A stretch of 64,000 nucleotides of DNA from an uncultured Melioribacteraceae bacterium (GTDB lineage Bacteria; Bacteroidota; Ignavibacteria; Ignavibacteriales; SURF-24): assembly GCA_965365345.1 (NCBI GenBank), contig CBDUBH010000005.1:913-64912 (forward strand). Reading direction: 5' to 3'. Each line of letters opens with the position of its first letter. Within the stretch, counting starts at the first letter, position 1. The notes beneath the pieces are model-generated. The model searched no databases, was not told the origin of the DNA, and saw only the letters and a program-made list of their open reading frames with translations. A program made the translations under genes and the position numbers. This document shows positions 1 through 64,000 of this stretch, piece after piece.

Positions 1-1
1 C

Positions 2-988
2 CATTTCTCCGTGAGTCAATGTTGGACCATCTTCCACTACTAAAACTTTTTTACCTACAATTACTGAAGGATCATCAACAAATAAAGGAGAAGCGCCATC
101 AATAATTTTTGCTTTTGGATTTACTTTTTTGATGTTGTTTCTAACTTCTAAAATGTTTTTAGCATCTGCTGAATCAATTTTATTTATGATTGCAACATCA
201 GCTAATCTTAATGAAGTATTTCCGGGATAATAAGTTAATTCGTGTCCCGGTCTATGAGGATCAACAACTGTGAAAATGATATCTGCTTTGTAAAAAGGCA
301 TATCGTTATTTCCGCCATCCCAAAGTATAACATCTGCTTCTTTTTCTGCTTCTCTTAAGATTGCTTCGTAATCAACACCAGCATAGATAACACCGCCTAA
401 AGCGATATGTGGTTCGTATTCTTCAATTTCTTCAATTGTACATTCGTGAGTTTTCAAATCTTCCAATGAAGCAAATCTTTGAACTTTTTGTTTTACAAGA
501 TCGCCATAAGGCATAGGATGACGGATAGCAACTACTTTTTTACCTGCTTTGCGTAAAGTTTCAACTATCTTTCTTGAAGTTTGAGATTTTCCGCAACCGG
601 TTCTTACAGCTAAAACCGCAACTACCGGTTTTGTACTTTTAACCATTGTTTCATCGGCACCCAAAAGTCTGAATGAAATGCCTGCAGCGTTTACGATTGA
701 TGCTTTGGTCATTACATAATTGAAAGGAACATCAGAGTAAGCGAATACAACTTCATGAACATCTAGTTCTTTTATTAGTTGTTCTAATTTTTCTTCTTCA
801 TAAATTTTAATTCCTTTTGGATAAAGTTTTCCGGCTAATTCAGCAGGATAAACTCTGCCATCGATATTAGGAATTTGGGTTGCAGTAAAAGCAACAACGT
901 TGTAATCTTCATTATCTCTGAAGTAAACATTGAAATTATGAAAATCGCGACCTGCGGCTCCCATAATTAAGACATTTTTGCGTGCCAT
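2..988 (-). CDS. COG2403-type P-loop NTPase (cyclic 2,3-diphosphoglycerate synthetase-like / arginine synthetase ArcE-like); runs off the window start
   Basis: Not in the ORF track; translated by hand from the ATG at 988: MARKNVLIMGAAGRDFHNFNVYFRDN..., P-loop variant AVRTGCGKSQ, RHPMPYGDL, WDGGNND, EDGPTLTHG. GGAG RBS upstream. Confidence 0.8.
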   Translation of the reverse strand, partial: MARKNVLIMGAAGRDFHNFNVYFRDNEDYNVVAFTATQIPNIDGRVYPAELAGKLYPKGIKIYEEEKLEQLIKELDVHEVVFAYSDVPFNYVMTKASIVNAAGISFRLLGADETMVKSTKPVVAVLAVRTGCGKSQTSRKIVETLRKAGKKVVAIRHPMPYGDLVKQKVQRFASLEDLKTHECTIEEIEEYEPHIALGGVIYAGVDYEAILREAEKEADVILWDGGNNDMPFYKADIIFTVVDPHRPGHELTYYPGNTSLRLADVAIINKIDSADAKNILEVRNNIKKVNPKAKIIDGASPLFVDDPSVIVGKKVLVVEDGPTLTHGEM

Positions 989-1014
989 AAAACTAGCTCC
1001 ATTTTTTATATTGT

Positions 1015-2847
1015 TTATTCAACTGTAACGCTTTTTGCCAGATTACGCGGCATATCCACGTTCAATCCTTTCTTAACAGCTACGTGGTAAGAAAGTAACT
1101 GAAGCGGAATAACCGATAAGATCGGCATTAGCATTCTTATTGTGTTCGGTATTTTAATAGAATAATCAACAAAAGAATCTATTTCTTTATCATCTTCTGT
1201 TGCAATTGCAATTATTTTTCCTTTACGCGCTTTAACTTCCTGAATATTGCTCAAAATTTTATCGTATGTTGAATCTTTTGGAGCAATAATTACAGCGGGC
1301 ATATTTTCATCGATCAAAGCTATCGGTCCATGTTTCATTTCTGCTGCCGGATAACCTTCAGCATGAATGTATGAAATCTCTTTTAATTTTAATGCGCCTT
1401 CGAGTGCTACCGGAAAATTATAACCTCTTCCCAAGTACAAGAAATTCCTTGCATCAACAAATTCTTCAGCAATTTTTTCAATCTCATCATTCAATTTTAA
1501 GATCTGCTGAATTTTTCCCGGAAGAGCTTCCATTTCTTTTACAATGTTTTTACCATCTGCTAAACTCATTCTTTTTCTTCTGGCAATCAAAAGAGTGATA
1601 AGAGCAAGAACTGTTAACTGTGCAGTAAATGCTTTTGTTGAGGCAACCCCGATTTCAGGACCTGCGTGAATGTAAACTCCTGTGTGACTTTCGCGTGCAA
1701 TTGCACTGCCAACAACGTTACAAATTCCAACACAAAGTGCGCCTTTTCTTTTGGCTTCTTTCAATGCTGCCAAAGTATCTGCAGTTTCACCGCTTTGTGA
1801 AATAAAAATAATTGTATCATCGGGATTTATAATTGGATTTCTGTAGCGGAATTCCGAAGCGTATTCAACTTCAACAGGAATTTCTGCAAATTGTTCAAGC
1901 ATATATTCGCCTACTAATCCGGCATGCCATGATGTTCCGCAGGCAGTTATAATTATTCTTTTTGAATTTGCAATTTTTTCTACAAATCCGCTTAATCCAC
2001 CGAGTTTTGAAGTCCCTTCATCAAAAATCAATCTTCCGCGCATTGCGTTTTTGATTGATTCAGGTTGTTCCATAATTTCTTTAAGCATGAAATGCGGATA
2101 TCCGCCTTTGCTTATTTCATCAAGTTTAAGAGTAACTTCCTGAATTTCTTTTTGAATTTCGTTATCTTCAACATCTTTTGCAATGAATTTATCTTTATAA
2201 ACTTCGGCAACTTCGCCATCTTCAAGGTAAACTACCTGATGTGTGTGTGCAATTAATGCGCTGACATCTGATGCGATAAAATTTTCATCATCGCCAACAC
2301 CAATTACAAGCGGTGAGCCGTTTTTTGCAACAACTAATTTATCGGGCTCTTTAGAGTACATTACTACCAAACCGTAAGTACCTTCAACTTCGTTTAACGC
2401 TGCTCTTACTGATTTGAAAAGCGGAAATCCTTTTTTCAAAAAACTATCTATGAGATGAGCCAAAACTTCTGTATCGGTATCGCTTTTGAAAATATATCCT
2501 TCCTGGATTAATGCTTCTTTAAGAGGGGAAAAATTTTCAATAATTCCATTATGAATAAGTACAAGAGAATTATTTGTATTTGAATGAGGATGAGCATTTA
2601 CTTCATTCGGAATTCCGTGAGTTGCCCAACGGGTATGACCAATACCGATTGTTGCGGTAATGTTTTCAGTTTCAATTTTTTTCTGAAGTTCGGCAACCTT
2701 ACCAACACTTTTAACAATTTTTGTAGAATTGTTTTGAATTACACCAATCCCTGCAGAGTCGTACCCTCTGTATTCCAACCTTTTCAACCCGCCTATTATT
2801 ATAGGTGTGCAGTTGTTACTTCCTATGTAGCCAACGATACCACACAT
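1015..2847 (-). CDS. glmS: Glutamine--fructose-6-phosphate aminotransferase
   Basis: MCGIVG N-terminal nucleophile Cys, GHTRWATHG, SQSGETADT, C-terminal PRNLAKSVTVE; 610 aa. Confidence 0.98.
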   Translation of the reverse strand: MCGIVGYIGSNNCTPIIIGGLKRLEYRGYDSAGIGVIQNNSTKIVKSVGKVAELQKKIETENITATIGIGHTRWATHGIPNEVNAHPHSNTNNSLVLIHNGIIENFSPLKEALIQEGYIFKSDTDTEVLAHLIDSFLKKGFPLFKSVRAALNEVEGTYGLVVMYSKEPDKLVVAKNGSPLVIGVGDDENFIASDVSALIAHTHQVVYLEDGEVAEVYKDKFIAKDVEDNEIQKEIQEVTLKLDEISKGGYPHFMLKEIMEQPESIKNAMRGRLIFDEGTSKLGGLSGFVEKIANSKRIIITACGTSWHAGLVGEYMLEQFAEIPVEVEYASEFRYRNPIINPDDTIIFISQSGETADTLAALKEAKRKGALCVGICNVVGSAIARESHTGVYIHAGPEIGVASTKAFTAQLTVLALITLLIARRKRMSLADGKNIVKEMEALPGKIQQILKLNDEIEKIAEEFVDARNFLYLGRGYNFPVALEGALKLKEISYIHAEGYPAAEMKHGPIALIDENMPAVIIAPKDSTYDKILSNIQEVKARKGKIIAIATEDDKEIDSFVDYSIKIPNTIRMLMPILSVIPLQLLSYHVAVKKGLNVDMPRNLAKSVTVE

Positions 2848-3578
2848 AGTAGTCTTCTCCTTATGTTTAAAAATAAAAATCGTAAAAATATAACAGAGGC
2901 TAACTCTAAAGGAAGATTAAAGATCCGGGCAATGACGGAGTAACATCGGATTTAATTTTTGAAAATAAAAAATATTTACTCTTAAATAATACATTACTTT
3001 GATATTTATATTCTTTATTTTGTAAAAGAGATAATTTTTAGTTTCCCAAATTTGACAAAAATAAAATAAATTTGCAAGTGAATTCGATTTTTGATCCACA
3101 ATACAGATCAAAATTAAAATTCAAAGCAATCCTTTTACAAGCCGTTACTAAACATTTTAAATTATCTAAATCGCGGCAGAATATAAACCGTGCCCTTTAA
3201 TTCTTCCTATCTAACACAAGTGTTGATCTTAACCAACAACTTTAAAAGCCCCTATCATTAAATATTAATTAAACTTTATGAAATTTCACAACAATTTTTT
3301 GAAATATTTTACAGCAAATTAAAAAGAAATTTCTGTAATTCCCTTTTAATGCTTTTTCCTTATTTACTCATCCCTCAATAATTTTCTATATTCGCAAATT
3401 TAATTGCATAAATTAAGGGTGAAAATTCATTCCCTTTAAATATTTGAGTACGGGCAATTTTCGGAAAGTAAATTTAGGAGTATTTAAATATTCAATTAAA
3501 TTTATAAGGAAAAATTTCAAAACAAAATTTTGTTTTTAAAGAATAGAATTAAAAGACAAAGCAAATACATTTTGAGAA

Positions 3579-4577
3579 TTATTTTTTGCCGGAAAAGAAT
3601 TTTATAATTCCCCAAAATGTTCCAGCAGCGTAGGCAAAGTGCATCAATGAAACAGCAAAAATGAATAAAAATCCTGTGATGAAATTTTTCTTTATTATAA
3701 TTTCAACAGAAAGAAAAATTAAAACCGAAAAGTAAATTGCAGGTAAAAGTAACGCTAAGAATGTTGAACCGCTTAAAAATAACATCATAAAAAAAAGAAA
3801 AATTACACTCAACCAAAAAATTAATGGAACAGCTTTACGGATTGCAACAAAACTTTTCTGCTTTTTTAAAATGGCTCCGCGCCAAAATCCGTAATTAAAA
3901 AATTGTTTGAATAATGAAGCAGGGGTTTCACGCACGTTGTAATCGCATTTTAAATTCGATGAAAGATAAACTTTAAATCCGGATTTATTTAATCTGTGAT
4001 TTAATTCATCATCATGATCATGCACCAAAGATTCATCATACATTCCAATCTGGTCAAAAGTTTCACGTAAAAAAATCGGGAAACATGCGGCTTTTGCGTA
4101 ACCGTCGTAATCAGGGAAACGGTGAATAGCATTTCCGACACCGACCGGATGACTCATCGCCTCAGCAACGGCTTTACCAAAATTTGACTTTCCAATACTT
4201 CTTATCGGCCCGCCAACACAAACAATTTTTTCATTCTTTTGAAAATATATTATTCCATCTTTTATATATTCCGGATGATATTTTGAATGAGCGCCTAAAA
4301 TTGCAACGTATTTCCCTTTTGCATTTTTGATGCCTAAATTCAGAGCCACAGGAGTAATTTTTTTTTCGTTATCAATAATTTTTACGTTAGAATATTTGCC
4401 GGAAAATGATTTTAAAATTTCGCGGGTACCATCATTGCTCATTCCGTCAACAACAATAATTTCAATTGCATCTTTCCCAATTGATTGATTCAGAACAGAA
4501 TTGATACACTCCTCAATGGTTTTAATTTCATTGCGGCAAGGAATAACTACCGAAACTTCCGGGAATAATCCGTTCAA
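3579..4577 (-). CDS. GT2 glycosyltransferase (ExoA-like) with C-terminal membrane helices
   Basis: VSVVIPCRNE, VVDGMSNDGT, ALNLGI, DDELNHRL; hydrophobic C-terminus. Confidence 0.88.
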   Translation of the reverse strand: MNGLFPEVSVVIPCRNEIKTIEECINSVLNQSIGKDAIEIIVVDGMSNDGTREILKSFSGKYSNVKIIDNEKKITPVALNLGIKNAKGKYVAILGAHSKYHPEYIKDGIIYFQKNEKIVCVGGPIRSIGKSNFGKAVAEAMSHPVGVGNAIHRFPDYDGYAKAACFPIFLRETFDQIGMYDESLVHDHDDELNHRLNKSGFKVYLSSNLKCDYNVRETPASLFKQFFNYGFWRGAILKKQKSFVAIRKAVPLIFWLSVIFLFFMMLFLSGSTFLALLLPAIYFSVLIFLSVEIIIKKNFITGFLFIFAVSLMHFAYAAGTFWGIIKFFSGKK

Positions 4578-5695
4578 TTGAAATCCTGGTTTTTATTAAT
4601 GATTGAATTATAAAGATCTATCATTTGCCGCACGTTATTTTTGAAATCAAAAAATTTAATAACATGATCCTTTGCATTTGTGCGTAACTTCATTTGAAGA
4701 TCTCTATCATAAATAATTGGAACTATTTTTTGTGCAATGCAAATCGTATTATAAATATTGACTGAAATCCCGTTTACTTCATTTTCAACGATCTCTGAAT
4801 TTCCTTTTTGGTCTGACGCTATAACAATATTTCCCGCAGCCATTGCCTCTAAAAGTGCAACGCCAAATCCTTCATTATAAAGCGAAAGATAAACATCAAT
4901 ATTTTCAAGAAAATTATCTATTCCGGTTTCATCCAATTTTCCGGCAAATTCTATTTCATTTTGAAGCCCAAGAGAATCGGCATAATCTTGCAGAAATTCT
5001 TTTTGACTTCCCTCACCTGCAATTTTCAAAATAAATTTTTTATTTTTTTCAATCTTCTTTAAATGGAATAATACATCAATCGCTAGTTTTATATTACTGT
5101 TTTTTTCAAGATTTTTAACTGTACCTAATATTATTTGTTTTTTATTATTTAAGGAGTAAAATTCTTTAGGCACAAATCTATCCGGATCAATACCGAAGCC
5201 GATCACATTAACTTTTTTATCCGTATATTTTTCTGCTTCTGCGGCAAGGATTTTACCTGATGCTGAAATTGTCAAACTTCTTTTAAAAACAAATTTTAAA
5301 ATATTTTTGAAGATGAAATTTTTTTGAGGAAATTTCATCACATCGGTTCCCCAAACTGATACAACAAAATTCTTATGATTTAAAATTGCCCCCAATAATC
5401 CGTAACTGCTTGCGTAATGCGCATGAACAATATCAGGATCAAATTCTTTTAATACTTTTTTTAATGTAAGCAAAGATGAAAAATAAATTATTTTCGAAAT
5501 TGAAAAAGAATGAATGTTTGAAATTTTATTATTCAATCCGGAAAAAGCAAATTTTACATTTTTAAGATTTTCATAAATTTCGGAATTTCCGTTATTCATT
5601 CCGAATAAGAAAACTTTAATTCCTTTTTGCGAAAGTGCTCTAACCCATTTTAAAGTATGAATAGAAGAAGGATCGGCAAGCAGCAATATTTTCAT
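4574..5695 (-). CDS. GT4 (GT-B) glycosyltransferase
   Basis: PDIVHAHYASSYG, SVWGTDV, EGFGVALLEAMAAG (ExxxxxxxE motif). Confidence 0.9.
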   Translation of the reverse strand: MKILLLADPSSIHTLKWVRALSQKGIKVFLFGMNNGNSEIYENLKNVKFAFSGLNNKISNIHSFSISKIIYFSSLLTLKKVLKEFDPDIVHAHYASSYGLLGAILNHKNFVVSVWGTDVMKFPQKNFIFKNILKFVFKRSLTISASGKILAAEAEKYTDKKVNVIGFGIDPDRFVPKEFYSLNNKKQIILGTVKNLEKNSNIKLAIDVLFHLKKIEKNKKFILKIAGEGSQKEFLQDYADSLGLQNEIEFAGKLDETGIDNFLENIDVYLSLYNEGFGVALLEAMAAGNIVIASDQKGNSEIVENEVNGISVNIYNTICIAQKIVPIIYDRDLQMKLRTNAKDHVIKFFDFKNNVRQMIDLYNSIINKNQDFN

Positions 5696-5698
5696 CTG

Positions 5699-7111
5699 TT
5701 AATTTACTTTTGATACTTTCAAATCTTTGTTCTGATATAAATATATCAATACTGCAAAGCAAATCCAAAAAGGAAGATCGCGCGTGATAAATCCGTAAGT
5801 TAATATTCCGTTGCCTTCAAATAACCCCCTAATTAAGAGTCCGGTTACGATTCCCGTTACTGTTACTGCAATTTTATAATACAAAGGATTATTTTTATAT
5901 TGATATATTACGGCTTTTGCAAAATAGAAAAAAGTTAAGTGCAAAAGAAACGCAGCTAAAAAACCCAATATTCCCATATCTGCCGTAAGCTGTAAAAAAA
6001 GATTGGCCGCATAACCGGTTCCGTTAACTTCTGCCATATATCTGATTTGAGTTTCGTTCCAACTTCCAAATTCGATAGGTAAATATTTATATAAATAATA
6101 TCTGAATGAGCCCGGGCCAATGCCAAAAATAGGTTGATCTTTTATAATTCCAACGGCAATCTCCCAAAGTGAGTATCGGGTATTTTCAAGCGCCCTTCCG
6201 GTTCTAAAATATAGATTTATAAAATTTAAAACAGGTTCATAAAATAAAGCAAATATCAAAGCTGAAAATGAAATCATAGTAATCAGAATTTTCTTCAAAA
6301 TATTTTTATTCAGCTTATACAAAATGAAAAATATACTTACTGCAACGCCCAATATTGAAGCCCGTGAATTGTTAATTGCTAAAGCGGTAAATTGCACAAC
6401 CAATAAAAATCCAACTACTAAAAAACTTTTTTGTGATGCAGAAAATAACTTGTAAATATTGATGGAAATTGAAACGATGAGTAAAATCGCTACAGCATTT
6501 ATACTTTCATAAAAACCGCCCGTCCTTAAAATAAAATCTGCATTTGTAACGGTATTTTGCTGCGCTTGAAAAAATGTAAGTATTATTGAAATACTTGCTA
6601 AAACTCCTGCAATAAATAATGCATTAAGATAATTTAATAAATCCGATTTTAATTCAATCAAAGAATAAAAAATATAGACCAACCAGAAAAAAATAATTTG
6701 TTTTATCGTTTGATTGAATCCTATTAAAACATATTCAGAAAAAATTGAGGAGATCAACATTCCCGTTAATAAAAGTATAACAAATACCGTTAAACTTTTT
6801 GGAATTTGAGGATATTTATTGAATTCGAATCCGTATTTTTTTATGAATTGAAATCCTAAAAAAGAAAAAATAATTATGTTTGAAATTATCCTGATACTCG
6901 GATTAAGATCACTAACCAAAACAAGCAAAGCGATTATCGAAATATAAATTAATATTTCTTTTTTTAGTAATAGTAAAATTATACCCGCGGCAAGTAAAGC
7001 AATTATTAAAAAAATTTTTTCTATGAAAAAAGTTACCAAAATCAAAAATATTGCAGAAAGTAAAATCAGTGAGTTTTTTTGTTCATATTTTTCAATTACA
7101 GAATTCAACAT
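5699..7111 (-). CDS. O-antigen ligase/polymerase (Wzy_C) family membrane protein
   Basis: Many TM helices; SRASILG, R..LW..A, PIFGIGPG, xxNLFLQLTADMGILG. Confidence 0.82.
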   Translation of the reverse strand: MLNSVIEKYEQKNSLILLSAIFLILVTFFIEKIFLIIALLAAGIILLLLKKEILIYISIIALLVLVSDLNPSIRIISNIIIFSFLGFQFIKKYGFEFNKYPQIPKSLTVFVILLLTGMLISSIFSEYVLIGFNQTIKQIIFFWLVYIFYSLIELKSDLLNYLNALFIAGVLASISIILTFFQAQQNTVTNADFILRTGGFYESINAVAILLIVSISINIYKLFSASQKSFLVVGFLLVVQFTALAINNSRASILGVAVSIFFILYKLNKNILKKILITMISFSALIFALFYEPVLNFINLYFRTGRALENTRYSLWEIAVGIIKDQPIFGIGPGSFRYYLYKYLPIEFGSWNETQIRYMAEVNGTGYAANLFLQLTADMGILGFLAAFLLHLTFFYFAKAVIYQYKNNPLYYKIAVTVTGIVTGLLIRGLFEGNGILTYGFITRDLPFWICFAVLIYLYQNKDLKVSKVN

Positions 7112-7113
7112 AA

Positions 7114-8193
7114 CTATTTTTCCAGCGCATGCGTAAACTGTTTTGCTTTTATGATTTTCAGAAAAGATTTTAATGATGAATAAATTTCATTCACTGTAAT
7201 TTCATTTAAACATCTGAAATTATTGCAGCCTTTTCTTCCTCCATCTTTTGAACAAATTTTTTGATTTTCGCTGGGAGAACAAGATATTCCTTTTAAATAT
7301 TTATAATGAAATTCATTTTCCGGGAAAGTGTAATTTGGATTTGTGGGACCGTAAATTGTGAAAGTCGGTTTTCCCAAAGCGCGTGCAATATGTGCAGGAC
7401 CGGAATCGTTTCCAAAAAATATTAAACTTTTTTCAATGTAATAAAAAAGCTGTTCAAGATTTTCGGCCTGAACAAAATTAATTTTTTCTTGTAATAATTT
7501 TTCTTTTAGAAATTCTAAATTCTCTTTGAAAATAAAAATGGGATTATATTTGTCTTTTATTTTTTTTGCTAGTGAAATGAAATTTTCAATTCCCCACTCT
7601 TTTGCTTTCCAGCCGGCAAAAGGGTCAATAAGAATTAAATCGCTGTTATTGATTTTTGTTTTAAAATAGTTTGCATCAATTATAAATTTTTGATCTTTTT
7701 CTGAAACAACATCCACATACATTTCCGGTAAGTTTGGTTCTTTTCTTTTCGAAATAGTTTTTGTGTAAAGCTTATTGAAAGGATAATTTTCAAATCCTGA
7801 TATATCAATTCCTTTAAACTTGTAAATCATCGAAGCTGTTTGTATTGTTCCGGTTATATCATAAATTTTTACTGGATTTACGAATTTTATTTTTTTGATG
7901 ATATTTTTTTTTGCAAATCTTTTTTTACGAAAATCATTTAATGGAATTTGAATAAAATTAATATTGCTAAAAAATTTCTCGTATATGATTTTACTTTCGG
8001 GAAAACAAAAAACGACAAGATTATTTTGATATTTATTTACTAAAATTTCAATTGCTGGAATTGTAAAAACCGTATCGCCGAGTTTATGAAAAGATAAAAT
8101 GGCTACACTATTTGACGGACATGATTTTTTAGCAAAAAATCTTGCAATCGAAAAATAAATCAAAATAATTTTTTGAACCGAAGCTTTTATCAT
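7114..8193 (-). CDS. GT9 heptosyltransferase-family glycosyltransferase
   Basis: LGDTVFTIPAI, KEWG, GNDSGPAHIARALGKPTFTIYGPT. Confidence 0.9.
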   Translation of the reverse strand: MIKASVQKIILIYFSIARFFAKKSCPSNSVAILSFHKLGDTVFTIPAIEILVNKYQNNLVVFCFPESKIIYEKFFSNINFIQIPLNDFRKKRFAKKNIIKKIKFVNPVKIYDITGTIQTASMIYKFKGIDISGFENYPFNKLYTKTISKRKEPNLPEMYVDVVSEKDQKFIIDANYFKTKINNSDLILIDPFAGWKAKEWGIENFISLAKKIKDKYNPIFIFKENLEFLKEKLLQEKINFVQAENLEQLFYYIEKSLIFFGNDSGPAHIARALGKPTFTIYGPTNPNYTFPENEFHYKYLKGISCSPSENQKICSKDGGRKGCNNFRCLNEITVNEIYSSLKSFLKIIKAKQFTHALEK

Positions 8194-8244
8194 TGTGTTT
8201 AATTATTTTATTCATTAAAAATATACGGAAGTTTTTAATTTATT

Positions 8245-8272
8245 GGAACCTTATTTAATTTAAAACGTCTAA
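8245..8272 (+). promoter_or_regulatory. Putative ECF sigma promoter for the M13 peptidase
   Basis: GGAAC-N16-CGTCTAA about 30 nt upstream of the ATG at 8303. Confidence 0.5.
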
Positions 8273-8302
8273 AAAATATTCTCAATATTTAACCGGAGCG
8301 TT

Positions 8303-10345
8303 ATGAAAAATATTTTAGTAACCTTTCTTATCTCTGCTTTTGTTTTTACCGCACTTTTAAATAATTCGTTTGCCGGAGACAAAAAGAAAAAAGTTAAAGG
8401 ATTTGATACTGATCAATTAGATAGATCAGTTAATCCCGCACATGATTTTTATCAATTTGCTGTAGGAAACTGGTTGAAAAGCAACCCGGTTCCACAAGAA
8501 TACAGCCGCTGGGGTTCATTTGAAGTTTTGGCTGAACAAAATTTTGCATCATTAAAAAACATTCTTGAAAATGCTGCAAAAGAAAATGCTAAAAAAGGAA
8601 CCATTACGCAAAAAGTCGGTGATTTTTACAAAAGCGGAATGGATACTGTAACAATTGAAGAACAAAGTTATCAACCTATCAAACCTTTTATTGAAAAAAT
8701 TAATTCGATTAAAAATAAAAGTGAAGTAATTGATCAGGTTGCATATTTTCATTCAACAATTGCAAATCCATTTTTCTTTTTCTTTGCCGATGCTGATGCT
8801 AAGAACAGCGAAATGGTTGTAGCTCAATTATATCAAGCCGGATTGGGTCTTCCTGAAAGAGAATACTATTTTGCAGCTGATGACCGTTCTCAAAATTTGA
8901 GATCAAAATATTCAGAACATGTTTCTAAAATGTTTATGCTTGCGGGTTATTCTGAAAGTGAAGCAAAAAATAATGCTCAAACTATTTTGGATTTGGAAAC
9001 TAAATTAGCAAAAGTTTCTATGACCAAACTTGATCTTCGCGATCCAAATAAAACTTATAATAAAATGACTTTGGATGAACTTCAGAAACTTTCTCCAAAT
9101 TTTGATTGGAAAAATTTCTTTACCGGAATCGGTTTGGAAAATCCGGGTGATATAATTGTCGGACAGCCTGAATTTTTCAAAGGTATAAGTAATTTTATAA
9201 ATGAAGAAAAATTAGAAGATCTTAAAACCTATCTTACTTGGAATTTGATCAGATCATCTGCAAAATATTTAAGTTCTGATTTTGTAAATGAAAATTTTGA
9301 TTTTTACGGAAAAACTTTAACCGGATCACAAACAATTCAACCAAGATGGAAAAGAATTTTACAATCAACAAACGGTGTTCTTGGTGAAGCATTGGGCGAA
9401 CTTTACGTAAAAGAAAACTTTCCTCCTGCTGCAAAAGAAAAAGCTAATGAATTAGTAAAAAATCTTATTAAAGCAATGGAAGTTAGAATTAAAGATCTTG
9501 AATGGATGACCGATGAAACAAAGAAACAAGCATTGGAAAAACTTTCAGCTTTTACAGTTAAAATAGGTTACCCTGATAAATGGAAAGATTATTCTACACT
9601 TGAAATTACACCGGATTCCTATTTTACGAATATGGTTAATTACGGTAAGTTTGAAATGAAAAAAACGATTGCTAAAGTTGGTAAACCAGTTGATAAAACT
9701 GAATGGTATATGCCTCCGCAAACAGTAAACGCATACTATAATCCAACCAGCAATGAAATAGTTTTTCCTGCTGGAATTTTACAGCCCCCATTTTTTAATG
9801 CTAATGCAGATGATGCAGTAAATTACGGCGGAATTGGTGCAGTTATTGGTCATGAAATTACTCATGGATTTGATGATATGGGCAGACAATTTGATGCAAA
9901 AGGAAATATCAGAGATTGGTGGACAGCAGAAGATAATGAAAAATTTAACGCAAGAGCCAAAGCAATTATTGATCAGTATGAAGAATTTAAACCTATTGAT
10001 ACATTGAGCATTAACGGTTCACTCACTCAAGGTGAAAATATTGCTGATCTTGGCGGATTAAGCGTTGCGCTTACTGCTTATAAAATGACTGATGAATACA
10101 AAAAAGGAAAAGAAATTGACGGATTTACTTCTGTGCAAAGATTCTTTTTAGGCTGGGCACAAGTCTGGAAAAATAATATCCGCGATGAAAATCTTGTTTT
10201 AAGAATTAATACAGATCCCCACTCACCCGGGAAATACAGAGTTCTAGGACCGCTTGTAAACATGCCTGAATTTTATGAAGCATTTGGCGTGAAAGATGGC
10301 GATCCGATGAAACGTCCTGAAAATAAAAGAGTAAAAATCTGGTAA
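8303..10345 (+). CDS. Secreted M13 family (PepO/neprilysin-like) metallopeptidase
   Basis: Signal peptide, VNAYY, GHEITHGFDD zinc motif, GENIADLGG, DPHSP. Confidence 0.95.
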   Translation: MKNILVTFLISAFVFTALLNNSFAGDKKKKVKGFDTDQLDRSVNPAHDFYQFAVGNWLKSNPVPQEYSRWGSFEVLAEQNFASLKNILENAAKENAKKGTITQKVGDFYKSGMDTVTIEEQSYQPIKPFIEKINSIKNKSEVIDQVAYFHSTIANPFFFFFADADAKNSEMVVAQLYQAGLGLPEREYYFAADDRSQNLRSKYSEHVSKMFMLAGYSESEAKNNAQTILDLETKLAKVSMTKLDLRDPNKTYNKMTLDELQKLSPNFDWKNFFTGIGLENPGDIIVGQPEFFKGISNFINEEKLEDLKTYLTWNLIRSSAKYLSSDFVNENFDFYGKTLTGSQTIQPRWKRILQSTNGVLGEALGELYVKENFPPAAKEKANELVKNLIKAMEVRIKDLEWMTDETKKQALEKLSAFTVKIGYPDKWKDYSTLEITPDSYFTNMVNYGKFEMKKTIAKVGKPVDKTEWYMPPQTVNAYYNPTSNEIVFPAGILQPPFFNANADDAVNYGGIGAVIGHEITHGFDDMGRQFDAKGNIRDWWTAEDNEKFNARAKAIIDQYEEFKPIDTLSINGSLTQGENIADLGGLSVALTAYKMTDEYKKGKEIDGFTSVQRFFLGWAQVWKNNIRDENLVLRINTDPHSPGKYRVLGPLVNMPEFYEAFGVKDGDPMKRPENKRVKIW

Positions 10346-10388
10346 TCACATTTTCATAATTTTGAATCAAATATTTTTAGAATAATTT

Positions 10389-10416
10389 AAGCGGCTTTAT
10401 TTAAAGCCGCTTTTTT
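10389..10416 (+). terminator. Rho-independent terminator
   Basis: aagcggcttta-tt-taaagccgctt hairpin followed by a T tract after the M13 gene. Confidence 0.8.
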
Positions 10417-10539
10417 AATTTAAAGAAATTCAAAATATTGATTTACTATTTTATGAAATTTTTCGTTAAGTTTTTGTTTCTTTGGACTAATAAGATCTAT
10501 TTTGGTATTTTTGATTTTCATATAAAAACGGTTCCATAA

Positions 10540-13215
10540 ATGAAAAATCTAATTTTAACTTTTATGTTTGTTGCTTCAACAATTCTTGCGCAGAATGAAA
10601 TTTATAAATCAAATGACTATTCAATTTACGGCGATAAAGTTATTCAGGGAAAATTTTTTGCCGAAGCAATTTCACGAAATGAAATAAGATCAAATTACAA
10701 AAGTGATTTCAAAGTCCGTACAAAAAGTTTAATCACTTTTAAATTTTCGTTAAACGGTTTGGATAACGAACGAAAACCGGGACAAGATCATACAATAAAT
10801 ATTTATTCGGAAAACGGAAAAATTGTTTCGCCTGTTTACAAATTCGGCTATGATGATCCTTTAACTTATGAAAAAGATCTTATTCCCGAATTTATAGAAA
10901 AAGAAACTGAAACAATTTTCAGAGTTGATCTGAATCATGTTTTGAAAAGTTTTAATGAAAAAGGATTTTATGAAACTTTCGATGGAAACAAAATTTCAAA
11001 AGATGAATTTGAAGGCGTTTATATTGCAGGCGCAATGGAACCACTTAATTGGGATTTTCCGAATTTAAATAAAAGCGATAATTTTAAATTAAATGATAAT
11101 GACGGGGATGGAATTTACGAGATCAAAATTAAGTTTTCTCCCGAAAAATATCCCGGAAATTTTGAAGGTGAATTCCGTATTTGGAAATTGCAAAAAGATA
11201 TTTCAAATTTTCCATCTTTAAAAACTGATAATATACTTATAGATGCGTTATATAATCTTTCTTTGGAAGAAATGCTTTTAGACATTCGTGATGACGGCGC
11301 ATTTATGGCTGGCGCAATGTGGTTCGGAGTTTGGACGCGTGACATCAGTTATTCAATTTTACTTTCACTTGCAATTGTAAATCCCGATGCATCAAAAGTC
11401 AGTTTGATGGCAAAAGTTAAAAATGGAAAAATAATTCAGGATACAGGAACAGGAGGCGCTTGGCCGGTTTCCTCAGATAGAATGACGTGGGCTTTGGCGG
11501 CATATGAAATTTATCTTGTTACAGGTGATAAAGACTGGCTGAAACAATCATTTCATATTATAAAAAATTCAATTGAAGCAGATCTGTTCACAGTTAGAGA
11601 TTTGCAAACCAAATTGTTTAAAGGCGAATCATCATTTTTGGATTGGCGCGAACAAACTTATCCGCGCTGGATGGACCCGAAAGATATTTATCAATCACTT
11701 AATTTAGGAACTAATGCCGTTCATTTCAGGACTTATCAAATTCTTTCAGAAATGGCTGAGCTTTTAGGTGAAGATAATTCCGGCTATTTACAAATAGCTT
11801 CACAAATTAAAGATGCGATGAATAAATATTTTTGGATGAACGATAAAAATTATTACGGACAATTTTTATATGGTAGAAATTTATTTTCACTTTCTCCGCG
11901 ATTTGAAGCGCTCGGAGAAGCATTAAGTATCTTATTTGAAATTTCGAATGAAGAAAACTCTAAAAAAATAATTGAAAATTCACCTGTTGGAAAATTCGGC
12001 ACGCCTTCAATTTATCCGCAAATCCCAAATATTCCTCCGTATCATAATAATTCAATGTGGCCTTTTGTTCAGGCATTTTGGAATTTAGCAGCTGTCAAAT
12101 CTGAAAATCCTGAAGCGGTAAATTTCGGGATATCCTCTATTATCAGACCTGCCGCGCTATTTTTATCAAACAAGGAAAATCTTGTTGCTTCAACCGGTGA
12201 TTATTTGGGAACTGAAATAAATTCGGATAGACAACTTTGGAGCGTTGCGGGAAATCTTGCAACAACATACAGAATTTTGTTCGGAATGAAATTTGAAAAT
12301 TCTTTTATCAGATTTTCTCCATTTATTCCGGAAGGTTACAAAGGAGTAAAAGAATTAAATAATTTTAAATACAGAAATTCCGTATTGAATATTAAGATCA
12401 ATGGTTACGGTGATAAAATAGTTTCATTTAAAATTGATGGAGTTGAAAATGAAGATCATAAATTCCCTGCTGATTTTACGGACGAACACTTGATTGAAAT
12501 TACAATGAATAATTCTTTTAAATATAAAAAAGAATTTAAAATTGTTAAAAATTATTTTTCTCCGGAAACTCCTGAACTAAAATTAGAAGATTCAAAATTA
12601 TTTTGGAATTCCGTTCCAGGTGCTGTTAAATATGACCTTTATGCGAACGGAAAAAAATTTGAAAGTATTTCTGACACTTTCAAAATAATTAACGCGCAAA
12701 ATGAATTTATTGAGTATCAAGTTTTAAGCATTGATAATAAAGGTGTTGAATCATTTTTAAGCGAGCCGGTAATTTCTGTAAATAAAGATTTCGTAAGAAT
12801 TATCGAGGCAGAAATAAGTGAAAAATCGGAAAATGAAATTTCAGGTTTCAGCGGAAACGGCTATATCTCGCTTATTGAAGATAAAAATCAAATTTTGAAT
12901 TATGAAATTGATATTGATAAAAGCGGCGATTATATAATTGATTTCAAATATTCAAACGGAAATGGGCCAATAAATACAGATAATAAATGTGCGATCAGAA
13001 CTTTAATTATAAACAGTGAAATTGAAGCACCTTTAATTATGCCTCAACGCGGAGATGGAAATTGGAATGATTGGGGATTTTCAAATTCAATTGCAGCTGA
13101 ATTGAAAAAAGGGAAAAATATATTTCAGATAATTTTTACAGATAAAAATCATAACATGAATTTTGATGAGAACAATGCTAAACTTGATTTTATAAGATTA
13201 ATATTTGCAGATTAA
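10540..13215 (+). CDS. Secreted (alpha/alpha)6 glycoside hydrolase (amylo-alpha-1,6-glucosidase/glycogen-debranching-like) with C-terminal CBM6/35-like domain
   Basis: Signal peptide, GVWTRDISYS, QDTGTGGAWP, GESSFLDWREQ, YHN..WPFV; C-terminal IIEAE...GFSGNGY...YSNG module. Confidence 0.75.
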   Translation: MKNLILTFMFVASTILAQNEIYKSNDYSIYGDKVIQGKFFAEAISRNEIRSNYKSDFKVRTKSLITFKFSLNGLDNERKPGQDHTINIYSENGKIVSPVYKFGYDDPLTYEKDLIPEFIEKETETIFRVDLNHVLKSFNEKGFYETFDGNKISKDEFEGVYIAGAMEPLNWDFPNLNKSDNFKLNDNDGDGIYEIKIKFSPEKYPGNFEGEFRIWKLQKDISNFPSLKTDNILIDALYNLSLEEMLLDIRDDGAFMAGAMWFGVWTRDISYSILLSLAIVNPDASKVSLMAKVKNGKIIQDTGTGGAWPVSSDRMTWALAAYEIYLVTGDKDWLKQSFHIIKNSIEADLFTVRDLQTKLFKGESSFLDWREQTYPRWMDPKDIYQSLNLGTNAVHFRTYQILSEMAELLGEDNSGYLQIASQIKDAMNKYFWMNDKNYYGQFLYGRNLFSLSPRFEALGEALSILFEISNEENSKKIIENSPVGKFGTPSIYPQIPNIPPYHNNSMWPFVQAFWNLAAVKSENPEAVNFGISSIIRPAALFLSNKENLVASTGDYLGTEINSDRQLWSVAGNLATTYRILFGMKFENSFIRFSPFIPEGYKGVKELNNFKYRNSVLNIKINGYGDKIVSFKIDGVENEDHKFPADFTDEHLIEITMNNSFKYKKEFKIVKNYFSPETPELKLEDSKLFWNSVPGAVKYDLYANGKKFESISDTFKIINAQNEFIEYQVLSIDNKGVESFLSEPVISVNKDFVRIIEAEISEKSENEISGFSGNGYISLIEDKNQILNYEIDIDKSGDYIIDFKYSNGNGPINTDNKCAIRTLIINSEIEAPLIMPQRGDGNWNDWGFSNSIAAELKKGKNIFQIIFTDKNHNMNFDENNAKLDFIRLIFAD

Positions 13216-13245
13216 AATTTTAGGGATGCAAAGCGCTTCCCTTTT

Positions 13246-15930
13246 TTATTTGAGCAAAAGCATTTTTTTTGATTTTACGAATTCATTAATTTGAAGTCTG
13301 TATATATAAACTCCGCTTGCGAAATGTTTTCCGTTAAATTCAACTTCATAATTTCCCTGAGAATAATTTCCGTTAATAAGATCTGAAACTTTTTCGCCCA
13401 AAATATTGAATATTTCCAAAGTTACTTTACCGCTTTCCTTTAGTTGAAATTTGATCTTTGTAACAGGATTAAAAGGATTTGGATAATTTTGATATAATTC
13501 ATAATTCATATTACTGAATTCTGATTCATTATTCAAAATATTTACCGGAACATCTCTTTCATAAATTATTTTAACTGTATCAAAATTGTTTTCGTATAAA
13601 ATTACCTGATACTCTTCCTTCATATTTGCGTTAAAATTTTTTCCATCTGTAATGAAAAATTTTCCTTCAGGGAGTTCGAACGGAGACCAATTTAAAGTTA
13701 TAGGAAAACTTTCGTCAAATTTTTTCATTGAAAGTTTCCACTCGATCTTTGCATCAAAACTGTTACGCATATCTGTCAAAGTCTGCGCTCCGTTTTCCGG
13801 TAAAATGTATCTTGCATCAAAAATACTGTCTGAATTCATCGGAAAATCAAATTCATTTAAAAACGGATCAATCCCGTTTCCGGCAGTTAAATCTTGTCCG
13901 AAAAATAAAATTATGAATCTTCCTAAATTATCTTTTTCACCAATTGAAAAATTTGTTTTCCAGACAAAAGGAGTTGGTGAATTTATTTCATGTTTCAAAA
14001 TAATTCCGTCATCGGCAACAGCCCAGCCGGTTTCTTCACTTACAAATTCAATATCATTGATGAACGCAGTAATTCCGGTATTTTCATTTTGCCAAAGCGA
14101 ATCATTTCCTGTTTGAGTTTTTATAATTCCCGAGCCGCCTGCATACCAGTTTTTTTTAGGTGAAAATTCTATTGTTTCAAGATGTTCTCCGTAACTTTCA
14201 TCATCAAGATTAAAACCTGAATAAGGCATTTCATGATCTTTGCGCTGCCATGTTATTCCGCCGTTTGTTGTATACAAAGTTATTGCACCTTCGTCCGGCG
14301 CTTCTCCGAAAATATTTACGGTTGATCCTGTAACATAACCCGTATCTTTATTTATAAATTTTACATCACTTAAATAATGCGATTCATAATACGAAGGAAA
14401 ACTTTGCTTGATCCAATCTACACCGCCGTTTTCTGTCTTGTAAATAAATCCGTTAATTGGAACAGCATCACCGTAACCAATGCTGCCAACGAACCAGCCG
14501 GTCATTTTATCAACAAAAATGATTGAATTTATTTTTGTGAAAGGAAAGGTTTGGATCTGCCAATTATTTCCGCCGTTTTCCGTTTTTAGAACAATTCCGC
14601 TATCGGCATTTCCTGTGATCCAACCGTTTTGTGAATCAAGAAAATGCATCTTTTCAAATTCAGGAAGTGAAAAAAAATTAGAAGACGCCCAATCAAATTT
14701 ATATTTCTCCCAATTATTTCCGCCATCTTTTGTTTTCAAAATTGCGGAACTATCCCCTGCTGCCCAACCGAGATTTTCATCATAAAAATAAATTGATTTA
14801 ATTTCACTTTTGATTTTTGAATTTTGAAATTCCCAATTATCTCCGCTGTCAGTTGTTTTATAAATTGTACCGTTTTTTCCGCCAATCCAACCGGATTTTT
14901 CATTGATAAATGAAAGTGAATTCATTTTTTTTCTTGCAAGAATTTTTTCACCCTTAACCGAAAAATTATTTCCGAAATCATTTGAATGAAGAATTACACC
15001 ATCATCACCAAAAATCCAAATCTGATTTTCTATTGCCTGAACCGAATTAAAATTAACGGAAAATTCAATTTGAATTTTTTGCCAGCTATCACCGGCATTT
15101 TCTGATTTTAAAATTGTTCCGTTTTTACCTGCAGCAAAAATCAGATTTTCATTTGCAAAATCAATTGAATGAATATCATCTGTACTTTCTGAAATTGCTT
15201 CATTCCAGATTTCGCCGGAATTATTTGAATATAATATTTTCCCGTTTTCTCCGGCGGCAATTCCTTTTTGCTCATCGGAGAATATTATGGAATTTACAAA
15301 AAATCCGGTTTCAATTTTTTGCCAATCATTGCCGCCGTTTTGTGTTTTAAAAATTACTCCACCGGTATTATTATTTTTTCCGCCGGCTATAAATCCCACA
15401 TTTTCATTTAAAAAATAAACCGAATTAAAATTATAATCCTGATCCAGATCAATAAAAATATCTTCGTCGGGAGTTCTTTTAATAACCGTTCCTTTATTAC
15501 CGACTATCCAGCCGTAATTCGGATCAAATAAAAAGATTGAATTCAGATCTTCATTTGTGGGAAGATTATAAATATAAAATTCATCAAACTTAAATCCGCC
15601 GCTTCCTATTGTTCCTTTTTCACCGATTGCAATTCCGTAGCCATCATAAAAAAATCTGACCGAATTTAGTTTTCTGTTTGATCTTGTTTCAAACTTTTCC
15701 CAACTGTTTCCGCCGTCAGTTGTTTTAATTAAAAGTCCGTTTTCACCAGAAGCATAGCCGATAAATTCATTCAGAAAAAAACTTCCGTAAAAAGATTCTT
15801 TATTTTCAAAATAATTAATTGGCGGTTGAACTGCCCATTGCGCCAGTGCAATTTCGGAAATAAATAAAATCAAAATGTATATATAAATTTCATTTATGTT
15901 TCTTAATTTATTAAAGACCGGAAACTTCAA
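13246..15930 (-). CDS. YCF48/BNR-repeat beta-propeller protein with T9SS-type C-terminal sorting domain
   Basis: Many KTxDGGxxW repeats; C-terminal YELYQNYPNPFNP...ASGVYIYRL...KKMLLLK. Start codon uncertain (TTG). Confidence 0.85.
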   Translation of the reverse strand: MKFPVFNKLRNINEIYIYILILFISEIALAQWAVQPPINYFENKESFYGSFFLNEFIGYASGENGLLIKTTDGGNSWEKFETRSNRKLNSVRFFYDGYGIAIGEKGTIGSGGFKFDEFYIYNLPTNEDLNSIFLFDPNYGWIVGNKGTVIKRTPDEDIFIDLDQDYNFNSVYFLNENVGFIAGGKNNNTGGVIFKTQNGGNDWQKIETGFFVNSIIFSDEQKGIAAGENGKILYSNNSGEIWNEAISESTDDIHSIDFANENLIFAAGKNGTILKSENAGDSWQKIQIEFSVNFNSVQAIENQIWIFGDDGVILHSNDFGNNFSVKGEKILARKKMNSLSFINEKSGWIGGKNGTIYKTTDSGDNWEFQNSKIKSEIKSIYFYDENLGWAAGDSSAILKTKDGGNNWEKYKFDWASSNFFSLPEFEKMHFLDSQNGWITGNADSGIVLKTENGGNNWQIQTFPFTKINSIIFVDKMTGWFVGSIGYGDAVPINGFIYKTENGGVDWIKQSFPSYYESHYLSDVKFINKDTGYVTGSTVNIFGEAPDEGAITLYTTNGGITWQRKDHEMPYSGFNLDDESYGEHLETIEFSPKKNWYAGGSGIIKTQTGNDSLWQNENTGITAFINDIEFVSEETGWAVADDGIILKHEINSPTPFVWKTNFSIGEKDNLGRFIILFFGQDLTAGNGIDPFLNEFDFPMNSDSIFDARYILPENGAQTLTDMRNSFDAKIEWKLSMKKFDESFPITLNWSPFELPEGKFFITDGKNFNANMKEEYQVILYENNFDTVKIIYERDVPVNILNNESEFSNMNYELYQNYPNPFNPVTKIKFQLKESGKVTLEIFNILGEKVSDLINGNYSQGNYEVEFNGKHFASGVYIYRLQINEFVKSKKMLLLK

Positions 15931-16069
15931 AAAGACTTTGTATTATTTTAATGATGTTCCCTATAAATAATCTTCATATAATTTTTGTCTTTTCAAAATT
16001 AAGTTTTCAGGATGAATTAATTTCGTTATTTTAATCCGTTAAATTTATTTTAAATAAGATTTGTATCAG

Positions 16070-16957
16070 ATGAAAAATATTTTGTTATACTGGAAACCTT
16101 TGCTAACGGTTTCTTTATGGGGCGCTTCATTTATCGCAACTAAAATAGTGCTTGATGAATTAAATCCGGTTGATCTAATTTTTATGAGGCTGTTCTTCGG
16201 AGTTTTATTTTTATTGGCGCTCGCAATATTTTACAAACTCGATCTTTCATTAAATAAAAAACATCACGGTAAAATTTTTATTCTGGCGCTTGTTGCAGTG
16301 TTTCATTTGTGGATTCAAGTAACGGGAATGCAATATACATCGGCTTCAAATACCGGCTGGATAATAGGCGTTTCACCGGTTTTTATGGCTCTGCTGGGAT
16401 TTATTTTCTTTAAAGAAAAAATAAGTTTGATAAATGTTTCCGGAATTTTCATTGCATTTACAGGACTTCTTCTTTTGATCAGCAAAGGAGATTTTAGTAA
16501 CGTTGATCTGCTTTCAAATAAAGGCGATTTTATGATCTTGGCAAGTGCATTTACATGGAGTATTTATTCTGCGGTAAATAAAAAAATTACGCTTAAATAT
16601 TCACCTTTGCTCACAACTTTATTTTTATTTCTGATGATGATGATCTTACTTGCGCCTTTCACATTAAGCGCCGGATTTTTCAAATCGGTTTTTCAATTAT
16701 CTTTGACCGGATGGATCTCGATTTTATTTTTGGGAATTTTTACTTCGGGAATTGCTTACGTTTTGTGGGCGCAATCACTAAAGGAAATGGATTCATCGAA
16801 AGTCGGTGCGTTCTTATATTTTGAACCTTTTGTTACTGTGTTTATTGCGTGGCTGATTCTTAATGAAGAAGTTTCATTTTTGATTTTGATCAGCGGAATA
16901 ATAATTACAATCGGAGTGATACTCGTAAATTTGAAATCTAAACTCAAAAAGTCATAA
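16070..16957 (+). CDS. DMT/EamA family transporter
   Basis: LWGASFIATK start, two EamA repeats, about 10 TM helices. ATG at 16070 preferred over TTG at 16061. Confidence 0.9.
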   Translation: MKNILLYWKPLLTVSLWGASFIATKIVLDELNPVDLIFMRLFFGVLFLLALAIFYKLDLSLNKKHHGKIFILALVAVFHLWIQVTGMQYTSASNTGWIIGVSPVFMALLGFIFFKEKISLINVSGIFIAFTGLLLLISKGDFSNVDLLSNKGDFMILASAFTWSIYSAVNKKITLKYSPLLTTLFLFLMMMILLAPFTLSAGFFKSVFQLSLTGWISILFLGIFTSGIAYVLWAQSLKEMDSSKVGAFLYFEPFVTVFIAWLILNEEVSFLILISGIIITIGVILVNLKSKLKKS

Positions 16958-17102
16958 ATAATTTTTTAAATGAAGTTTTATTCTTTCCATCATGGAATTT
17001 TAATTAAAATTTAGAATTGATTTTTAACCGTTAATTTGCAATATATTATTAAGATCGAAAATATTCGAAATATCTTTTATAACGAAAAGATCGGAATTTT
17101 AT

Positions 17103-17969
17103 ATGAGCAGTAATATTTTGATAACGGGAGCAACGGGAACTACCGGATTTGAATTGGTTGAACTTTTTGCAAATCATGATTTGAGTTTCAAAGCGCTTAT
17201 CCATGATGCCGGAAAAAAGACTAAAATTAAAAGTGAAAAAGCCGAAATTTTTATTGGTGATTTTGATAATATTGAATCCCTTGAAAAAGCATGCGAAGGA
17301 GTTGATAAAGTTTTTTTGGTTTCCCCTGTTTCAAATGAACTCGTTAAAAACGAAACAAATTTTCTAAAAGCCGCATTAAATAAGGGTGTAAAACATATTG
17401 TAAAACTTTCGGCATTCGGCGCTTCAGAAAATTCCGAAGTTTCATTCTTAAAAAGTCATGCCGAAATTGAAAATAAAATTAAAGATTCCGGAATTGCTTA
17501 TACTTTTTTAAGACCGGATTCATTTATGGAAAACTTTTTATATCACATTCAAGCAATAAGAACGTACTACACATTTAACTCATCTTTGGGAAAAGCAAAA
17601 GCAGGTTACGTTGCCGCTAAAGATATTGCCGCAGTTGCTTTTACTGTGCTTACCGAAGCCGGACACGAAAATAAAATTTACGAAATTACCGGTCCCGAAC
17701 TAGTTAATTTTCATGATGCAGCGCATATTTTATCGGATCTGCTTCAAACAAAAGTTCATTATGTTGAAGTGCCTTATGAATTTGAAAAACAAAAGATGCG
17801 TGAAAATGGATTGCCGGAATGGCTTGCAGAAGATCTGATCAGACTTAATATCAGCAAATACGAAAATGAAAATAATTATTTGACGAATACTGTTAAAGAT
17901 ATCGGCAAAAAAGATCCAGTAACTTTAAGGGAGTTTTTTATAGAACATCAGAATTCATTTAGTAATTGA
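17103..17969 (+). CDS. NmrA-like / atypical SDR NAD(P)-binding oxidoreductase
   Basis: ILITGATGTTG Rossmann motif, YTFLRP..FMEN, YEITGPE. Confidence 0.9.
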   Translation: MSSNILITGATGTTGFELVELFANHDLSFKALIHDAGKKTKIKSEKAEIFIGDFDNIESLEKACEGVDKVFLVSPVSNELVKNETNFLKAALNKGVKHIVKLSAFGASENSEVSFLKSHAEIENKIKDSGIAYTFLRPDSFMENFLYHIQAIRTYYTFNSSLGKAKAGYVAAKDIAAVAFTVLTEAGHENKIYEITGPELVNFHDAAHILSDLLQTKVHYVEVPYEFEKQKMRENGLPEWLAEDLIRLNISKYENENNYLTNTVKDIGKKDPVTLREFFIEHQNSFSN

Positions 17970-18027
17970 TTTATTAAAAAAGGTTTTGAATTACGAAATC
18001 CGTGAAGCATTGAAAATCATTTTTTTA

Positions 18028-19713
18028 TTAAGAAAGATCTTCTTTTAAATTTGTTTTAGGAATTGTAAAAAATACAGCTGTTCCCTTTTGTAATTTTGAT
18101 TCTATCCAGATTCTGCCGTTGTGCCTTTCAATTATTCTTTTGCAAATTGAAAGTCCTATTCCTGAACCCGGATATTTTTCAGGATCATTTAATTTTTGGA
18201 ACATAATAAAAATTCTTTCGTATGAATTTTCATCAACTCCTATTCCGTTATCCTGCACTTTAAAAACATATTCATTGACATTATCTTCACAGGAAATTTC
18301 AATTCTGGGATTTATATTTTCTTTCCTATATTTTATTGAATTTTCTATTAGATTTTGGAAAAGCTGTTTCATTTGTGTTTCATCGGCATTTATCACAGGC
18401 AAAGTTTCAAATTCAATTTCGGCTTTAGTTTCCAAGATCAGAATTCCGTGATCAGCAATTACGGAATCTAAAATTTCATTCAGATCAACTTCGGCAAATG
18501 GTTTTCCTCGAGAAAAGATTCTTGAATAAGTAAGAATGTCATTTATCATTCGTTGCATTCTTTTTGTGCCATCAATAATAAAATGCATAAATTCTTTTGC
18601 ATCATTATCCAAATTATTATTCAACCGTTTTTCCAAAAGTCTTGTGAAACTTACAACCATTCTCAACGGCTCCTGAAGATCATGAGAAGTAACGTAAGCA
18701 AAATCCTGCAGACTTTTATTTGTGGCTTCCAACTTTTCCAAAGCAGATTTAAGTTGCTTTTCGGTCTTTTTTCTTTCAGCAATTTCGTTGATCTTTGCTT
18801 TATAAAGTGCAGCGTTTGAAATACTGATCGAAGCAATTGCTGCAATCTCTTCCAGAAAATGCATATCTTCAAACGTAAATTTTTTAGTTTCCTTTTTTCG
18901 CGCAAGATTCATCGTTCCGATCACTTTATCTTCAAAAATAAGAGGAACAACAGCAATAGATTTTACATTGTAACTTATCAAATATTCCTTGAAGGGATTC
19001 GGAATTTGCTTTAATATATCTTCGTTTAATTCCGGGATCATCAACGAAGTTTTATTTTTGATAACATAACTGTTTAAACCTTCGTTAATACTCTGTTCAT
19101 AATGATTAAAAAATTTCCTTGCCTTGAATTTTATTTCTTCATTATAATGTGAGACCGAAGCAATTTTCAATTTCTTTTTATCAGTCGAAATTAATCTGAT
19201 AAAACAAAGAGCATCAAAATATTCTGAAACTAAGGTCGAAATTATTTTTAATACCGATGAGTAATTTAATGCGCTTGCGGCAACTGTCCGGCAAATTGTG
19301 TTAATAATTTCTATTTCTGATTTTGCTTTTGTTTCGGAGTAATCAATATTCCCGGGAGAAGATATTTTATCAAAAATAAGCAGAATATCATTAGAAGGAA
19401 TGATCTGAACGTTGTAAACATAATATTTCAAGTTGATCTCAAATCCTATAGAAGTAATTTGCGAAAAAGCTTTTTTATCGGCAGCATCAACAAGATCCTG
19501 AAATAATCCGTTTGATTTATAATTATTTAAAACCTCAGATAAATTTAATTTTTTCTTTTCGTGATGATCAATTTCAAATAAATTTGATGCGGATTTATTT
19601 AAATAAATAATTTTATAATCAATTAATTCATCTTTTTCATAAACGGATTTCAATAGTATTACGGGCTGTTTTATTGAATCAAAACCGTTGAGATTTATTT
19701 CGGTTTTTGTCAT
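18028..19713 (-). CDS. GAF-containing sensor histidine kinase (COG4251-type kinase core)
   Basis: GAF region, H-box SHDLQEPLR, N-box NLIENSIKY, G-boxes DNGIG and GSGIGL. ATG at 19713 preferred over TTG at 19728. Confidence 0.9.
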   Translation of the reverse strand: MTKTEINLNGFDSIKQPVILLKSVYEKDELIDYKIIYLNKSASNLFEIDHHEKKKLNLSEVLNNYKSNGLFQDLVDAADKKAFSQITSIGFEINLKYYVYNVQIIPSNDILLIFDKISSPGNIDYSETKAKSEIEIINTICRTVAASALNYSSVLKIISTLVSEYFDALCFIRLISTDKKKLKIASVSHYNEEIKFKARKFFNHYEQSINEGLNSYVIKNKTSLMIPELNEDILKQIPNPFKEYLISYNVKSIAVVPLIFEDKVIGTMNLARKKETKKFTFEDMHFLEEIAAIASISISNAALYKAKINEIAERKKTEKQLKSALEKLEATNKSLQDFAYVTSHDLQEPLRMVVSFTRLLEKRLNNNLDNDAKEFMHFIIDGTKRMQRMINDILTYSRIFSRGKPFAEVDLNEILDSVIADHGILILETKAEIEFETLPVINADETQMKQLFQNLIENSIKYRKENINPRIEISCEDNVNEYVFKVQDNGIGVDENSYERIFIMFQKLNDPEKYPGSGIGLSICKRIIERHNGRIWIESKLQKGTAVFFTIPKTNLKEDLS

Positions 19714-19946
19714 TATCCCTTTTATCAATTATTGCTGATTTAAGACTATAATTTATTCTACAATTTATTTAACAAAATTGAAAAGGTAAATTTTAATACT
19801 GATTTTATTGATCAAAAAGATATCCGAGTTTAGAATAATATTTTTACTTTAAATATCAATTTTATTTTCAACAAAGAAAATTTAAGTTCCCGCAAATATT
19901 TCATTCACAAGATTATAATTAAGAAAGAAAAAATTAAAAAAGATTA

Positions 19947-21008
19947 TTACTTTGCGCGAACATATTGATCAGGGAAATCAATTTCTACATTTAAAATTTT
20001 TGCGGCATTAAAGCACCAATAAGGATTTCGCAAAAATTCTCTTGCCATTAAAATCATATCGGCTTTTTCCTCTGAAAGAATTTCTTCGGCTTGAATTGGA
20101 TCAGTTATCATTCCAACAGCGCCGGTTAAAATTCCTGTTTCCTTTTTAATTTTTTCTGCAAATTGAACTTGATAACCGGGCGCGACCGGAATTTTAGCAT
20201 AAGGTAAATTTCCGCCGCTTGAACAATCAATAAGATCAATCCCGATTTCCTTTAATTTTTTTACAAGATAAATTGATTGTTCCAAATTCCATCCGTTTTC
20301 AGCCCAATCTGTTGCAGAAATTCTGACAAACAAAGGGAAATTTTCCGGTATGGAATTTTTAGCAGTTCTTGCAATTTCCAAAGCAAAACGAGTTCTGTTT
20401 TCCAAACTTCCGCCAAATTCATCTTTCCTGAAATTTGAAAAAGGTGATAAAAATTGATGAGCTAAATATCCATGCGCAAAATGAAGTTCAATTATTTCAA
20501 ATCCCGCTTCAACACTTCTAATTGCGGCTTTGCGGAAATTTTCAATTGTAATTTGAATATCTTGATTTGTCATTTCTTTTGGTTCCGGAAAATCTTCTAT
20601 AAATTTTTCCGGACTCGGCGCAATTGTTTGCCAGCCACCATTTTCAATTTTAACTTCGCCTTTACCTTTCCAAGGCGCATATGTTGATGCTTTTCTACCG
20701 GCGTGCGCTAGTTGAATTGCGGGTACGGAATTTTGCTGTTTTATAAATGTGGTAATTTTTTTGAAAGCTTCGGTTTGCTCATCATTCCAAATTCCCAGAT
20801 CATCCGGAGAAATTCTGCCTTCCGGAGAAACTGCCGTTGCTTCAGCTATTATAAGTCCCGCACCGCCAACTGCTCTCGTGCCTAAATGAACCAAATGCCA
20901 ATCATTTGGAACTCCGTTTACAGCGGAATATTGACACATCGGCGAAACTACAATTCTGTTTTTCAATCTTACATTTTTAATTTGAAGCGGAGAAAATAAT
21001 TTGCTCAT
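19947..21008 (-). CDS. namA: Old yellow enzyme NADH:flavin oxidoreductase (YqjM/NamA-like)
   Basis: RIVVSPMCQYS, QLAHAGRKAS, HFAHGYL, PGYQV. Confidence 0.9.
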   Translation of the reverse strand: MSKLFSPLQIKNVRLKNRIVVSPMCQYSAVNGVPNDWHLVHLGTRAVGGAGLIIAEATAVSPEGRISPDDLGIWNDEQTEAFKKITTFIKQQNSVPAIQLAHAGRKASTYAPWKGKGEVKIENGGWQTIAPSPEKFIEDFPEPKEMTNQDIQITIENFRKAAIRSVEAGFEIIELHFAHGYLAHQFLSPFSNFRKDEFGGSLENRTRFALEIARTAKNSIPENFPLFVRISATDWAENGWNLEQSIYLVKKLKEIGIDLIDCSSGGNLPYAKIPVAPGYQVQFAEKIKKETGILTGAVGMITDPIQAEEILSEEKADMILMAREFLRNPYWCFNAAKILNVEIDFPDQYVRAK

Positions 21009-21075
21009 TTTTTTTATTTTTTATTTATATAAATTCCAATTTACTTAAACTTACTGAAATAATTAATTTTAAAAT

Positions 21076-21107
21076 AAAAAAAGCCCTTATTTTATTAAGG
21101 GCTTTTT
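21076..21107 (-). terminator. Rho-independent terminator ending the arsM-peptide-rSAM-trxR operon
   Basis: aaaaaaagcccttattttattaagggcttttt hairpin with A/T tails, just past the stop at 21135. Confidence 0.8.
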
Positions 21108-21134
21108 GTTATGATCTCTGTTTTTCATTAGAAA

Positions 21135-22460
21135 TTATTCTTCAACTTCCGAAAGTTTATTTTCTGTTACAACTTCATTTTCCAATTCTTTGGAAATTGA
21201 AATTGCGGCAATTGTTCCATCTGAAACCGCTGTTGTTATTTGTCTGAATTGCTTGCTTGCAACATCTCCGATTGCGTAAACATCCTGAATATTCGTGCGC
21301 ATGTTAGCATCAATTTTTACATAGCCCCAATTATCAAGTTCAAAATAATTTTTAAAATCGTTTATGTTTGGAGTCATGCCCGCAAAAATAAATACGCCGT
21401 CACATTTTAATGATTTATATTCTTTAGTTCTCAGATCTTCAATTATAATTTCATCAACTGATTTTCCGTTCTTTTTAAATTCACGAGGTTCGTGTTCAAA
21501 AATAAAATCGATTTTTGGATTTGCAAAAGCTTTTTCTTGCGCAATTTTATTTGCTTGAAGTTTATCAAACTGATGAACAATTGTAACACGCGAAGCAAAT
21601 TTTGTAATGAACAACGCTTCTTCAATTGCAGAGTTTCCACCTCCGATTACAACAACATGTTTGCCTTCGTAATATTTTGCATCGCAAGTTGCGCAGTAAG
21701 AAATTCCTTGTCCTTTATATTCCTTTTCGCCTTTTACATTAAGCGAGCGCGGCGATGAACCGGTTGCCAAAACAATTTTTTTCGCTCTGATCGTTTCAAC
21801 GCCATCGATTATAATTTCTTTATTTATGAGATCAACTTTTGTTACATCAACTGCCGATCTGAAATCTACTCCCGCCACTTTTGCCTGCTCACTCATGTGA
21901 TGCATTAACATATATCCGTTTATCGGCTCGGAAAACCCCGGATAATTACTTACCAAATGTGTAGTTTTAACTTGTCCACCGGGCAATTCTTTATCAATAA
22001 CAATAGTATTTAATTTTGCCTGAGCAGTGTAAATTGCGGTGGTTAATCCCGCAGGACCGCCGCCTAAAATTAGTACATCGCATTCTGTTTCTACTTTTTC
22101 AATACTTTCTTTTAATTCATTCGCGCGATCAGTTGGAATTAATAATTCCAAATTTTTTACGATATCACTTCTTTTAATTCCGCCGCTTAAAAGATCGCCT
22201 GTAATTTTTCCGTTATCGTAAAACAGCAAAGTCGGTGAAGATGAAACTCCTAATTCCTGTGCTAATTCTCTATTTCCTTGTCTAAAAATCTTAATAAATT
22301 TTACATCTTTTCCATAAATTTTACTCAACGATTCATATTTGCTTGCCAAAGCTTCGCAAGGCGGGCATTCAGTTGAATAAAAATCAACAACAACTTTTCC
22401 GCTATTTAGAACTTCATTTTCAAATTCCGGTGCATTAATTTCTTTAATGAACTCTGCCAT
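21135..22460 (-). CDS. Thioredoxin-thioredoxin reductase fusion (Trx domain N-terminal)
   Basis: N-terminal VVVDFYSTECPPC Trx domain; then GGGPAG, CATCD, GGGNSA, YAIGD, QITTAVSDG TrxB motifs. AGGAG RBS. Confidence 0.93.
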   Translation of the reverse strand: MAEFIKEINAPEFENEVLNSGKVVVDFYSTECPPCEALASKYESLSKIYGKDVKFIKIFRQGNRELAQELGVSSSPTLLFYDNGKITGDLLSGGIKRSDIVKNLELLIPTDRANELKESIEKVETECDVLILGGGPAGLTTAIYTAQAKLNTIVIDKELPGGQVKTTHLVSNYPGFSEPINGYMLMHHMSEQAKVAGVDFRSAVDVTKVDLINKEIIIDGVETIRAKKIVLATGSSPRSLNVKGEKEYKGQGISYCATCDAKYYEGKHVVVIGGGNSAIEEALFITKFASRVTIVHQFDKLQANKIAQEKAFANPKIDFIFEHEPREFKKNGKSVDEIIIEDLRTKEYKSLKCDGVFIFAGMTPNINDFKNYFELDNWGYVKIDANMRTNIQDVYAIGDVASKQFRQITTAVSDGTIAAISISKELENEVVTENKLSEVEE

Positions 22461-22522
22461 GTTTTATCAACTCCTGATTTATCTTTTAATTCTTTATAAT
22501 TTTATATCAATTTTTAAAATTT

Positions 22523-23827
22523 TTATTCTTTGAAAAAATGTGAAATTCCCATTTCCATTAATTCAGTGATTGGTCTGCAATCCGGTGAGTGCAGTTTTCC
22601 GTTTTTATTGTAAGCTACTTCTGCACAGCCGCCACCACATGCAAGTTGCAGATTACATTCTTTACATTCATTTATCATTGTTACATCACGCTCTTCCCAT
22701 TCTTCAATCGCTTCAAAATTTTTGTGAACTTCCGGGAAAAAAGTACCGAGTGTTCTATCGATTTTCCCGACAGTTGCAGTGCAGGAATAAATATTTCCGG
22801 TATAATCGAAGGCCCATTCAGTTTTACAACCGGTGCAAGCATCAAATAATGGTTTTGGAAGTTCGCCGTTTTCAAATAAAAATTTTGATATTGAAAATGC
22901 CGGTTTGTGAAATTCCAGAATTTCCGGATGCTTTTGAATTTCTTCAAAAATTGATTCGTAAAAATCCAAACGCGTAAAAAGTTTATCATTATCTTTTTGA
23001 CAATAATGAAGCTCGTAATTTCTTCCGAGCTGCGTTTTAAATAAAGGATTTTCTGTCCAGCCTTTTTCAATAGCATATTTTGAAAGTTGATAAAGTCCTT
23101 CAATATTTTCTTTATCAATTACAACTCTCAAATTTATTGTCAAATTATTTTCAAGCGCTGCATCAATCCCTTTTACAATTTTTTCAAATGTCGCCGAATT
23201 ATCTTTTAAATATCTTCTTTTATCATGAAGTTCGGCTGTGCCGTCAAGAGTAACCTGGATTTCTCTGATCTTCACTTTTTTTAGAATTTCAATATATTCT
23301 TCCAAATTAAAACCGTTTGTAACGATCGCAATTTCAAGATTATTTTCATCGCATTTTTGAAGAAAATATTTGATAAATTCTTTATTTTGTTTTCCCGGAA
23401 GTAAAGGTTCGCCGCCGAATAAAGTTATATATTTTCTTCTTCCCGCAAATTCATTTTTAACATATTCAAAAAACGCATCAACAATATTTTTACCGGGAAT
23501 TTTTACTTCATTTTCATAACCTACCTGATAACAATAACTGCAACTGAAATTACACAAATACCAAGGCACAAAGAAAATCTGAACTTCATCATTTTCGCGA
23601 TTTTCAGTAAATTCTAAATATTTTTCTATATAATTTCTTTTTTCATCCTGTTCTTCTGTCAAATAACCTTTTTCAAAATATTCCTGAATATCAGTGAATT
23701 TTCCGTTTTGAATCTCTTCAAATTTTTCTTTTGAAATTATATCAGCATTTCCCGATAAAATATTCACAAGAAAATATTCTTCCGAATTTCTTAGCTTTGA
23801 TAATATGTTATGTTTTGAAAAATACAT
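22523..23827 (-). CDS. Radical SAM/SPASM peptide maturase with probable N-terminal RRE
   Basis: CNFSCSYC, FGGEPLL, TNG, TLDG; SPASM Cys set CTGC...GNIYSC and CKECNLQLACGGGC...C; N-terminal YFLVNILSG...EKGYL resembles an RRE. Confidence 0.93.
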   Translation of the reverse strand: MYFSKHNILSKLRNSEEYFLVNILSGNADIISKEKFEEIQNGKFTDIQEYFEKGYLTEEQDEKRNYIEKYLEFTENRENDEVQIFFVPWYLCNFSCSYCYQVGYENEVKIPGKNIVDAFFEYVKNEFAGRRKYITLFGGEPLLPGKQNKEFIKYFLQKCDENNLEIAIVTNGFNLEEYIEILKKVKIREIQVTLDGTAELHDKRRYLKDNSATFEKIVKGIDAALENNLTINLRVVIDKENIEGLYQLSKYAIEKGWTENPLFKTQLGRNYELHYCQKDNDKLFTRLDFYESIFEEIQKHPEILEFHKPAFSISKFLFENGELPKPLFDACTGCKTEWAFDYTGNIYSCTATVGKIDRTLGTFFPEVHKNFEAIEEWEERDVTMINECKECNLQLACGGGCAEVAYNKNGKLHSPDCRPITELMEMGISHFFKE

Positions 23828-23913
23828 TTTTATTTTCTCTTGATAATGATTTGATGCAGGTAATTTTAATTGGTTTCAAAAAAAATCTTTTAATTCAATA
23901 ATTTATTTCAAAC

Positions 23914-23955
23914 AAAAAAAGCCGTAACGGAAAAATTTTCGCGGTTACGGCTTTT
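23914..23955 (-). terminator. Internal terminator/stabilising hairpin between the precursor peptide and rSAM genes
   Basis: Minus strand reads aaaagccgtaac-15 nt-gttacggc-ttttttt. Confidence 0.75.
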
Positions 23956-23983
23956 GTAAGATCAAACTGATAAAAAGCAGCGT

Positions 23984-24079
23984 TTAGTCGTGGCATCCTG
24001 CAACAACGGCAGAAACTTTTGCACAGCATTGCGCAACTTTCTTATCGGTTTTTTTTCCGTTTTTGATAAGAGTTTTCAT
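23984..24079 (-). CDS. Putative RiPP precursor peptide, 31 aa: MKTLIKNGKKTDKKVAQCCAKVSAVVAGCHD
   Basis: Translated by hand: ATG at 24079, TAA at 23984-23986, AGGAG RBS 6 nt upstream, 14 nt after the arsM stop. Lys-rich leader and Cys-bearing core; directly upstream of the SPASM enzyme. Confidence 0.85.
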   Translation of the reverse strand: MKTLIKNGKKTDKKVAQCCAKVSAVVAGCHD

Positions 24080-24093
24080 CTTATTCTCCTGAT

Positions 24094-24738
24094 TTATTTA
24101 CAACAACATCCGGCAGGTTTTTTCCCCGCCACAGTAAAACTTGAAATTACTATTTTTCCTTTTTCGTACGGAACGCTTTCTTCGATTATTTCGACTGAAT
24201 TAAATCCCGCTAGCGAAATTGTATCAAGATATTTTTCTTTTGTAATTGAACCTGCCCAGCATTCCGAAACTGCTACCGGATCGGTTCTGTATTCTTCAGG
24301 AACATCTTCCAATGAATAAATATCGCTTATTACAAATCTTCCGCCTTTTTTCAAAACTCTGAAAATTTCGGCAAAAACTTTGGCTTTATTTTCAGCGTGA
24401 TTTATAGTGCAATTTGAAATTACCAGATCCGCAATTCCGCTCGGCAAATTTAGTTCTTCCAATTCAGATTTAACAAAATTTACATTTGAAATTCCGAATT
24501 TTTCTGAATTCTTTTTTGCTTTTTCCAGCATTCCGTCAGAAACATCAATGCCGTAAACGAATCCTTTTGTACCAACGGTTTGTGCCATTCTGATAACATC
24601 ATTTCCTCTGCCGCAGCCGAGATCAACGCAAACTTCGCCTTCTGAAACTTTTGAATAATTAATTGCACCGCCGCAAGAAAGACAGCAACTTTCCTCGGCA
24701 AGTTTGGTATAACGGTTATTTATTTCGGTTGTATCCAT
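24094..24738 (-). CDS. arsM: Arsenite S-adenosylmethionine methyltransferase (ArsM/AS3MT)-like protein
   Basis: ESCCLSCGG, SAM motif VDLGCGRGND, ISNCTINH and ECWAG (the two catalytic-Cys motifs of ArsM/AS3MT), C-terminal GCCCK. ATG at 24738 (MDTTE) preferred over TTG at 24834. Confidence 0.8.
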   Translation of the reverse strand: MDTTEINNRYTKLAEESCCLSCGGAINYSKVSEGEVCVDLGCGRGNDVIRMAQTVGTKGFVYGIDVSDGMLEKAKKNSEKFGISNVNFVKSELEELNLPSGIADLVISNCTINHAENKAKVFAEIFRVLKKGGRFVISDIYSLEDVPEEYRTDPVAVSECWAGSITKEKYLDTISLAGFNSVEIIEESVPYEKGKIVISSFTVAGKKPAGCCCK

Positions 24739-24880
24739 TTTTCTCTTTTTTCTTGTGATTAACAATATTTTATGGGCTAAAACAATTTTATAAATTTTAA
24801 CTATTAATAAAGCATAAAAAGATGTTTTTATCAAGTTAAAAAAATTTTTCTTTATTCGAAATATTTTTAGAAGAAGTTTA

Positions 24881-24906
24881 AAACTTTTTTATTTTTGTCT
24901 CGTCTA
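24881..24906 (+). promoter_or_regulatory. Putative ECF sigma promoter for the TonB-dependent receptor
   Basis: AAAC-N16-CGTCTA about 30 nt upstream of the ATG at 24938. Confidence 0.4.
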
Positions 24907-24937
24907 TTTATAAAAGAAAATTTTATCAGGAAAAGTT

Positions 24938-27367
24938 ATGAAGAAAGTATTATTATTTTTACTTATGGTTTCGGCAAATCTTTTTGCACAAGGGACTTTA
25001 TCAAATAAGGATTTCGGAAGAATTTCCGGAACGATTATAGATTCCGCATCAAATAAACCAATCGAATATGCAACAATTGTAGTTTTTAGAGGAAGTGATT
25101 CAACATATTCAACAGGAATTACATCCAACGATAAAGGAAGATTCTTACTTGACAAAGTTCCTTTCGGAAAATTAAAAGTAAAAGTTTCTTTTATGGGTTA
25201 CGAAAATAAGATTGTTGATAAAATAATTCTTGACGAAAAGAATTCGTTAAAAGATTTAGGCACGATCAAACTTTCGCAAAAAGCGCTTGATCTTGAAGGT
25301 GTTGAAGTAACCGCTCAGCGAAGTTTGATTGAATTCAACATTGATAAAACAGTTGTAAATGTTGATAAAACTCTTCCTTCTGCCGGTGGCTCAGCGCTTG
25401 ATGTTTTGCGAAATACTCCTTCAGTAAATGTTGATGCCGACGGTAATATTTCTTTAAGAGGAAATTCAAACATAAATATTTTGATTGACGGAAAACCTTC
25501 CAGCATGGCAAACTCGCAAATGCTTGAACAATTGCCCGCAGGTTCGTTAGATAAAATTGAACTTGTTACAAATCCCTCTGCAAAATATGATGCCGAAGGA
25601 ACAGCGGGAATAATAAATATCGTGTTGAAAAAAAATAAGGAAAAAAATATTAATGGTTTAATTTCCGCAAACGTCGGGACAAAAGATAATTATAACGGTT
25701 CATTAAGTTTAAATTATAAATCCGATAAATTGAATCTGTTTTCAAATTACGATAACAGATTTATAAGACGAGAAGGTAACGGAAGCGCGCAGCGTGAAAA
25801 TTATTTGCAAAGCGGAAATACTTTTTATGATCAAACAATGGCAATGAGATTTAACGGCGCTTGGCATAATTTCAAAGGCGGATTTGATTATTCTTTTGAT
25901 GATAAAAATTCTTTGTCATCTTCAATTTTATATAACGGCGGCAAAAGAAACTTTAAAGGAAGAATAATTTTAAATGATATGAATGCCGATAGGTCAATTA
26001 AACAAATAACAAGAACTTCAAATGATGGCGAAGTAAACGGACATTCCTTGGATTATACATTAAATTATAAAAGATTATTTGAAAAACCGGGCAACGAGCT
26101 GACTGCTGATTTTTTTGTGTCAAGCTCCGGACATGAAGATGCTTTATCACGAATAACGGGAAATTTGGATTCAGATATGAATCCTGCGGGTGATCCTTTT
26201 AATGAGCAAAATACTTTAACGGATAACCAAAATTTATACGCATCTTTTACTTCTGATTATGTACTTCCATTCAGTGAAACAAATAAATTTGAAGCAGGTT
26301 ACAAAGGAACTTTGCGTGACAGAAATCTGGATTATTCTGTTGATAATCTTATTGAAGGAAATTGGGTTAATGACCTTAATCTAAGCAATGAATTTAATTA
26401 TAAAGAGCAGATTCACGCAGCATATGCAATGTACACAGGCAAAGTTGAAAAATTCAAATATCAACTTGGATTAAGAAGCGAAAATACAATTACCAATGCA
26501 AATCAAAAAACATTGAACGAAATTCATAAAGAAAATTATTTGGACTTCTTCCCTACTTTGAATTTGAGTCGTGAAATTTTCAAAGGCGATGAAATGAAGA
26601 TCAGTTACAGTAGAAGAATAAATCGCCCGATGATATTTTTTATAAATCCTTTTGTAAGATTTATTGATCCTACTTTCGCACAAAAAGGAAATCCGAATTT
26701 GAAGCCAGAATATATTGATTCTTATGAATTTGCAAATAGCTTTTTCCACAAACAATCTTCCTTGATTACAACTTTATTTTACAGGGAAACAAAAGATAAT
26801 TTCACTTTTCTTGCAGAGTTGAAAGATGACGGCGTAACTTACGCAACATTTCAAAATTTAGGGAAAAGAATTTCATACGGGTTGGAAGTAAATGCCGGTC
26901 ATCAAATTTTCAAATGGTGGAACTTGAACGCAAATTACAGTTACTTTAACAGCGAAATTAAAGGCGAATATTCAGGCGCTGATGAAACTTCACCGTTAAA
27001 TTCTTATACAGTTAGATTAAGTTCCTCAATGAATTTGTGGTGGGGGATCAGTTTTCAATTTAACGGAAATTATTCATCACCTACAATTGAAGCGCAAGGC
27101 AGAACCGATGAATTTTTCTATACTGATGCCGCGATCAGAAAAGATTTCTTAAATAAAAAATTGAATGTGAGTTTAAGAATTTCCGATGCGCTTAATTCAA
27201 TGAAATTCAAAAGTAGAATTAATGGTGAAAATTTCAGAATTATAAATGAACAAAATCCGAACAATCAGATTGTAACTCTTTCATTAACTTACACAATAAA
27301 TAATTTCAAACGCACACGCGAAAGAAGAGATGACGGCGGCGGAAGAGAATACGAAAATATGCAGTAA
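24938..27367 (+). CDS. TonB-dependent receptor / outer-membrane beta-barrel with N-terminal CarboxypepD_reg-like domain
   Basis: Signal peptide, ISGTIID...PIEYATI domain, plug motif IELVTNPSAKYDAEGTAGIINIVLKK, GNPNLKPE, C-terminal beta strands. Confidence 0.9.
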   Translation: MKKVLLFLLMVSANLFAQGTLSNKDFGRISGTIIDSASNKPIEYATIVVFRGSDSTYSTGITSNDKGRFLLDKVPFGKLKVKVSFMGYENKIVDKIILDEKNSLKDLGTIKLSQKALDLEGVEVTAQRSLIEFNIDKTVVNVDKTLPSAGGSALDVLRNTPSVNVDADGNISLRGNSNINILIDGKPSSMANSQMLEQLPAGSLDKIELVTNPSAKYDAEGTAGIINIVLKKNKEKNINGLISANVGTKDNYNGSLSLNYKSDKLNLFSNYDNRFIRREGNGSAQRENYLQSGNTFYDQTMAMRFNGAWHNFKGGFDYSFDDKNSLSSSILYNGGKRNFKGRIILNDMNADRSIKQITRTSNDGEVNGHSLDYTLNYKRLFEKPGNELTADFFVSSSGHEDALSRITGNLDSDMNPAGDPFNEQNTLTDNQNLYASFTSDYVLPFSETNKFEAGYKGTLRDRNLDYSVDNLIEGNWVNDLNLSNEFNYKEQIHAAYAMYTGKVEKFKYQLGLRSENTITNANQKTLNEIHKENYLDFFPTLNLSREIFKGDEMKISYSRRINRPMIFFINPFVRFIDPTFAQKGNPNLKPEYIDSYEFANSFFHKQSSLITTLFYRETKDNFTFLAELKDDGVTYATFQNLGKRISYGLEVNAGHQIFKWWNLNANYSYFNSEIKGEYSGADETSPLNSYTVRLSSSMNLWWGISFQFNGNYSSPTIEAQGRTDEFFYTDAAIRKDFLNKKLNVSLRISDALNSMKFKSRINGENFRIINEQNPNNQIVTLSLTYTINNFKRTRERRDDGGGREYENMQ

Positions 27368-27406
27368 TTGTTTAATAATTAATGATAAATTTGTGAATGA
27401 ATGATG

Positions 27407-27447
27407 AAAAAGCGGAGAAGTTGATTTTTAGTTCTCCGCTTTTTTTT
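27407..27447. terminator. Bidirectional terminator between the convergent receptor and qNor genes
   Basis: aaaaagcggagaa...ttctccgctttttttt. Confidence 0.8.
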
Positions 27448-27470
27448 ATTCTATTTAAATATATTTGAAT

Positions 27471-29765
27471 TTATTTTGTTTCGGTTGCTGCACCGTCAAT
27501 TTCTTCGGTAACTTCATCAACTTCTTTTTCAATTGACCATCCGGTTTTCAATCCTAAAACAAAATAACCTAATGCTAAAATTCCGGCAGCAAATATTGTA
27601 TCGCCAATTACTCTGAGCCATCTTAAAGTATCAATAAGCGGAGTTTGATTAAATTCTGCTGATCTTGCATACCACATTCCATGTTCAACGCTTGCCCAAG
27701 TTTGAAGTATTCCGACAGGAAGAATACTGATCAATACCATTAAAGATAATCCGATATTTATTGACCAGAATGCAAATGAAACAGCTTTCGTTTTCCAAAC
27801 ATACCTGTTAGTTAATCCTTTTAAGCAGAAAAGCATTAGACCGATTCCAAGCATTCCATAAACTCCGAATAATGCTGTGTGCGCGTGTACGGGAGTGGTT
27901 TCCAATCCTTGCATATAATAAAGTGCGATCGGAGGGTTGATCAAAAATCCAAATAACCCGGCGCCGACCAAATTCCAGAATGCAACAGCAACGAAAAAGT
28001 AGATCGGCCATTTATAAGCAGAAACCCAACTTTTTGCCCGGCTTAAAGTAAGATTTTCATAAGCTTCAAATCCGATTAATACAAGCGGAACCACTTCTAA
28101 TGCACTAAAAGTTGCACCGAGAGCCATTACTGCCGTCGGAGTTCCCGTAAAATACAAGTGATGAAAAGTTCCGATGATTCCGCCGGATAAAAATATTATT
28201 GTTGAAAATAATACTGCATAAGTCGCTGTTGCTACTTGCAACAATCCCATTCTTGTAAATAAAAATGCAATTACAACTGTTGCAAAAACTTCAAAGAAAC
28301 CTTCAACCCAAAGATGGACAACCCACCATCTCCAATATTCAGCAATTGCGTAATTTGTTTGTCTTCCCCACATCAATCCGGCACCGTAAAATAATGCGAT
28401 TGCTACCGATGAGATCAAAAACAAACCGAGAAGATGTCGGTTTTCACCTTTCTTTTTGAAAGCTGGCCACATTGATCTTCCCATTAAAAATAACCAAAGA
28501 AATAGCCCTATTAATAAGAATATCTGCCAGAATCTTCCGAGATCAACATATTCATAACCTTGATGACCAAACCAAAAATTTGAAACAAATCCTAATTTTT
28601 GCTGAACGCCAAGCCATTGACCGAACATTGAACCAACAACAATTATAAGCAGTGCAACGAAAAGAAAATTTACGCCTGCCTTTTGAAATTTTGGTTCATA
28701 GCCGGAAACCGCCGGGGCAATAAATAATCCTGTTGCAAGCCATGCCGTTGCTATCCAAAAGATTCCAAGCTGTGTGTGCCAGGTTCTTGTTACGGAATAT
28801 GGAAACCATTCATCTAATGGAATTCCGTAAAATCCCGAGCCTTCAACACCGTAATGCGCCGTTACTGCACCAAGCAAAACCTGAACTACAATTAATGCAG
28901 CAACAACCCAGAAATATTTTAAAGTCGCTTTCATTGATGGAGTTGGTGAAATTGCCAATAATGGATCCCAGCCCGGGACTTCATAACTATGATCTTCCTT
29001 TTTCCGCAAAACTGCGTAGTACCAAGCCAAGGCTCCTATTCCGGCAAGCAATAAAACAAAACTGATTACTGACCAAACAATGATCTCACCATTCGGTCTG
29101 TTTCCAATCAGATCATCTGCCGGCCAGTTATTTGTGTATGTAATATCTTTTCCAGGACGATTTGTAACACATGACCATGAAGCCCAAAAGAAAAATGCAT
29201 TTATCTTTTCCTGTCTATCATCAGATTTAATTGTGTTTTCCGGAATTGCATATGCTTCGCGAAGTTCCTCCATTGAAGGATCATCGCCGAATAATTTTGC
29301 ATAATAATCACTTAAATAATTATATGCCGCAATTCTATCGGGAGTTAAAGTTAAAGTTTTTGTATCGAAATTAAATGTGTTTTTATGAAGTTCTATTTGA
29401 AGTGATTTTTCTAATGAGGCTTTATCCTCAGGAGGCAAATTTTCATACTCAATGTCGTATTTTTCATTTGCTCTTTTATTCAGAATGAAAAGAGCCTCGC
29501 GGTGAAGCCAATCTGCCGTCCAATCCGGAGCGATATAAGCTCCATGTCCCCAAAGTGTGCCGAGTTCCTGTCCGCCTATTGATTGCCAGACATTTTGTCC
29601 GTCTTTAATATCCTGTCCAGTAAAAATGACTTCGCCGTTTTCACCCACAACTTTCTCGGGAATCGGCGGGGCCTCCCTGTAAATCTCAAATCCGTAATAT
29701 CCCAATACACCAAAAGAAAATATCATTACGAGCGCTAATCCGATCCACAGTTTTTTATAGTTCAT
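27471..29765 (-). CDS. norZ: Quinol-dependent nitric oxide reductase (qNor, single large subunit)
   Basis: GHGAYIAPDWTADWLHRE, WWVVHLWVEGFFEVF, GTFHHLY, HAHTALFGVYG. ATG at 29765 has a GGAG RBS. Confidence 0.95.
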   Translation of the reverse strand: MNYKKLWIGLALVMIFSFGVLGYYGFEIYREAPPIPEKVVGENGEVIFTGQDIKDGQNVWQSIGGQELGTLWGHGAYIAPDWTADWLHREALFILNKRANEKYDIEYENLPPEDKASLEKSLQIELHKNTFNFDTKTLTLTPDRIAAYNYLSDYYAKLFGDDPSMEELREAYAIPENTIKSDDRQEKINAFFFWASWSCVTNRPGKDITYTNNWPADDLIGNRPNGEIIVWSVISFVLLLAGIGALAWYYAVLRKKEDHSYEVPGWDPLLAISPTPSMKATLKYFWVVAALIVVQVLLGAVTAHYGVEGSGFYGIPLDEWFPYSVTRTWHTQLGIFWIATAWLATGLFIAPAVSGYEPKFQKAGVNFLFVALLIIVVGSMFGQWLGVQQKLGFVSNFWFGHQGYEYVDLGRFWQIFLLIGLFLWLFLMGRSMWPAFKKKGENRHLLGLFLISSVAIALFYGAGLMWGRQTNYAIAEYWRWWVVHLWVEGFFEVFATVVIAFLFTRMGLLQVATATYAVLFSTIIFLSGGIIGTFHHLYFTGTPTAVMALGATFSALEVVPLVLIGFEAYENLTLSRAKSWVSAYKWPIYFFVAVAFWNLVGAGLFGFLINPPIALYYMQGLETTPVHAHTALFGVYGMLGIGLMLFCLKGLTNRYVWKTKAVSFAFWSINIGLSLMVLISILPVGILQTWASVEHGMWYARSAEFNQTPLIDTLRWLRVIGDTIFAAGILALGYFVLGLKTGWSIEKEVDEVTEEIDGAATETK

Positions 29766-29870
29766 TTTGACTCCAATATTTGATGAAAACAATTTTGATG
29801 AATTGAATAATGAATCTTATCTTATCTAAACAAGATATCTGGTATTATAAAGTCACAATTTTCTCCCCCC

Positions 29871-30395
29871 TTAAACTTTGTAGAAATAAATTTTCCACAT
29901 ATCATCTAATGATTCCGAAAAATGCTTTATTCCTTTTTTTGATAGCGCATTATATAAAGGAAACGGCTCAAAAAAATTTACCATTTTAATTGCGTTGAAT
30001 TCATTTAATTTTGCAAGAGCATCTTTGATTTTTACGATCGGGTCAATTCCGTTTAAAATATCTTCTCTTACATCAATTTCTATAATATTTTCTTCATTAA
30101 TATTTAATAGAAATTCTGGTTTTTTGATATTTGGATTTTTATTTGGAAGTTCAAGATCTTCTTCATGAGAAAGATTTCCTGTTTCCCCTACGGAAATTTT
30201 TATATAATTCAGAAGATCCGAAACAGCAATATTTTCAATGTTGGCGGCATCTTTTAAAGTCGTGCGTTTACCGATATTATTTATAATAAATTCTTTTTGA
30301 ATGGAGCTTAATTTCGGACTTATGGATTTTATAAGATCAATAAAAAGCGGATTTTGTTTTGCCAGATCCGAGATTTTAACTTCTTCTGTTATCAT
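29871..30395 (-). CDS. DUF1858/DUF2249-like protein
   Basis: N-terminal TTLKDAA helical domain; C-terminal IDVREDILNGIDP...FEPFPLY...WKIYF; lies between ric and qNor. Confidence 0.7.
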   Translation of the reverse strand: MITEEVKISDLAKQNPLFIDLIKSISPKLSSIQKEFIINNIGKRTTLKDAANIENIAVSDLLNYIKISVGETGNLSHEEDLELPNKNPNIKKPEFLLNINEENIIEIDVREDILNGIDPIVKIKDALAKLNEFNAIKMVNFFEPFPLYNALSKKGIKHFSESLDDMWKIYFYKV

Positions 30396-30422
30396 TTGTA
30401 TTAATTCGCTTTCTGAAAAACC

Positions 30423-30445
30423 GGCTCCGGTTAAATTCCGGAGCC
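30423..30445. other. Intergenic GC-rich hairpin after ric
   Basis: ggctccgg-ttaaatt-ccggagcc with no strong U tract. Confidence 0.5.
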
Positions 30446-30452
30446 AAATATT

Positions 30453-31175
30453 TTAATTTTTTCTTAAATCATTTTCCATTTGAATTGCTTTTGGGAACAA
30501 GATCGAATTTTCAAGAAAAACATGTTTGTGAAGGTCTTTTTCAAATTCATCTAATTCTTTATAAGTTACGGCAAAAGTTGTGCATGCGCCTTGCGGTAAA
30601 GTGAAATTGCTTGTTAAAGTTCTGATTTTTTCAAGAGCATCTCCTGCACTGTCATGCTCTCTTTCCATTACCTCAATAGGATTTTTCACTGAAAAATTTC
30701 CGAATGAACTTAAATCTTCCCCGCTTCTTTTTGCCTGAATCATTTTGTTAATTGCAGGGAATAAAATATTTTCTTCTTTTTGCATGTGACTGAAAAGTTC
30801 AGCTTTTACTTTATCAAATAGATAAGCGACTTCCTGCACGAAAGGATGATTTGCGGAATGTGCGTTCACAACTCTTTGTAAATGTTCCGTAATAACAGGA
30901 ATTGATCTTAAAACATATTTATGATGATTATTAACAATATGCATTATCAAATAATCCAATTCCCATTCATCATATCTGTTGCTATCGCCGCCGGGCAATT
31001 TTGCTGCTTCTTTTAATTCGCTCAAAATTTGATCTACATTAATATTTTTTTCCGCGCAAGCCTGATTTAGCGGTCTGTTACCTTTACAGCAAAAATCAAT
31101 TCCGTATTTTTCAAAAACTTCTGCTGATCTGAAATTCTCTGCAACCAAATCTTTAATTATTACATCTGCGTTCAT
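30453..31175 (-). CDS. ric: Iron-sulfur cluster repair di-iron protein (Ric/YtfE/ScdA)
   Basis: GIDFCCKG, HHKY, HMQKEENILFP, MEREHD, HVFLENSILFP. Confidence 0.96.
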   Translation of the reverse strand: MNADVIIKDLVAENFRSAEVFEKYGIDFCCKGNRPLNQACAEKNINVDQILSELKEAAKLPGGDSNRYDEWELDYLIMHIVNNHHKYVLRSIPVITEHLQRVVNAHSANHPFVQEVAYLFDKVKAELFSHMQKEENILFPAINKMIQAKRSGEDLSSFGNFSVKNPIEVMEREHDSAGDALEKIRTLTSNFTLPQGACTTFAVTYKELDEFEKDLHKHVFLENSILFPKAIQMENDLRKN

Positions 31176-31361
31176 TATGTTTTCCTTTTAAAGTTATATT
31201 CAGAATTTTTTGTCCGATTAAAAAATACAAATTATTTAATAAGATGTCAAGTCTTTTATTTGAAAAAATTTTGGCATAATTTAAAGATGAGAAAAATAAA
31301 AAACTAGAAATATAAAGATTCAAGGATGGAAAGATTGAAAAGATAAAAAATAATAACTTCC

Positions 31362-31468
31362 GTTACTCTCGAAAGTAAAACTTTTCGGAAATCCTTTTTA
31401 AATATAAGAAAAAAGATTCCGGATCTGTCCAAATTGGCTTCGGCCAAGGCGGGCTTTGCTGGAATGAC
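31362..31468. repeat. Degenerate REP/RPE-like palindromic element
   Basis: GTTACTCTCGAAAG...CTTTTCGGAAATCC and GATTCCGGATC...GGAATGAC arms, GC-rich within an AT-rich intergenic region. Confidence 0.45.
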
Positions 31469-31577
31469 AAAAACTTAATTTACTTTCTCCGTAGCTTTTG
31501 TGCCTGTATGATTATTATTTTATCTTATCAAGATTCCCCGCCAGCAAAAATGCAAAAATAACTATAAATTCAAATTT

Positions 31578-32672
31578 CTAAATTGTTAAAATTCTTTTGA
31601 AAATATCAATTCCTGTTTCTATTATGTTATCATCCGGTAAAAATTTTGGCGTGTGAAGTCCGTGTTTTTCCCCTTTCGAAGTGCCAAGCCAAAACATAAA
31701 AGAAGGATACATTTTAGTGAAAAATCCGAAATCTTCACCCGTCATTTTTAAACCGCAATCAATAAAATTAAAATCTTTCGATAAATTTTTTTGGATTAAA
31801 TGAAAAAGATTCTGATCAACTTTTACTTCTTTATAAAGCGAACCTTTAGTAATTTTATATTCAATTTTCATTTTTGATTTTATAGAATCCAAAACCTGAA
31901 CAATTTTTTTGTAAAATTCAAGCGAAAGATCGCTGTTTAAAGATCTAATTGTGCATTCAGCTTTTGCATGTGCGGGAATTATATTTCGCGCCGTTCCACT
32001 GTAAACTTTTCCGTATCCGAAAATTATTTTTTCTTCGCTGTTTTTAATTACATTTTGAATTTCATCTAAAAATAATCTTAATCCGTCAAAAGCATGAATT
32101 CCGTTTTCTGGAAATGCCACATGCGCGCTTTTACCGATAATTTCAACATCTATTTCAAATGCAGATGCAAACAAAACTCCCGGAGTTGAGGCGATTGTTC
32201 CGGATTCATATTCATCGGTAACATGCAAAGCAAAGGCATTTTTTATTTTGAATCGATTGAAAATTCCGCTTTCAATTACTTTTTCCGCTCCGCCGCCACC
32301 TTCTTCACCCGGCTGAAATAAAAATAAAATATTCTGATCAATTTTATTTTCAACAACAAATTTCAAAAATCCGTAAAGTATTGCCGAATGCACATCGTGT
32401 CCGCAAGCGTGCATATTTTCGTTTGTCGATTTAAAAGGAATTTCATTTTCTTCTTTTATCGGAAGCGCATCAATATCGGCTCTGAAAAGTAAAAATTCGC
32501 TATCGTTAACTTTATATTCAACTAAAATTCCTGTTTCCAGTGGTCTGTGAATTTTTATTGAATCAAATTTTTCAATGTTTTCAATCAAAATTTTTGTTGT
32601 TTCAAATTCATTGAACATTAATTCCGGAGTTTGATGTAATTTATGGCGTAATTCAACCGGGGAAATTTGCAT
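31578..32672 (-). CDS. M20 family amidohydrolase (N-acetyldiaminopimelate deacetylase-like)
   Basis: LHQTPEL, FRADIDALP, MHACGHDVH, FQPGEEG, GEDFG, GLHTP. Confidence 0.9.
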   Translation of the reverse strand: MQISPVELRHKLHQTPELMFNEFETTKILIENIEKFDSIKIHRPLETGILVEYKVNDSEFLLFRADIDALPIKEENEIPFKSTNENMHACGHDVHSAILYGFLKFVVENKIDQNILFLFQPGEEGGGGAEKVIESGIFNRFKIKNAFALHVTDEYESGTIASTPGVLFASAFEIDVEIIGKSAHVAFPENGIHAFDGLRLFLDEIQNVIKNSEEKIIFGYGKVYSGTARNIIPAHAKAECTIRSLNSDLSLEFYKKIVQVLDSIKSKMKIEYKITKGSLYKEVKVDQNLFHLIQKNLSKDFNFIDCGLKMTGEDFGFFTKMYPSFMFWLGTSKGEKHGLHTPKFLPDDNIIETGIDIFKRILTI

Positions 32673-32772
32673 TTTTCATCCTTTCAATTTGAAAATTTTG
32701 TTTTCGAATTCACTAAAATTGCAGAAAAAATTAACGATAATCAAAATATAAAGTATTTCGGAAAATAGTTTT

Positions 32773-33270
32773 ATGGATGCAAATAAATTCGAAAAGATCT
32801 TGAATGTGATGAATGTTCCGCTGGAATATCTAACTTCAAATTTTGATCTTGATGAAGCTGATATTTACAGATTATTGAGCGGTAAAGTTTCAGATAAATT
32901 TTTACTAGATAAAATTTCACACGCGCTTGCAATTTCGAAGAATGATTTGACCGGTAGCGGAAATGTGCTTTTGCAATCTGTTTTTTCATCTTTTAATCAG
33001 CCGTTTTATATTTTCAGACTTTACGCTTTGGAAGAGATCAAATCTTTTAATTTGAGTGAATATTTTTCTTTCATTCCAAATCATTGCAATATGAATTTTA
33101 TTTTGATCGAAGGACTTTTAACTTTACGTTCAGAAACCGGAAGAAGTTTGTTCATTAAAGATGAATCATTTTCAATTTCCGGGAAAGACGGAGTTTTTCA
33201 TGCAGATTTCGCTGAAAATACGATTGTTTTAGTTTATGTGAATTATAATTCAAATCATCTACTGGCTTAA
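32773..33270 (+). CDS. Hypothetical protein, possibly XRE-HTH plus cupin-like
   Basis: 165-aa ORF followed by a terminator; N-terminal helical segment ending KISHALAIS, C-terminal beta-rich segment ILIEGLLTL. Confidence 0.5.
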   Translation: MDANKFEKILNVMNVPLEYLTSNFDLDEADIYRLLSGKVSDKFLLDKISHALAISKNDLTGSGNVLLQSVFSSFNQPFYIFRLYALEEIKSFNLSEYFSFIPNHCNMNFILIEGLLTLRSETGRSLFIKDESFSISGKDGVFHADFAENTIVLVYVNYNSNHLLA

Positions 33271-33284
33271 AAATTATTTAAAAT

Positions 33285-33319
33285 AAAAAAGCCGTTTCAA
33301 TTTTTGAAACGGCTTTTTT
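33285..33319. terminator. Bidirectional terminator
   Basis: aaaaaagccgtttcaa-ttt-ttgaaacggctttttt. Confidence 0.85.
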
Positions 33320-33443
33320 ATTTCTGTAAGATCACTTTTCTCTTTTCAATTTTATTTCCATTTTTTTTGGGAATTTTGAAATTTATTATCAGCATTTTTC
33401 CGGATTAAATTTTCAATCAACTTAAAAAAATCAAAATGATTAA

Positions 33444-34589
33444 TTAGATCGCAATTTTATTTTCAGTTTCAAAAAGATCTACCAATTCTTTTACTTTGAA
33501 CGGAACATACATTGCAGTATTTAACAAAACTATTGCGGTGCGCCTTTTTTCAATATCACGAACAAAATAAGTTTTGTAACCTTTCCACCATCCGCCGTGA
33601 TAAACAATTTTTCTGTCATCTTCATCATCATAAAAAATGCGCCAGCCGTAGCCGTAATTTCTGTCATCTTTTAATTTCGGGAAAGCCGGAGTAAATGCTT
33701 CCTGTAATGTTTCTTTTGAAATCAATGTTTCATCATAAAGTGCCTTATCCCAGATCAAAAGATCTTCCACGGTAGAAAAAATTCCTTTATCGCCTGTAAC
33801 TCCATCCTGAAAATGAAGCGTTTCTTTTATTTTATTCGGTTTGTGTCCGATTGCAATTAAAGCGGATTGCTGCGGATTTTGATAATCGAGCACATAAGAA
33901 CTATTCATTGCAAGCGGAGTAAAAATTTCATCTTTAAGAAAATCTTTATATTTTTTTCCTGAAACTTTTTCAATTATAGATGATAAAATTGCATAACCTG
34001 TATTGCTGTACAAAAACTTTTTACCCGGCGAAAAATAAACTGCAGGTTTGTGCTTTCTCAAAAGATTTATTAAATCATCATTAGTTAAAAATTTAGATTT
34101 ATTTTTCCAGTAACCTTCCGAAAAATGCATATAATTCGGTAATCCGCTGCTGTGTGATAGCAATTGTTTTATCGTAATATTTTTATACGGAAAATTCGGG
34201 ATGAATTTTTCAATTTTGTCATTAAGAGAAAGTTCTTGCCTTTCCTTCAATATTAAAATTGCGGCGGCAGTAAATTGTTTTGAAACTGAAGCTAACTGAA
34301 AAATTGAATTTGTACTAAGTGAATCTTTCGTTTGAAAATCTGAATAACCGAAAGCATTTTCGTAAACAATTTTTCCGTTCTCGGCAAAAAGAACAACGCC
34401 GTTTAATTTGCCGTCATTAAATCTGTTAGTGAAAAAAGTATCAATCCTTTCAGTTGCGGGAGATTTCATTTTTACGAAATTAAGAGCCGGAACCATTGCC
34501 GCGCTACCAATTCCGTCAAAACTTCCTCTTTCGCAAGATGTAAAAACAAAACCTAAAAGAACAAAAATATATATTAAATTTTTATGCAT
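33444..34589 (-). CDS. Beta-lactamase-related (class C-like) serine hydrolase lipoprotein
   Basis: Lipobox FTSC, SxxK in LASVSKQF, LLSHSSG, YSN, HGG. Confidence 0.88.
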   Translation of the reverse strand: MHKNLIYIFVLLGFVFTSCERGSFDGIGSAAMVPALNFVKMKSPATERIDTFFTNRFNDGKLNGVVLFAENGKIVYENAFGYSDFQTKDSLSTNSIFQLASVSKQFTAAAILILKERQELSLNDKIEKFIPNFPYKNITIKQLLSHSSGLPNYMHFSEGYWKNKSKFLTNDDLINLLRKHKPAVYFSPGKKFLYSNTGYAILSSIIEKVSGKKYKDFLKDEIFTPLAMNSSYVLDYQNPQQSALIAIGHKPNKIKETLHFQDGVTGDKGIFSTVEDLLIWDKALYDETLISKETLQEAFTPAFPKLKDDRNYGYGWRIFYDDEDDRKIVYHGGWWKGYKTYFVRDIEKRRTAIVLLNTAMYVPFKVKELVDLFETENKIAI

Positions 34590-34674
34590 AATTTTTATGT
34601 AAGAATTGAGTTAAATTCCGGATTTTTCCGGAATGTTTATATAATTTTTGATTTATAATTTTTAATCGAACTGA

Positions 34675-36501
34675 TTAGAAAACAATTGACATTTCGCAGC
34701 GTTTGCAATCGAAAATCAATTTGTATTTGCGTTTATTATCGAACAGAAACAGCGGATTCTTTACGCCCAAATTTTGTGACTTATTTTTCAAAGGACAAAT
34801 TTCCAATTCATCTTTTATGCAATATTTGCAGGTCATAACAACTTTATCTTTATGCGAGTTCAATAATTCAAAACCGGGCTCAATTTTTTCCACACCGCGC
34901 TTTAAATAAAATTTTTTTGATTTTTTATTTAAAACATTTGCTTTGTATGTTAAATCTTTCTCAAAATATTGAACAGAACTTTCTTCAATTTTTCTTACGA
35001 TCTCAGGATAATTTTTTATTCTGAGATTTTCAAGTTCATCTAAAAGATTTCTTCTGATTTCATTGATTTTGCTAACAGCGAGAAAATATATTTGGTTCAA
35101 TTTAAATTCAACTTCATAAATTTCAAAAATTGAACTTCCGCTTTTTTGAAGTTGATTTTTGAAAACTTCCAGATATTTTTCAGGATTTTTAGCAATTTCA
35201 AGATTTTCTTTTATTAAAATTTCAAATTGATTCTTATCTTCATCAACCGCTACAAATTTATATCCGCCGGAAATATTTTCAACAAATATTTTCGCTTCAA
35301 TTTTTCTTACGGATTTGCTTTGATCCAAAACTTTTGAAAATTCATAGTCATAATTTCTGAAAACTTTTGTACCGGTTTTCAATTTTAGTTCATCAATTTT
35401 GCCGGAATAAATTTTTCTTCCTTCAATTTTATTCAGATACATTCCGGTTAGATCCTGATCTTCATTTTGAAAACAAATGCCATCACCGCTGATAAATTTT
35501 TCTTTTGTTGAAATTTCAAAATGATCTTTTTTGACTGAAATAATTTCGCCTAAATATTTTCCCAAAGATTTCGGCGAGTAAAAAGAAGAAAGATTTTTAT
35601 TTTCCCCGTTTAAAAAATAATCTGTGTAGCTGCGATTAAAAGTTTTTTCAAGATCAGGTTCAAAATCAAATATAACTTTTCCGCTTGAAGCTTTTTCATA
35701 TTTATCTGAATTCTGAATTATCGAATCCAATTTTTTTCTGTAAAATGCCACTACATTTTTTATGTAATCAATATCTTTTAATCTTCCTTCAATTTTGAAA
35801 GATGAAATTCCGGAGTTAATTAAGTCCGCAATATTTTTTGAAAGATTCAGATCTTTGAGTGAAAGCAGATATTTATCTTTTGCAATAATTTTTCCGTTTG
35901 AATCTTCGAGTGAAAATTTTTGTCTGCAAATTTGCGCGCACTCGCCCCTGTTTGCACTGCGATCAAACAAGGCTTCGCTGAAATAGCACTGTCCACTGTA
36001 AGAAACGCAAAGCGCGCCGTGAACGAAAAATTCCAAATCAACATTTGTATTTTCAGAAATTCCTTTTATTTGATCTAGCGAAAGTTCGCGCGCCAAAATT
36101 ATTCTTGAAAATCCGAGCGATTCTAAAAATTTTATTCTTTCAATATCATAATTATGAGTTTGAGTTGAAGCAAATAATTGAATAGGCGGCAAATTCATTT
36201 CAAAAATTCCGAGATCCTGAATTATAACCGCATCAACTCCAATTTCATAAATCTGCCAGATTAATTTTTCGGCTTCCAAAAGTTCATCATCGTAAAGTAA
36301 AGTATTTACGGTAATATAAACTTTCACCCAATATTTATGGGCATATTGTACAAGTTTTTCAATTTCATCAAGTGAATTTCCGGCAGCTGCGCGAGCACCG
36401 AATTTAGGCGCACCGATATAAACCGCGTCGGCTCCGGAATTAATTGCGGCAATTCCCGATTCCAATTTTTTTGCAGGTGCAAGAAGTTCTAATTTTTTCA
36501 T
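34675..36501 (-). CDS. rlhA: U32 family protein with DUF3656-like tail (RlhA-like 23S rRNA hydroxylase)
   Basis: ELLAPA, GADAVYIG, HGALCVSYSGQC...RGECAQIC Fe-S motif, KIEGRLK; 608 aa. Confidence 0.78.
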   Translation of the reverse strand: MKKLELLAPAKKLESGIAAINSGADAVYIGAPKFGARAAAGNSLDEIEKLVQYAHKYWVKVYITVNTLLYDDELLEAEKLIWQIYEIGVDAVIIQDLGIFEMNLPPIQLFASTQTHNYDIERIKFLESLGFSRIILARELSLDQIKGISENTNVDLEFFVHGALCVSYSGQCYFSEALFDRSANRGECAQICRQKFSLEDSNGKIIAKDKYLLSLKDLNLSKNIADLINSGISSFKIEGRLKDIDYIKNVVAFYRKKLDSIIQNSDKYEKASSGKVIFDFEPDLEKTFNRSYTDYFLNGENKNLSSFYSPKSLGKYLGEIISVKKDHFEISTKEKFISGDGICFQNEDQDLTGMYLNKIEGRKIYSGKIDELKLKTGTKVFRNYDYEFSKVLDQSKSVRKIEAKIFVENISGGYKFVAVDEDKNQFEILIKENLEIAKNPEKYLEVFKNQLQKSGSSIFEIYEVEFKLNQIYFLAVSKINEIRRNLLDELENLRIKNYPEIVRKIEESSVQYFEKDLTYKANVLNKKSKKFYLKRGVEKIEPGFELLNSHKDKVVMTCKYCIKDELEICPLKNKSQNLGVKNPLFLFDNKRKYKLIFDCKRCEMSIVF

Positions 36502-36656
36502 TTTTATTTTTTCTAAAGTAGCACAAAAATAACAAATGAAAATTAATTTATCCTCACCATTTATTTATGCCGGAAAATTTTATTTAATTTTAATAAAAAA
36601 TTTTTAGTGAAATAAATGTAAAAAAATATTATAAAATTATGATAGTGTGAAATTGA

Positions 36657-36700
36657 TTTATTTGAAAACAGGAAAATCGATATTCCTGTTTTCAAATAAA
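36657..36700 (-). terminator. 18-bp perfect hairpin ending the pilus operon
   Basis: tttatttgaaaacaggaa-aatcgata-ttcctgttttcaaataaa. Confidence 0.7.
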
Positions 36701-36716
36701 ATCTCTCGAAATTTTT

Positions 36717-37208
36717 TCAGGTTTGTGCGGCTTGGACTGTTTTTGCTGAATTGAAATTTATATCATTAAAAATTTTCAAATAATCAGGAATGAAAATATC
36801 TTTTCCATCATGATTTATTTTCCCTTTAATGTAAATATTTTCAAAAATATCAGAATCGGTCTTTTCCATCGAGTTGATAAGGTTTTCGTTTTTGATAATG
36901 TAAATTTCATTTATTTTATCAGCGATAAATGCGAATTGTTTACCCGCTGATTCTACAACAATCAGTCTGTTATCTTCGTTTTTTTTCCTTTTATTCGGTT
37001 TAATAAATTTTCTGAAATTTATAACCGGGATTAAAGCGAAATTCAGATCTAGGTAAAGTTTGTTTTTAGTTTTAAGAAACTTAACTGAATCATCAATTTT
37101 TATGATGCTTATAATATCATCAAGATCTGTGCAGAATTCCGTGCCGTTCAATTCAAATATTACTATCCCTGAAATATTTCCGTAATTTGGTATATTGCCG
37201 GTATTCAT
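36717..37208 (-). CDS. CheW-like domain protein
   Basis: IVIFELNGTEFC, LIPVINFRKF, RLIVVE...FAFIADKINEI pattern. Confidence 0.75.
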   Translation of the reverse strand: MNTGNIPNYGNISGIVIFELNGTEFCTDLDDIISIIKIDDSVKFLKTKNKLYLDLNFALIPVINFRKFIKPNKRKKNEDNRLIVVESAGKQFAFIADKINEIYIIKNENLINSMEKTDSDIFENIYIKGKINHDGKDIFIPDYLKIFNDINFNSAKTVQAAQT

Positions 37209-37228
37209 TTTTTACCCCGAAAGATTTT

Positions 37229-38464
37229 CTATTGTTGTTTTTGAATATAATTCTGTTTGTGCTTGTTCATATCTCTTTCGTCTTCACGTAATTTTTCCCG
37301 TATCAAACTTTCATTTTGCAGATCCTTTTGCGTAAATCTTTCTTCTAAAGTCGGTAAAACATCGGCTTTTATTAAAATGATAACTTCTTTTTTCCTAATG
37401 ACTTTTTGATCACTTCCGGCTAAATATCTTATTCCGAAAACCCACCATGGAAGATCTTTCAAAAAAGGAATTCCCGTACGGACAACATTTTCTTCATTAA
37501 CGTAAAGTCCACCGATCACTGTCTGTTCGCTGTCCAGTAAAAGCACATCAGAAGCGGCGGCCGTCTTTTTTACTTCTGTTGTAAGTTCAGTCGGGAAAAA
37601 TGAGCTTCTTTCAACACTTATTTTAAGTAATACATAAAGCAATTCATTTTTTTGATAAACGTATGGAACCACTTCTATTATTGATCCTGCTGAATAAAAA
37701 CGGTCAATAATGTTTCCCGAAAAATCTCTTTGCTTAATTGAAAAATCTGATCCGACCTGAATTCTGCCTTTTTGTTTATCACGAACTGTGATCGAAGGGC
37801 TTGCAATTATTTCGCCAAGATTTTGAGTTTCAAAAAATCTGAACATTGCTGTCACATTTCCTTTGAAATCACCAATATCAAATCTTGATGCCGTTGAAGT
37901 TTCAAATCCCGGTGGAATTGCCTGCTGCTGTCCTTGAGTTTGCGCAGGAATACTTTTTGTTCTTAAATCTGTTCCAATGGAAATATCATTTTTTGAAAAA
38001 ACTGCTTTCCAGTCAATACCTACTTCACGGGATTTTTCCATATCAGCTTCAAAAAATACAGCAGAGATACTGATTTCCCTTGCATCAGTATCGGCAAAAA
38101 TATCGTCACTTAATTTTTTCTCTTCTTCGGTTATTTTTCTTTGCACAACAATTCTGTTCTCTTCTTCTTCGTACATCAATCCCATTAAATTTACAATGAT
38201 GTTCAATGCGGTTTTGTAAGGCATTCTGTTTATTTCCAATCCTATTGGAGATTTTATTGAAACAGTACTTACAATACTTTTTCCTGTTATGAATTGACTT
38301 ACTGCATTTAACATTTCGAGCGCTTCATCAAAACTTACTTCTTTTGAAATAGTAACTAATTCCGATGGATTGTAATATCCTGATACTCTTTTTTCCAATT
38401 CAACTTGTGAGAGCGAAGTTAAAATCGGGAAAATAAACAGAACGCTAATTAACAGTACTTTCAT
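37229..38464 (-). CDS. pilQ: Short secretin (PilQ/GspD family)
   Basis: Signal peptide, EVGIDW, IIASPSITV, VIGGL, GIPFLKDLP. Confidence 0.85.
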   Translation of the reverse strand: MKVLLISVLFIFPILTSLSQVELEKRVSGYYNPSELVTISKEVSFDEALEMLNAVSQFITGKSIVSTVSIKSPIGLEINRMPYKTALNIIVNLMGLMYEEEENRIVVQRKITEEEKKLSDDIFADTDAREISISAVFFEADMEKSREVGIDWKAVFSKNDISIGTDLRTKSIPAQTQGQQQAIPPGFETSTASRFDIGDFKGNVTAMFRFFETQNLGEIIASPSITVRDKQKGRIQVGSDFSIKQRDFSGNIIDRFYSAGSIIEVVPYVYQKNELLYVLLKISVERSSFFPTELTTEVKKTAAASDVLLLDSEQTVIGGLYVNEENVVRTGIPFLKDLPWWVFGIRYLAGSDQKVIRKKEVIILIKADVLPTLEERFTQKDLQNESLIREKLREDERDMNKHKQNYIQKQQ

Positions 38465-38465
38465 T

Positions 38466-39350
38466 TTATTTTTCCTTATTTTTTTTATCCATCTCCAGAA
38501 CCAATTCTTCGATCAGTCCGCCTTTATTTAACGTGAATGTAACTTTTCTGTTTGTATAATCTATATCTGTTAAATAACCTAAATAAACTCTGTCTCCACG
38601 TTTCATTAAAAAAGTATTTCCATCGGTATCTTTTATGAATGCACCTTGCGGAACAAGTGAAAGAAGTTCTGCATTTTGAACATCGGGAAGTTCTTCAAAA
38701 TTCGGAAGAATTTCATTTCTGATAAGTGGAAAATATGCATTGTAAACAAGTTCAGGAGTTAAATTATTTTCTTTATTTTTTGCTGAGATAAATTGATCGG
38801 TGTTAGCAAAATACACATTTACAAGTAAATTGAATGAAACTAAATATTTCGGAAATCCTTTCGGATCAACTACTGTGTTTGCTTTAACATCCGCTGATTC
38901 AATTTTTTTTAATTCTTTACTTTTTTCAATTGCATATATTAAATTATAAACATCAGAAAACTTCCCAACTCCAAAAACTCTGTAAACATAATAATTGATT
39001 CCGTTCTCGGTTTTCTTTTCTTTGAACTCAACGCTTGTTCCGGTGTAATTAAATTCTTCGGTAGAATATTTATTAACAAAATCAAAAAAACTTTCTTCAG
39101 GCAAATTTCCCGGAATATTGAAAGTATTCATTCCAAGCAATGAATCAGTATAAGCTACTTCTTTTTCAACTGCTACAAGTTGCGCAAGTAAAGCATCTTT
39201 GCTTGAATAACTTTTTTCAAGTTCCTTTACTCTTTTTTCTTTTGCGGAAATTTCTTTGCCTTGAACAAACAGCATATACGAAAATCCCGCAGCTGAAACT
39301 AAAATCAAAATTATGCTTATGATTATTGCGTTTTTTGCTTTGCGACTCAT
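38466..39350 (-). CDS. PilO-like assembly protein, possibly with a PilP-like tail
   Basis: N-terminal TM helix and coiled coil, G.FSDVYNLIYAIE; position between PilMN and the secretin. Confidence 0.6.
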   Translation of the reverse strand: MSRKAKNAIIISIILILVSAAGFSYMLFVQGKEISAKEKRVKELEKSYSSKDALLAQLVAVEKEVAYTDSLLGMNTFNIPGNLPEESFFDFVNKYSTEEFNYTGTSVEFKEKKTENGINYYVYRVFGVGKFSDVYNLIYAIEKSKELKKIESADVKANTVVDPKGFPKYLVSFNLLVNVYFANTDQFISAKNKENNLTPELVYNAYFPLIRNEILPNFEELPDVQNAELLSLVPQGAFIKDTDGNTFLMKRGDRVYLGYLTDIDYTNRKVTFTLNKGGLIEELVLEMDKKNKEK

Positions 39351-40843
39351 TTCATTTCTCCTTTGCTGTCGTTCAAAGTTGTTACTATGTTAAACTTGTA
39401 TGCCTTATAATCTCTAAGCGGTTCAAATATAATTCCGCTAAGAAGAGCATCATTATATGAATAAGATAATTTAGTTAATACGTCCCTGCCCATTGCATAT
39501 CCGGTAAGATTAAGTTTTAGTGATGCATCTGTGGTTAATCCGGTAAACCAAATATTTCTTCTTTGATCTGCATACACCGCAATTTTTTTAAGTGCCGAAC
39601 TTAGCATTCCGGTATTTTGTGAATAGGTTTGAATGATTCTGCTGCTTTGTTCAAAGTTATTAATTTTATTTTGATAATTTTGAATCTGTGCAGAGATCTC
39701 TTTATTTTCAGCTTCAACTTGAAGGAGTTCGTTAATTCTTGAATCCATTTTTTTGATATTTGCATTTCTGTTCAATATCAAATATGTCATTCCAAAGACC
39801 GATGCGAAAAGTATTATCAATAATACATAACTTTCCCAGCCGAATGGTTTTTGCTCTTCAACAATATATTTCGGAAGAAGATTTATTGATCTTTCCTTCG
39901 GTTGATTATAATGTTCTTCAATCGCAGCAATGTTTACGCTGTATGCAGATATATCATAATTAAAAGGATTTTTCCCGGGGATCTTAAAATTATCAAAGCT
40001 TATATTTTTTATTTCCGCTTCGGGATATGAATGTTTCAATGCGCTTTGCAAAGCATCGGATTTATCTTCACCGAAAATGAAGACCTTATTAATATTGGCG
40101 ATCGAAGCGTTTTCCATTTCAAGAAGAATTTTTGACATTATTACATAATAAGGATTTGAGCTGTTTTTGCCTGCGTTTACGGTGCTTCCGATGTGAAGAA
40201 TTTTTTCGCCTTTTAAAAAGATAATTTTAGAATAATCTTTTCCGATGTATAAAATCAGGGAGTTTTCGTTAGCAAGTAATTTTTCTTTTTTGGTAACAAA
40301 ATTCACAAGAAGAATTTCAGCATTTTTAACTGAATCAATTTTTATGAATCTTTCCTGATTCAATTTCGCAAGTGAATCCAATGCTTGCAGATAATTTGAT
40401 TTTCCCGAAGGGTAAATCAGTAATTTTGATTTTCCAACAATATCAACAATACCGAAGTTGTCTTTTTTCCCTTTTCCATTTGAACCGATATTATAATTTG
40501 AAAGATCTTTTTCATCATCCACTTTTTGAAAGTGCACCGCCGGCTCTGCCAATACCGGAATGAATTTGATTTTCTTTAATTCTTCTCCGTCAAAAAATTT
40601 ATTTAATGACTGGATATAGGAATTGTTAAAAGCTGAACTATCACTTACAGTTTCAAAATTCAGCATTTCGATTTGGCTGTTCTCATCAACATAAGCCGTT
40701 GCTGGCTGCTGCTTTTCAGAAAATGCCATTGATGCACTTATTGATTCAGCTTTAATGAGATGCAAGTTTTTATCTTTGTCTTTTGAAAACAAAGTAACTT
40801 TGCTATCATTTCCTTCAAAATATATAACTGCTGTTTTTTCCAT
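39347..40843 (-). CDS. PilM/PilN-like fusion
   Basis: Actin-like remnants (LILYIGKDYSKIIF), INLLP junction motif, TM helix, coiled coil, IWFTGL...LTGYA. Confidence 0.65.
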   Translation of the reverse strand: MEKTAVIYFEGNDSKVTLFSKDKDKNLHLIKAESISASMAFSEKQQPATAYVDENSQIEMLNFETVSDSSAFNNSYIQSLNKFFDGEELKKIKFIPVLAEPAVHFQKVDDEKDLSNYNIGSNGKGKKDNFGIVDIVGKSKLLIYPSGKSNYLQALDSLAKLNQERFIKIDSVKNAEILLVNFVTKKEKLLANENSLILYIGKDYSKIIFLKGEKILHIGSTVNAGKNSSNPYYVIMSKILLEMENASIANINKVFIFGEDKSDALQSALKHSYPEAEIKNISFDNFKIPGKNPFNYDISAYSVNIAAIEEHYNQPKERSINLLPKYIVEEQKPFGWESYVLLIILFASVFGMTYLILNRNANIKKMDSRINELLQVEAENKEISAQIQNYQNKINNFEQSSRIIQTYSQNTGMLSSALKKIAVYADQRRNIWFTGLTTDASLKLNLTGYAMGRDVLTKLSYSYNDALLSGIIFEPLRDYKAYKFNIVTTLNDSKGEMK

Positions 40844-42127
40844 TTATAAAACTCCGAGTATTTGTTTAAATACTGTCTTATTATTTGCAAATTGAAGTGC
40901 CATTTCAAGCGAAATCCTATTTTCCAAATAAAGCCGTTTCAGATCTTGCTCCATAGTTACCATTCCCAAAGGCGCACCCTGATTTATCATCAAATAAATT
41001 TCACCGGTATTGTTATTTTTTATCGCTGCACGTACGTTTGGAGTCACAACTAAAACTTCTTTTGCCAGAATCATTTTGCCATCTAATGAAGGAATTAATT
41101 TTTGTGAAACGATCATTGTTAAAACATCTGCCAACCTGTTGCGGACGCGCTCCTGTTCGCGTTCATCCATTTCAGCAACAATTCTATCAATTGATTCTAC
41201 CGCAGATGAAGTATGAAGTGTTGAAAAAACTTTATGTCCTGTATCAGTAACTTCCAGTGCTGCCATTATTGTTTCAGGATCACGCATTTCACCGATTATC
41301 ATTACATCCAAATCCTGACGCAATGCTTGAATTACGCCTTCCTGAAAAGTGCGGACATCTTTTCCAACTTCTCTTTGTCTGATGATACATTTTTTTGAAC
41401 GGTGAACATATTCAAGCGGTGATGCGATTGTAACAACGTGGGCTTTAACATTGTGATTGTGCCAATCAACAATTGCATCAAGCGTTGTTGATTTACCGGA
41501 ACCGGTAACACCTGTTATTAGAGTTAGACCTTGTCTGACATGATTAAATGACATCAATTTTAAAACATTAGGATGAAATCCCAATGCATCAAGCGGACGC
41601 AATTCAGGCACTATCGAACGCATGTTTAACGCAAGTTTATCAACATCAAAATATGCGTCAACTCTGAATCGTAATTCGGCAAGATCATTTTCAAATTTAT
41701 TGTAAACATTTTCTGCATAACTGAATGTATATGAAAAATCAAGATTACGAAACTCTTCCAAAATTTTTGTTTGCTTATCACTCATCAAACTTAAAATTAA
41801 AATGGCAGTTTCATCATCGGAAAGATCCGGAATATCCGGAACCGGTTCTTTATCGCCGTAAATTCTGAACCAAACTTTTCCATTGCTGCCGTAACCGCCG
41901 ATCTCAATGTCTGAAGCGTTCCTGTCAACCATCAAGCGCAGCATTCCGTTTACAACTTCATTTAAAATATATTTTTCTTCATTCGAAATTTCACTGAAAT
42001 GTTCAATTAAATACGAAACTCTTTCAGCTCCTTTCAAGTAGCGCGGAATTTTACCTGAGTAATTTTTTAAAATGTCTTTGGCTTCATTTGAAATTATATC
42101 TTTGGTTTCGAAAATTTTGGTTTCCAT
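40844..42127 (-). CDS. pilT: PilT/PilU retraction ATPase
   Basis: GVTGSGKSTT, QREVGKD, ALRQDLD, GEMRD, TGHKVFSTLH, AAIK (AIRNLIRE-like). Confidence 0.9.
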   Translation of the reverse strand: METKIFETKDIISNEAKDILKNYSGKIPRYLKGAERVSYLIEHFSEISNEEKYILNEVVNGMLRLMVDRNASDIEIGGYGSNGKVWFRIYGDKEPVPDIPDLSDDETAILILSLMSDKQTKILEEFRNLDFSYTFSYAENVYNKFENDLAELRFRVDAYFDVDKLALNMRSIVPELRPLDALGFHPNVLKLMSFNHVRQGLTLITGVTGSGKSTTLDAIVDWHNHNVKAHVVTIASPLEYVHRSKKCIIRQREVGKDVRTFQEGVIQALRQDLDVMIIGEMRDPETIMAALEVTDTGHKVFSTLHTSSAVESIDRIVAEMDEREQERVRNRLADVLTMIVSQKLIPSLDGKMILAKEVLVVTPNVRAAIKNNNTGEIYLMINQGAPLGMVTMEQDLKRLYLENRISLEMALQFANNKTVFKQILGVL

Positions 42128-42129
42128 AA

Positions 42130-43944
42130 TTAATTTTCCATTGTGCTAGAAATTACTTCTTCAAATGAGGTTAATCCTTTTTTAACTTTTTCGAATCCCG
42201 ATTCGCGCAAAGTTAAAGTACCTTGTCTTTTTGCAATCTGTTTGATCGCATCTTCATCTATTTCAGCGCCTGCGTTAAATATTTCGTGACTTATTTCTTT
42301 TGTAAAATAAAGCGCTTCGTGAATTGCCATTCTTCCTTTGAATCCCGTGTAACTGCATTTTTCGCAACCTGCCGGTTCATAAATTTCAACTCCCAACCAA
42401 TCAGCAGGATTTAATCCCAGACTTTCAAAAACATGATCTGTTAGATCAGTTCTTTTTCTTTTACAATCATTGCATAAAACTCTTATCAATCTTTGCGCAA
42501 CTATCATGTTTATTGCATAAGCCAATAAAAATGGTTCAACACCCATTTTATATAATCTTGAAATTGCGCTTGGCGCATCGTTTGTATGAAGCGTTGTGAA
42601 TGTTAAATGTCCCGTATTTGCAAGCTTTATTGCGATATCAGCAGTTTCCTTATCACGAATTTCACCTACTAAAACTATATCAGGATCATGACGAAGAATT
42701 GACCTTACTGCTTGTTCAAAATTCATTTTATGCCCGATCTTTAACTGGCGAGCACCGGCAATTGCATATTCAACCGGATCTTCTACAGTTAAAACATTAA
42801 CTGAAGGATTTATAACTTGATGAAGCGCTGCGACAAGCGTTGTACTTTTTCCGCAGCCGGTCGGTCCGGTTAGAATTATCATTCCTTGCGGTTTACGAAT
42901 TGATTTTTCAAATGCTTCCCTTGCATATCCCATCAAGCCGAGTTGTTCTAGATTTGTAATTACTTTTCTATCATCAAGAACGCGAATTACAACACTTTCA
43001 AATTTGCTTTTAATTTCTGTACCGACAGTCGGCAAAATTGAAACTCTGAAACGGATCAATTGCCCGTCAATTTCGCGTTGCATATAGCCATCTTGAGGAC
43101 GTTCACGTTCAAATCTGTCTAAACCTTTCGATCTGTCTTTTACTACAGCCACTATTGCTTCGGCTAAAGTGCTTTCCTGTTTATGCCAAAGCACTAACTT
43201 ACCATCAAGTCTTATATAAATTGTAACGCATTTACTTGAAATTGGTATTATATGAATATCGCTTGCGCCTTTTCTAACCGCTTCAACTAAAACGCCTTCA
43301 AATAAATTTATAAGCGCGCTCTTATTTATTTCCGCTTCTACAAGAGTTTCATCTAAAGAATAATCATCCTGGTCAACAAGATATTCTTCTTCAATTGTTT
43401 CTAAATTTTTCAGATACTCATTTTCGGGAGGAAATATTTTTTCTATTAGAATTTCATAATCGGCCAAAGGAAAAAATGTAACTTCAAATTTTACAAAATT
43501 TAATTTGTAAATTAATTTCGGAATTTCTCTATCAGTAGGATCAACTGCTCCAAGAATAATTCTATCTCTTTCATATTCATCGTTCATCAAGGGAATTATT
43601 TTATGGTGAAGCATTTTATTTTTTAATTCTTCGCCGAATGAATTTATATTTTTTTTAATAGCGCCTAATTTTTCTTGCGAAAATTCATTCACATTTAATT
43701 TTAAAATCCTGAATGCGTAAAGCTGGGCTATCTCTTTGAAAATTATATCGTGATCAAATCCGAAATCCTGCACAAGAATTTGCGCAAGGTTTCTTCTTAC
43801 TTTTTCATTTTCGTTTTGCTTAATTTCGGAAGCTTCCGCCAAAGTTTTTGAATCGATTATTCCTTTTTTGTAAAGGATAAATCCGATCCTGTCGCTGATG
43901 TTTAATTCCGAAATTATTCTTAGATCAACACTGTTATCTTTCAT
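42130..43944 (-). CDS. pilB: PilB/GspE assembly ATPase
   Basis: ASDIH, GPTGCGKSTT, TVEDPVEY, LRHDPD, GEIRD, CxxC...CxxC zinc motif. Confidence 0.93.
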   Translation of the reverse strand: MKDNSVDLRIISELNISDRIGFILYKKGIIDSKTLAEASEIKQNENEKVRRNLAQILVQDFGFDHDIIFKEIAQLYAFRILKLNVNEFSQEKLGAIKKNINSFGEELKNKMLHHKIIPLMNDEYERDRIILGAVDPTDREIPKLIYKLNFVKFEVTFFPLADYEILIEKIFPPENEYLKNLETIEEEYLVDQDDYSLDETLVEAEINKSALINLFEGVLVEAVRKGASDIHIIPISSKCVTIYIRLDGKLVLWHKQESTLAEAIVAVVKDRSKGLDRFERERPQDGYMQREIDGQLIRFRVSILPTVGTEIKSKFESVVIRVLDDRKVITNLEQLGLMGYAREAFEKSIRKPQGMIILTGPTGCGKSTTLVAALHQVINPSVNVLTVEDPVEYAIAGARQLKIGHKMNFEQAVRSILRHDPDIVLVGEIRDKETADIAIKLANTGHLTFTTLHTNDAPSAISRLYKMGVEPFLLAYAINMIVAQRLIRVLCNDCKRKRTDLTDHVFESLGLNPADWLGVEIYEPAGCEKCSYTGFKGRMAIHEALYFTKEISHEIFNAGAEIDEDAIKQIAKRQGTLTLRESGFEKVKKGLTSFEEVISSTMEN

Positions 43945-45335
43945 GATCTGAAATCCGTTTCATTTTGGAATTGAGTATTTTCAACTGTCCTGTCAATTAC
44001 GCCTGCTTTTTTCGGTTTTATAATTGCGGTTTCCGCTGAGATCAAAGTCAATGCGATCATCACCAAAGTGATTATTATCGCTATCGTGATCTGAACCCAT
44101 TCAATGAAATTTTTGAGTCTGTAAACCGTATCGCTTTCGTAATAATTTGCGAGCTGCATTGTTGTATTTTTGATATTTCCGGTTTCTTCTCCGGCTTTGA
44201 ATTTCGATATTGCAGTATCGGTGAAAACTCCGGAAGCGAGTAATCCATCAGAAACTCCGACTCCTCTTTTGCGCATCATTGGAAGCGCAATAAGTTTTAC
44301 ACTTTCTTCAAAGAATTTATTTCCGGTAGCTTCGGCGCCTATTCTGATCGGAGTTATGCTTTCTGCCGAGCTGCTGTAAAGTGTGTAAAAAACCCGGCAA
44401 AAAATTTCTATTAAAGTTCTGTGGATCAAATCGCCGATGTATGGAATTTTAAGAAGGTATTTATCAAATTTTACTCTGCCGCGGTGATGCTTATAAAGCC
44501 TCCACAAAAATATTAAAGGAAGTATATGCAGAAGAGTTATGATCAAAATATTATCCTGCAAAAATTCACTCATCTTCAAAGTAAATGCGGTCATAGGTGG
44601 AAGTTTTATTTGAAATTTCATAAACATCTTTGCAGTTTCGGGAAAAATATAAGCTACGTACCAAATAACCGTTCCGAATAAAATCACCAATGTTACCAAA
44701 GGAGTAATTAAAGCGCTTCGCAAACTTTTTTTGAATTCAATTCTTCTTTCCATAAATTTGGCTGTTGCTCTGTAAATTTCTGCCATATCACCAGATTTTG
44801 AAGCGAGCCCGAGCATGAATGCAACAAATCTTCCCAAAACATGCTGATGTTTTAAGAATGCCTGTTCACTGTCGGTTCCTTTTTTTAACTCTTTATTAAT
44901 ATCCTGTAAAGTTTCTTTTAAAACTTTATTGCGCGTATCGTTAATTAGAAAAGTCAAGATCTCGCCATAGTTCATTTTCTGTTCGAGCATATCTGCGCTT
45001 ACTTTAATGAAATTAAGAATATCCGGCTGTGATGGTTTACGATTTGTGGAAATCAGTTTTTCATTAACATGAATTTTGTCGTAACCGAGTTTATACAAAA
45101 CCTCTAATACTTCTTTTTTATTAAAAGCGCGCTGCTCGCCTTGAACATAATTTCCGCCATTCTTTTTGGCTTTATAAATGAAGGTTCTTTTTCTCTCAAC
45201 CTTTTTAAGATTGAAATTATTTTGAGAAGCGATAAGTTTTATCTTATGCTTTCCATTCGATTGAGAATCGGCGGTAACTATACCGCCGATTGTTGAACCA
45301 TCAATTTTTTCTGCTGTAAATTTTAGTTCGATCAT
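43941..45335 (-). CDS. pilC: PilC/GspF inner-membrane platform protein
   Basis: Two T2SSF repeats, LPPMT, AGEETG, QLANYYE. Confidence 0.88.
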   Translation of the reverse strand: MIELKFTAEKIDGSTIGGIVTADSQSNGKHKIKLIASQNNFNLKKVERKRTFIYKAKKNGGNYVQGEQRAFNKKEVLEVLYKLGYDKIHVNEKLISTNRKPSQPDILNFIKVSADMLEQKMNYGEILTFLINDTRNKVLKETLQDINKELKKGTDSEQAFLKHQHVLGRFVAFMLGLASKSGDMAEIYRATAKFMERRIEFKKSLRSALITPLVTLVILFGTVIWYVAYIFPETAKMFMKFQIKLPPMTAFTLKMSEFLQDNILIITLLHILPLIFLWRLYKHHRGRVKFDKYLLKIPYIGDLIHRTLIEIFCRVFYTLYSSSAESITPIRIGAEATGNKFFEESVKLIALPMMRKRGVGVSDGLLASGVFTDTAISKFKAGEETGNIKNTTMQLANYYESDTVYRLKNFIEWVQITIAIIITLVMIALTLISAETAIIKPKKAGVIDRTVENTQFQNETDFRS

Positions 45336-45373
45336 AATTTTTTTATATATTAAAGTAGTTTATGGTAATTCTA

Positions 45374-45787
45374 CTATGGTGTTGCAACTGTCGTTGTAAT
45401 ATTAAGTGGAGTAACAACACATGATACTTCCCAATTGTATTGTAGTGCGTCGTTTGGATCTGCTGTAATCGTAATAGATTGATCGCCTTCTGTCAGTACG
45501 TACCCTGCTGTCGTTGCATAACCATCTGTACCAATTACACCTGCATTTTCAGTTGCTTCCATTCTTCCTGGGATTTCATATCCTGTAAATGAATTACCTC
45601 CTCCGCCCATTGCAACCGGTTTTTTGTACCATTGCTGCGCATTTGCACCGATTGCCATACATTGTGCTACCAATTCATCTTTTACTGCTTCTTCGGCTCC
45701 GGCATTAAACATCCCGATTCCTGCAACTATAGCGATACCGACTATAATTACGCCAAGTACTATTAAGAGCAATTGTTGTTGTCCCAT
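45374..45787 (-). CDS. Probable major pilin with atypical N-terminus (MGQQQLLL...)
   Basis: 137 aa, N-terminal hydrophobic helix, two Cys, strong AAGGAG RBS, directly upstream of pilC. Confidence 0.7.
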   Translation of the reverse strand: MGQQQLLLIVLGVIIVGIAIVAGIGMFNAGAEEAVKDELVAQCMAIGANAQQWYKKPVAMGGGGNSFTGYEIPGRMEATENAGVIGTDGYATTAGYVLTEGDQSITITADPNDALQYNWEVSCVVTPLNITTTVATP

Positions 45788-45976
45788 TTCAGATCTCCTT
45801 TAAATGTTTGTTAAGAAATTAATTTTAAATTGACTGTATTTTTTGTTATGGATCAATTGTTGATCTTCTTAATTTTTGATATTAGCAATCTTATAAATAC
45901 AATTTTTATGTAAAGCCCGTGTAATTCATTCCCGCTCCTAATTGTTATTGTTAAATAAAAACCTGTTTACATTTTA

Positions 45977-47305
45977 TCATTCAAGCCAGGAAACAACTTC
46001 ATAATTTTTTGTATAAGGAAAATAAAGCGGAGGTCTAACCAAAAATCTTTCATCTAAAACTACATGCCTGTTGTATCCGGCTATCAATTTATTTTTATCA
46101 TAGATCGCAACCATTTCTTCTTTTCCGGCTGTCATAGAGCCGCGCAAATAAATTGTACCTGTTTTTGTGGTTTTATAAGTTGTGGTTAGATCAATCAAAT
46201 TAAATCCTCCTGAACGGCAGAAAATTGCACCATCAATTCTTAGATCTTTATTTACAATATTTGGAGTATACCCGCCTGAGGCAACAGAAGAAGCGATGTT
46301 TACATTATTTGTAGCGATAATTCCCATTACATCATCACAGGCATCATTTGGAATGTATCCACCCATTCCATCGGGCAACATCGGATCTGTTTCATAGACA
46401 AGATCATCTACAAAATAAACATTACCGCCTCCTGAGCCGGAACTCTGATCTGCCACTATCGTAACTTCGCCGTTAAGCGTTCCGGAAATATAAATATCAC
46501 CTTTATCCAAATAAATTATATTTGTCGGAGCCATTGTAGCTAACGGAAGAGTAATTGGAGCAGAATAATTTGCGATATCATCTTTTACATTTGTAGCAGC
46601 AGTTCTGTAAGTTACGGTTCCATCTGCATTGAATCTTAACCAAAGATTTTGGCTATTAAAATAACATGTCCCGCCTTGTGCCTGTCCTTCTAATGCAGCA
46701 GCCGTTTGACTTGGAAATCCCATATTTTTATCCCATGAAACTTCAACACCTGTAACCAATCCGCCTAAAAATTGCGGATGCGATCCCGGTGACATATTTA
46801 CTTTTCCATCAACTGAAACTTTACCGTAAAACACCGGATCACCTTCAATATTTAAAGATTGATTAGAATGAAATCCTCCCCAAACCGTATCTCCGGTAAT
46901 CCATGTTCTTTTGTTTCCACTTCCTGTTGAAACTGATGCAATAAACCACGCATATTTTGCGTATGAAGCTTTCATCAATTTTACTTTTACGGTGCGTTCG
47001 AGTCCCATGAAATTTCCGGTTGAAATCAGTTCTTTTGAAATTGTGTCAGGTTCGGTTACGGTTACATTTACAATTCCATTTTGAATTGCAAGATCTTTTA
47101 TTCCTGCATTCCACGCTAAATTAAAATGAACTTTATTCAATGCAATGTTCATTCCGCTTACCGCTATGTTGTGCGAGTTTGTACTTTTGAAATAGTAAAC
47201 ATGATTTTCGGTCGCGCGTGTTGAAAGATCATTCCAAAAATCTCCCATTATCAAAAAGATCAAACTGAAACCAAGAACTAATATTAAAGATGCTTTGCCT
47301 GACAT
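45977..47305 (-). CDS. PilX-like large minor pilin
   Basis: MSGKASLILVL hydrophobic start, SHNIAVSGMN (PilX A..AAEAG-like), GGFHSN, beta-rich C-terminus ending VVSWLE. Confidence 0.7.
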   Translation of the reverse strand: MSGKASLILVLGFSLIFLIMGDFWNDLSTRATENHVYYFKSTNSHNIAVSGMNIALNKVHFNLAWNAGIKDLAIQNGIVNVTVTEPDTISKELISTGNFMGLERTVKVKLMKASYAKYAWFIASVSTGSGNKRTWITGDTVWGGFHSNQSLNIEGDPVFYGKVSVDGKVNMSPGSHPQFLGGLVTGVEVSWDKNMGFPSQTAAALEGQAQGGTCYFNSQNLWLRFNADGTVTYRTAATNVKDDIANYSAPITLPLATMAPTNIIYLDKGDIYISGTLNGEVTIVADQSSGSGGGNVYFVDDLVYETDPMLPDGMGGYIPNDACDDVMGIIATNNVNIASSVASGGYTPNIVNKDLRIDGAIFCRSGGFNLIDLTTTYKTTKTGTIYLRGSMTAGKEEMVAIYDKNKLIAGYNRHVVLDERFLVRPPLYFPYTKNYEVVSWLE

Positions 47306-47320
47306 ATTAAAATTCTCTTT

Positions 47321-47917
47321 TTACCTGTTTGTTAAATTTCTTGCTGAAAGTCTTATCTGCCGCCAATATGCATAATGGTAATCTTCATCGTAAGCGGCTG
47401 TGTTTTCAACTTTTATATCAACCTGCATTGATGAAATTCCTGTTGGAGCCGAACGCGGAGTCGGAATTTCAAATCCGAGAACATCATAAAATTTCATTTT
47501 GAATTCGGTAACACCAAGATTTACACCTTTTGAATCACCATTAATTGAACGGTAAAGTAATCTGTCGTTAGGATTAGGAGTTCCGGAAAGTTCGGAAGTA
47601 TCGCCTAAATAATAATGCATCGTATCAACATCACCGTCAAAATCCGTATCGGTCAAAAATTTAATTTCTGCTGTATCGGCATAAACAATTGCTCTTGCGG
47701 GATTAGGAATGCCGAAAGGATTTTCGCAATAGCCGATCTTTTTGAAATCGTATTCAAGCACTTCAATTGTTGCAACCATATTTTCCTGAATAGTTAATTC
47801 GCCGCTGTAAGTGTAAGTGTTGTGAGTCGCATTATCATTAAATCTGAATAATGTCAGAAGTAAAAATCCGCCTATTATCATTGATCCCAAAACATCTATT
47901 AAAACCGCGAATCCCAT
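47321..47917 (-). CDS. PilW-like minor pilin
   Basis: MGFAVLIDVLGSMIIGG start, IQEN...EYDFKKIGY, C-terminal LSARNL. Confidence 0.7.
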   Translation of the reverse strand: MGFAVLIDVLGSMIIGGFLLLTLFRFNDNATHNTYTYSGELTIQENMVATIEVLEYDFKKIGYCENPFGIPNPARAIVYADTAEIKFLTDTDFDGDVDTMHYYLGDTSELSGTPNPNDRLLYRSINGDSKGVNLGVTEFKMKFYDVLGFEIPTPRSAPTGISSMQVDIKVENTAAYDEDYHYAYWRQIRLSARNLTNR

Positions 47918-47938
47918 TTTAGATTCCTTATTAAAATT

Positions 47939-48442
47939 TTATCTGAAATTCCAATAACTGTAAACCGAAGATTGCCTTATTGTATCGCGCATAAATTTGC
48001 TTGAAACCGTTACTATAATTTTTTTGTGCCATGTTGGGGTTGTAACTTTAACATCTGGATTAGCATCACTTACATAAAAAACTTCACAAGCGATATCGAA
48101 AATTGCAGAAGGCATTGAACTGTCAACTTTTGTATATCCGTTAAAATCATCGAAATCGTTAAAAGTGGTGTAATCTTTTGGGTCTTCACTTCCGTCTTTT
48201 CCAAGACTTCCGGCTGTGGTTAATTGTGTGGTCTTATCTAATGCAACCGTATCAGATTTTTCATCAAAACTTTTACGGCTTGCTTCTTCAATAATTGAAG
48301 TTGTAATTGATGTGCCTAAAATTCCAAAACTTGCATCGTAGAAAACATCTTCGGTTGCAAGTGAATTTTGGTTCACGCGAAATATTATCATAGCCAAGAG
48401 GATCATAGCCCCTAAAGCTAAAATCATTTGGAGATTAGACAT
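47939..48442 (-). CDS. PilV-like minor pilin
   Basis: N-terminal hydrophobic helix, SIIEEA, DFDDFNG, KKIIVTVS. Confidence 0.65.
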   Translation of the reverse strand: MSNLQMILALGAMILLAMIIFRVNQNSLATEDVFYDASFGILGTSITTSIIEEASRKSFDEKSDTVALDKTTQLTTAGSLGKDGSEDPKDYTTFNDFDDFNGYTKVDSSMPSAIFDIACEVFYVSDANPDVKVTTPTWHKKIIVTVSSKFMRDTIRQSSVYSYWNFR

Positions 48443-48482
48443 TTTTATTAGTCTTATTTAAATGACAAACTATCTTTTTAAT

Positions 48483-48499
48483 TTCAAAATCAATGCCAA
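48483..48499 (-). promoter_or_regulatory. Sigma54-type (-24/-12) promoter of the pilus operon
   Basis: Minus strand TTGGCATTGATTTTGAA, i.e. GG-N10-GA (GA in place of the canonical GC), about 40 nt upstream of the first pilin gene. Confidence 0.55.
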
Positions 48500-48580
48500 A
48501 TTCAAAATGTTTATTTTTAATGATTTTTTGAATGAACTTATCTTTTCGTTCAATAATCAGAGTTTAATTTTCATACTCAC

Positions 48581-48597
48581 CGTCTAAATTTTAGACG
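48581..48597. promoter_or_regulatory. Perfect palindrome, candidate enhancer-binding-protein site
   Basis: CGTCTAAA-T-TTTAGACG about 80-100 nt upstream of the sigma54 site; weaker copy at 48561-48577 (11 of 17 match). Confidence 0.55.
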
Positions 48598-48650
48598 CTT
48601 TTTAACAATCCAAAATCTTTTTCGAAAATGTATTATAAAAATGGATCTTT

Positions 48651-49121
48651 ATGAAAAGAGCTTTAATATTTTCGATAGGATTAATTTCGCTTGATCAAAT
48701 TTTGAAATTATTTTTTCAGTTTAATTTTGTTAACGAAAAATTTTTGATCGCAAAAAACTGGGGATTTACTTTTGTTACAAATCCGGGTATCACTTTAAAT
48801 TATTGGATTTCTCCGATGCAAATTTTCGCAATTCAGATATTGCAATTATTTGCGCTCGTAATTTTATATTTCGGGTTTAAAAATATTTTTGAAAAAACGG
48901 GAAATAATTTCCGTCTTGAATTGGCATTTGCTTTTTTTGCCACTGCGTTAACGGGAAATGTTTTATTGGATAGAGTTTTTTTCGGCGGAATAAGAGATTA
49001 TTTTTTAACTCCCGCGGGAGTTGCTAATTTTGCTGATGCATGCGGATTTATTGGATTAATTTTACTTAGCACCGATCTTTTAATTTCAAGAAAGAAATAT
49101 TTGGAGTTAGTTTCTGAATAA
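48651..49121 (+). CDS. Signal peptidase II (LspA)-like protein, divergent paralog
   Basis: LDQILK, NPG, GNVLLDRV, IRDY, NFAD motifs; 4 TM helices. Confidence 0.7.
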   Translation: MKRALIFSIGLISLDQILKLFFQFNFVNEKFLIAKNWGFTFVTNPGITLNYWISPMQIFAIQILQLFALVILYFGFKNIFEKTGNNFRLELAFAFFATALTGNVLLDRVFFGGIRDYFLTPAGVANFADACGFIGLILLSTDLLISRKKYLELVSE

Positions 49122-49165
49122 ATTTGATCAAAATAAATTTTAGTTTTATTTTTTATTATAGTAAA

Positions 49166-50533
49166 TCAAACTACATTACTGTAAGTTTTTTTCATTGAAA
49201 TATTATATTGTTCAAGCTTGTTGTAAAGCGTGGCTTTGCAAATTTTAAGAATTTTACAAGCTTTGGCTTTATTCCAGTTAACGCTTTCCAAAACTTTTTT
49301 TATGTGCTCTTTTTGAATATCATCAAGACTTAACAATACATTTTGTTTTACATGATCTTTATGAAAACCGTTTCGTAAGATCAAATATTCCTTTTCAAGA
49401 ATTTCATCTTTTGCTAAAACCACCGCCTGAAGCAGGCAATTTTCCATTTCCCTTACGTTTCCGTGCCACGAATGATTTTGTAAAACATCCATAACTTCGT
49501 AAGGAATTTTTGTTACTTTTTTGCCGAGTTCTTTATTGATCTTATTCAATAAATAAACTGCAAGATGCGGAATATCATCTTTTCTTTCGCGAAGCGGCGG
49601 AACTTCAATACTAAAAACTTTTAAACGGTAATAAAGATCCTCACGGAATTTTCCTTGTTCAACCAATTCAAAAAGATCTTTATTACTTGCGGTAATTATC
49701 CTTGAATGAATTGGAAAAGATTCATCACCGCCGACTTTTTCAACTTCATGCTCCTGTAATACGCGAAGCAATTTTGTTTGAAGATTTAAAGATATCTCTG
49801 AAATTTCATCCAGGAAAATCGTTCCGTTTCCGGCTAATTCAAATTTACCTTTTTTCTCGCGAATAGCTCCGGTAAAAGATCCTTTTACATGTCCGAATAA
49901 TTCAGATTCAAGTAAAGTTTCCGAAAGCGCAGCGCAGTTTACCGCAACAAAAGGATCGTTTTTTGTAATTCCCAGATTATGAATATTTTTTGCAATAAGC
50001 TCTTTTCCGGTTCCGCTTTCGCCTTCAATATAAACCGTAACTTTATTTGCAGAAACTTTTCCTATTTTTTTATAAACTTCTTTCATTAAAGGATTTCTGC
50101 CGATCAGTTGAAATTTACTTGTATAATTTTCTTTTTCGTTCGAAATGAAAAAATAGGATTGGTTTTTTAATTTTTTATTTTCAAGCGCGAGTTTTACCGT
50201 TTTGCGCAATCTTTCAAGTTCAAGTGATTTTTCTATGAAATCAAAAGCGCCGAATTGCATTGCGAGAATTGTGCTTTCAATATCATCAACTGCGGTTGTA
50301 ACAATAACTTGAATATTATGATCGAATTGTTTAACTGATTGAAGAATATTAATTCCGGTACAATCAATCAGTGAAAGTGCGGTTATTATCAGATCAGGAG
50401 GATTTTGCTTAGCGGAATTTAAGCCCGCTTCCCCGCTTTCAAAAAATGTTATTTTGTAGTTTTCAGATGATAAAGATTGAGCAATTTTTTTCCTGAATTC
50501 TTCATCATTATCAATGATTAAGATCCTTTCCAT
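49166..50533 (-). CDS. Sigma54-dependent response regulator (NtrC/AtoC/PilR family)
   Basis: REC domain, GESGTGKE, ESELFGHVKGSFTGA, FREDLYYRL, WHGNVRE, C-terminal Fis HTH. Confidence 0.95.
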   Translation of the reverse strand: MERILIIDNDEEFRKKIAQSLSSENYKITFFESGEAGLNSAKQNPPDLIITALSLIDCTGINILQSVKQFDHNIQVIVTTAVDDIESTILAMQFGAFDFIEKSLELERLRKTVKLALENKKLKNQSYFFISNEKENYTSKFQLIGRNPLMKEVYKKIGKVSANKVTVYIEGESGTGKELIAKNIHNLGITKNDPFVAVNCAALSETLLESELFGHVKGSFTGAIREKKGKFELAGNGTIFLDEISEISLNLQTKLLRVLQEHEVEKVGGDESFPIHSRIITASNKDLFELVEQGKFREDLYYRLKVFSIEVPPLRERKDDIPHLAVYLLNKINKELGKKVTKIPYEVMDVLQNHSWHGNVREMENCLLQAVVLAKDEILEKEYLILRNGFHKDHVKQNVLLSLDDIQKEHIKKVLESVNWNKAKACKILKICKATLYNKLEQYNISMKKTYSNVV

Positions 50534-50999
50534 ACAAAACTCATCCGCTCAAATTAATTTTTAAATACGTAACTTTTCGGAAAAATCTGCACTTGTGATT
50601 GCTGTAAAAAATGAACTATAAATCGAATTTCAGAAATCTATAATTATTCAAGGAGATTTTATTATCAGCGTTGATGAAAATTGTGTAAGGAAATAAAAGG
50701 ATTAAAATTTAATTTAAAAGAATAAAAATATTCTTCTTCCCTCTATTATTTCCCCTGTTAATTTTGCCCTCTTTTTTTTCAAAAAAAATTTTTTGTACTG
50801 CTACGAAATTAAATTTTTACAAATTTAAAACAATACCAAAAACCTTACATTTTTAAAATTTAACAGTGTTCATAAATTAAACTAAAAAAATAAGATAAAT
50901 TGTCAATATTAATTTTTAAAAAGAAAATTTTTTCAAAATCTTTAACGGATATTATTATTCTATTTTAATGACTTGTAATATTTAACAAATATTTTAAAT

Positions 51000-51764
51000 A
51001 TGGAATTAGCAATCAGGAGTAACAAAGTGAATACAAAAATCACGGATTCAAACGAATCAAAAACCGGTTTGCACAAAGATGAGCAAGTCGAAAAAAACCT
51101 TTTTGAAAAAGTTGATTTTGATCTTTTAACGAAAATTATAAAAGATCATAATTTAAATATGGAAGTTTTTCGAAAAGCGGTCTTCACAATTTCAACTAAT
51201 TCAGATATAGTTTCAGGTTATCCGATTCTTATTGAAGCAAAGGATAAGATCACTTGCTGCATTAATGAATTAGATAATTTGCACGATAAAGCCAAAGAAC
51301 ATTTTTCCGGATGTGTTTTGAAAATTGGCGAAGCATTAAAAAATTATGGAGTGATGACAGAAAATTCGGAAATCATTTCAGCGGCTTCTATAAAAGATTA
51401 TCAACTTAAAAACATGAGTGATCTGGAACTTCTGGAAAAAGGATTTACGGTATTCAGATTAGGAAAATCTTATCTTCAATCTCTTTACGCTTTTGATAAT
51501 TTAAAGGCGGTTATTGATGAATGTTACCGGACAGCAGAAATTAAAACCGGTAAAATCGAAAATCAAACTGAACGCGAAGATATAACTTCTTTATATCAAA
51601 AAACTTTAAATCAGGCGAAAAGTTATTTAACAAATCATGTTGATGTTGTTTTTAATGAGGTTAAAGAAGATCATCCGGCTTTTTATCTTGAATATAAAAA
51701 AGCAAGAATGCTAAGCAGTTTGAAAAATCCGGACACGGCAAATGAAAATTCCAAGCAAATTTAA
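51000..51764 (+). CDS. Hypothetical helical protein
   Basis: 254-aa ORF followed by a hairpin; C-terminal HPAFYLEYKKAR; no function recognised. Confidence 0.6.
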   Translation: MELAIRSNKVNTKITDSNESKTGLHKDEQVEKNLFEKVDFDLLTKIIKDHNLNMEVFRKAVFTISTNSDIVSGYPILIEAKDKITCCINELDNLHDKAKEHFSGCVLKIGEALKNYGVMTENSEIISAASIKDYQLKNMSDLELLEKGFTVFRLGKSYLQSLYAFDNLKAVIDECYRTAEIKTGKIENQTEREDITSLYQKTLNQAKSYLTNHVDVVFNEVKEDHPAFYLEYKKARMLSSLKNPDTANENSKQI

Positions 51765-51804
51765 TTTTTGGTTTTTTAGAAATTGTAAATGTAAAATGAT
51801 TTTA

Positions 51805-51841
51805 AGATCACGAAAAAGAAGTTCAACCTTTTTCGTGATCT
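51805..51841. terminator. Hairpin between convergent genes
   Basis: agatcacgaaaaag-9 nt-ctttttcgtgatct (14-bp stem). Confidence 0.65.
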
Positions 51842-51857
51842 AATCTTTAAAATTCAT

Positions 51858-53618
51858 TCAATAAAAATCCAGAAGTTCGGAAATATCAAGTTCATTTATT
51901 CTTTTTAAAATTGCGCTTTTTGATGTGCAAAAATATTTTGCAATTATTCCCAGCGGAACTTTCTGAATTAATTTTTCTTCAAGTTCAAAATCCATTTCCG
52001 GAGTCCAGTCTTCCGTGCGCAATTTAAATTTCTTTTGAATTAAATTTTTGTTCAGATCAACTTTGTATTTATCGTAATTATGTCCGGTTGCCGAGGAAAT
52101 TAAAACATGTTTTTTTGAATTGAAAATAAGATTTTTGCTGAACGCATTTGTGAGTTCCTCCGGCACTTTCAGTTTACTTAAAGCCCTTGTTGATGCAACG
52201 TACAAAAGATTTATCTCTTCTTCAATGCTGTCAAAATCAACATTTTCGCTGTCATCTTTTTTCACTAATTTCAAAATTGAATCTTCATTTATAAAATCAT
52301 TGACCAAAGTAACTTCATCGTATTCCAAACCTTTACAGCGGTGAACTGTAGAAAATATCATATCGGCTTTATTTCTTTCTTCGTTGCTAACATGTTTTTC
52401 TTTAAGCAGCTTAATTAATTTCGGAAGCTCTTTTCCGTATTCCTCAACAATATCAATCATAATTGAAAGATCGGCTTCTTCGGATTTTTCGGCATAATCT
52501 TTCAGATCGTAAAAACTTCCTATGCTTTTTATCAATTCATCTTTTATTAAATAATTTTTCCCTTCATATAAATTTAAAATATCGTAAAGTGAAGCGCCTG
52601 CGGTTGCGTACGTATAACTATTTAAATTTCCTTCGAAGTAAATTTTTTTGATCTCGCCGCCGTAACCTGTAACCATATCAATCGCTTTTATTAACAGCTT
52701 CAAATTTGTGCGTGCTATCGTTGCCCTTGTTTTTATTGTATCTTTTCCGCCTTTACCTTTAATATCAATAATGTTCGCATTTTTAAAATGAGATTTCCAT
52801 TTCAAAATTTCCTTTGCAAATTCTGCTAGTTCATTATCCAATCTGAAACTTGCGCTAAGCGGAAATTCGGGAAAATCTCTCACTTGCTGAAGTGAATTTA
52901 TTGCGTATCGCCATGCGTAAATTTGCTGATTTGTATCTCCGACAATTACCTTTTTTGAATTCTGATTCAAAAATACATCAAGCATTGCCTGGGAAGCATC
53001 TTGTCCTTCATCAAATAAAATGTAATCATAATTTAATTGAGGTTTACGAAGCTGAAAAAGTTTAAGATAAAAATCGTGAGTAATTCCGATTTCGGCTCGG
53101 TTCATTTTTGCAAGTAGAAGTCTTGTTGCGTAAACAATTCCTTCTAAATTATTTAGAACAAAATTCTGCGCCGAAGCATCTTTTACGGTTGCAAGATAAT
53201 CGAGATCCTGAACTTTCTCCTTATTGCTGTTGCAATAATAATTTGCATATTTTTTTATGTGATTCGCTGCAATTAAAACTGAACTTTTATCTTTTCCCGC
53301 AGTTTGAATATCAAGTATTTTTGCAATTTGATCGGTAGTATAATTTGTAAGCGAAAAAGTTGTACCGCGTACAATTCTGTTATAAGCAAGCGAGTGTGCG
53401 GTTTCAACACGAATGTTTGTTAATCCTTCATTTGCAAATTTTTCACGCGCGCTTAATTTAACCGATGAATTAAAAGCAAGATACAATATTTTTTTTACGC
53501 CGGATTTTGATTTTGCATATTCGATAAGAGTTGTAGTTTTTCCTGAACCAGCAACAGCGTTAATTTTAATATTCGAATCTGTTTCAATTATATTTTTTTG
53601 TTCTTCTGTAAGCTTCAT
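51858..53618 (-). CDS. UvrD-like superfamily 1 helicase (FBH1-like architecture)
   Basis: AVAGSGKTT, FDEGQD, VGDTNQQIY, SFR, STVHRCKGLE, LLYVASTRA. Confidence 0.9.
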   Translation of the reverse strand: MKLTEEQKNIIETDSNIKINAVAGSGKTTTLIEYAKSKSGVKKILYLAFNSSVKLSAREKFANEGLTNIRVETAHSLAYNRIVRGTTFSLTNYTTDQIAKILDIQTAGKDKSSVLIAANHIKKYANYYCNSNKEKVQDLDYLATVKDASAQNFVLNNLEGIVYATRLLLAKMNRAEIGITHDFYLKLFQLRKPQLNYDYILFDEGQDASQAMLDVFLNQNSKKVIVGDTNQQIYAWRYAINSLQQVRDFPEFPLSASFRLDNELAEFAKEILKWKSHFKNANIIDIKGKGGKDTIKTRATIARTNLKLLIKAIDMVTGYGGEIKKIYFEGNLNSYTYATAGASLYDILNLYEGKNYLIKDELIKSIGSFYDLKDYAEKSEEADLSIMIDIVEEYGKELPKLIKLLKEKHVSNEERNKADMIFSTVHRCKGLEYDEVTLVNDFINEDSILKLVKKDDSENVDFDSIEEEINLLYVASTRALSKLKVPEELTNAFSKNLIFNSKKHVLISSATGHNYDKYKVDLNKNLIQKKFKLRTEDWTPEMDFELEEKLIQKVPLGIIAKYFCTSKSAILKRINELDISELLDFY

Positions 53619-53755
53619 TTAACCAAAATAATTTGACCGGTAAATAAAGTTAAATTATCAATTTAATTCAACATAAAACGAAATCGTTTTTTTCTTCTGA
53701 ACGCTTGTTAATTTGAATTTTAAAAATTAGTTTTAGCTAACAAACTCGGTATTTT

Positions 53756-54529
53756 ATGAACAGAATAAAAAACATCAAAGCAATTTTGTTTGATCTTGAC
53801 GGCGTGGTTTACGTTGATAACAATCTTATTGAAGGATCGCTTGAAACAATTCAGAATATTAAAGCCGGCGGATTTAAAACTCTATTTGTAACAAACACCA
53901 CCGTAAAATCAATTCAGAGTATAAAAGATAAATTAAATTCGTTAAATGTCCCTTTTGAAGATGATGAAATTTACAGCGCACCAATTGCCGCAATTGATTT
54001 TTTGAGAAAGCAAAATTCTCCGAAATGTTTTTTTGTTTTGAACGAAGATGTTAAAAAAGATTTTAAGGAATTTCAGGAAGATGAAATTTCACCGGAGTTT
54101 GTTATCATCGGCGATATCGGTAATAAATGGAATTACGATCTGATGAACAAACTATTCAAATATATTCTTAACGGCGCAAAAATGATTGCGCTTCACAAAG
54201 GAAAATATTGGCTTACCGAAAAAGGATTTCAAATGGATATCGGCGCTTTTATTCACGGTTTGGAATATGCAACCAATAAAAACGCGCTTGTATTGGGAAA
54301 GCCTTCACAGAATTTTTTCTCCGCTGCAATTTCAAAATTAAATGTGGAAGCTTATCAAGCTGCAATTATCGGCGATGATATTGAAACGGATATAGGTGCG
54401 GCACAAAGTCTGGGAATGCTCGGGATTTTAGTACGCACCGGAAAATTCAGAAAAGAATTTTTAATGAATTCTTCGATTCATCCTGATATTATAATTGATT
54501 CCATCAAAGATCTGAATAAATATTTTTGA
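53756..54529 (+). CDS. HAD-IIA hydrolase (LHPP/HDHD2-like)
   Basis: FDLDGVVY, VTNTT, LGKPS, IGDDIETDI, VRTGKFR. Confidence 0.9.
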   Translation: MNRIKNIKAILFDLDGVVYVDNNLIEGSLETIQNIKAGGFKTLFVTNTTVKSIQSIKDKLNSLNVPFEDDEIYSAPIAAIDFLRKQNSPKCFFVLNEDVKKDFKEFQEDEISPEFVIIGDIGNKWNYDLMNKLFKYILNGAKMIALHKGKYWLTEKGFQMDIGAFIHGLEYATNKNALVLGKPSQNFFSAAISKLNVEAYQAAIIGDDIETDIGAAQSLGMLGILVRTGKFRKEFLMNSSIHPDIIIDSIKDLNKYF

Positions 54530-54547
54530 TCCTTACCGGAAATTTTT

Positions 54548-55000
54548 ATGAAAGATTTTTTTTGGAAATGGAAAAATTTTGAAGAAATAAGCAAAGATGA
54601 ACTTTACGAAATTCTTTCACTAAGACAAAAGATTTTTATTGTTGAACAGAACTCCCCTTTTGTTGATGCTGATTTTATTGATCAGAAATCACTTCATTTA
54701 ATTTGCAAAAACAGTAAGAATAAAATCTGCGCATATTTACGAGTAATTCCGCCTGATATAAAATTCAGTGAAGCATCTTTTGGAAGGGTTTTTGTAATTC
54801 CGGAATTCAGAAAAAACGGATTGGCAAAAATTGCAGTTCAAAATTGTATGAATAAAATCCACGAACTTTACGGAAATGTATCAATCAAAATTGATGCTCA
54901 AATTTATCTGAAAAAATTTTATGAAGATTTCGGATTCGTTCAAATTGAAAATCCTTTTGATGATGCCGGAGTTCTTCACATAACAATGATCAAAAAATAA
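54548..55000 (+). CDS. elaA: ElaA-like GNAT acetyltransferase
   Basis: LYEILSLRQKIFIVEQ, FGRV, AQIYLKKFYEDFGF, DAGVLHITM. Confidence 0.88.
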   Translation: MKDFFWKWKNFEEISKDELYEILSLRQKIFIVEQNSPFVDADFIDQKSLHLICKNSKNKICAYLRVIPPDIKFSEASFGRVFVIPEFRKNGLAKIAVQNCMNKIHELYGNVSIKIDAQIYLKKFYEDFGFVQIENPFDDAGVLHITMIKK

Positions 55001-55002
55001 AT

Positions 55003-55737
55003 TTATTTTTGCCAGAAAGATTCAAGCAGACAAATTTCATTTTCCGCTTCAGAAATTTTATGATAAAAAATAATTCCGTTTTCAGTTTCTTTAATTTCTG
55101 AGGCTGATCTTATTTTACTTCCGTAATGAGTTTCTTTTTTATAAATGATCTTCAATCTTTTCATTTCATAATTTTTCAAAATTTCGGGCGGAACGGTTTC
55201 CATAGCCCAATCAACATACGAAATATTATTAACATGTTCGTTTGAATCAATATCGCTTTGTCTTACAAAAAATTCTTTTACAAAATCTTCCTTTGTTAAA
55301 TTTCCGGGATCAACAATTTGAAGATCACGATTTTCACCTTGAGCAATATTGTAACCTTTTAACATATCATCGTTTATTTTTGCGGGCTTGCGTAATTTTG
55401 TGTTAATAAAAAACCACATTGAATTTGCTTCGGCTATCAACTCTTTTTGCAAATTATAAACTTCAAATTTTCTGAAAGCGTAAAATCTAAAAAACCCCAT
55501 TGGAGTAGTAACAACTTTTATTGAATCCTGAAACTTCGGATATTTATAAAATTTTATATCCCATTTATGTATAAGCCAGGCAACGTCATTATTTGCGTAA
55601 TAATCCAAGCCAATGCCGCGGCTTTCGCTTTGCAGAGTTGCAATGTCTTCAAAATATCGCATTAAAGATACAGGCAATACTTTTTTGTTCAATCCCGCAT
55701 CGTAATAGTGAATAAAATAATCGCGTTCAAATTTCAT
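55003..55737 (-). CDS. Acyl-ACP thioesterase
   Basis: Double hot-dog fold, SDIDSNEHVNNISYVDW. ATG at 55737 (MKFERD) preferred. Confidence 0.9.
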   Translation of the reverse strand: MKFERDYFIHYYDAGLNKKVLPVSLMRYFEDIATLQSESRGIGLDYYANNDVAWLIHKWDIKFYKYPKFQDSIKVVTTPMGFFRFYAFRKFEVYNLQKELIAEANSMWFFINTKLRKPAKINDDMLKGYNIAQGENRDLQIVDPGNLTKEDFVKEFFVRQSDIDSNEHVNNISYVDWAMETVPPEILKNYEMKRLKIIYKKETHYGSKIRSASEIKETENGIIFYHKISEAENEICLLESFWQK

Positions 55738-55941
55738 AAAATTTTCTTTTAAATAAGTTTTATAACAATAACAAAAGATAAATTTATGTAATGAAGATTT
55801 CAACATTTGACAATACTAAAAATAAAGATACCAATAATTGCCCTTTCCAAATATCAAAATTTAATTTAATTGGAACTAAATATTCTACCTGCTGCAATTT
55901 CTTAATAATAACACCAATTTAATTTCATTTAGGAGGACTAT

Positions 55942-57678
55942 ATGAGAATTTATCCGGTTCGCATTTCGGTTCTTTCGTCTTTTCTATTTTTGATCTTTTC
56001 TTTCAGTATTTTTGCAAATTCCACACCCAAAAATTATTTAATAATTACAAAATCTGAAAAAGTTTCTTCAAAAATAATTGATGACTTAAAAAAGATCGAT
56101 GGAAAGATCAATTTCAATTTAGAAAAGATAGGTATCATTTCTGTAACATCAAGTAATTCAGATTTTGAAGCTAAAGCAAAAAAGATCACAGGAATTCATG
56201 ATGTTGTTCAGGATGCAAAATTAAATTTCATTCCCGGTGAAAAGAATTTCGAATTTACTGAGGATTATGAAAATCCACCTTACAGTGGAGATGATGACAT
56301 TCGTTTCGATCTTCAATGGGGACACGATGCGGTTGATGCTATTGAAGCATGGAATGCCGGATATCGCGGCAATGGTGTGAGAGTTGCAGTTTTAGATAGC
56401 GGATTTGATCTGGACCATCCGGATTTAGCTCCTAATATCGATTTTGCATCAAGCGCTAGTTTTGTTACGGGAGAAGGACTTGGATATGCTTTGCCTGATG
56501 TTTTTAGCCACGGTTCACATACAGCCGGAACAGTAGCCGCTGCTGATAATGGATTTGGAACAATAGGAGTTGCACCGGAAGCTGAATTGGTTTTGGTAAA
56601 AGTTTTGACTGATGCAGGAAGCGGAGCTTTTTCATGGATCATAGGAGGTATTTATCATGCTGCAATGGAAGATGCTGATATTATTACTATGAGCATTGGC
56701 GCAAATATTCCAAGGCACGGATATATTGATGATAATGGAACTCCAGATGATCCCACAGATGATTACAGAGTGAACGCAGCACAGCTTCAATCCATCTTTT
56801 TAGGATTAAGCAGAGCTGCAAATTTTGCATATCAAAATGGGTCTCTTTTAATTGCTTCTGCAGGAAATGAAGCTATAGATGGTGATCATAATGCAGATCT
56901 GATACATTTACCTTCGGGAATTCAGAATATTCTTTCAATTTCTGCAACTGCACCAATCGGGTGGGCGACTGATCCTTTAAACGCATTTTTAAGTTACCCG
57001 GCTAGCTATACAAATTACGGACAATCAACAATTGATTTAGCAGCTCCTGGAGGAGATACTCAATACCCCGGAAATGAAAGTTGTTTAATCGGTGGTTTAT
57101 TAAGACCGTGCTGGGTGTTTGACTTAGTTTTCAGTACTGGGAATAATGGTTGGTATTGGTCAGCAGGAACAAGTATGGCAGCTCCGCATGCCGCAGGAGT
57201 TGCAGCAATTGTCAAAGGCGCAAATCCAAATCTATCCCCTGCTCAACTTGAAAATATCTTAAAAAGATCCGCTGTTGATCTTGGAAAACCGGGCAATGAT
57301 GATTATTACGGAGCAGGATTAGTAAATGCCTATAACGCATTAAAAGTAATGCGACTTGCAAAAGAAAATCCTGAAGGAAATGTTGTATCAGCAATTCCGA
57401 ACGAATATTCACTCGATCAGAATTATCCGAATCCATTTAATCCTTCAACAATGATCAATTTCCAAATTCCGGAAAATGCAGAAGTTACTTTGAACGTTTA
57501 CAATGTTCAGGGTGAACTTATCAGAACTTTGGTTTCGGAATTTAAAGATGCCGGTTATTATTCTGTTTCCTGGGATGGAAGAGATAATTTCAGCAAACCG
57601 GTTTCATCCGGAGTTTATATTTATAAATTATCGGCAGGAACTTTCAATCAAGCCGCAAAAATGATGTTGGTTAAATAA
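55942..57678 (+). CDS. Secreted S8 subtilase with FlgD/T9SS-type C-terminal domain
   Basis: Catalytic triad VAVLDSG, HGSHTAG, GTSMAAPH; C-terminal QNYPNPFNP...WDGRD...SGVY...KMMLVK; AGGAGG RBS. Confidence 0.95.
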   Translation: MRIYPVRISVLSSFLFLIFSFSIFANSTPKNYLIITKSEKVSSKIIDDLKKIDGKINFNLEKIGIISVTSSNSDFEAKAKKITGIHDVVQDAKLNFIPGEKNFEFTEDYENPPYSGDDDIRFDLQWGHDAVDAIEAWNAGYRGNGVRVAVLDSGFDLDHPDLAPNIDFASSASFVTGEGLGYALPDVFSHGSHTAGTVAAADNGFGTIGVAPEAELVLVKVLTDAGSGAFSWIIGGIYHAAMEDADIITMSIGANIPRHGYIDDNGTPDDPTDDYRVNAAQLQSIFLGLSRAANFAYQNGSLLIASAGNEAIDGDHNADLIHLPSGIQNILSISATAPIGWATDPLNAFLSYPASYTNYGQSTIDLAAPGGDTQYPGNESCLIGGLLRPCWVFDLVFSTGNNGWYWSAGTSMAAPHAAGVAAIVKGANPNLSPAQLENILKRSAVDLGKPGNDDYYGAGLVNAYNALKVMRLAKENPEGNVVSAIPNEYSLDQNYPNPFNPSTMINFQIPENAEVTLNVYNVQGELIRTLVSEFKDAGYYSVSWDGRDNFSKPVSSGVYIYKLSAGTFNQAAKMMLVK

Positions 57679-57708
57679 ACAAAATAATTTCATTTAAATT
57701 GGTTTGAC

Positions 57709-57741
57709 AAAAAAGCCGCTGAAAATCAGCGGCTTTTTTTT
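57709..57741. terminator. Bidirectional terminator
   Basis: aaaaaagccgctga-aaa-tcagcggctttttttt. Confidence 0.85.
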
Positions 57742-57748
57742 GCAAATT

Positions 57749-58060
57749 TTATTTTACCATCGGATAATATTTATTTTTTGATCTCGTCTTATATGTTACA
57801 AATTTTTTTGTTTCGTAACCGACGATCGTCCTGGCTAATTTTCCGTTCTTGTAAACATTTTTATAAACCGCAACCTGCTTGTATTCAACTTTTGGAACAT
57901 ATGTAATTTCTTTTACTCGAACTTTATTTCCAACAACTGATGTTGTATAAACTTTTTTCGGATTAGTAATTTCCCTTTCCTGCGCAAAAAAATCTGCAGT
58001 AATCAAAACTGAAAAAGCAAAAAATCCAAGCAAAAATCTTATTTTAATTTTGTTTATCAT
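57749..58060 (-). CDS. Small basic secreted hypothetical protein
   Basis: Signal-peptide-like start; mature part rich in K, V, Y and T. Confidence 0.55.
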   Translation of the reverse strand: MINKIKIRFLLGFFAFSVLITADFFAQEREITNPKKVYTTSVVGNKVRVKEITYVPKVEYKQVAVYKNVYKNGKLARTIVGYETKKFVTYKTRSKNKYYPMVK

Positions 58061-58155
58061 AATTCAATTATCGAATTGATGCTTTTTATGTTTAGTTTTA
58101 ATAATATTTTTTGCTTATTTTTATCATTTATAAATGCGAATAAACAAAATCCTTT

Positions 58156-59946
58156 TTGATGTTAAAAAATCTTTTATTTGAAAAATTGTCTGCTTTGTTT
58201 TTAAAGTTAAAGGGAAGATTTACCGGCAAGCAGTTTTTAATTTTCATTAGTATTTTAGTTGGATTTACAGCCGGATTTGCTGCAGTAATTTTAAAATTTC
58301 TTGTTTATTATATTCATCATTTATTAACTCAAGATTATGATCTTCCTTTTCAGTACATTTTACTTTTGCTTTTTCCGGCAATCGGATTAATTATAACCGC
58401 AGCTTTCATAAAATTTTTCTTGAAGAAGAAATTTTCTAAAGGATCTCCATACATTTTACATTCAATCGCTAAAAAATCAAGTTTGATTGAAAAAGCTTCG
58501 ATGTACACTCACATAATTACAAGCGCAATTACAGTAGGATTCGGAGGCTCTGCAGGTCTTGAGTCTCCTATTGCAGTAACCGGGGCGGCTATCGGATCAA
58601 ATTACGGCAGACTGAATATTTTAAATTACCGAGATAGAACTGTTTTACTTGCTTCGGGAGCGGCAGCTGGAATTTCCGCAGCTTTTAACGCACCGATTGC
58701 TGGAGTAATGTTTGCGCTTGAAATTTTACTAACAGAAGTAACAATTTCTACATTTATTCCGTTAATAATTTCTTCGGCAACCGGTGCGCTTTTATCAAAA
58801 GTAATTTTGAATGAAGAAATTTTATTCTTCTTTAAATTGCGTCAGCCATTCGATTATCATAACGTTCCGTTTTACATTTTGCTCGGAATTTTAGTCGGAT
58901 TTTTATCGGTTTATTATGGAAAAGTTTTTTTAAAGGTTGAACATTATTTTAAAAAATATAAAAATAGTTTTTTAAGAAAATCTTTAATTGGCGGTTCGGT
59001 TTTGGCAATTTTAATTTACCTTTTTCCTCCGCTTTTTGGTGAAGGTTACGAAAGTGTAAAAATTCTGGTAAACGGAAATCCTTCCGATCTTCTTAAAAAC
59101 AGTATTCTGGAAAATTTTTCCGCAAATGAATGGCTGGTTTTATTTTTCATCGGCGGAATATCAATCATTAAAGTTGTTGCAACTTCTGTAACTTTGAACA
59201 GCGGCGGTAACGGTGGAAATTTTGCACCTTCACTTTTCGTTGGAGCATATTTCGGATTTTTCTTTTCAAGATTGATGAACATGCTTAAAATCTCTGATCT
59301 TCCGGAAACGAATTTTGCAATTGTTGGAATGGCGGGAGTTTTAAGCGGAGTTATGTATGCGCCGCTTACCGGAATATTTCTTATTGCCGAAATTACCGGC
59401 GGCTATGAACTTATGATTCCGCTTATGATCGTTTCGGCAATTGCTTACGCAATTGTTAAAAATTTTGATCCTTATTCTATGGATATTCGCGAACTTGCGA
59501 AAAAAGGACATATTTTTACTGATAACCGCGATAGGAATATTTTAACTTTACTCGATGTAAAAGATATAATTGAAACAAATTTCAAAACCGTTCCCGATTC
59601 TGCAAATCTTGAAGATCTAACAAAAATTATTGCTCAATCAAAAAGGAATTTATTTCCGGTGGTGAATAAAGAAAAAGTTTTGCTGGGAGTAATTAATTTA
59701 GATGACATTCGCGAATTCTTATTTGATCTTCAAAAATACGGCGATATTTTGGCAGTTGAATTAATGAACAAACCCGCAGCAACAGTTCAGTTCAATGAAG
59801 AAATGAGTTCGGTTATGCGCAAATTTGACGAAACCGGAAGTTGGAATTTACCGATTTTGGACGGTCAAGTTTATGTCGGATTTATTTCTAAATCCACAAT
59901 ATTTAATGAATACAGAGATCAATTAATTAGAAATAGTTCCGAATAA
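58156..59946 (+). CDS. ClC chloride channel/antiporter with CBS pair
   Basis: GGSAGLESP, FNAPIAG, GGNFAPSLF, C-terminal CBS domains. Confidence 0.93.
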   Translation: MMLKNLLFEKLSALFLKLKGRFTGKQFLIFISILVGFTAGFAAVILKFLVYYIHHLLTQDYDLPFQYILLLLFPAIGLIITAAFIKFFLKKKFSKGSPYILHSIAKKSSLIEKASMYTHIITSAITVGFGGSAGLESPIAVTGAAIGSNYGRLNILNYRDRTVLLASGAAAGISAAFNAPIAGVMFALEILLTEVTISTFIPLIISSATGALLSKVILNEEILFFFKLRQPFDYHNVPFYILLGILVGFLSVYYGKVFLKVEHYFKKYKNSFLRKSLIGGSVLAILIYLFPPLFGEGYESVKILVNGNPSDLLKNSILENFSANEWLVLFFIGGISIIKVVATSVTLNSGGNGGNFAPSLFVGAYFGFFFSRLMNMLKISDLPETNFAIVGMAGVLSGVMYAPLTGIFLIAEITGGYELMIPLMIVSAIAYAIVKNFDPYSMDIRELAKKGHIFTDNRDRNILTLLDVKDIIETNFKTVPDSANLEDLTKIIAQSKRNLFPVVNKEKVLLGVINLDDIREFLFDLQKYGDILAVELMNKPAATVQFNEEMSSVMRKFDETGSWNLPILDGQVYVGFISKSTIFNEYRDQLIRNSSE

Positions 59947-60012
59947 ATTTTTGATTTTCAACTTCTAGTTTTTAAGAATATAATATTTCGATATAAAATT
60001 TATAAATAAAAA

Positions 60013-60044
60013 CGCCGTCACTTGTCAAAATTCAAATGACGGCG
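60013..60044. terminator. Hairpin between convergent genes
   Basis: cgccgtca...tgacggcg stem. Confidence 0.6.
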
Positions 60045-60088
60045 AAAGTTTATCATACTTTTAATTTTATAGCTCAATTTTTAATTGA

Positions 60089-61342
60089 TCAGGATCTTAC
60101 CCATTGAACAATTTCAGAGAATTTTGGTTTCTTGCCTGTAGATAAAATTCCGACTTTGTAAATTTTTCCCGATAGCCAAAAAACAAATATCATTGTTAAA
60201 ATACTTAAACCTATTGAAAGTAAAAATTCCCACACCGGAACATCAACCAAAGTTATTCTTGCCGGCATAACCATTAGTGAAGCAAACGGGAAAAGCGAAG
60301 CAATTTTTGCAATTGTGTTTTCAGGGTTTCCCTGCATCGAAATAGCAATGAAAAACGGGATCATGATAAGCATCATAACCGGCCATTGACCTGATTGTGA
60401 ATCTTGTTCATTATCAAACATTGCTCCAACTGCGGCAAACAAGCCCATAAAAGTTACAAGCCCGATCAAATAATTGAATAAGAAATAAACTATATGCCAC
60501 ATTTCTAAATTAAGCACAAACTCCGCCGGAAGCATGAAAATACTTGTTGAGATCAATACTATCAAAGGCGATAGCCATATTGCCATTTGAACCAATCCTG
60601 TGATCGAGACGCCTAGAATCTTTCCGGTCATAAGTTCCTGACTGTTTACCGATGACAAAAGTACTTCAACTATTCTGTTATTTTTTTCCTGAACAACAGA
60701 ACGCATCATAATTGTGCCGATAAAAAGCAAACTGAAATAAAGCAGAAATGTAAATAAAAATGATAAGATCAGATTTCCGTAACCTTCTTCGGAAATATTA
60801 TCTTTAGAAATTCTGAATCCGCTGAAATCAACAGAACTGCTTGCAAAAGAAATATCTTTTGAAGTAATTTCTTTTTCCCTAAAATAATTTGCAACTAAAG
60901 ATTTATTTATTCCATCTTTCAGTTTTGAAAACATTTGCTGATTGTTCGGATTTTTAGAATAATATTCAATTTTTTTATCTTCAATAGCAGATTTAGGAAC
61001 GTAAACAATTCCTGTGATTTTATCTTCGATCAATTTTTGTTTTTCATCTTCAAGATATTTTTTGAATTCATCTTTAGATAAAGTTTTGAAATCCGCCACA
61101 AAAAAATCTTTCGGCTTTTGATTTGTCAATTCCGCCTGAAGTCCGTTTGTAATTTCTGCATCCTCTGAAATTACGCTTATTATGGAATCGCTATCGCCGC
61201 CGTAACTCATCAAAAATGTTTGCAAACCTAAAGTTCCGAACATAAAAATCGGGATAAGCAAAGTCATTATAATAAATGATTTAGAAAAAAGTTTTTCTCT
61301 TAATTCTCTTTTTAAGATTGCTAAAGTTCTGTTATTAAACAC
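60089..61342 (-). CDS. ABC-2 transporter permease (NatB/YhaP-like)
   Basis: True start probably the GTG at 61342 with AGGAGG RBS, overlapping the ATPase stop; EKNNRIVEVLLSS, GKILG. Confidence 0.88.
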   Translation of the reverse strand: MFNNRTLAILKRELREKLFSKSFIIMTLLIPIFMFGTLGLQTFLMSYGGDSDSIISVISEDAEITNGLQAELTNQKPKDFFVADFKTLSKDEFKKYLEDEKQKLIEDKITGIVYVPKSAIEDKKIEYYSKNPNNQQMFSKLKDGINKSLVANYFREKEITSKDISFASSSVDFSGFRISKDNISEEGYGNLILSFLFTFLLYFSLLFIGTIMMRSVVQEKNNRIVEVLLSSVNSQELMTGKILGVSITGLVQMAIWLSPLIVLISTSIFMLPAEFVLNLEMWHIVYFLFNYLIGLVTFMGLFAAVGAMFDNEQDSQSGQWPVMMLIMIPFFIAISMQGNPENTIAKIASLFPFASLMVMPARITLVDVPVWEFLLSIGLSILTMIFVFWLSGKIYKVGILSTGKKPKFSEIVQWVRS

Positions 61343-62270
61343 TGTAAACCTCCTCCTGTAAAATTGATTCGGAATCGGAGCCTGCAACTTCAACAAATAT
61401 TTCGTGAAGTGAAATTTCGTTAGCATCAAATTTTTTAATTGTAATTCCGTTTGAAATAAGCAATTGTAAAAGTTGCTGAGTTTGCGAAGCATCTTTAATT
61501 CTTATTCCGGTAGTGTTTCCAAAATTTTCAATTTTTTCTACTAAAGGATGATTTTGTAAAAATGAAATATCGCCTTCGTAATTAAGAACAACATTTTTTT
61601 GCGCAAATCTCTTTTTCAGATCTTTTAATGAGCCGTTTAGTAAAGTTTTTCCTTTATCAATCATTACAATGTGATCGCACATTTTTTCGGCAAAATCCAT
61701 TAAGTGAGTTGAAAAGATTATCACTTTCCCTTGTTTTTTCAGATCTAAAATAATTTCTTTTAAAAGATTGGTGTTGATAGGATCCAATCCTGAAAAAGGT
61801 TCATCTAAAATAATAAATTCCGGATCGTGCAGAATTGTTGCGATGAATTGGACTTTTTGCTGATTACCTTTTGAAAGATCTTCTACTTTCCCGTTTTTTC
61901 TATCTGCAAGTTGAAATCTTTCCAAATATTCATTTGCTTTTTTTTCAACTTTGCTGCCGGTTTTCCCTTTAATTTCAGCAAAGAATAAAAGTGTTTCCAT
62001 AACTTTCATTTTTTTGTAAAGTCCGCGCTCTTCTGGTAAATATCCGACTCTGTCTTTAAATTCCTGTCCGACCTTTACGCCTTTAAAAATTACTTCACCG
62101 CTATCGGGATAAAAAATGTTCATCATCATTCTGATGGTTGTGGTTTTTCCCGCGCCGTTTCTACCGATAAGTCCGAACACGGAATTTTCCGGAACTTCAA
62201 AAGAAACATTATCAACAGCTTTAATATTTCCGAAAGTTTTAGTGAGATTTTTTACTTGGAGAATACTCAT
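61335..62270 (-). CDS. ABC transporter ATP-binding protein (NatA/YhaQ-like)
   Basis: GRNGAGKTT, GYLPEERGLY, LSKGNQQK, LDEPFSGLDP. Confidence 0.93.
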   Translation of the reverse strand: MSILQVKNLTKTFGNIKAVDNVSFEVPENSVFGLIGRNGAGKTTTIRMMMNIFYPDSGEVIFKGVKVGQEFKDRVGYLPEERGLYKKMKVMETLLFFAEIKGKTGSKVEKKANEYLERFQLADRKNGKVEDLSKGNQQKVQFIATILHDPEFIILDEPFSGLDPINTNLLKEIILDLKKQGKVIIFSTHLMDFAEKMCDHIVMIDKGKTLLNGSLKDLKKRFAQKNVVLNYEGDISFLQNHPLVEKIENFGNTTGIRIKDASQTQQLLQLLISNGITIKKFDANEISLHEIFVEVAGSDSESILQEEVYSV

Positions 62271-62375
62271 CTTTAGCCCTTATATTTTAGAGTTAGACGT
62301 AAAAGTAAGAAATTTTGTTCAATTTTTCAGAATAAAATTTTTTAATAAAGAAATTTGGAATGATATAATTAAAAT

Positions 62376-63140
62376 TTACCTTTCTAATTCGGCTTCCGGC
62401 TGTATTGTTTGAATTCTATTATGAAATTCTTTGTCAGTAGGAAAATAAACTTTAATGTTATTAAATTTATTATCGCCCCATTGATCTTCGCGAAGAAGCC
62501 AGTTTTTTACAAATTCCGCAACTGAACTTTTTGCTTTTTCATCAACAAGCGAAATTCTTTTTTCGTTATTTGCAGCTTGCATTAATTTCGGAGTTAAACT
62601 TTGCTGAAGTTCTTCCAGCGATCTTTTAGCATCGAATCTTGCCCAGCCTTCTTTTATTACAAGCTTTTGCATTTTATCCGTATTAATTGCCGGCGGCTGC
62701 GAAGCTCTTATTTCCGGCGCGTAAACAATGCAGGTGTTATCATTTACTTCCAAATGCCACGGATCTGAAAGTTGAATGTGATAGCGATAAGTTACGGGAA
62801 CTCGGATTTCAACAATATTTTCACCGAGTTCGAAAGTGCCCCAAAAAAGACTTTGATTATCGGTTCTTGTAAAAATTTCGGTGTTATTCATTACGGCAAT
62901 TTCTAAAATATTTCCGTTTGTAGAAATTATTTCCGGAATTGAAGAAATAAAAGTTTCAGTAATATTTCCGGTTCTGAATTTTTCGGCAATTCCTGAAACT
63001 TTTTCAAAATTATTATCAATCGTACTTTGACAGCTTCTTATTGAAAGAAATAAAAAGACAATAATTACCGACAGTAGCAATAGTGGAATTATATAACGCA
63101 GACTTAAAAATATTTTTGTATAGTTATAATACTTTTTCAT
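62376..63140 (-). CDS. DUF4230-like membrane-anchored protein
   Basis: N-terminal TM helix, VEIRVPVTYRYHIQL, EKAKSSVAEFV pattern. Confidence 0.6.
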   Translation of the reverse strand: MKKYYNYTKIFLSLRYIIPLLLLSVIIVFLFLSIRSCQSTIDNNFEKVSGIAEKFRTGNITETFISSIPEIISTNGNILEIAVMNNTEIFTRTDNQSLFWGTFELGENIVEIRVPVTYRYHIQLSDPWHLEVNDNTCIVYAPEIRASQPPAINTDKMQKLVIKEGWARFDAKRSLEELQQSLTPKLMQAANNEKRISLVDEKAKSSVAEFVKNWLLREDQWGDNKFNNIKVYFPTDKEFHNRIQTIQPEAELER

Positions 63141-63422
63141 TTTGAAAAGTGATCCTTAAAATTCCGCAGTAAATTTTGCCGTTACTTTTGAAATATTTCT
63201 AACAAATTTCGAAATTTAAATTCAAAAATCATAATAAAAATTCATTTACCGGAAATTTGCAATATCAATTTTAATAAAAATCATTTAGAAATATTATTAA
63301 AATCATTTCTATCATTAATTTAAAATCCGTATTTCGATTTTTTAAAACTTTATTTTGATTTATACTTTTGTTAAAATCTTAAGTTCCATTTGAAATCTTT
63401 AGTTCCCTGTTTTAGATCCGAT

Positions 63423-63458
63423 AAAAAAAATGCCGGAACATTTAAAATATCCCGGCAT
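63423..63458 (-). terminator. Rho-independent terminator
   Basis: atgccgg...ccggcat stem with an 8-A tract (U tract on the minus strand). Confidence 0.7.
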
Positions 63459-63483
63459 AATAAATCGGCACAACAACAAATAA

Positions 63484-63735
63484 CTATTTTCTTTTGAGGA
63501 ATAATCTGTAAAGCCAAAGTAAAAGTACGGCGCCAATCACCGATCCAATAAATCCTGCTGAATCATCTTCACCATAAAATCCAACCAATCTGCCTAAGAA
63601 AGTAAACAAGAGCGCGCCAACAACGCCAATAATCATCGTAACAACGCATCCGCCGGGATCTTTTCCGGGCATAATCAATTTAGCTATACCGCCAGCAATC
63701 AATCCAATTATTGCCGCACCAATCAAATGTAACAT
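63484..63735 (-). CDS. GlsB/YeaQ/YmgE (transglycosylase-associated) membrane protein
   Basis: IIGLIAGGIAKLIMPGKDPGG...GFIGSVIGAVLLL. Confidence 0.92.
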   Translation of the reverse strand: MLHLIGAAIIGLIAGGIAKLIMPGKDPGGCVVTMIIGVVGALLFTFLGRLVGFYGEDDSAGFIGSVIGAVLLLWLYRLFLKRK

Positions 63736-63865
63736 TTCCCATCCTCATATTTTGTTTGCAAAAAATCCGCTCCTTCTATGTATAGATAAAAATTTTTTAA
63801 ATTTTTCAAACAGAAAAATTTATATTAAAACTTTTTTTGTTTAATTTTGTTTAATCTTCTACAGA

Positions 63866-64000
63866 ATGTTGAATTTGAGTTTTATTATGTTTCCAACTGA
63901 TTTAAATTTTTTGTTCGTTTCGTTAAGCAACGTAAAATTTTCGGATGTTGTTGATGTTTTGATAGTTTCCGTTTTTGCTTACGTTATAATTAATCTTTTG
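63866..64000 (+). CDS. N-terminus of a probable diadenylate cyclase (CdaA/DacA-like); runs off the window end
   Basis: Open frame MLNLSFIMFPTDLNFLFVSLSNVKFSDVVDVLIVSVFAYVIINLL; DxxDxLIV...Y resembles CdaA TM1. Start may be 63887. Confidence 0.5.
   Translation, partial: MLNLSFIMFPTDLNFLFVSLSNVKFSDVVDVLIVSVFAYVIINLL

What the first reader, a model, noticed from the sequence alone, without database searches (positions are those of the whole stretch)
21135..24738. Candidate arsenic/methylation-linked RiPP operon: arsM-like + Cys peptide + rSAM/SPASM + Trx-TrxR
Seen: four co-oriented genes (gaps of 14, about 155 and 62 nt) closed by a terminator at 21076-21107. Known: SPASM radical SAM enzymes next to short Cys peptides make sactipeptides/ranthipeptides; ArsM/AS3MT methylates As(III) using Trx/TrxR/NADPH; radical SAM plus ArsM pairs build organoarsenicals (ArsL-ArsM for arsinothricin, ArsS-ArsM for arsenosugars). 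No arsR, arsC, acr3 or arsB is nearby, so this is not a standard resistance operon. Inference: the operon makes a modified peptide carrying or binding methylarsenic, or an S-methylated and thioether-bridged peptide, with its own reductant supply. I have an unverified recollection that arsM-linked RiPP clusters have been proposed elsewhere, so novelty needs a literature check.
Basis: partly seen in the sequence, partly recalled or inferred. Interest (0 to 1): 0.92.

Follow-up and report, generated by a model that had tools for sequence, protein, structure and literature searches.

The report
Conserved Cys-peptide, radical-SAM, ArsM-like, Trx-TrxR module
Four neighbouring genes form a widely conserved, apparently undescribed module in which a radical SAM enzyme probably modifies a tiny cysteine peptide that works with an arsenic-type methyltransferase and its own thioredoxin system, but a link to arsenic is not shown.

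Summary
On the minus strand lie a short ArsM-type methyltransferase (24094-24738), a 31-aa peptide (23984-24079), a radical SAM/SPASM enzyme (22523-23827), a Trx-TrxR fusion (21135-22460) and a terminator (21078-21107).

- **Linkage.** Among the 80 best of 493 rSAM relatives in species genomes, all four genes lie together in 67. The peptide is adjacent in 76. In the other 4 genomes it occurs once elsewhere.
- **Peptide.** The core AQCCAKxSxxxxGCHD-stop is invariant across at least six phyla. Invariant codons vary at third positions only.
- **Binding model.** The peptide N-terminus is placed on the enzyme's RRE-like domain: score 0.81, best control 0.01.
- **Methyltransferase.** It keeps the As(III)-binding cysteines of solved ArsM, but it is truncated and scores below the family cut-off.
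- **Against an arsenic role.** The genome has a canonical arsR-arsC-acr3-arsM operon elsewhere, and ars genes are almost never nearby (acr3 1 of 160 loci, arsR-like 1 of 160).
A hairpin terminator follows the peptide gene.

Most likely this is an intracellular RiPP-like thioether peptide that works with the methyltransferase and Trx-TrxR in thiol-based methylation. The substrate is unknown. Five literature searches found no description.

The parts
24094..24738 (-). Short ArsM/AS3MT-type SAM methyltransferase (214 aa). It has the motif CCLSCGG, SNC (C110), ECWAG (C160) and a Cys-rich C-terminal tail (GCCCK).
   Evidence: Pfam Methyltransf_31, 7.8e-36. NCBIfam arsenite methyltransferase, 191.5 bits against a cut-off of 263. 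phmmer alignment to CmArsM chains 4kw7/4fr0, residues 70-250, with Cys under chain C72, C174 and C224. Cys conservation 67-71 of 71. AF2 model pLDDT 91.6, and the 12 best PDB fold matches are all ArsM/AS3MT.
23984..24079 (-). 31-aa peptide MKTLIKNGKKTDKKVAQCCAKVSAVVAGCHD. It has an N-terminal recognition stretch, a Lys-rich linker and an invariant core AQCCAKxSxxxxGCHD. AGGAG lies at 24086-24090, 6 nt upstream of the ATG.
   Evidence: ORF, sequence. The core is invariant in 75 ORFs from 74 loci and in alignment A2. At the 11 invariant codons, positions 1-2 differ in 0.7% of pairs and position 3 in 53.6%. A profile search of 1.84 billion representatives gave 137 hits, 135 of them 30-62 aa.
23914..23951 (-). 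Hairpin (23951-23921) plus T7 (23920-23914) directly after the peptide gene. It looks like an intrinsic terminator or attenuator between the peptide and the rSAM gene.
   Evidence: Sequence. RNAfold dG -12.3 kcal/mol. A hairpin plus T-run of differing sequence is present in 29 of 59 related loci with a gap of at least 45 nt, and in 15 of the 17 rows listed for L001-L019. The scan did not report it.
22523..23827 (-). Radical SAM/SPASM peptide maturase (434 aa) with an N-terminal RRE-like domain (strands 7-11, 18-22 and 27-31, then helices). It has C92-x3-C96-x2-C99 and C-terminal Cys C331, C334, C349, C388, C391, C397, C401.
   Evidence: Pfam Radical_SAM. Full-length NCBIfam matches to CefB, TIGR04463, Clo7bot, PapB and the SCIFF maturase, all below their cut-offs. 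CteB 5wgg, E 3.4e-12, including the CxxCx5Cx3C stretch. Invariant Cys. AF2 model pLDDT 89.9. Fold matches CteB, anSME, SuiB and ChlB. Complex model with the peptide.
21135..22460 (-). Thioredoxin (CPPC) fused to a low-molecular-weight thioredoxin reductase (CATC), 441 aa.
   Evidence: Pfam Thioredoxin residues 6-104 and Pyr_redox_2 residues 128-415. TIGR01292, 331.5 bits against a cut-off of 343.45. CPPC in 70 of 71 and CATC in 67 of 71 homologues. Adjacent to the rSAM in 73 of 80 loci.
21078..21107 (-). Terminator-like stem-loop (12 pairs) plus T-run that closes the gene row.
   Evidence: Scan, sequence.

Best explanation
The four genes are one conserved functional module.

**Peptide.** The 31-aa ORF is translated into a precursor or carrier peptide. 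It has a short N-terminal recognition stretch (MKSLI-type), a Lys-rich linker of variable length, and an invariant C-terminal core AQCCAKxSxxxxGCHD.

**rSAM step.** The radical SAM/SPASM enzyme holds the N-terminus on its RRE-like domain. It then modifies the core, most likely by making Cys-derived thioether cross-link(s) near the C-terminus, as its nearest characterised relatives do.

**Fate of the peptide.** No protease or exporter travels with the module, so the modified peptide probably stays whole inside the cell. It would then act like a small cofactor or carrier, not a secreted antibiotic.

**Methylation cycle.** The truncated ArsM-type methyltransferase keeps the cysteines that bind As(III) in solved ArsM. 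With the dedicated Trx-TrxR fusion it would run a thiol-based methylation cycle together with this peptide. Either the peptide's remaining thiol(s) present a thiophilic substrate (As(III), or a related metalloid or chalcogen) to the enzyme, or they are themselves methylated. Trx-TrxR re-reduces the disulfides formed.

**Shown in silico:** the gene set, its conservation, selection on the peptide, and the modelled peptide-RRE contact.

**Inferred:** the thioether chemistry, the intracellular fate, the methyl acceptor and the role of Trx-TrxR.
For: **Conserved linkage**
- 493 of 572 pattern-matched stretches in one-genome-per-species contigs encode relatives of the rSAM. The 80 kept are 55-67% identical.
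- in these 80 loci the peptide core is present in 76, the methyltransferase in 73, Trx-TrxR in 73 and all four in 67. The order is MT-peptide-rSAM-TrxR in 60 and TrxR-MT-peptide-rSAM in 7.
- Of the 13 incomplete loci, 8 are cut by contig ends (flank lengths).
- the 4 genomes without an adjacent peptide each have exactly one core-pattern hit elsewhere, and the reversed control pattern has 0.
- the 4 genomes without an adjacent TrxR each have a 60-65% identical orthologue elsewhere.
- (peptide-first scan of metagenome contigs): the rSAM lies directly downstream in 49 of 66 testable loci, and the methyltransferase upstream in 59 of 70.

**The peptide is a real, constrained gene**
- invariant M1, L4 and AQCCAK.S....GCHD.
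- 74 distinct core DNAs differ in 53.6% of pairs at third positions of the invariant codons, against 0.7% at positions 1-2.
- 135 of 137 profile hits are 30-62 aa stand-alone ORFs. No credible fusion was seen.

**rSAM identity**
-, as listed under parts. The best solved relative is CteB, a thioether synthase.
- PapB-type enzymes make Cys-Asp or Cys-Glu thioethers (abstract of PMC9413430 as listed).

**Binding model**
- ipSAE 0.81 (runs 0.81, 0.81, 0.83). The best of 3 controls is 0.01.
- The mark was reached by 58 of 80 solved complexes and 2 of 110 mismatched pairs.
- The runs share at least 32% of contacts. Partner pLDDT is at least 47.
- Peptide residues 1-7 pair with enzyme residues 26-31, which are strand 27-31 of the model.
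- D31 lies near residues 268-269, 286, 289 and 401. G268, R269, R286 and C401 are invariant.
- RRE-leader complexes are solved (for example SuiB-SuiA 5v1t). The pass therefore shows likeness to them, not proof of binding.

**Methyltransferase**
-, as listed under parts.

**No recurrent peptidase or exporter**
- None is among the 22 most frequent neighbour families in 160 loci.

**Recalled, not from a call**
- ArsM/AS3MT turnover in vitro is supported by Trx/TrxR/NADPH through a disulfide cascade among its conserved cysteines.
Against: - There is no experimental or expression evidence. No RNA run was listed for this stretch.
- In the complex model only residue 31 of the core is placed with confidence. 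Peptide pLDDT is 47-55, so the modified residue is unknown.
- The Pfam SPASM and PqqD models do not hit the rSAM even at E <= 10. No NCBIfam equivalog cut-off is reached: the best is CefB at 161.5 against 600.
- The second-best fold neighbours are anSME enzymes, which oxidise Cys or Ser instead of cross-linking.
- A hairpin plus T-run separates the peptide gene from the rSAM gene.
- Some genomes split the module: the L052 genome (rSAM+TrxR at one place, MT+peptide at another), L111 and L160 (MT+peptide without an rSAM nearby), L090 and L123 (no methyltransferase directly upstream; in L123 no Trx-TrxR nearby either).
- Against a metalloid substrate: no ars genes in the window; acr3 in 1 of 160 and arsR-like in 1 of 160 related loci.
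- The genome already has arsR-arsC-acr3-arsM, with an ArsM scoring 328 bits, above the cut-off.
- The cassette methyltransferase is only 36% identical to that ArsM. It lacks the C-terminal domain of ArsM and scores below the cut-off.
- If all three peptide Cys become thioethers, none is left to bind a metalloid.
Confidence: 0.55

Rival explanations
1. This is an ordinary ranthipeptide or sactipeptide natural product. The rSAM cross-links the peptide, and the methyltransferase is only a tailoring enzyme that methylates a peptide residue (S, N or O). Trx-TrxR merely keeps the cysteines reduced. The product is released as a signal or antibiotic, and no metalloid is involved.
For: - The rSAM's closest named families are Cys-peptide maturases: CefB, TIGR04463, Clo7bot, PapB and the SCIFF maturase. 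CteB is the best solved relative.
- A strong hairpin follows the precursor gene, as in many RiPP operons (the comparison is recalled).
- There is no ars linkage.
- The feature search of the ESM Atlas gave only weak leads to bacteriocin precursors, with scores of 0.76-0.87, below the 0.9 mark.
Against: - No peptidase or exporter recurs in 160 loci.
- The core is invariant across phyla, which is unusual for antibiotics under diversifying pressure. SCIFF peptides are also conserved (recalled).
- A tailoring methyltransferase has no evident need to keep every As(III)-binding cysteine of ArsM plus a CC pair and a Cys-rich tail.
- A dedicated Trx-TrxR fusion is present in 73 of 80 loci.
Confidence: 0.2
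2. This is a chalcogen or sulfur handling system, not an arsenic one. The peptide's CC...C thiols carry selenium, tellurium or sulfane sulfur, for example as a selenotrisulfide or persulfide. Trx-TrxR reduces it, and the ArsM-like enzyme methylates the product.
For: - Accessory genes that recur near the module are of this kind (counts out of 160 loci): DUF1847, sometimes fused to rhodanese (22), DUF302 (25), an SQR-like flavoprotein (6), and a small two-TM Cys protein (32).
- Also seen in individual loci: a TehB-like methyltransferase, and YeeE/YedE 'Sulf_transp' genes with multihaem cytochrome and cytochrome b in L003, L014, L052 and L111.
- ars genes are absent.
Against: - Each accessory family is present in a minority of loci (at most 32 of 160). 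Most are domains of unknown function.
- The cysteine set that is kept is the one defined for As(III) binding in ArsM.
- This reading gives the rSAM no role.
Confidence: 0.12
3. This is an arsenic-bearing peptide. As(III) is chelated by the three peptide cysteines. The rSAM generates a carbon radical on the core that attacks the arsenic, making a peptide C-As bond. The ArsM-like enzyme then methylates the arsenic, and Trx-TrxR supplies reducing power.
For: - The peptide has three invariant Cys.
- The methyltransferase keeps its As(III)-binding Cys.
- Radical addition to As(III) by rSAM enzymes paired with ArsM is precedented: ArsL-ArsM for arsinothricin (PMC8552651, listing and abstract start) and ArsS-ArsM for arsenosugars (recalled).
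Against: - The rSAM is a SPASM/RRE peptide maturase, not an ArsL or ArsS relative.
- The methyltransferase scores far below the arsinothricin ArsM model (112 against 500) and the arsenosugar ArsM model (72.9 against 400).
- There is no arsenic uptake, efflux or regulator linkage.
- A canonical ars operon lies elsewhere in the genome.
Confidence: 0.07
4. These are two unrelated units that merely sit side by side: MT+peptide and rSAM+Trx-TrxR. The rSAM's true substrate lies elsewhere.
For: - A hairpin plus T-run lies between the units.
- The units occur apart in the L052 genome, L111 and L160.
Against: - All 80 genomes that hold the rSAM also hold the peptide core: 76 adjacent and 4 elsewhere.
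- The splits do not follow one boundary. In the L021 genome the peptide sits with TrxR, away from the rSAM. In the L047 and L065 genomes only TrxR is apart.
- The complex model places the peptide on the rSAM (0.81 against a best control of 0.01).
- The rSAM is single-copy in this genome.
Confidence: 0.04

Closest known systems
CteB / thermocellin and other RRE-bearing rSAM/SPASM thioether synthases (sactipeptide and ranthipeptide maturases, including PapB, the SCIFF maturase and CefB)
   Same: - N-terminal RRE-like domain, CX3CX2C radical SAM core and C-terminal Cys-rich SPASM-type region.
- A short Cys-containing precursor is encoded directly upstream.
- The leader is modelled on the RRE strand.
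   Different: - Only 18-19% identical to CteB in the fold alignment.
- Below every NCBIfam family cut-off.
- The Pfam SPASM model does not hit.
- The core is invariant across phyla, with only three Cys.
- The module has no peptidase or exporter. Instead it carries an ArsM-type methyltransferase and a Trx-TrxR fusion.
ArsM / AS3MT arsenite S-adenosylmethionine methyltransferase, with Trx/TrxR as reductant
   Same: - Class I methyltransferase fold.
- Cys aligned with CmArsM C72, C174 and C224.
- The 12 best PDB fold matches are all ArsM/AS3MT, with TMq 0.75-0.80.
- A thioredoxin system is encoded alongside. Dependence of ArsM on Trx/TrxR is recalled.
   Different: - 214 aa. It lacks the N-terminal segment and the C-terminal domain: the alignment ends at chain residue 250 of 377, and TMt is 0.51-0.57.
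- 191.5 bits against a cut-off of 263.
- 36% identical to the genome's own canonical ArsM.
- Not linked to arsR, arsC or acr3.
- A CC pair lies directly before the C72-equivalent, and the C-terminal tail is Cys-rich.
ArsL-ArsM (arsinothricin) and ArsS-ArsM (arsenosugar) pairs
   Same: A radical SAM enzyme is encoded beside an ArsM-type methyltransferase.
   Different: - The rSAM here is a peptide maturase with an RRE-like domain and a peptide substrate.
- The methyltransferase scores 112 against 500 (arsinothricin ArsM) and 72.9 against 400 (arsenosugar ArsM).
- Those pathways sit in ars operons (PMC8552651, abstract start). This module does not.
Peptide-derived cofactor systems (PqqA/PqqE, MftA/MftC)
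   Same: A very short, highly conserved peptide is modified near its C-terminus by an rSAM/SPASM enzyme, and the product is used inside the cell (recalled). PqqE is a fold neighbour (rank 49).
   Different: The peptide and enzyme are not homologous beyond the superfamily. No peptidase is present to release a small molecule. The partner enzymes are different.

Membership tests
ArsM/AS3MT arsenite methyltransferase | Class I SAM-dependent methyltransferase fold closest to ArsM | tested here: met
   Pfam Methyltransf_31, 7.8e-36. AF2 model pLDDT 91.6. PDB fold ranks 1-12 are all ArsM/AS3MT, with E 7.8e-20 to 1.2e-17. The next methyltransferase is at 9.9e-15.
ArsM/AS3MT arsenite methyltransferase | Cysteines equivalent to CmArsM C72, C174 and C224 (As(III) site; numbering recalled and read off the chain coordinates) | tested here: met
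   Alignment: query C22, C110 and C160 lie under the chain Cys in 'ygCG', 'sNCv' and 'geClgG'. They are conserved in 68, 70 and 71 of 71 family members.
ArsM/AS3MT arsenite methyltransferase | Fourth, N-terminal conserved cysteine (C44 in CmArsM, recalled) | tested here: inconclusive
   The alignment starts at chain residue 70. The protein has a conserved CC pair at residues 18-19, only 3 residues before C22. The genome's canonical ArsM instead has CGCCC about 30 residues upstream.
ArsM/AS3MT arsenite methyltransferase | Score above the curated family cut-off, with a full-length match | tested here: not met
   NF008823: 191.5 bits against 263, covering profile positions 59-233 of 272. The canonical ArsM of the same genome scores 328.4.
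ArsM/AS3MT arsenite methyltransferase | Genomic association with arsenic resistance genes | tested here: not met
   No arsR, arsC or acr3 in the window. acr3 is in 1 of 160 related loci and arsR-like in 1 of 160.
ArsM/AS3MT arsenite methyltransferase | Methylation of As(III) | not testable with these tools
   This needs an enzyme assay.
RRE-dependent rSAM/SPASM peptide maturase (thioether-forming sacti/ranthipeptide type) | CX3CX2C radical SAM cluster motif | tested here: met
   C92, C96 and C99 are invariant in 42 sequences. Pfam Radical_SAM, 8.4e-21.
RRE-dependent rSAM/SPASM peptide maturase (thioether-forming sacti/ranthipeptide type) | C-terminal SPASM domain with cysteines for auxiliary clusters | tested here: inconclusive
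   For: invariant C331, C334, C349, C388, C391, C397 and C401. CxxCx5Cx3C is aligned with CteB. There are full-length matches to SPASM maturase models. The fold matches CteB and anSME. Against: the Pfam SPASM model does not hit at E <= 10.
RRE-dependent rSAM/SPASM peptide maturase (thioether-forming sacti/ranthipeptide type) | N-terminal RiPP recognition element that binds the leader | tested here: met
   The model has three strands (7-11, 18-22, 27-31) followed by helices. In the complex model, peptide residues 1-7 lie on residues 26-31. The score is 0.81 against a best control of 0.01. The mark was reached by 58 of 80 solved and 2 of 110 mismatched pairs. The runs share at least 32% of contacts, and partner pLDDT is at least 47. 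The Pfam PqqD model does not hit. This is model-level evidence only.
RRE-dependent rSAM/SPASM peptide maturase (thioether-forming sacti/ranthipeptide type) | Adjacent short precursor gene | tested here: met
   Adjacent in 76 of 80 genome loci. The rSAM is downstream in 49 of 66 testable peptide-first loci.
RRE-dependent rSAM/SPASM peptide maturase (thioether-forming sacti/ranthipeptide type) | Membership of a named equivalog (CefB, TIGR04463, Clo7bot, PapB, SCIFF maturase) | tested here: not met
   Scores against cut-offs: 161.5 against 600, 133.2 against 525, 119.6 against 600, 117.6 against 340, 82 against 425.
RRE-dependent rSAM/SPASM peptide maturase (thioether-forming sacti/ranthipeptide type) | Thioether (S-C) cross-link in the product | not testable with these tools
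   This needs mass spectrometry or NMR of the modified peptide.
Thioredoxin reductase (low molecular weight) fused to thioredoxin | FAD/NAD(P)H oxidoreductase with a CxxC redox centre, plus a Trx domain with CxxC | tested here: met
   Pyr_redox_2, 1e-58, and Thioredoxin, 1.8e-19. CATC in 67 of 71 and CPPC in 70 of 71. TIGR01292 scores 331.5 against 343.45, just below the cut-off.
ArsL-ArsM / ArsS-ArsM organoarsenical pathways | rSAM of the ArsL or ArsS type, and a pathway-specific ArsM | tested here: not met
   The 25 best NCBIfam matches of the rSAM, out of 74, are mostly peptide or protein maturases plus MoaA, and none is an ArsL or ArsS model. The methyltransferase scores 112.4 against 500 (arsinothricin ArsM) and 72.9 against 400 (arsenosugar ArsM).

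The most novel reading that the evidence does not exclude
The module makes a ribosomal peptide with covalently bound, methylated arsenic or another metalloid. The three invariant cysteines chelate As(III). The rSAM's carbon radical on the core captures the arsenic, forming a peptide C-As bond. The ArsM-like enzyme methylates it, with Trx-TrxR as reductant. This would be the first metalloid-containing RiPP, and it would be widespread in anaerobic Ignavibacteria, Bacteroidales and Spirochaetota.
Probability: 0.07. Interest if true: 0.95.

Novelty: new variant of a known kind. Interest (0 to 1): 0.68.

Why it matters
rSAM/SPASM enzymes with short Cys peptides are a known kind of system. This one is different in four ways:
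- Its core peptide is invariant across at least six phyla.
- It has no protease or exporter.
- It is tied to an ArsM-type methyltransferase that keeps its metalloid-binding cysteines.
- It has its own Trx-TrxR.

Neither NCBIfam nor Pfam has a model for the peptide or a specific one for the rSAM. Public annotations of the methyltransferase's relatives are generic, and I found no paper on the module.

If the peptide is a carrier or cofactor for thiol-based methylation, that would be a new role for RiPP machinery. It would also add a player to metalloid or chalcogen cycling in anoxic sediments and groundwater. It matters for annotation too. JGI names 20 of the 120 listed relatives of this methyltransferase 'arsenite methyltransferase', so arsM gene surveys may count this paralogue as an arsenic methylator without evidence.

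A cultured carrier (Pleomorphochaeta sp. DL1XJH-081, locus L025) makes the question directly testable.

Tried and rejected
**Searches that found nothing**
- Rfam, whole window at gathering threshold: no match.
- Expression: the look-up of sequencing runs listed no RNA holder, only one DNA run with 0.06 of the words.
- ESM Atlas look-up of the peptide: all scores were below 0.9, so these are leads only.
- Literature: five full-text searches and passages from three papers gave nothing on this module. The two Haft papers on selenoprotein neighbourhoods (PMC12013261, PMC9879109) are not held. Supplements are closed, so the list of about 15,000 RiPP rSAM proteins behind PMC10288494 could not be checked and may contain this family.

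**Ideas considered and rejected**
- A selenocysteine read-through of the peptide stop. The stops are TAA in 44, TAG in 9 and TGA in 23 of 76, so there is no consistent TGA.
- A fusion of the peptide to a larger protein. The two long profile hits, P0181 and P0204, look like a repeat artefact and a read-through.
- A standard ars operon.
- An ArsL/ArsS-type rSAM.

**Limits on other results**
- The rSAM tree is the quick tree, because the careful search did not finish in the time allowed. It used 78 loci with an rSAM ORF of at least 400 aa, plus the window. Two loci were left out.
- The neighbour clustering used my own crude ORF caller. In the high-GC metagenome contigs this yields spurious ORFs, so counts there are lower bounds.
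- The methyltransferase-peptide contact could not be modelled, because the single complex job went to rSAM-peptide.

Full report
**What is in the window.** One search lists four co-oriented ORFs on the minus strand.
- A methyltransferase at 24094-24738. The ATG at 24738 is the likely start, because 70 homologues begin at the same MDT..EIN..RY.
- A 31-aa ORF at 23984-24079 (MKTLIKNGKKTDKKVAQCCAKVSAVVAGCHD), with AGGAG 6 nt upstream of its ATG.
- A 434-aa radical SAM enzyme at 22523-23827.
- A 441-aa thioredoxin / thioredoxin-reductase fusion at 21135-22460.

The gaps are 14, 156 and 62 nt. A 12-pair stem-loop with a T-run lies at 21107-21078.

It is a hairpin at 23951-23921 followed by T7, with dG -12.3 kcal/mol. 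No Rfam family matches anywhere in the window.

**The parts.**
- *Methyltransferase.* It scores best against NCBIfam arsenite methyltransferase, but below the cut-off (191.5 against 263, profile positions 59-233 of 272). It aligns to solved CmArsM chains over residues 70-250. Cysteines lie under the chain's C72, C174 and C224. In 71 family members C18, C19, C22, C110 and C160 are kept in 67-71, and most carry a Cys-rich C-terminal tail. An AlphaFold model (pLDDT 91.6) has ArsM/AS3MT structures as its 12 best PDB matches (TMq 0.75-0.80).
- *rSAM.* It has invariant C92-x3-C96-x2-C99 and seven invariant C-terminal cysteines. It gives full-length but sub-threshold matches to Cys-peptide maturases, the best being CefB at 161.5 against 600. 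The thioether synthase CteB is its best solved relative by sequence (E 3.4e-12) and by fold (TM 0.65). anSME, SuiB and ChlB follow. The Pfam SPASM and PqqD models do not hit. The model (pLDDT 89.9) starts with three strands and then helices, an RRE-like domain.
- *Trx-TrxR fusion.* It has CPPC (70 of 71) and CATC (67 of 71).

**Is the arrangement conserved?** Yes, strongly.
- *rSAM-first search.* A scan of one genome per species found 493 relatives among 572 pattern-matched stretches. The 80 kept are 55-67% identical. By the labels used in the tree (78 of the 80 loci), they come from Bacteroidota (42), Ignavibacteriota (16), Spirochaetota (13), Elusimicrobiota (2), Bacillota-labelled bins (2), Latescibacterota (1) and Fibrobacterota (1), plus 1 unlabelled bin.
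- *Gene content of the 80 loci.* The peptide core is present in 76, the methyltransferase in 73, Trx-TrxR in 73 and all four in 67. The order is the window's in 60, and Trx-TrxR comes first in 7. Of the 13 incomplete loci, 8 are cut by contig ends.
- *Genome-level check.* The four genomes without an adjacent peptide each have exactly one core-pattern match elsewhere, and the reversed control pattern has none. For L052, L004 and L014 that match sits beside a methyltransferase orthologue. The four genomes without an adjacent Trx-TrxR each have a 60-65% identical orthologue elsewhere.
The rSAM lies directly downstream in 49 of 66 testable loci, and the methyltransferase upstream in 59 of 70. Most exceptions belong to a high-GC subtype. 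There the peptide carries an extra CCAPE motif, the order is MT-peptide-TrxR, and a 36% identical rSAM lies nearby in another position (L164, L139, L169). L111 and L160 have MT+peptide without an rSAM within the fetched flank.
- *Distribution.* It is patchy. In a sample of 401 genomes of the phylum, 4 have an orthologue at E <= 1e-100, the window's own genome included. The quick rSAM tree still follows phylum labels, with 11 label changes against a minimum of 6 and a shuffled mean of 32.1. This suggests mostly vertical descent with many losses, plus a few transfers or mis-binned contigs.

**Is the peptide a real gene?**
- In 75 ORFs from 74 loci the architecture is constant. There is an N-terminal M-[KR]-[ST]-L-[IV], then a Lys-rich linker that gives total lengths of 30-39 aa, then AQCCAKxSxxxxGCHD and a stop. 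M1, L4 and 11 core residues are invariant.
- At the 11 invariant core codons, 74 distinct DNA versions differ in 53.6% of pairs at the third position, against 0.7% at positions 1-2. This is a clear signature of selection on the protein.
- A profile search of 1.84 billion cluster representatives gave 137 hits. Of these, 135 are stand-alone ORFs of 30-62 aa whose linkers reach about 30 residues. The two long hits look spurious.

**Does the peptide go with the rSAM?**
- The complex prediction scored 0.81 (runs 0.81, 0.81, 0.83) against a best control of 0.01. That mark was reached by 58 of 80 solved complexes and 2 of 110 mismatched pairs. The runs share at least 32% of contacts, and partner pLDDT is at least 47.
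- Peptide residues 1-7 lie along enzyme residues 26-31, the third strand of the N-terminal domain. This is the classical way an RRE holds a leader.
- The C-terminal Asp31 is placed near residues 268-269, 286, 289 and 401. G268, R269, R286 and C401 are invariant.
- Leader-RRE complexes have been solved, for example SuiB-SuiA. The pass therefore shows likeness and is not proof. The rest of the core is not confidently placed.

**Is it about arsenic?**
- *For.* The only evidence is the methyltransferase's retained As(III)-binding cysteines, the three invariant peptide thiols, and the thioredoxin system. ArsM is known to use such a system in vitro (recalled).
- *Against.*
  - The window has no arsR, arsC or acr3. 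Among 160 related loci, acr3 occurs in 1 and an arsR-like gene in 1.
  - The same genome (3.57 Mb, 171 contigs) has a canonical arsR-arsC-acr3-arsM operon on another contig, with an ArsM scoring 328 bits. The cassette enzyme is only 36% identical to it.
  - The genes that do recur near the module are a family-less 81-aa two-TM Cys protein (32 of 160), DUF302 (25), an IS1595-type Zn-ribbon ORF (25), DUF1847 sometimes fused to rhodanese (22), MarR (16), and more rarely an SQR-like flavoprotein, YeeE/YedE transporters and multihaem cytochromes. This flavour is thiol, sulfur or chalcogen, not arsenic.
- No peptidase or exporter recurs.

**Most likely mechanism.**
1. The peptide is translated.
2. 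Its N-terminus docks on the RRE-like domain (modelled).
3. The rSAM abstracts a hydrogen in the core and forms Cys-derived thioether bridge(s). This is inferred from its nearest relatives CteB, PapB-type and SCIFF-type enzymes. PapB makes Cys-Asp or Cys-Glu links (abstract listed), and this core ends in an invariant C-H-D.
4. The uncleaved product stays in the cell (inferred from the absence of a protease or exporter).
5. The ArsM-type enzyme either methylates a thiophilic substrate held by its own and the peptide's thiols, or methylates the peptide itself.
6. Trx-TrxR resets the disulfides.

The hairpin after the peptide gene is present with differing sequences in 29 of 59 loci that have room for it, and in 15 of the 17 rows listed for L001-L019, nearly all Ignavibacteria-type. 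It would give more peptide and methyltransferase transcript than rSAM transcript. That fits a substrate or carrier made in excess.

I put 0.55 on this general picture. Within it, I judge the rSAM-peptide relation likely and the identity of the methyl acceptor open.

**Novelty.** NCBIfam and Pfam have no model for the peptide and no specific model for this rSAM. Public names for the methyltransferase's relatives are 'methyltransferase domain-containing protein', 'arsenite methyltransferase' or 'UbiE'. Five full-text searches found no description. Two possibly relevant papers and all supplements could not be read. I file the module as a new variant of a known kind (rSAM/SPASM RiPP systems), not as a member of any named family.

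Noticed in passing
own genome, contig C12 (locus L089 6274-9168): A canonical arsR-arsC-acr3-arsM operon. Its ArsM scores 328 bits against a cut-off of 263, and Acr3 scores 460 bits. It lies on a different contig from the window.
   Followed up: yes
window 23914-23951 (-); related loci L001-L019: The hairpin plus T-run after the peptide gene is conserved as a structure, not as a sequence. It is present in 15 of the 17 rows listed for L001-L019 and is mostly absent in Bacteroidales, where the gap is often under 45 nt.
   Followed up: partly
L052 5611-5856; L090 5861-6109; 32 of 160 loci: An 81-aa protein with two predicted TM stretches and the motifs GCSSGSC and SPCSxxxC. It has no Pfam or NCBIfam family and often lies just upstream of the module. 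It might be a small thiol- or metal-handling membrane protein.
   Followed up: partly
L056 3726-4163 (-); 25 of 160 loci: A 145-aa ORF with only the Zn-ribbon N-terminal part of an IS1595-type transposase (28 bits against a cut-off of 75). It recurs beside the module in Bacteroidales-type loci. It may be a domesticated DNA-binding protein.
   Followed up: no
metagenome loci L164, L139, L131, L135, L145, L117, L103, L133: A high-GC subtype of the system. The peptide has an extra CCAPE motif before the invariant core. The gene order is MT-peptide-TrxR. The rSAM is only about 36% identical and is placed elsewhere, convergent in L164 and upstream in L139.
   Followed up: partly
L215 786-2769; L214: In the genomes of L047 and L065 the Trx-TrxR orthologue sits apart from the module. 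It lies directly after a 213-aa degenerate paralogue of the cassette methyltransferase (35% identical). That paralogue keeps the CC pair and the C110- and C160-equivalents. It lacks the LSCGG cysteine and has a degenerate glycine-rich SAM motif.
   Followed up: partly
window 21135-22460 (-): The reductase domain has a conserved V/I-H-Q-F-D stretch where NADPH-specific thioredoxin reductases have HRR (motif recalled). The fusion may therefore use NADH or another donor.
   Followed up: no
window 27471-29792 (-) and 30453-31175 (-): A quinol-type nitric oxide reductase (NorB cytochrome-c-like domain plus COX1) and a ScdA/hemerythrin di-iron repair protein lie just upstream of the divergent TonB-dependent receptor (24938-27367). 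They form a nitrosative-stress pair and are not conserved with the module.
   Followed up: no
L055 48-6799: Two tandem copies of peptide-rSAM-TrxR in one Bacteroidales bin. This is either a duplication or an assembly artefact.
   Followed up: no
L002 and L007: Two bins labelled Bacillota (one as Syntrophomonadaceae) carry modules that nest inside the Ignavibacteria clade, with 65-67% identity to the window. This suggests mis-binned contigs or recent transfer.
   Followed up: no

What the first reader, a model, noticed from the sequence alone, without database searches (positions are those of the whole stretch)
23984..24079. Unannotated 31-aa precursor peptide MKTLIKNGKKTDKKVAQCCAKVSAVVAGCHD
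Below the ORF-track cutoff, but it has an AGGAG RBS, a Lys-rich leader-like half (residues 1-14) and a core with Cys18, Cys19 and Cys29 ending in GCHD. Three thiols fit trigonal As(III) coordination or up to three thioether donors (inference). It does not match the SCIFF, subtilosin, mycofactocin or PqqA precursors as I know them.
Basis: partly seen in the sequence, partly recalled or inferred. Interest (0 to 1): 0.85.

Follow-up and report, generated by a model that had tools for sequence, protein, structure and literature searches.

The report
New cysteine peptide for radical-SAM maturase
The 31-codon reading frame is a real, strongly conserved gene for a small three-cysteine peptide that is most likely the substrate of the neighbouring radical-SAM enzyme, in a four-gene cassette with an arsenic-type methyltransferase that no family library or paper I searched describes.

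Summary
Observation confirmed. The frame lies on the minus strand (24079 to 23984). AGGAG sits 6 nt before the ATG, 14 nt after the stop of an ArsM-like methyltransferase, and a hairpin plus U-tract follows the frame.

It is a gene:
- The C-terminal AQCCAK-x6-GCHD-stop stands in 87 of 100 fetched loci, just before orthologues of the radical SAM/SPASM gene, in records titled from at least six phyla.
- All synonymous codons are used at invariant residues (pN/pS 0.135).
- A profile found 104 cluster representatives among 1.84 billion proteins.
- In 61 related genomes the peptide and the rSAM orthologue occur in the same 12.

Family layout: conserved N-terminal MKSLIxK, a linker of variable length, and an invariant 16-residue C-terminus.

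The rSAM is CteB-like by sequence and fold. A complex model puts peptide residues 1-10 on its N-terminal strand (0.82; best control 0.00).

Best reading (0.7): a RiPP-type substrate whose cysteines the maturase modifies. It probably acts inside the cell with the ArsM-type enzyme and a thioredoxin/thioredoxin-reductase fusion.

The chemistry and any arsenic link are untested. No Pfam or NCBIfam model and no paper found covers it.

The parts
23984..24079 (-). 31-aa peptide gene (stop included): N-terminal MKTLIK recognition-like motif, Lys-rich linker, invariant core AQCCAKVSAVVAGCHD
   Evidence: sequence. (conserved in 87 of 100 loci). (synonymous variation, pN/pS 0.135). (104 profile hits at E <= 1e-3). 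(residues 1-6 and 8-10 modelled on the rSAM).
24086..24090 (-). AGGAG ribosome-binding site, 6 nt before the ATG
   Evidence: A GGAG or AGGAG is seen at the same place in all 11 relatives' loci printed.
23910..23955 (-). Hairpin plus U-tract after the peptide gene, a terminator or attenuator between the peptide and rSAM genes
   Evidence: -20.3 kcal/mol, z -3.1; a hairpin of -7 kcal/mol or better directly followed by T4+ is present in 34 of 87 loci against 1 of 261 shuffled controls. The hairpin sequences differ between loci. The feature is mostly in Ignavibacteria-type loci and missing in most Bacteroidales and spirochaete loci.
24094..24741 (-). ArsM-like SAM methyltransferase, 215 aa from the ATG at 24741 (the mechanical ORF runs to a TTG at 24834); ends in a Cys-rich tail AGCCCK
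   Evidence: NF008823 arsenite methyltransferase, 191.5 bits, below the cut-off of 263. (best PDB matches are arsenic methyltransferases; its C23, C111 and C161 align with chain residues 72, 174 and 224). (Cys19, 20, 23, 38, 111 and 161 kept in 70-73 of 73). (present in 72 of 80 loci).
22523..23827 (-). Radical SAM/SPASM peptide maturase, 434 aa: N-terminal three-strand, three-helix domain, CX3CX2C at C92/C96/C99, full SPASM cysteine set
   Evidence: best NCBIfam hits are CefB 161.5 bits against cut-off 600, TIGR04463 and PapB, all below cut-off. (CteB 5wgg, E 3.4e-12). (invariant Cys). (AF2 pLDDT 84.9; best fold match CteB, TM 0.66 over 473 columns).
21135..22460 (-). Thioredoxin / thioredoxin-reductase fusion, 441 aa; fourth conserved gene of the cassette
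   Evidence: TIGR01292 at 331.5 bits on residues 128-426; Pfam Thioredoxin on residues 6-104. (present in 74 of 80 loci, before or after the other three genes).

Best explanation
The ORF is a translated gene for a RiPP-type substrate peptide. It founds a so far undescribed family with three parts: an MKSLIxK motif, a linker of variable length, and an invariant C-terminus AQCCAKxSxxxxGCHD. The N-terminal motif docks as a strand on the leader-recognition-like N-terminal domain of the adjacent CteB-like radical SAM/SPASM enzyme. The linker lets the invariant C-terminal core reach the active site. There the enzyme modifies it, most likely by turning one or more of the three cysteines into intramolecular thioether cross-links, as its nearest solved relative does (inferred). 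The product is probably not a secreted bacteriocin. It probably stays in the cell and works with the two other conserved genes, which are an ArsM-type methyltransferase that keeps the metalloid-binding cysteines and a thioredoxin/thioredoxin-reductase fusion. The likely field of action is thiol or soft-metalloid chemistry (inferred). In the window the peptide gene is read with the methyltransferase gene, and a hairpin after it would let the peptide message exceed that of the maturase (inferred). What was shown by computation here: the gene is real, it is under strong purifying selection, it is linked to and co-occurs with the cassette, and its N-terminus is predicted to bind the maturase. What is inferred: thioether chemistry, the intracellular role and any metalloid link.
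For: (1) Coding selection. 77 distinct core DNA sequences from 87 loci keep 11 residues invariant while using all synonymous codons (Ala 4, Gly 4, Ser both TCN and AGY). Third-position entropy is 1.37 bits against 0.28 and 0.35. pN/pS is 0.135 with saturated synonymous sites.
(2) An RBS is present in all 11 loci printed.
(3) Position. The gene lies directly upstream of the rSAM orthologue in 10 of 11 relatives' loci and 76 of 80 collection loci.
(4) Phyletic profile. The peptide is in 12 of 61 related genomes, the same 12 that hold the rSAM orthologue at 58-67% identity.
(5) Family size. 104 representatives at E <= 1e-3, nearly all 30-62 aa (one of 243 aa). In the 60 I fetched, all but that one end with the core or a near variant, one with two extra residues.
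(6) Maturase. It has the CX3CX2C motif and all SPASM cysteines invariant in 25 sequences. Its best solved relative is the thioether-forming CteB, by sequence and by fold over the full length including the N-terminal domain. Its best NCBIfam neighbours are maturases of Cys-rich peptides: CefB, TIGR04463, Clo7bot, PapB.
(7) Complex model. Score 0.82 in three runs, best of 3 controls 0.00. The mark was reached by 58 of 80 solved complexes and 2 of 110 mismatched pairs. The runs agree in at least 50% of their contacts and the partner's pLDDT is 46-48. Confident contacts join peptide residues 1-6 and 8-10 to rSAM residues 19-20, 26-31, 35, 49, 53, 317-323, 428 and 432. Residues 27-31 are the third strand of the N-terminal domain in the AF2 model.
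(8) No peptidase or exporter cluster was found among ORFs of 90 aa or more within about 4 kb in the 80 loci. The core is invariant across phyla, which is unlike an antibiotic core.
(9) The methyltransferase and the Trx-TrxR fusion are present in 72 and 74 of 80 loci.
Against: No expression or peptide data exist: no RNA holder was listed, and the contigs laid did not cover the peptide.
The complex model may pass by likeness to solved leader/maturase complexes such as CteB and SuiB. The core (residues 11-31) was not placed with confidence, and the partner's pLDDT is under 50.
Pfam finds no PqqD/RRE domain in the rSAM at E <= 0.01, so the recognition domain rests on the predicted fold only.
The peptide is always next to the methyltransferase, even where both are separated from the rSAM: G017 has the pair on another contig, and in L012 the pair is divergent from the rSAM. 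The tightest linkage is therefore to the methyltransferase, which would also fit a methyltransferase partner.
The rSAM scores below the cut-off of every named family, so its reaction cannot be transferred with confidence.
The codon statistics were made on loci picked by the motif. The bias is small because 87 of the 92 orthologous loci matched (3 of the 5 misses have little or no upstream DNA), but it is not zero.
Confidence: 0.7

Rival explanations
1. The peptide is a thiol carrier or chaperone for the ArsM-like methyltransferase and is not an rSAM substrate. Its three cysteines, perhaps with His30 and Asp31, bind As(III) or another soft metalloid and hand it to the enzyme. This would replace glutathione in anaerobes that lack it. 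The Trx-TrxR fusion recycles the disulfides, and the rSAM has another task.
For: The methyltransferase-then-peptide order is kept in every locus that holds both, also when they are unlinked from the rSAM. The methyltransferase keeps the cysteines that align with residues 72, 174 and 224 of the solved arsenic methyltransferase in 71-73 of 73 sequences. 59 of 73 carry a Cys-rich C-terminal tail. The invariant peptide residues are classical ligand residues. ArsR-type regulators stand beside 4 of 80 loci. From recall: the ArsD chaperone binds As(III) with a vicinal Cys pair plus a third Cys, and ArsM uses thiol-bound As(III) and thioredoxin.
Against: The complex model puts the conserved N-terminus on the rSAM, and a free chelator would need no conserved MKSLIxK motif. 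The co-occurrence with the rSAM is perfect in 61 genomes. No arsC, acr3, arsA or arsD cluster was seen among the conserved neighbours in 80 loci. 16 loci carry MarR-like rather than ArsR regulators. This reading and the best one can both hold if the modified peptide is the carrier.
Confidence: 0.13
2. It is the precursor of a small peptide-derived cofactor, on the model of PQQ or mycofactocin. The rSAM modifies the invariant C-terminus, the rest is cut away, and the fragment serves the methyltransferase or the Trx-TrxR fusion as a redox or methyl-transfer cofactor.
For: The C-terminus is invariant across phyla and the upstream part is variable. The cassette includes an rSAM/SPASM enzyme, has no exporter, and has conserved oxidoreductase partners. 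From recall, mycofactocin and PQQ precursors also have invariant C-terminal or core residues.
Against: No peptidase is conserved in the loci. Nothing is known that would need such a cofactor. The distribution is patchy (3 of 301 genomes in an even sample of the phylum), which fits an accessory function better than a core cofactor.
Confidence: 0.1
3. It is the precursor of a secreted sactipeptide- or ranthipeptide-type bacteriocin.
For: It is a short Cys-containing peptide next to a CteB-like maturase. In the feature search of the ESM Atlas a CLI3235 bacteriocin-precursor cluster appears at rank 15 with score 0.81, which is below the level that counts.
Against: No transporter, leader peptidase or immunity gene is conserved in 80 loci. 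The core is invariant over at least six phyla, whereas antibiotic cores diverge. The conserved partners are a methyltransferase of the arsenic type and a disulfide reductase.
Confidence: 0.04
4. It is a regulatory leader ORF: translation of the Cys-rich frame controls the terminator hairpin and so the rSAM and TrxR genes, and the peptide has no function of its own.
For: The small ORF is followed by a hairpin and U-tract in the window and in 34 of 87 loci.
Against: 53 of 87 loci have no such hairpin by the same test. Selection acts on the whole 16-residue C-terminus at the protein level across phyla, far beyond what an attenuator needs. In G017 and L012 the ORF does not precede the rSAM gene.
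Confidence: 0.03

Closest known systems
SCIFF peptide CteA with its maturase CteB (Clostridium thermocellum; PDB 5wgg/5why)
   Same: A short Cys-containing precursor is encoded beside a three-domain enzyme (N-terminal recognition domain, radical SAM barrel, SPASM with auxiliary clusters). CteB is the best solved match by sequence (E 3.4e-12) and by fold (TM 0.66, 473 columns). There is no dedicated exporter or peptidase, and the peptide is highly conserved (the last two points for SCIFF are recalled).
   Different: The peptide matches no SCIFF model (no NCBIfam hit). The rSAM scores 82 bits against the 425-bit cut-off of TIGR03974. It has three cysteines instead of six. Its partners are an ArsM-type methyltransferase and a Trx-TrxR fusion. 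Its hosts are Ignavibacteria, Bacteroidales, spirochaetes and others rather than clostridia.
Cys-every-fifth system CefA/CefB (NCBIfam NF038107) and TIGR04463 'rSAM versus C-rich' maturases
   Same: These are the best-scoring named families for the rSAM. CefB aligns end to end (residues 1-434 on profile positions 1-433 of 444). By their names both are maturases paired with Cys-rich peptides.
   Different: The scores are 161.5 bits against a 600-bit cut-off and 133.2 against 525. The peptide has no every-fifth-residue Cys pattern. As far as I recall these families have no tested chemistry either.
Ranthipeptide maturase PapB (freyrasin; NF047865)
   Same: It is an rSAM/SPASM enzyme that links Cys sulfur to a side-chain carbon of Asp (recalled). 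The core here ends in Cys-His-Asp, so a Cys29-Asp31 link is conceivable. The score is 117.6 bits.
   Different: The score is below the cut-off of 340. PapB substrates carry repeated Cys-X3-Asp motifs (recalled), while this one has a single C-X-D at the very C-terminus. No chemistry was tested.
Arsenic systems that pair ArsM with a radical SAM enzyme (ArsS for arsenosugars, ArsL for arsinothricin) and the As(III) chaperone ArsD
   Same: An ArsM-type methyltransferase is encoded beside a radical SAM enzyme. The ArsL preprint 10.1101/2024.02.01.577332 was seen only in the listing and the start of its abstract. The vicinal Cys pair plus a third Cys resembles the ArsD site (recalled).
   Different: Here the rSAM is a SPASM peptide maturase with a recognition-like domain, not an ArsS or ArsL homologue: neither family appears among the best 25 of the 74 NCBIfam matches shown. 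The methyltransferase scores 72.9 bits against 400 for the arsenosugar ArsM and 112.4 against 500 for the arsinothricin ArsM. A ribosomal peptide is part of the system. There is no sequence relation to ArsD.
Peptide-derived cofactors (mycofactocin MftA/MftC, PQQ PqqA/PqqE)
   Same: A small precursor with an invariant functional end is modified by an rSAM/SPASM enzyme and used inside the cell with oxidoreductases (recalled). PqqE appears among the fold matches at rank 42.
   Different: There are no matches to these families above cut-off, no peptidase, no separate PqqD-like protein, and different residues.

Membership tests
RiPP precursor of a radical SAM/SPASM maturase (sactipeptide/ranthipeptide kind) | Short ribosomal peptide gene encoded next to the maturase and co-inherited with it | tested here: met
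   Adjacent in 10 of 11 relatives' loci and 76 of 80 collection loci. Found in the same 12 of 61 genomes as the rSAM orthologue.
RiPP precursor of a radical SAM/SPASM maturase (sactipeptide/ranthipeptide kind) | Maturase with CX3CX2C and a complete SPASM cysteine set | tested here: met
   C92/C96/C99 and C331, C334, C349, C388, C391, C397, C401 and C417 (plus C276) are invariant in 25 sequences. The fold matches CteB, anSME and SuiB.
RiPP precursor of a radical SAM/SPASM maturase (sactipeptide/ranthipeptide kind) | Leader recognised by an RRE (PqqD-like) domain | tested here: inconclusive
   The AF2 model has three strands then three helices at residues 7-79. The complex model puts peptide residues 1-6 and 8-10 on residues 26-31, with a score of 0.82 against 0.00 for the best control. 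Pfam finds no PqqD domain, and the model may lean on solved relatives.
RiPP precursor of a radical SAM/SPASM maturase (sactipeptide/ranthipeptide kind) | Cys-to-carbon thioether cross-links in the mature product | not testable with these tools
   This needs mass spectrometry or NMR of the modified peptide.
RiPP precursor of a radical SAM/SPASM maturase (sactipeptide/ranthipeptide kind) | Leader peptidase and exporter in the cluster (typical of secreted members, not of SCIFF) | tested here: not met
   No such cluster was found among ORFs of 90 aa or more in 80 loci with up to 4 kb on each side. The recurring extras are DUF6132, MarR-like, DUF302, DUF1847 and ArsR.
SCIFF (six-cysteine peptide TIGR03973 with maturase TIGR03974) | Match to the family models above cut-off | tested here: not met
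   The peptide has no NCBIfam match at E <= 0.01. The rSAM scores 82 bits against a cut-off of 425.
Cys-every-fifth CefB maturases (NF038107) | Score above the curated cut-off | tested here: not met
   161.5 bits against a cut-off of 600.
Arsenite S-adenosylmethionine methyltransferase (ArsM), for the neighbouring enzyme | Cysteines at the positions of the metalloid-binding Cys of the solved enzyme | tested here: met
   C23, C111 and C161 align with residues 72, 174 and 224 of chain 4fr0_A/4kw7_A. They are kept in 71, 73 and 73 of 73 sequences. That these are the As(III) ligands is recalled.
Arsenite S-adenosylmethionine methyltransferase (ArsM), for the neighbouring enzyme | Score above the cut-off of an ArsM model; full three-domain length | tested here: not met
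   NF008823 scores 191.5 bits against 263, and all other ArsM models are further below cut-off. The protein has 215 aa against 377-383 for the solved enzymes, and the match covers chain residues 70-250 only.
Arsenite S-adenosylmethionine methyltransferase (ArsM), for the neighbouring enzyme | Methylation of As(III) | not testable with these tools
   This needs an enzyme assay.

The most novel reading that the evidence does not exclude
The cassette makes a ribosomal peptide whose purpose is metalloid chemistry. The radical SAM enzyme locks the invariant Cys/His/Asp core into a fixed chelate, or even bonds a carbon of it to the metalloid. The product carries As(III), or Sb, Se or Te, to the truncated ArsM-type methyltransferase, whose Cys-rich tail takes it over. 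The Trx-TrxR fusion resets the thiols. That would be the first RiPP dedicated to metalloid methylation or detoxification, standing in for glutathione in anaerobes of several phyla.
Probability: 0.2. Interest if true: 0.9.

Novelty: new variant of a known kind. Interest (0 to 1): 0.72.

Why it matters
Radical SAM/SPASM enzymes with small Cys-rich peptides are a known kind, but the cellular role of the non-secreted ones, SCIFF above all, is still open.

Here a family of this kind is tied, across at least six phyla by record title, to two enzymes with a readable chemistry. One is a methyltransferase that keeps the metalloid-binding cysteines of ArsM. The other is a self-contained disulfide reductase. 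That gives a direct experimental handle on what an intracellular thioether-type peptide might be for.

It may also bear on how anaerobes without glutathione present arsenic or other soft metalloids for methylation, which matters for arsenic cycling in sediments, groundwater and digesters, where most of the carrier genomes were assembled according to their record titles.

At the least it adds a well-defined precursor family, and its maturase family, that Pfam and NCBIfam 20.0 do not model. It also shows that gene lists with a length cut-off miss the key substrate gene of the cassette.

Tried and rejected
I used the profile search, 22 instead.

So I have no earlier notes and no source names for the peptide clusters.

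ESM Atlas: only 'hypothetical protein' clusters, at 0.86-0.87, below the 0.9 level. I treated this as a lead only.

Expression: no RNA holder listed. Two runs labelled metatranscriptomic but 'probably DNA' hold 5-6% of the words. When laid at 80% likeness, their contigs come from relatives (most under 90% alike), cover parts of the rSAM and methyltransferase genes, and do not cover 23693-24160. This says nothing about expression.

Sigma-70 promoter scan: 22 sites against 17.1 +/- 3.8 expected, which is uninformative. Its terminator scan missed the hairpin because of its loop limit, so I used.

Selenocysteine forms of the peptide: none was seen. Read-through matches in 301 plus 61 genomes had no internal stops. 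This was not searched further.

Literature:
- Searches found no paper on this peptide motif. 'AQCCAK' and 'CCAKVS' occur 0 times, and 'GCHD' only as unrelated abbreviations.
- They also found no paper on an rSAM/SPASM plus ArsM plus thioredoxin-reductase cassette.
- In the selenoprotein preprint 10.1101/2022.07.06.499078 I saw one passage and the start of the abstract. It does not treat this system.
- Only the held library was searched and supplements were closed. A mention in a supplementary table of a genome-mining paper or in a subscription journal cannot be excluded.

The old-yellow-enzyme gene (19947-21008), the histidine kinase, the TonB-type receptor and the NO reductase next to the cassette in the window are not conserved partners: 0, 5, 0 and 0 of 80 loci.

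In one search, clusters 3, 4, 6, 7, 8, 11 and 14-17 lie within the conserved genes, on the opposite strand or, for cluster 7, in another frame. I judged them to be shadow ORFs from the coordinates of their representatives. I did not check each one.
Full report
WHAT IS THERE. The frame reported at 23984-24079 is on the minus strand (ATG at 24079, TAA at 23986-23984). It encodes MKTLIKNGKKTDKKVAQCCAKVSAVVAGCHD. AGGAG lies 6 nt before the ATG. The frame begins 14 nt after the stop of a 215-aa ArsM-like methyltransferase (24741-24094, ending in AGCCCK). After the peptide's stop comes a hairpin with a U-tract (about 23955-23910; -20.3 kcal/mol, z -3.1). Then follow a 434-aa radical SAM/SPASM gene (23827-22523), a 441-aa fusion of thioredoxin and thioredoxin reductase (22460-21135), and an old-yellow-enzyme gene.

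IS IT A GENE? The rSAM protein has orthologues at 58-67% identity in 11 of 60 related genomes.
- In 10 of these 11 loci a frame of 31-32 codons stands at the same place. It has the same C-terminal 16 residues and a GGAG or AGGAG before its ATG or GTG start.
- In the eleventh genome (G017) the frame exists too, but on another contig, directly after that genome's copy of the methyltransferase.
- A scan of one genome per species found 493 relatives of the rSAM. Of the best 80 loci, 76 carry AQCCAK-x6-GCHD followed by a stop just upstream of the rSAM gene.
- Of the four misses, two have no upstream DNA, one has 126 nt, and one (L072) really lacks it within 4 kb.
- The record titles name Ignavibacteriota, Bacteroidales and other Bacteroidota, Spirochaetota (including Leptospirales and Brevinematales), Elusimicrobia, Latescibacterota and Chitinivibrionales. 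A few titles name Bacillota, which may be binning labels.

The 87 loci give 77 distinct DNA sequences for the core.
- Eleven residues never change, while every synonymous codon is used: four for Ala and Gly, and both TCN and AGY for Ser.
- Third positions carry 1.37 bits of entropy against 0.28 and 0.35 for the first two.
- pN/pS is 0.135 with synonymous sites saturated.
- The loci were picked by the motif, but since 87 of the 92 orthologous loci have it (3 of the 5 misses lack enough upstream DNA), the bias is small.

A profile of ten peptides searched against 1.84 billion cluster representatives gave 104 hits at E <= 1e-3 (8 at E <= 1e-10), nearly all 30-62 aa long (one has 243 aa). So gene callers do predict it in many assemblies.

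ANATOMY OF THE FAMILY. I read 60 of the 104 hits together with the locus copies. They show three parts:
- a conserved start, M-K/R-S/T-L-I/V/T-x-K;
- a linker of about 7 to 30 residues, rich in Lys, Pro, Ala and Thr, with no conserved sequence. In some members it holds an extra CC pair;
- an invariant end, A-Q-C-C-A-K-x-S-x4-G-C-H-D. Rare variants are GCHN, GCRD and CCSK.
In a 41-sequence alignment M1, A16, C18, C19, K21, G28, C29 and H30 are invariant, and K2, L4, Q17, A20, S23 and D31 are at 90% or more.

THE NEIGHBOURS.
The rSAM:
- It has CX3CX2C (C92, C96, C99) and the whole SPASM cysteine set, invariant in 25 sequences.
- Its best NCBIfam matches are maturases of Cys-rich peptides: CefB 161.5 bits, TIGR04463 133.2, Clo7bot 119.6, PapB 117.6 and the SCIFF maturase 82. 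All are far below their cut-offs.
- Its only PDB relative by sequence at E <= 1e-5 is CteB, 5wgg.
- An AlphaFold2 model (pLDDT 84.9) has an N-terminal domain of three strands and three helices. It matches CteB over its full length (TM 0.66), then anSME, SuiB, ChlB and TigE.

The methyltransferase:
- It matches arsenite methyltransferase models, the best at 191.5 bits against a cut-off of 263.
- It matches solved arsenic methyltransferases over their residues 70-250. Its C23, C111 and C161 fall on residues 72, 174 and 224, which I recall as the As(III) ligands.
- Six cysteines are kept in 70-73 of 73 family members, and 59 of 73 end in a tail with two to four or more cysteines.

The cassette across loci:
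- The methyltransferase is present in 72 of 80 loci and the Trx-TrxR fusion in 74 of 80.
- Gene order varies. The fusion may precede the methyltransferase. In about 15 Bacteroidales loci a separate thioredoxin with a hydrophobic N-terminus sits between the methyltransferase and the peptide. In L012 the methyltransferase-peptide pair is divergent from the rSAM.
- The methyltransferase is always followed by the peptide.
- Recurring extras are DUF6132 (17 loci), a MarR-like regulator (16), DUF302 (14), DUF1847 (13) and ArsR-type regulators (4).
- No peptidase, exporter or classical ars gene forms a recurring cluster.

CO-OCCURRENCE AND RANGE. Among 61 related genomes the peptide profile hits 12. 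These are exactly the 12 that hold the rSAM orthologue, and the other 49 have neither. These genomes are kin, so this is not a statistical test. In an even sample of the phylum, 3 of 301 genomes have the peptide. The cassette is therefore patchy within a phylum yet spread over several phyla, as expected of an accessory, transferable unit.

BINDING MODEL. A complex prediction of the rSAM (25-row alignment) with the peptide (41-row alignment) scored 0.82, 0.82 and 0.83, against 0.00 for the best of three controls.
- The mark was reached by 58 of 80 solved complexes and 2 of 110 mismatched pairs.
- The runs agree in at least half of their contacts, and the partner's pLDDT is 46-48.
- The confident contacts join peptide residues 1-6 and 8-10 to rSAM residues 19-20, 26-31, 35, 49, 53, 317-323, 428 and 432.
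- Residues 27-31 are the third strand of the N-terminal domain. This is the mode of leader binding that I recall for CteB and other RRE-bearing maturases.
- The model supports binding but does not show it. Because like complexes are solved, the pass may reflect likeness. The core was not placed.

HOW IT MOST LIKELY WORKS. The conserved start is a minimal leader that docks on the recognition domain, and the linker is a tether. The invariant end is the part that is modified, most likely by thioether formation from one or more of Cys18, Cys19 and Cys29, by analogy with CteB and PapB (inferred). Three things argue against an antibiotic and for an intracellular role with the methyltransferase and the disulfide reductase: the core is invariant, no export or cleavage genes are conserved, and the partners are constant. 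The retention of the ArsM cysteines, the Cys tail of the enzyme and the ligand-type residues of the core point to soft-metalloid or thiol chemistry, but nothing here tests that. In Ignavibacteria-type loci a hairpin after the peptide gene is present in 34 of 87 loci against 1 of 261 shuffles, with different sequences in different loci. It would give more peptide message than maturase message, as I recall for many RiPP operons.

RIVALS. I considered four:
- a plain metalloid chaperone for the methyltransferase, which the tight methyltransferase-peptide linkage favours and the conserved leader, rSAM co-occurrence and complex model disfavour;
- a peptide-derived cofactor;
- a secreted bacteriocin;
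- a mere attenuator ORF.
They are weighed in the Rival explanations section.

COMPARISON AND NOVELTY. It works like the SCIFF/CteB kind, but it fails the membership tests of SCIFF, CefB, TIGR04463 and PapB. No Pfam or NCBIfam 20.0 model matches the peptide. Five literature searches found nothing on the motif or the cassette. Supplements and journals that are not held were not searched. I rate it a new variant of a known kind: a new precursor and maturase family, with an unusual and constant link to an ArsM-type enzyme and a Trx-TrxR fusion.

LIMITS. There is no expression or chemical evidence. Only the top 80 of 493 relatives were examined.

Noticed in passing
L013 (G030:C1), minus strand, about 150 nt after the rSAM paralogue: The nearest paralogue of the rSAM in the relatives (31% identity, E 2.1e-48) is followed by a 61-aa frame. 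That frame has an acidic helix-like leader (…LSVEELEERLELAEAA…) and a core with five cysteines. It looks like a classical Cys-rich RiPP precursor of another, unnamed family.
   Followed up: no
P0031 (representative library, 243 aa): This is the one hit longer than 62 aa. It carries four tandem repeats of about 60 residues, and three of the four hold a core-like VATCC(V)KTPT(V/M)SSGCRD (the fourth is degenerate). It could be a multi-core relative or a translated DNA repeat. No genomic context is available.
   Followed up: no
Family members P0032, P0080, P0091, P0096, P0100, P0101 and locus L071:267-389: Some peptides carry a second CC pair inside the variable linker, for example …CCAP… or …CCGAG…. 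I did not test whether this goes with methyltransferases that lack the Cys-rich tail.
   Followed up: no
About 15 Bacteroidales loci, e.g. L074:3423-3881: A separate 152-aa thioredoxin (Pfam PF00085, 89 bits) is inserted between the methyltransferase and the peptide gene. It has a hydrophobic N-terminal segment that looks like a signal or lipoprotein sequence. A DUF6132 gene with a GCxSGxC motif stands before the methyltransferase in 17 of 80 loci. A thioredoxin outside the cytoplasm would sit oddly with a purely intracellular product.
   Followed up: partly
L075:3-98 and L075:3486-3596: Two copies of the peptide gene lie in one locus, differing in one core residue (ISRTIA against ISKTIA). L076, from another contig of the same assembly, holds a further rSAM copy with its peptide.
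   Followed up: no
window 27471-31175, minus strand: A nitric-oxide stress group lies next to the cassette. It comprises a quinol-type NO reductase (NorB cytochrome-c-like domain plus COX1, 773 aa), a DUF1858-like protein below the Pfam cut-off, and a ScdA_N plus hemerythrin di-iron repair protein. It is not linked to the cassette in other genomes (0 of 80 loci for the reductase).
   Followed up: partly
window 24742-24834, minus strand: The mechanical ORF of the methyltransferase starts at a TTG 31 codons upstream of the ATG at which all orthologues begin (MDT…). The extension is probably not translated.
   Followed up: partly
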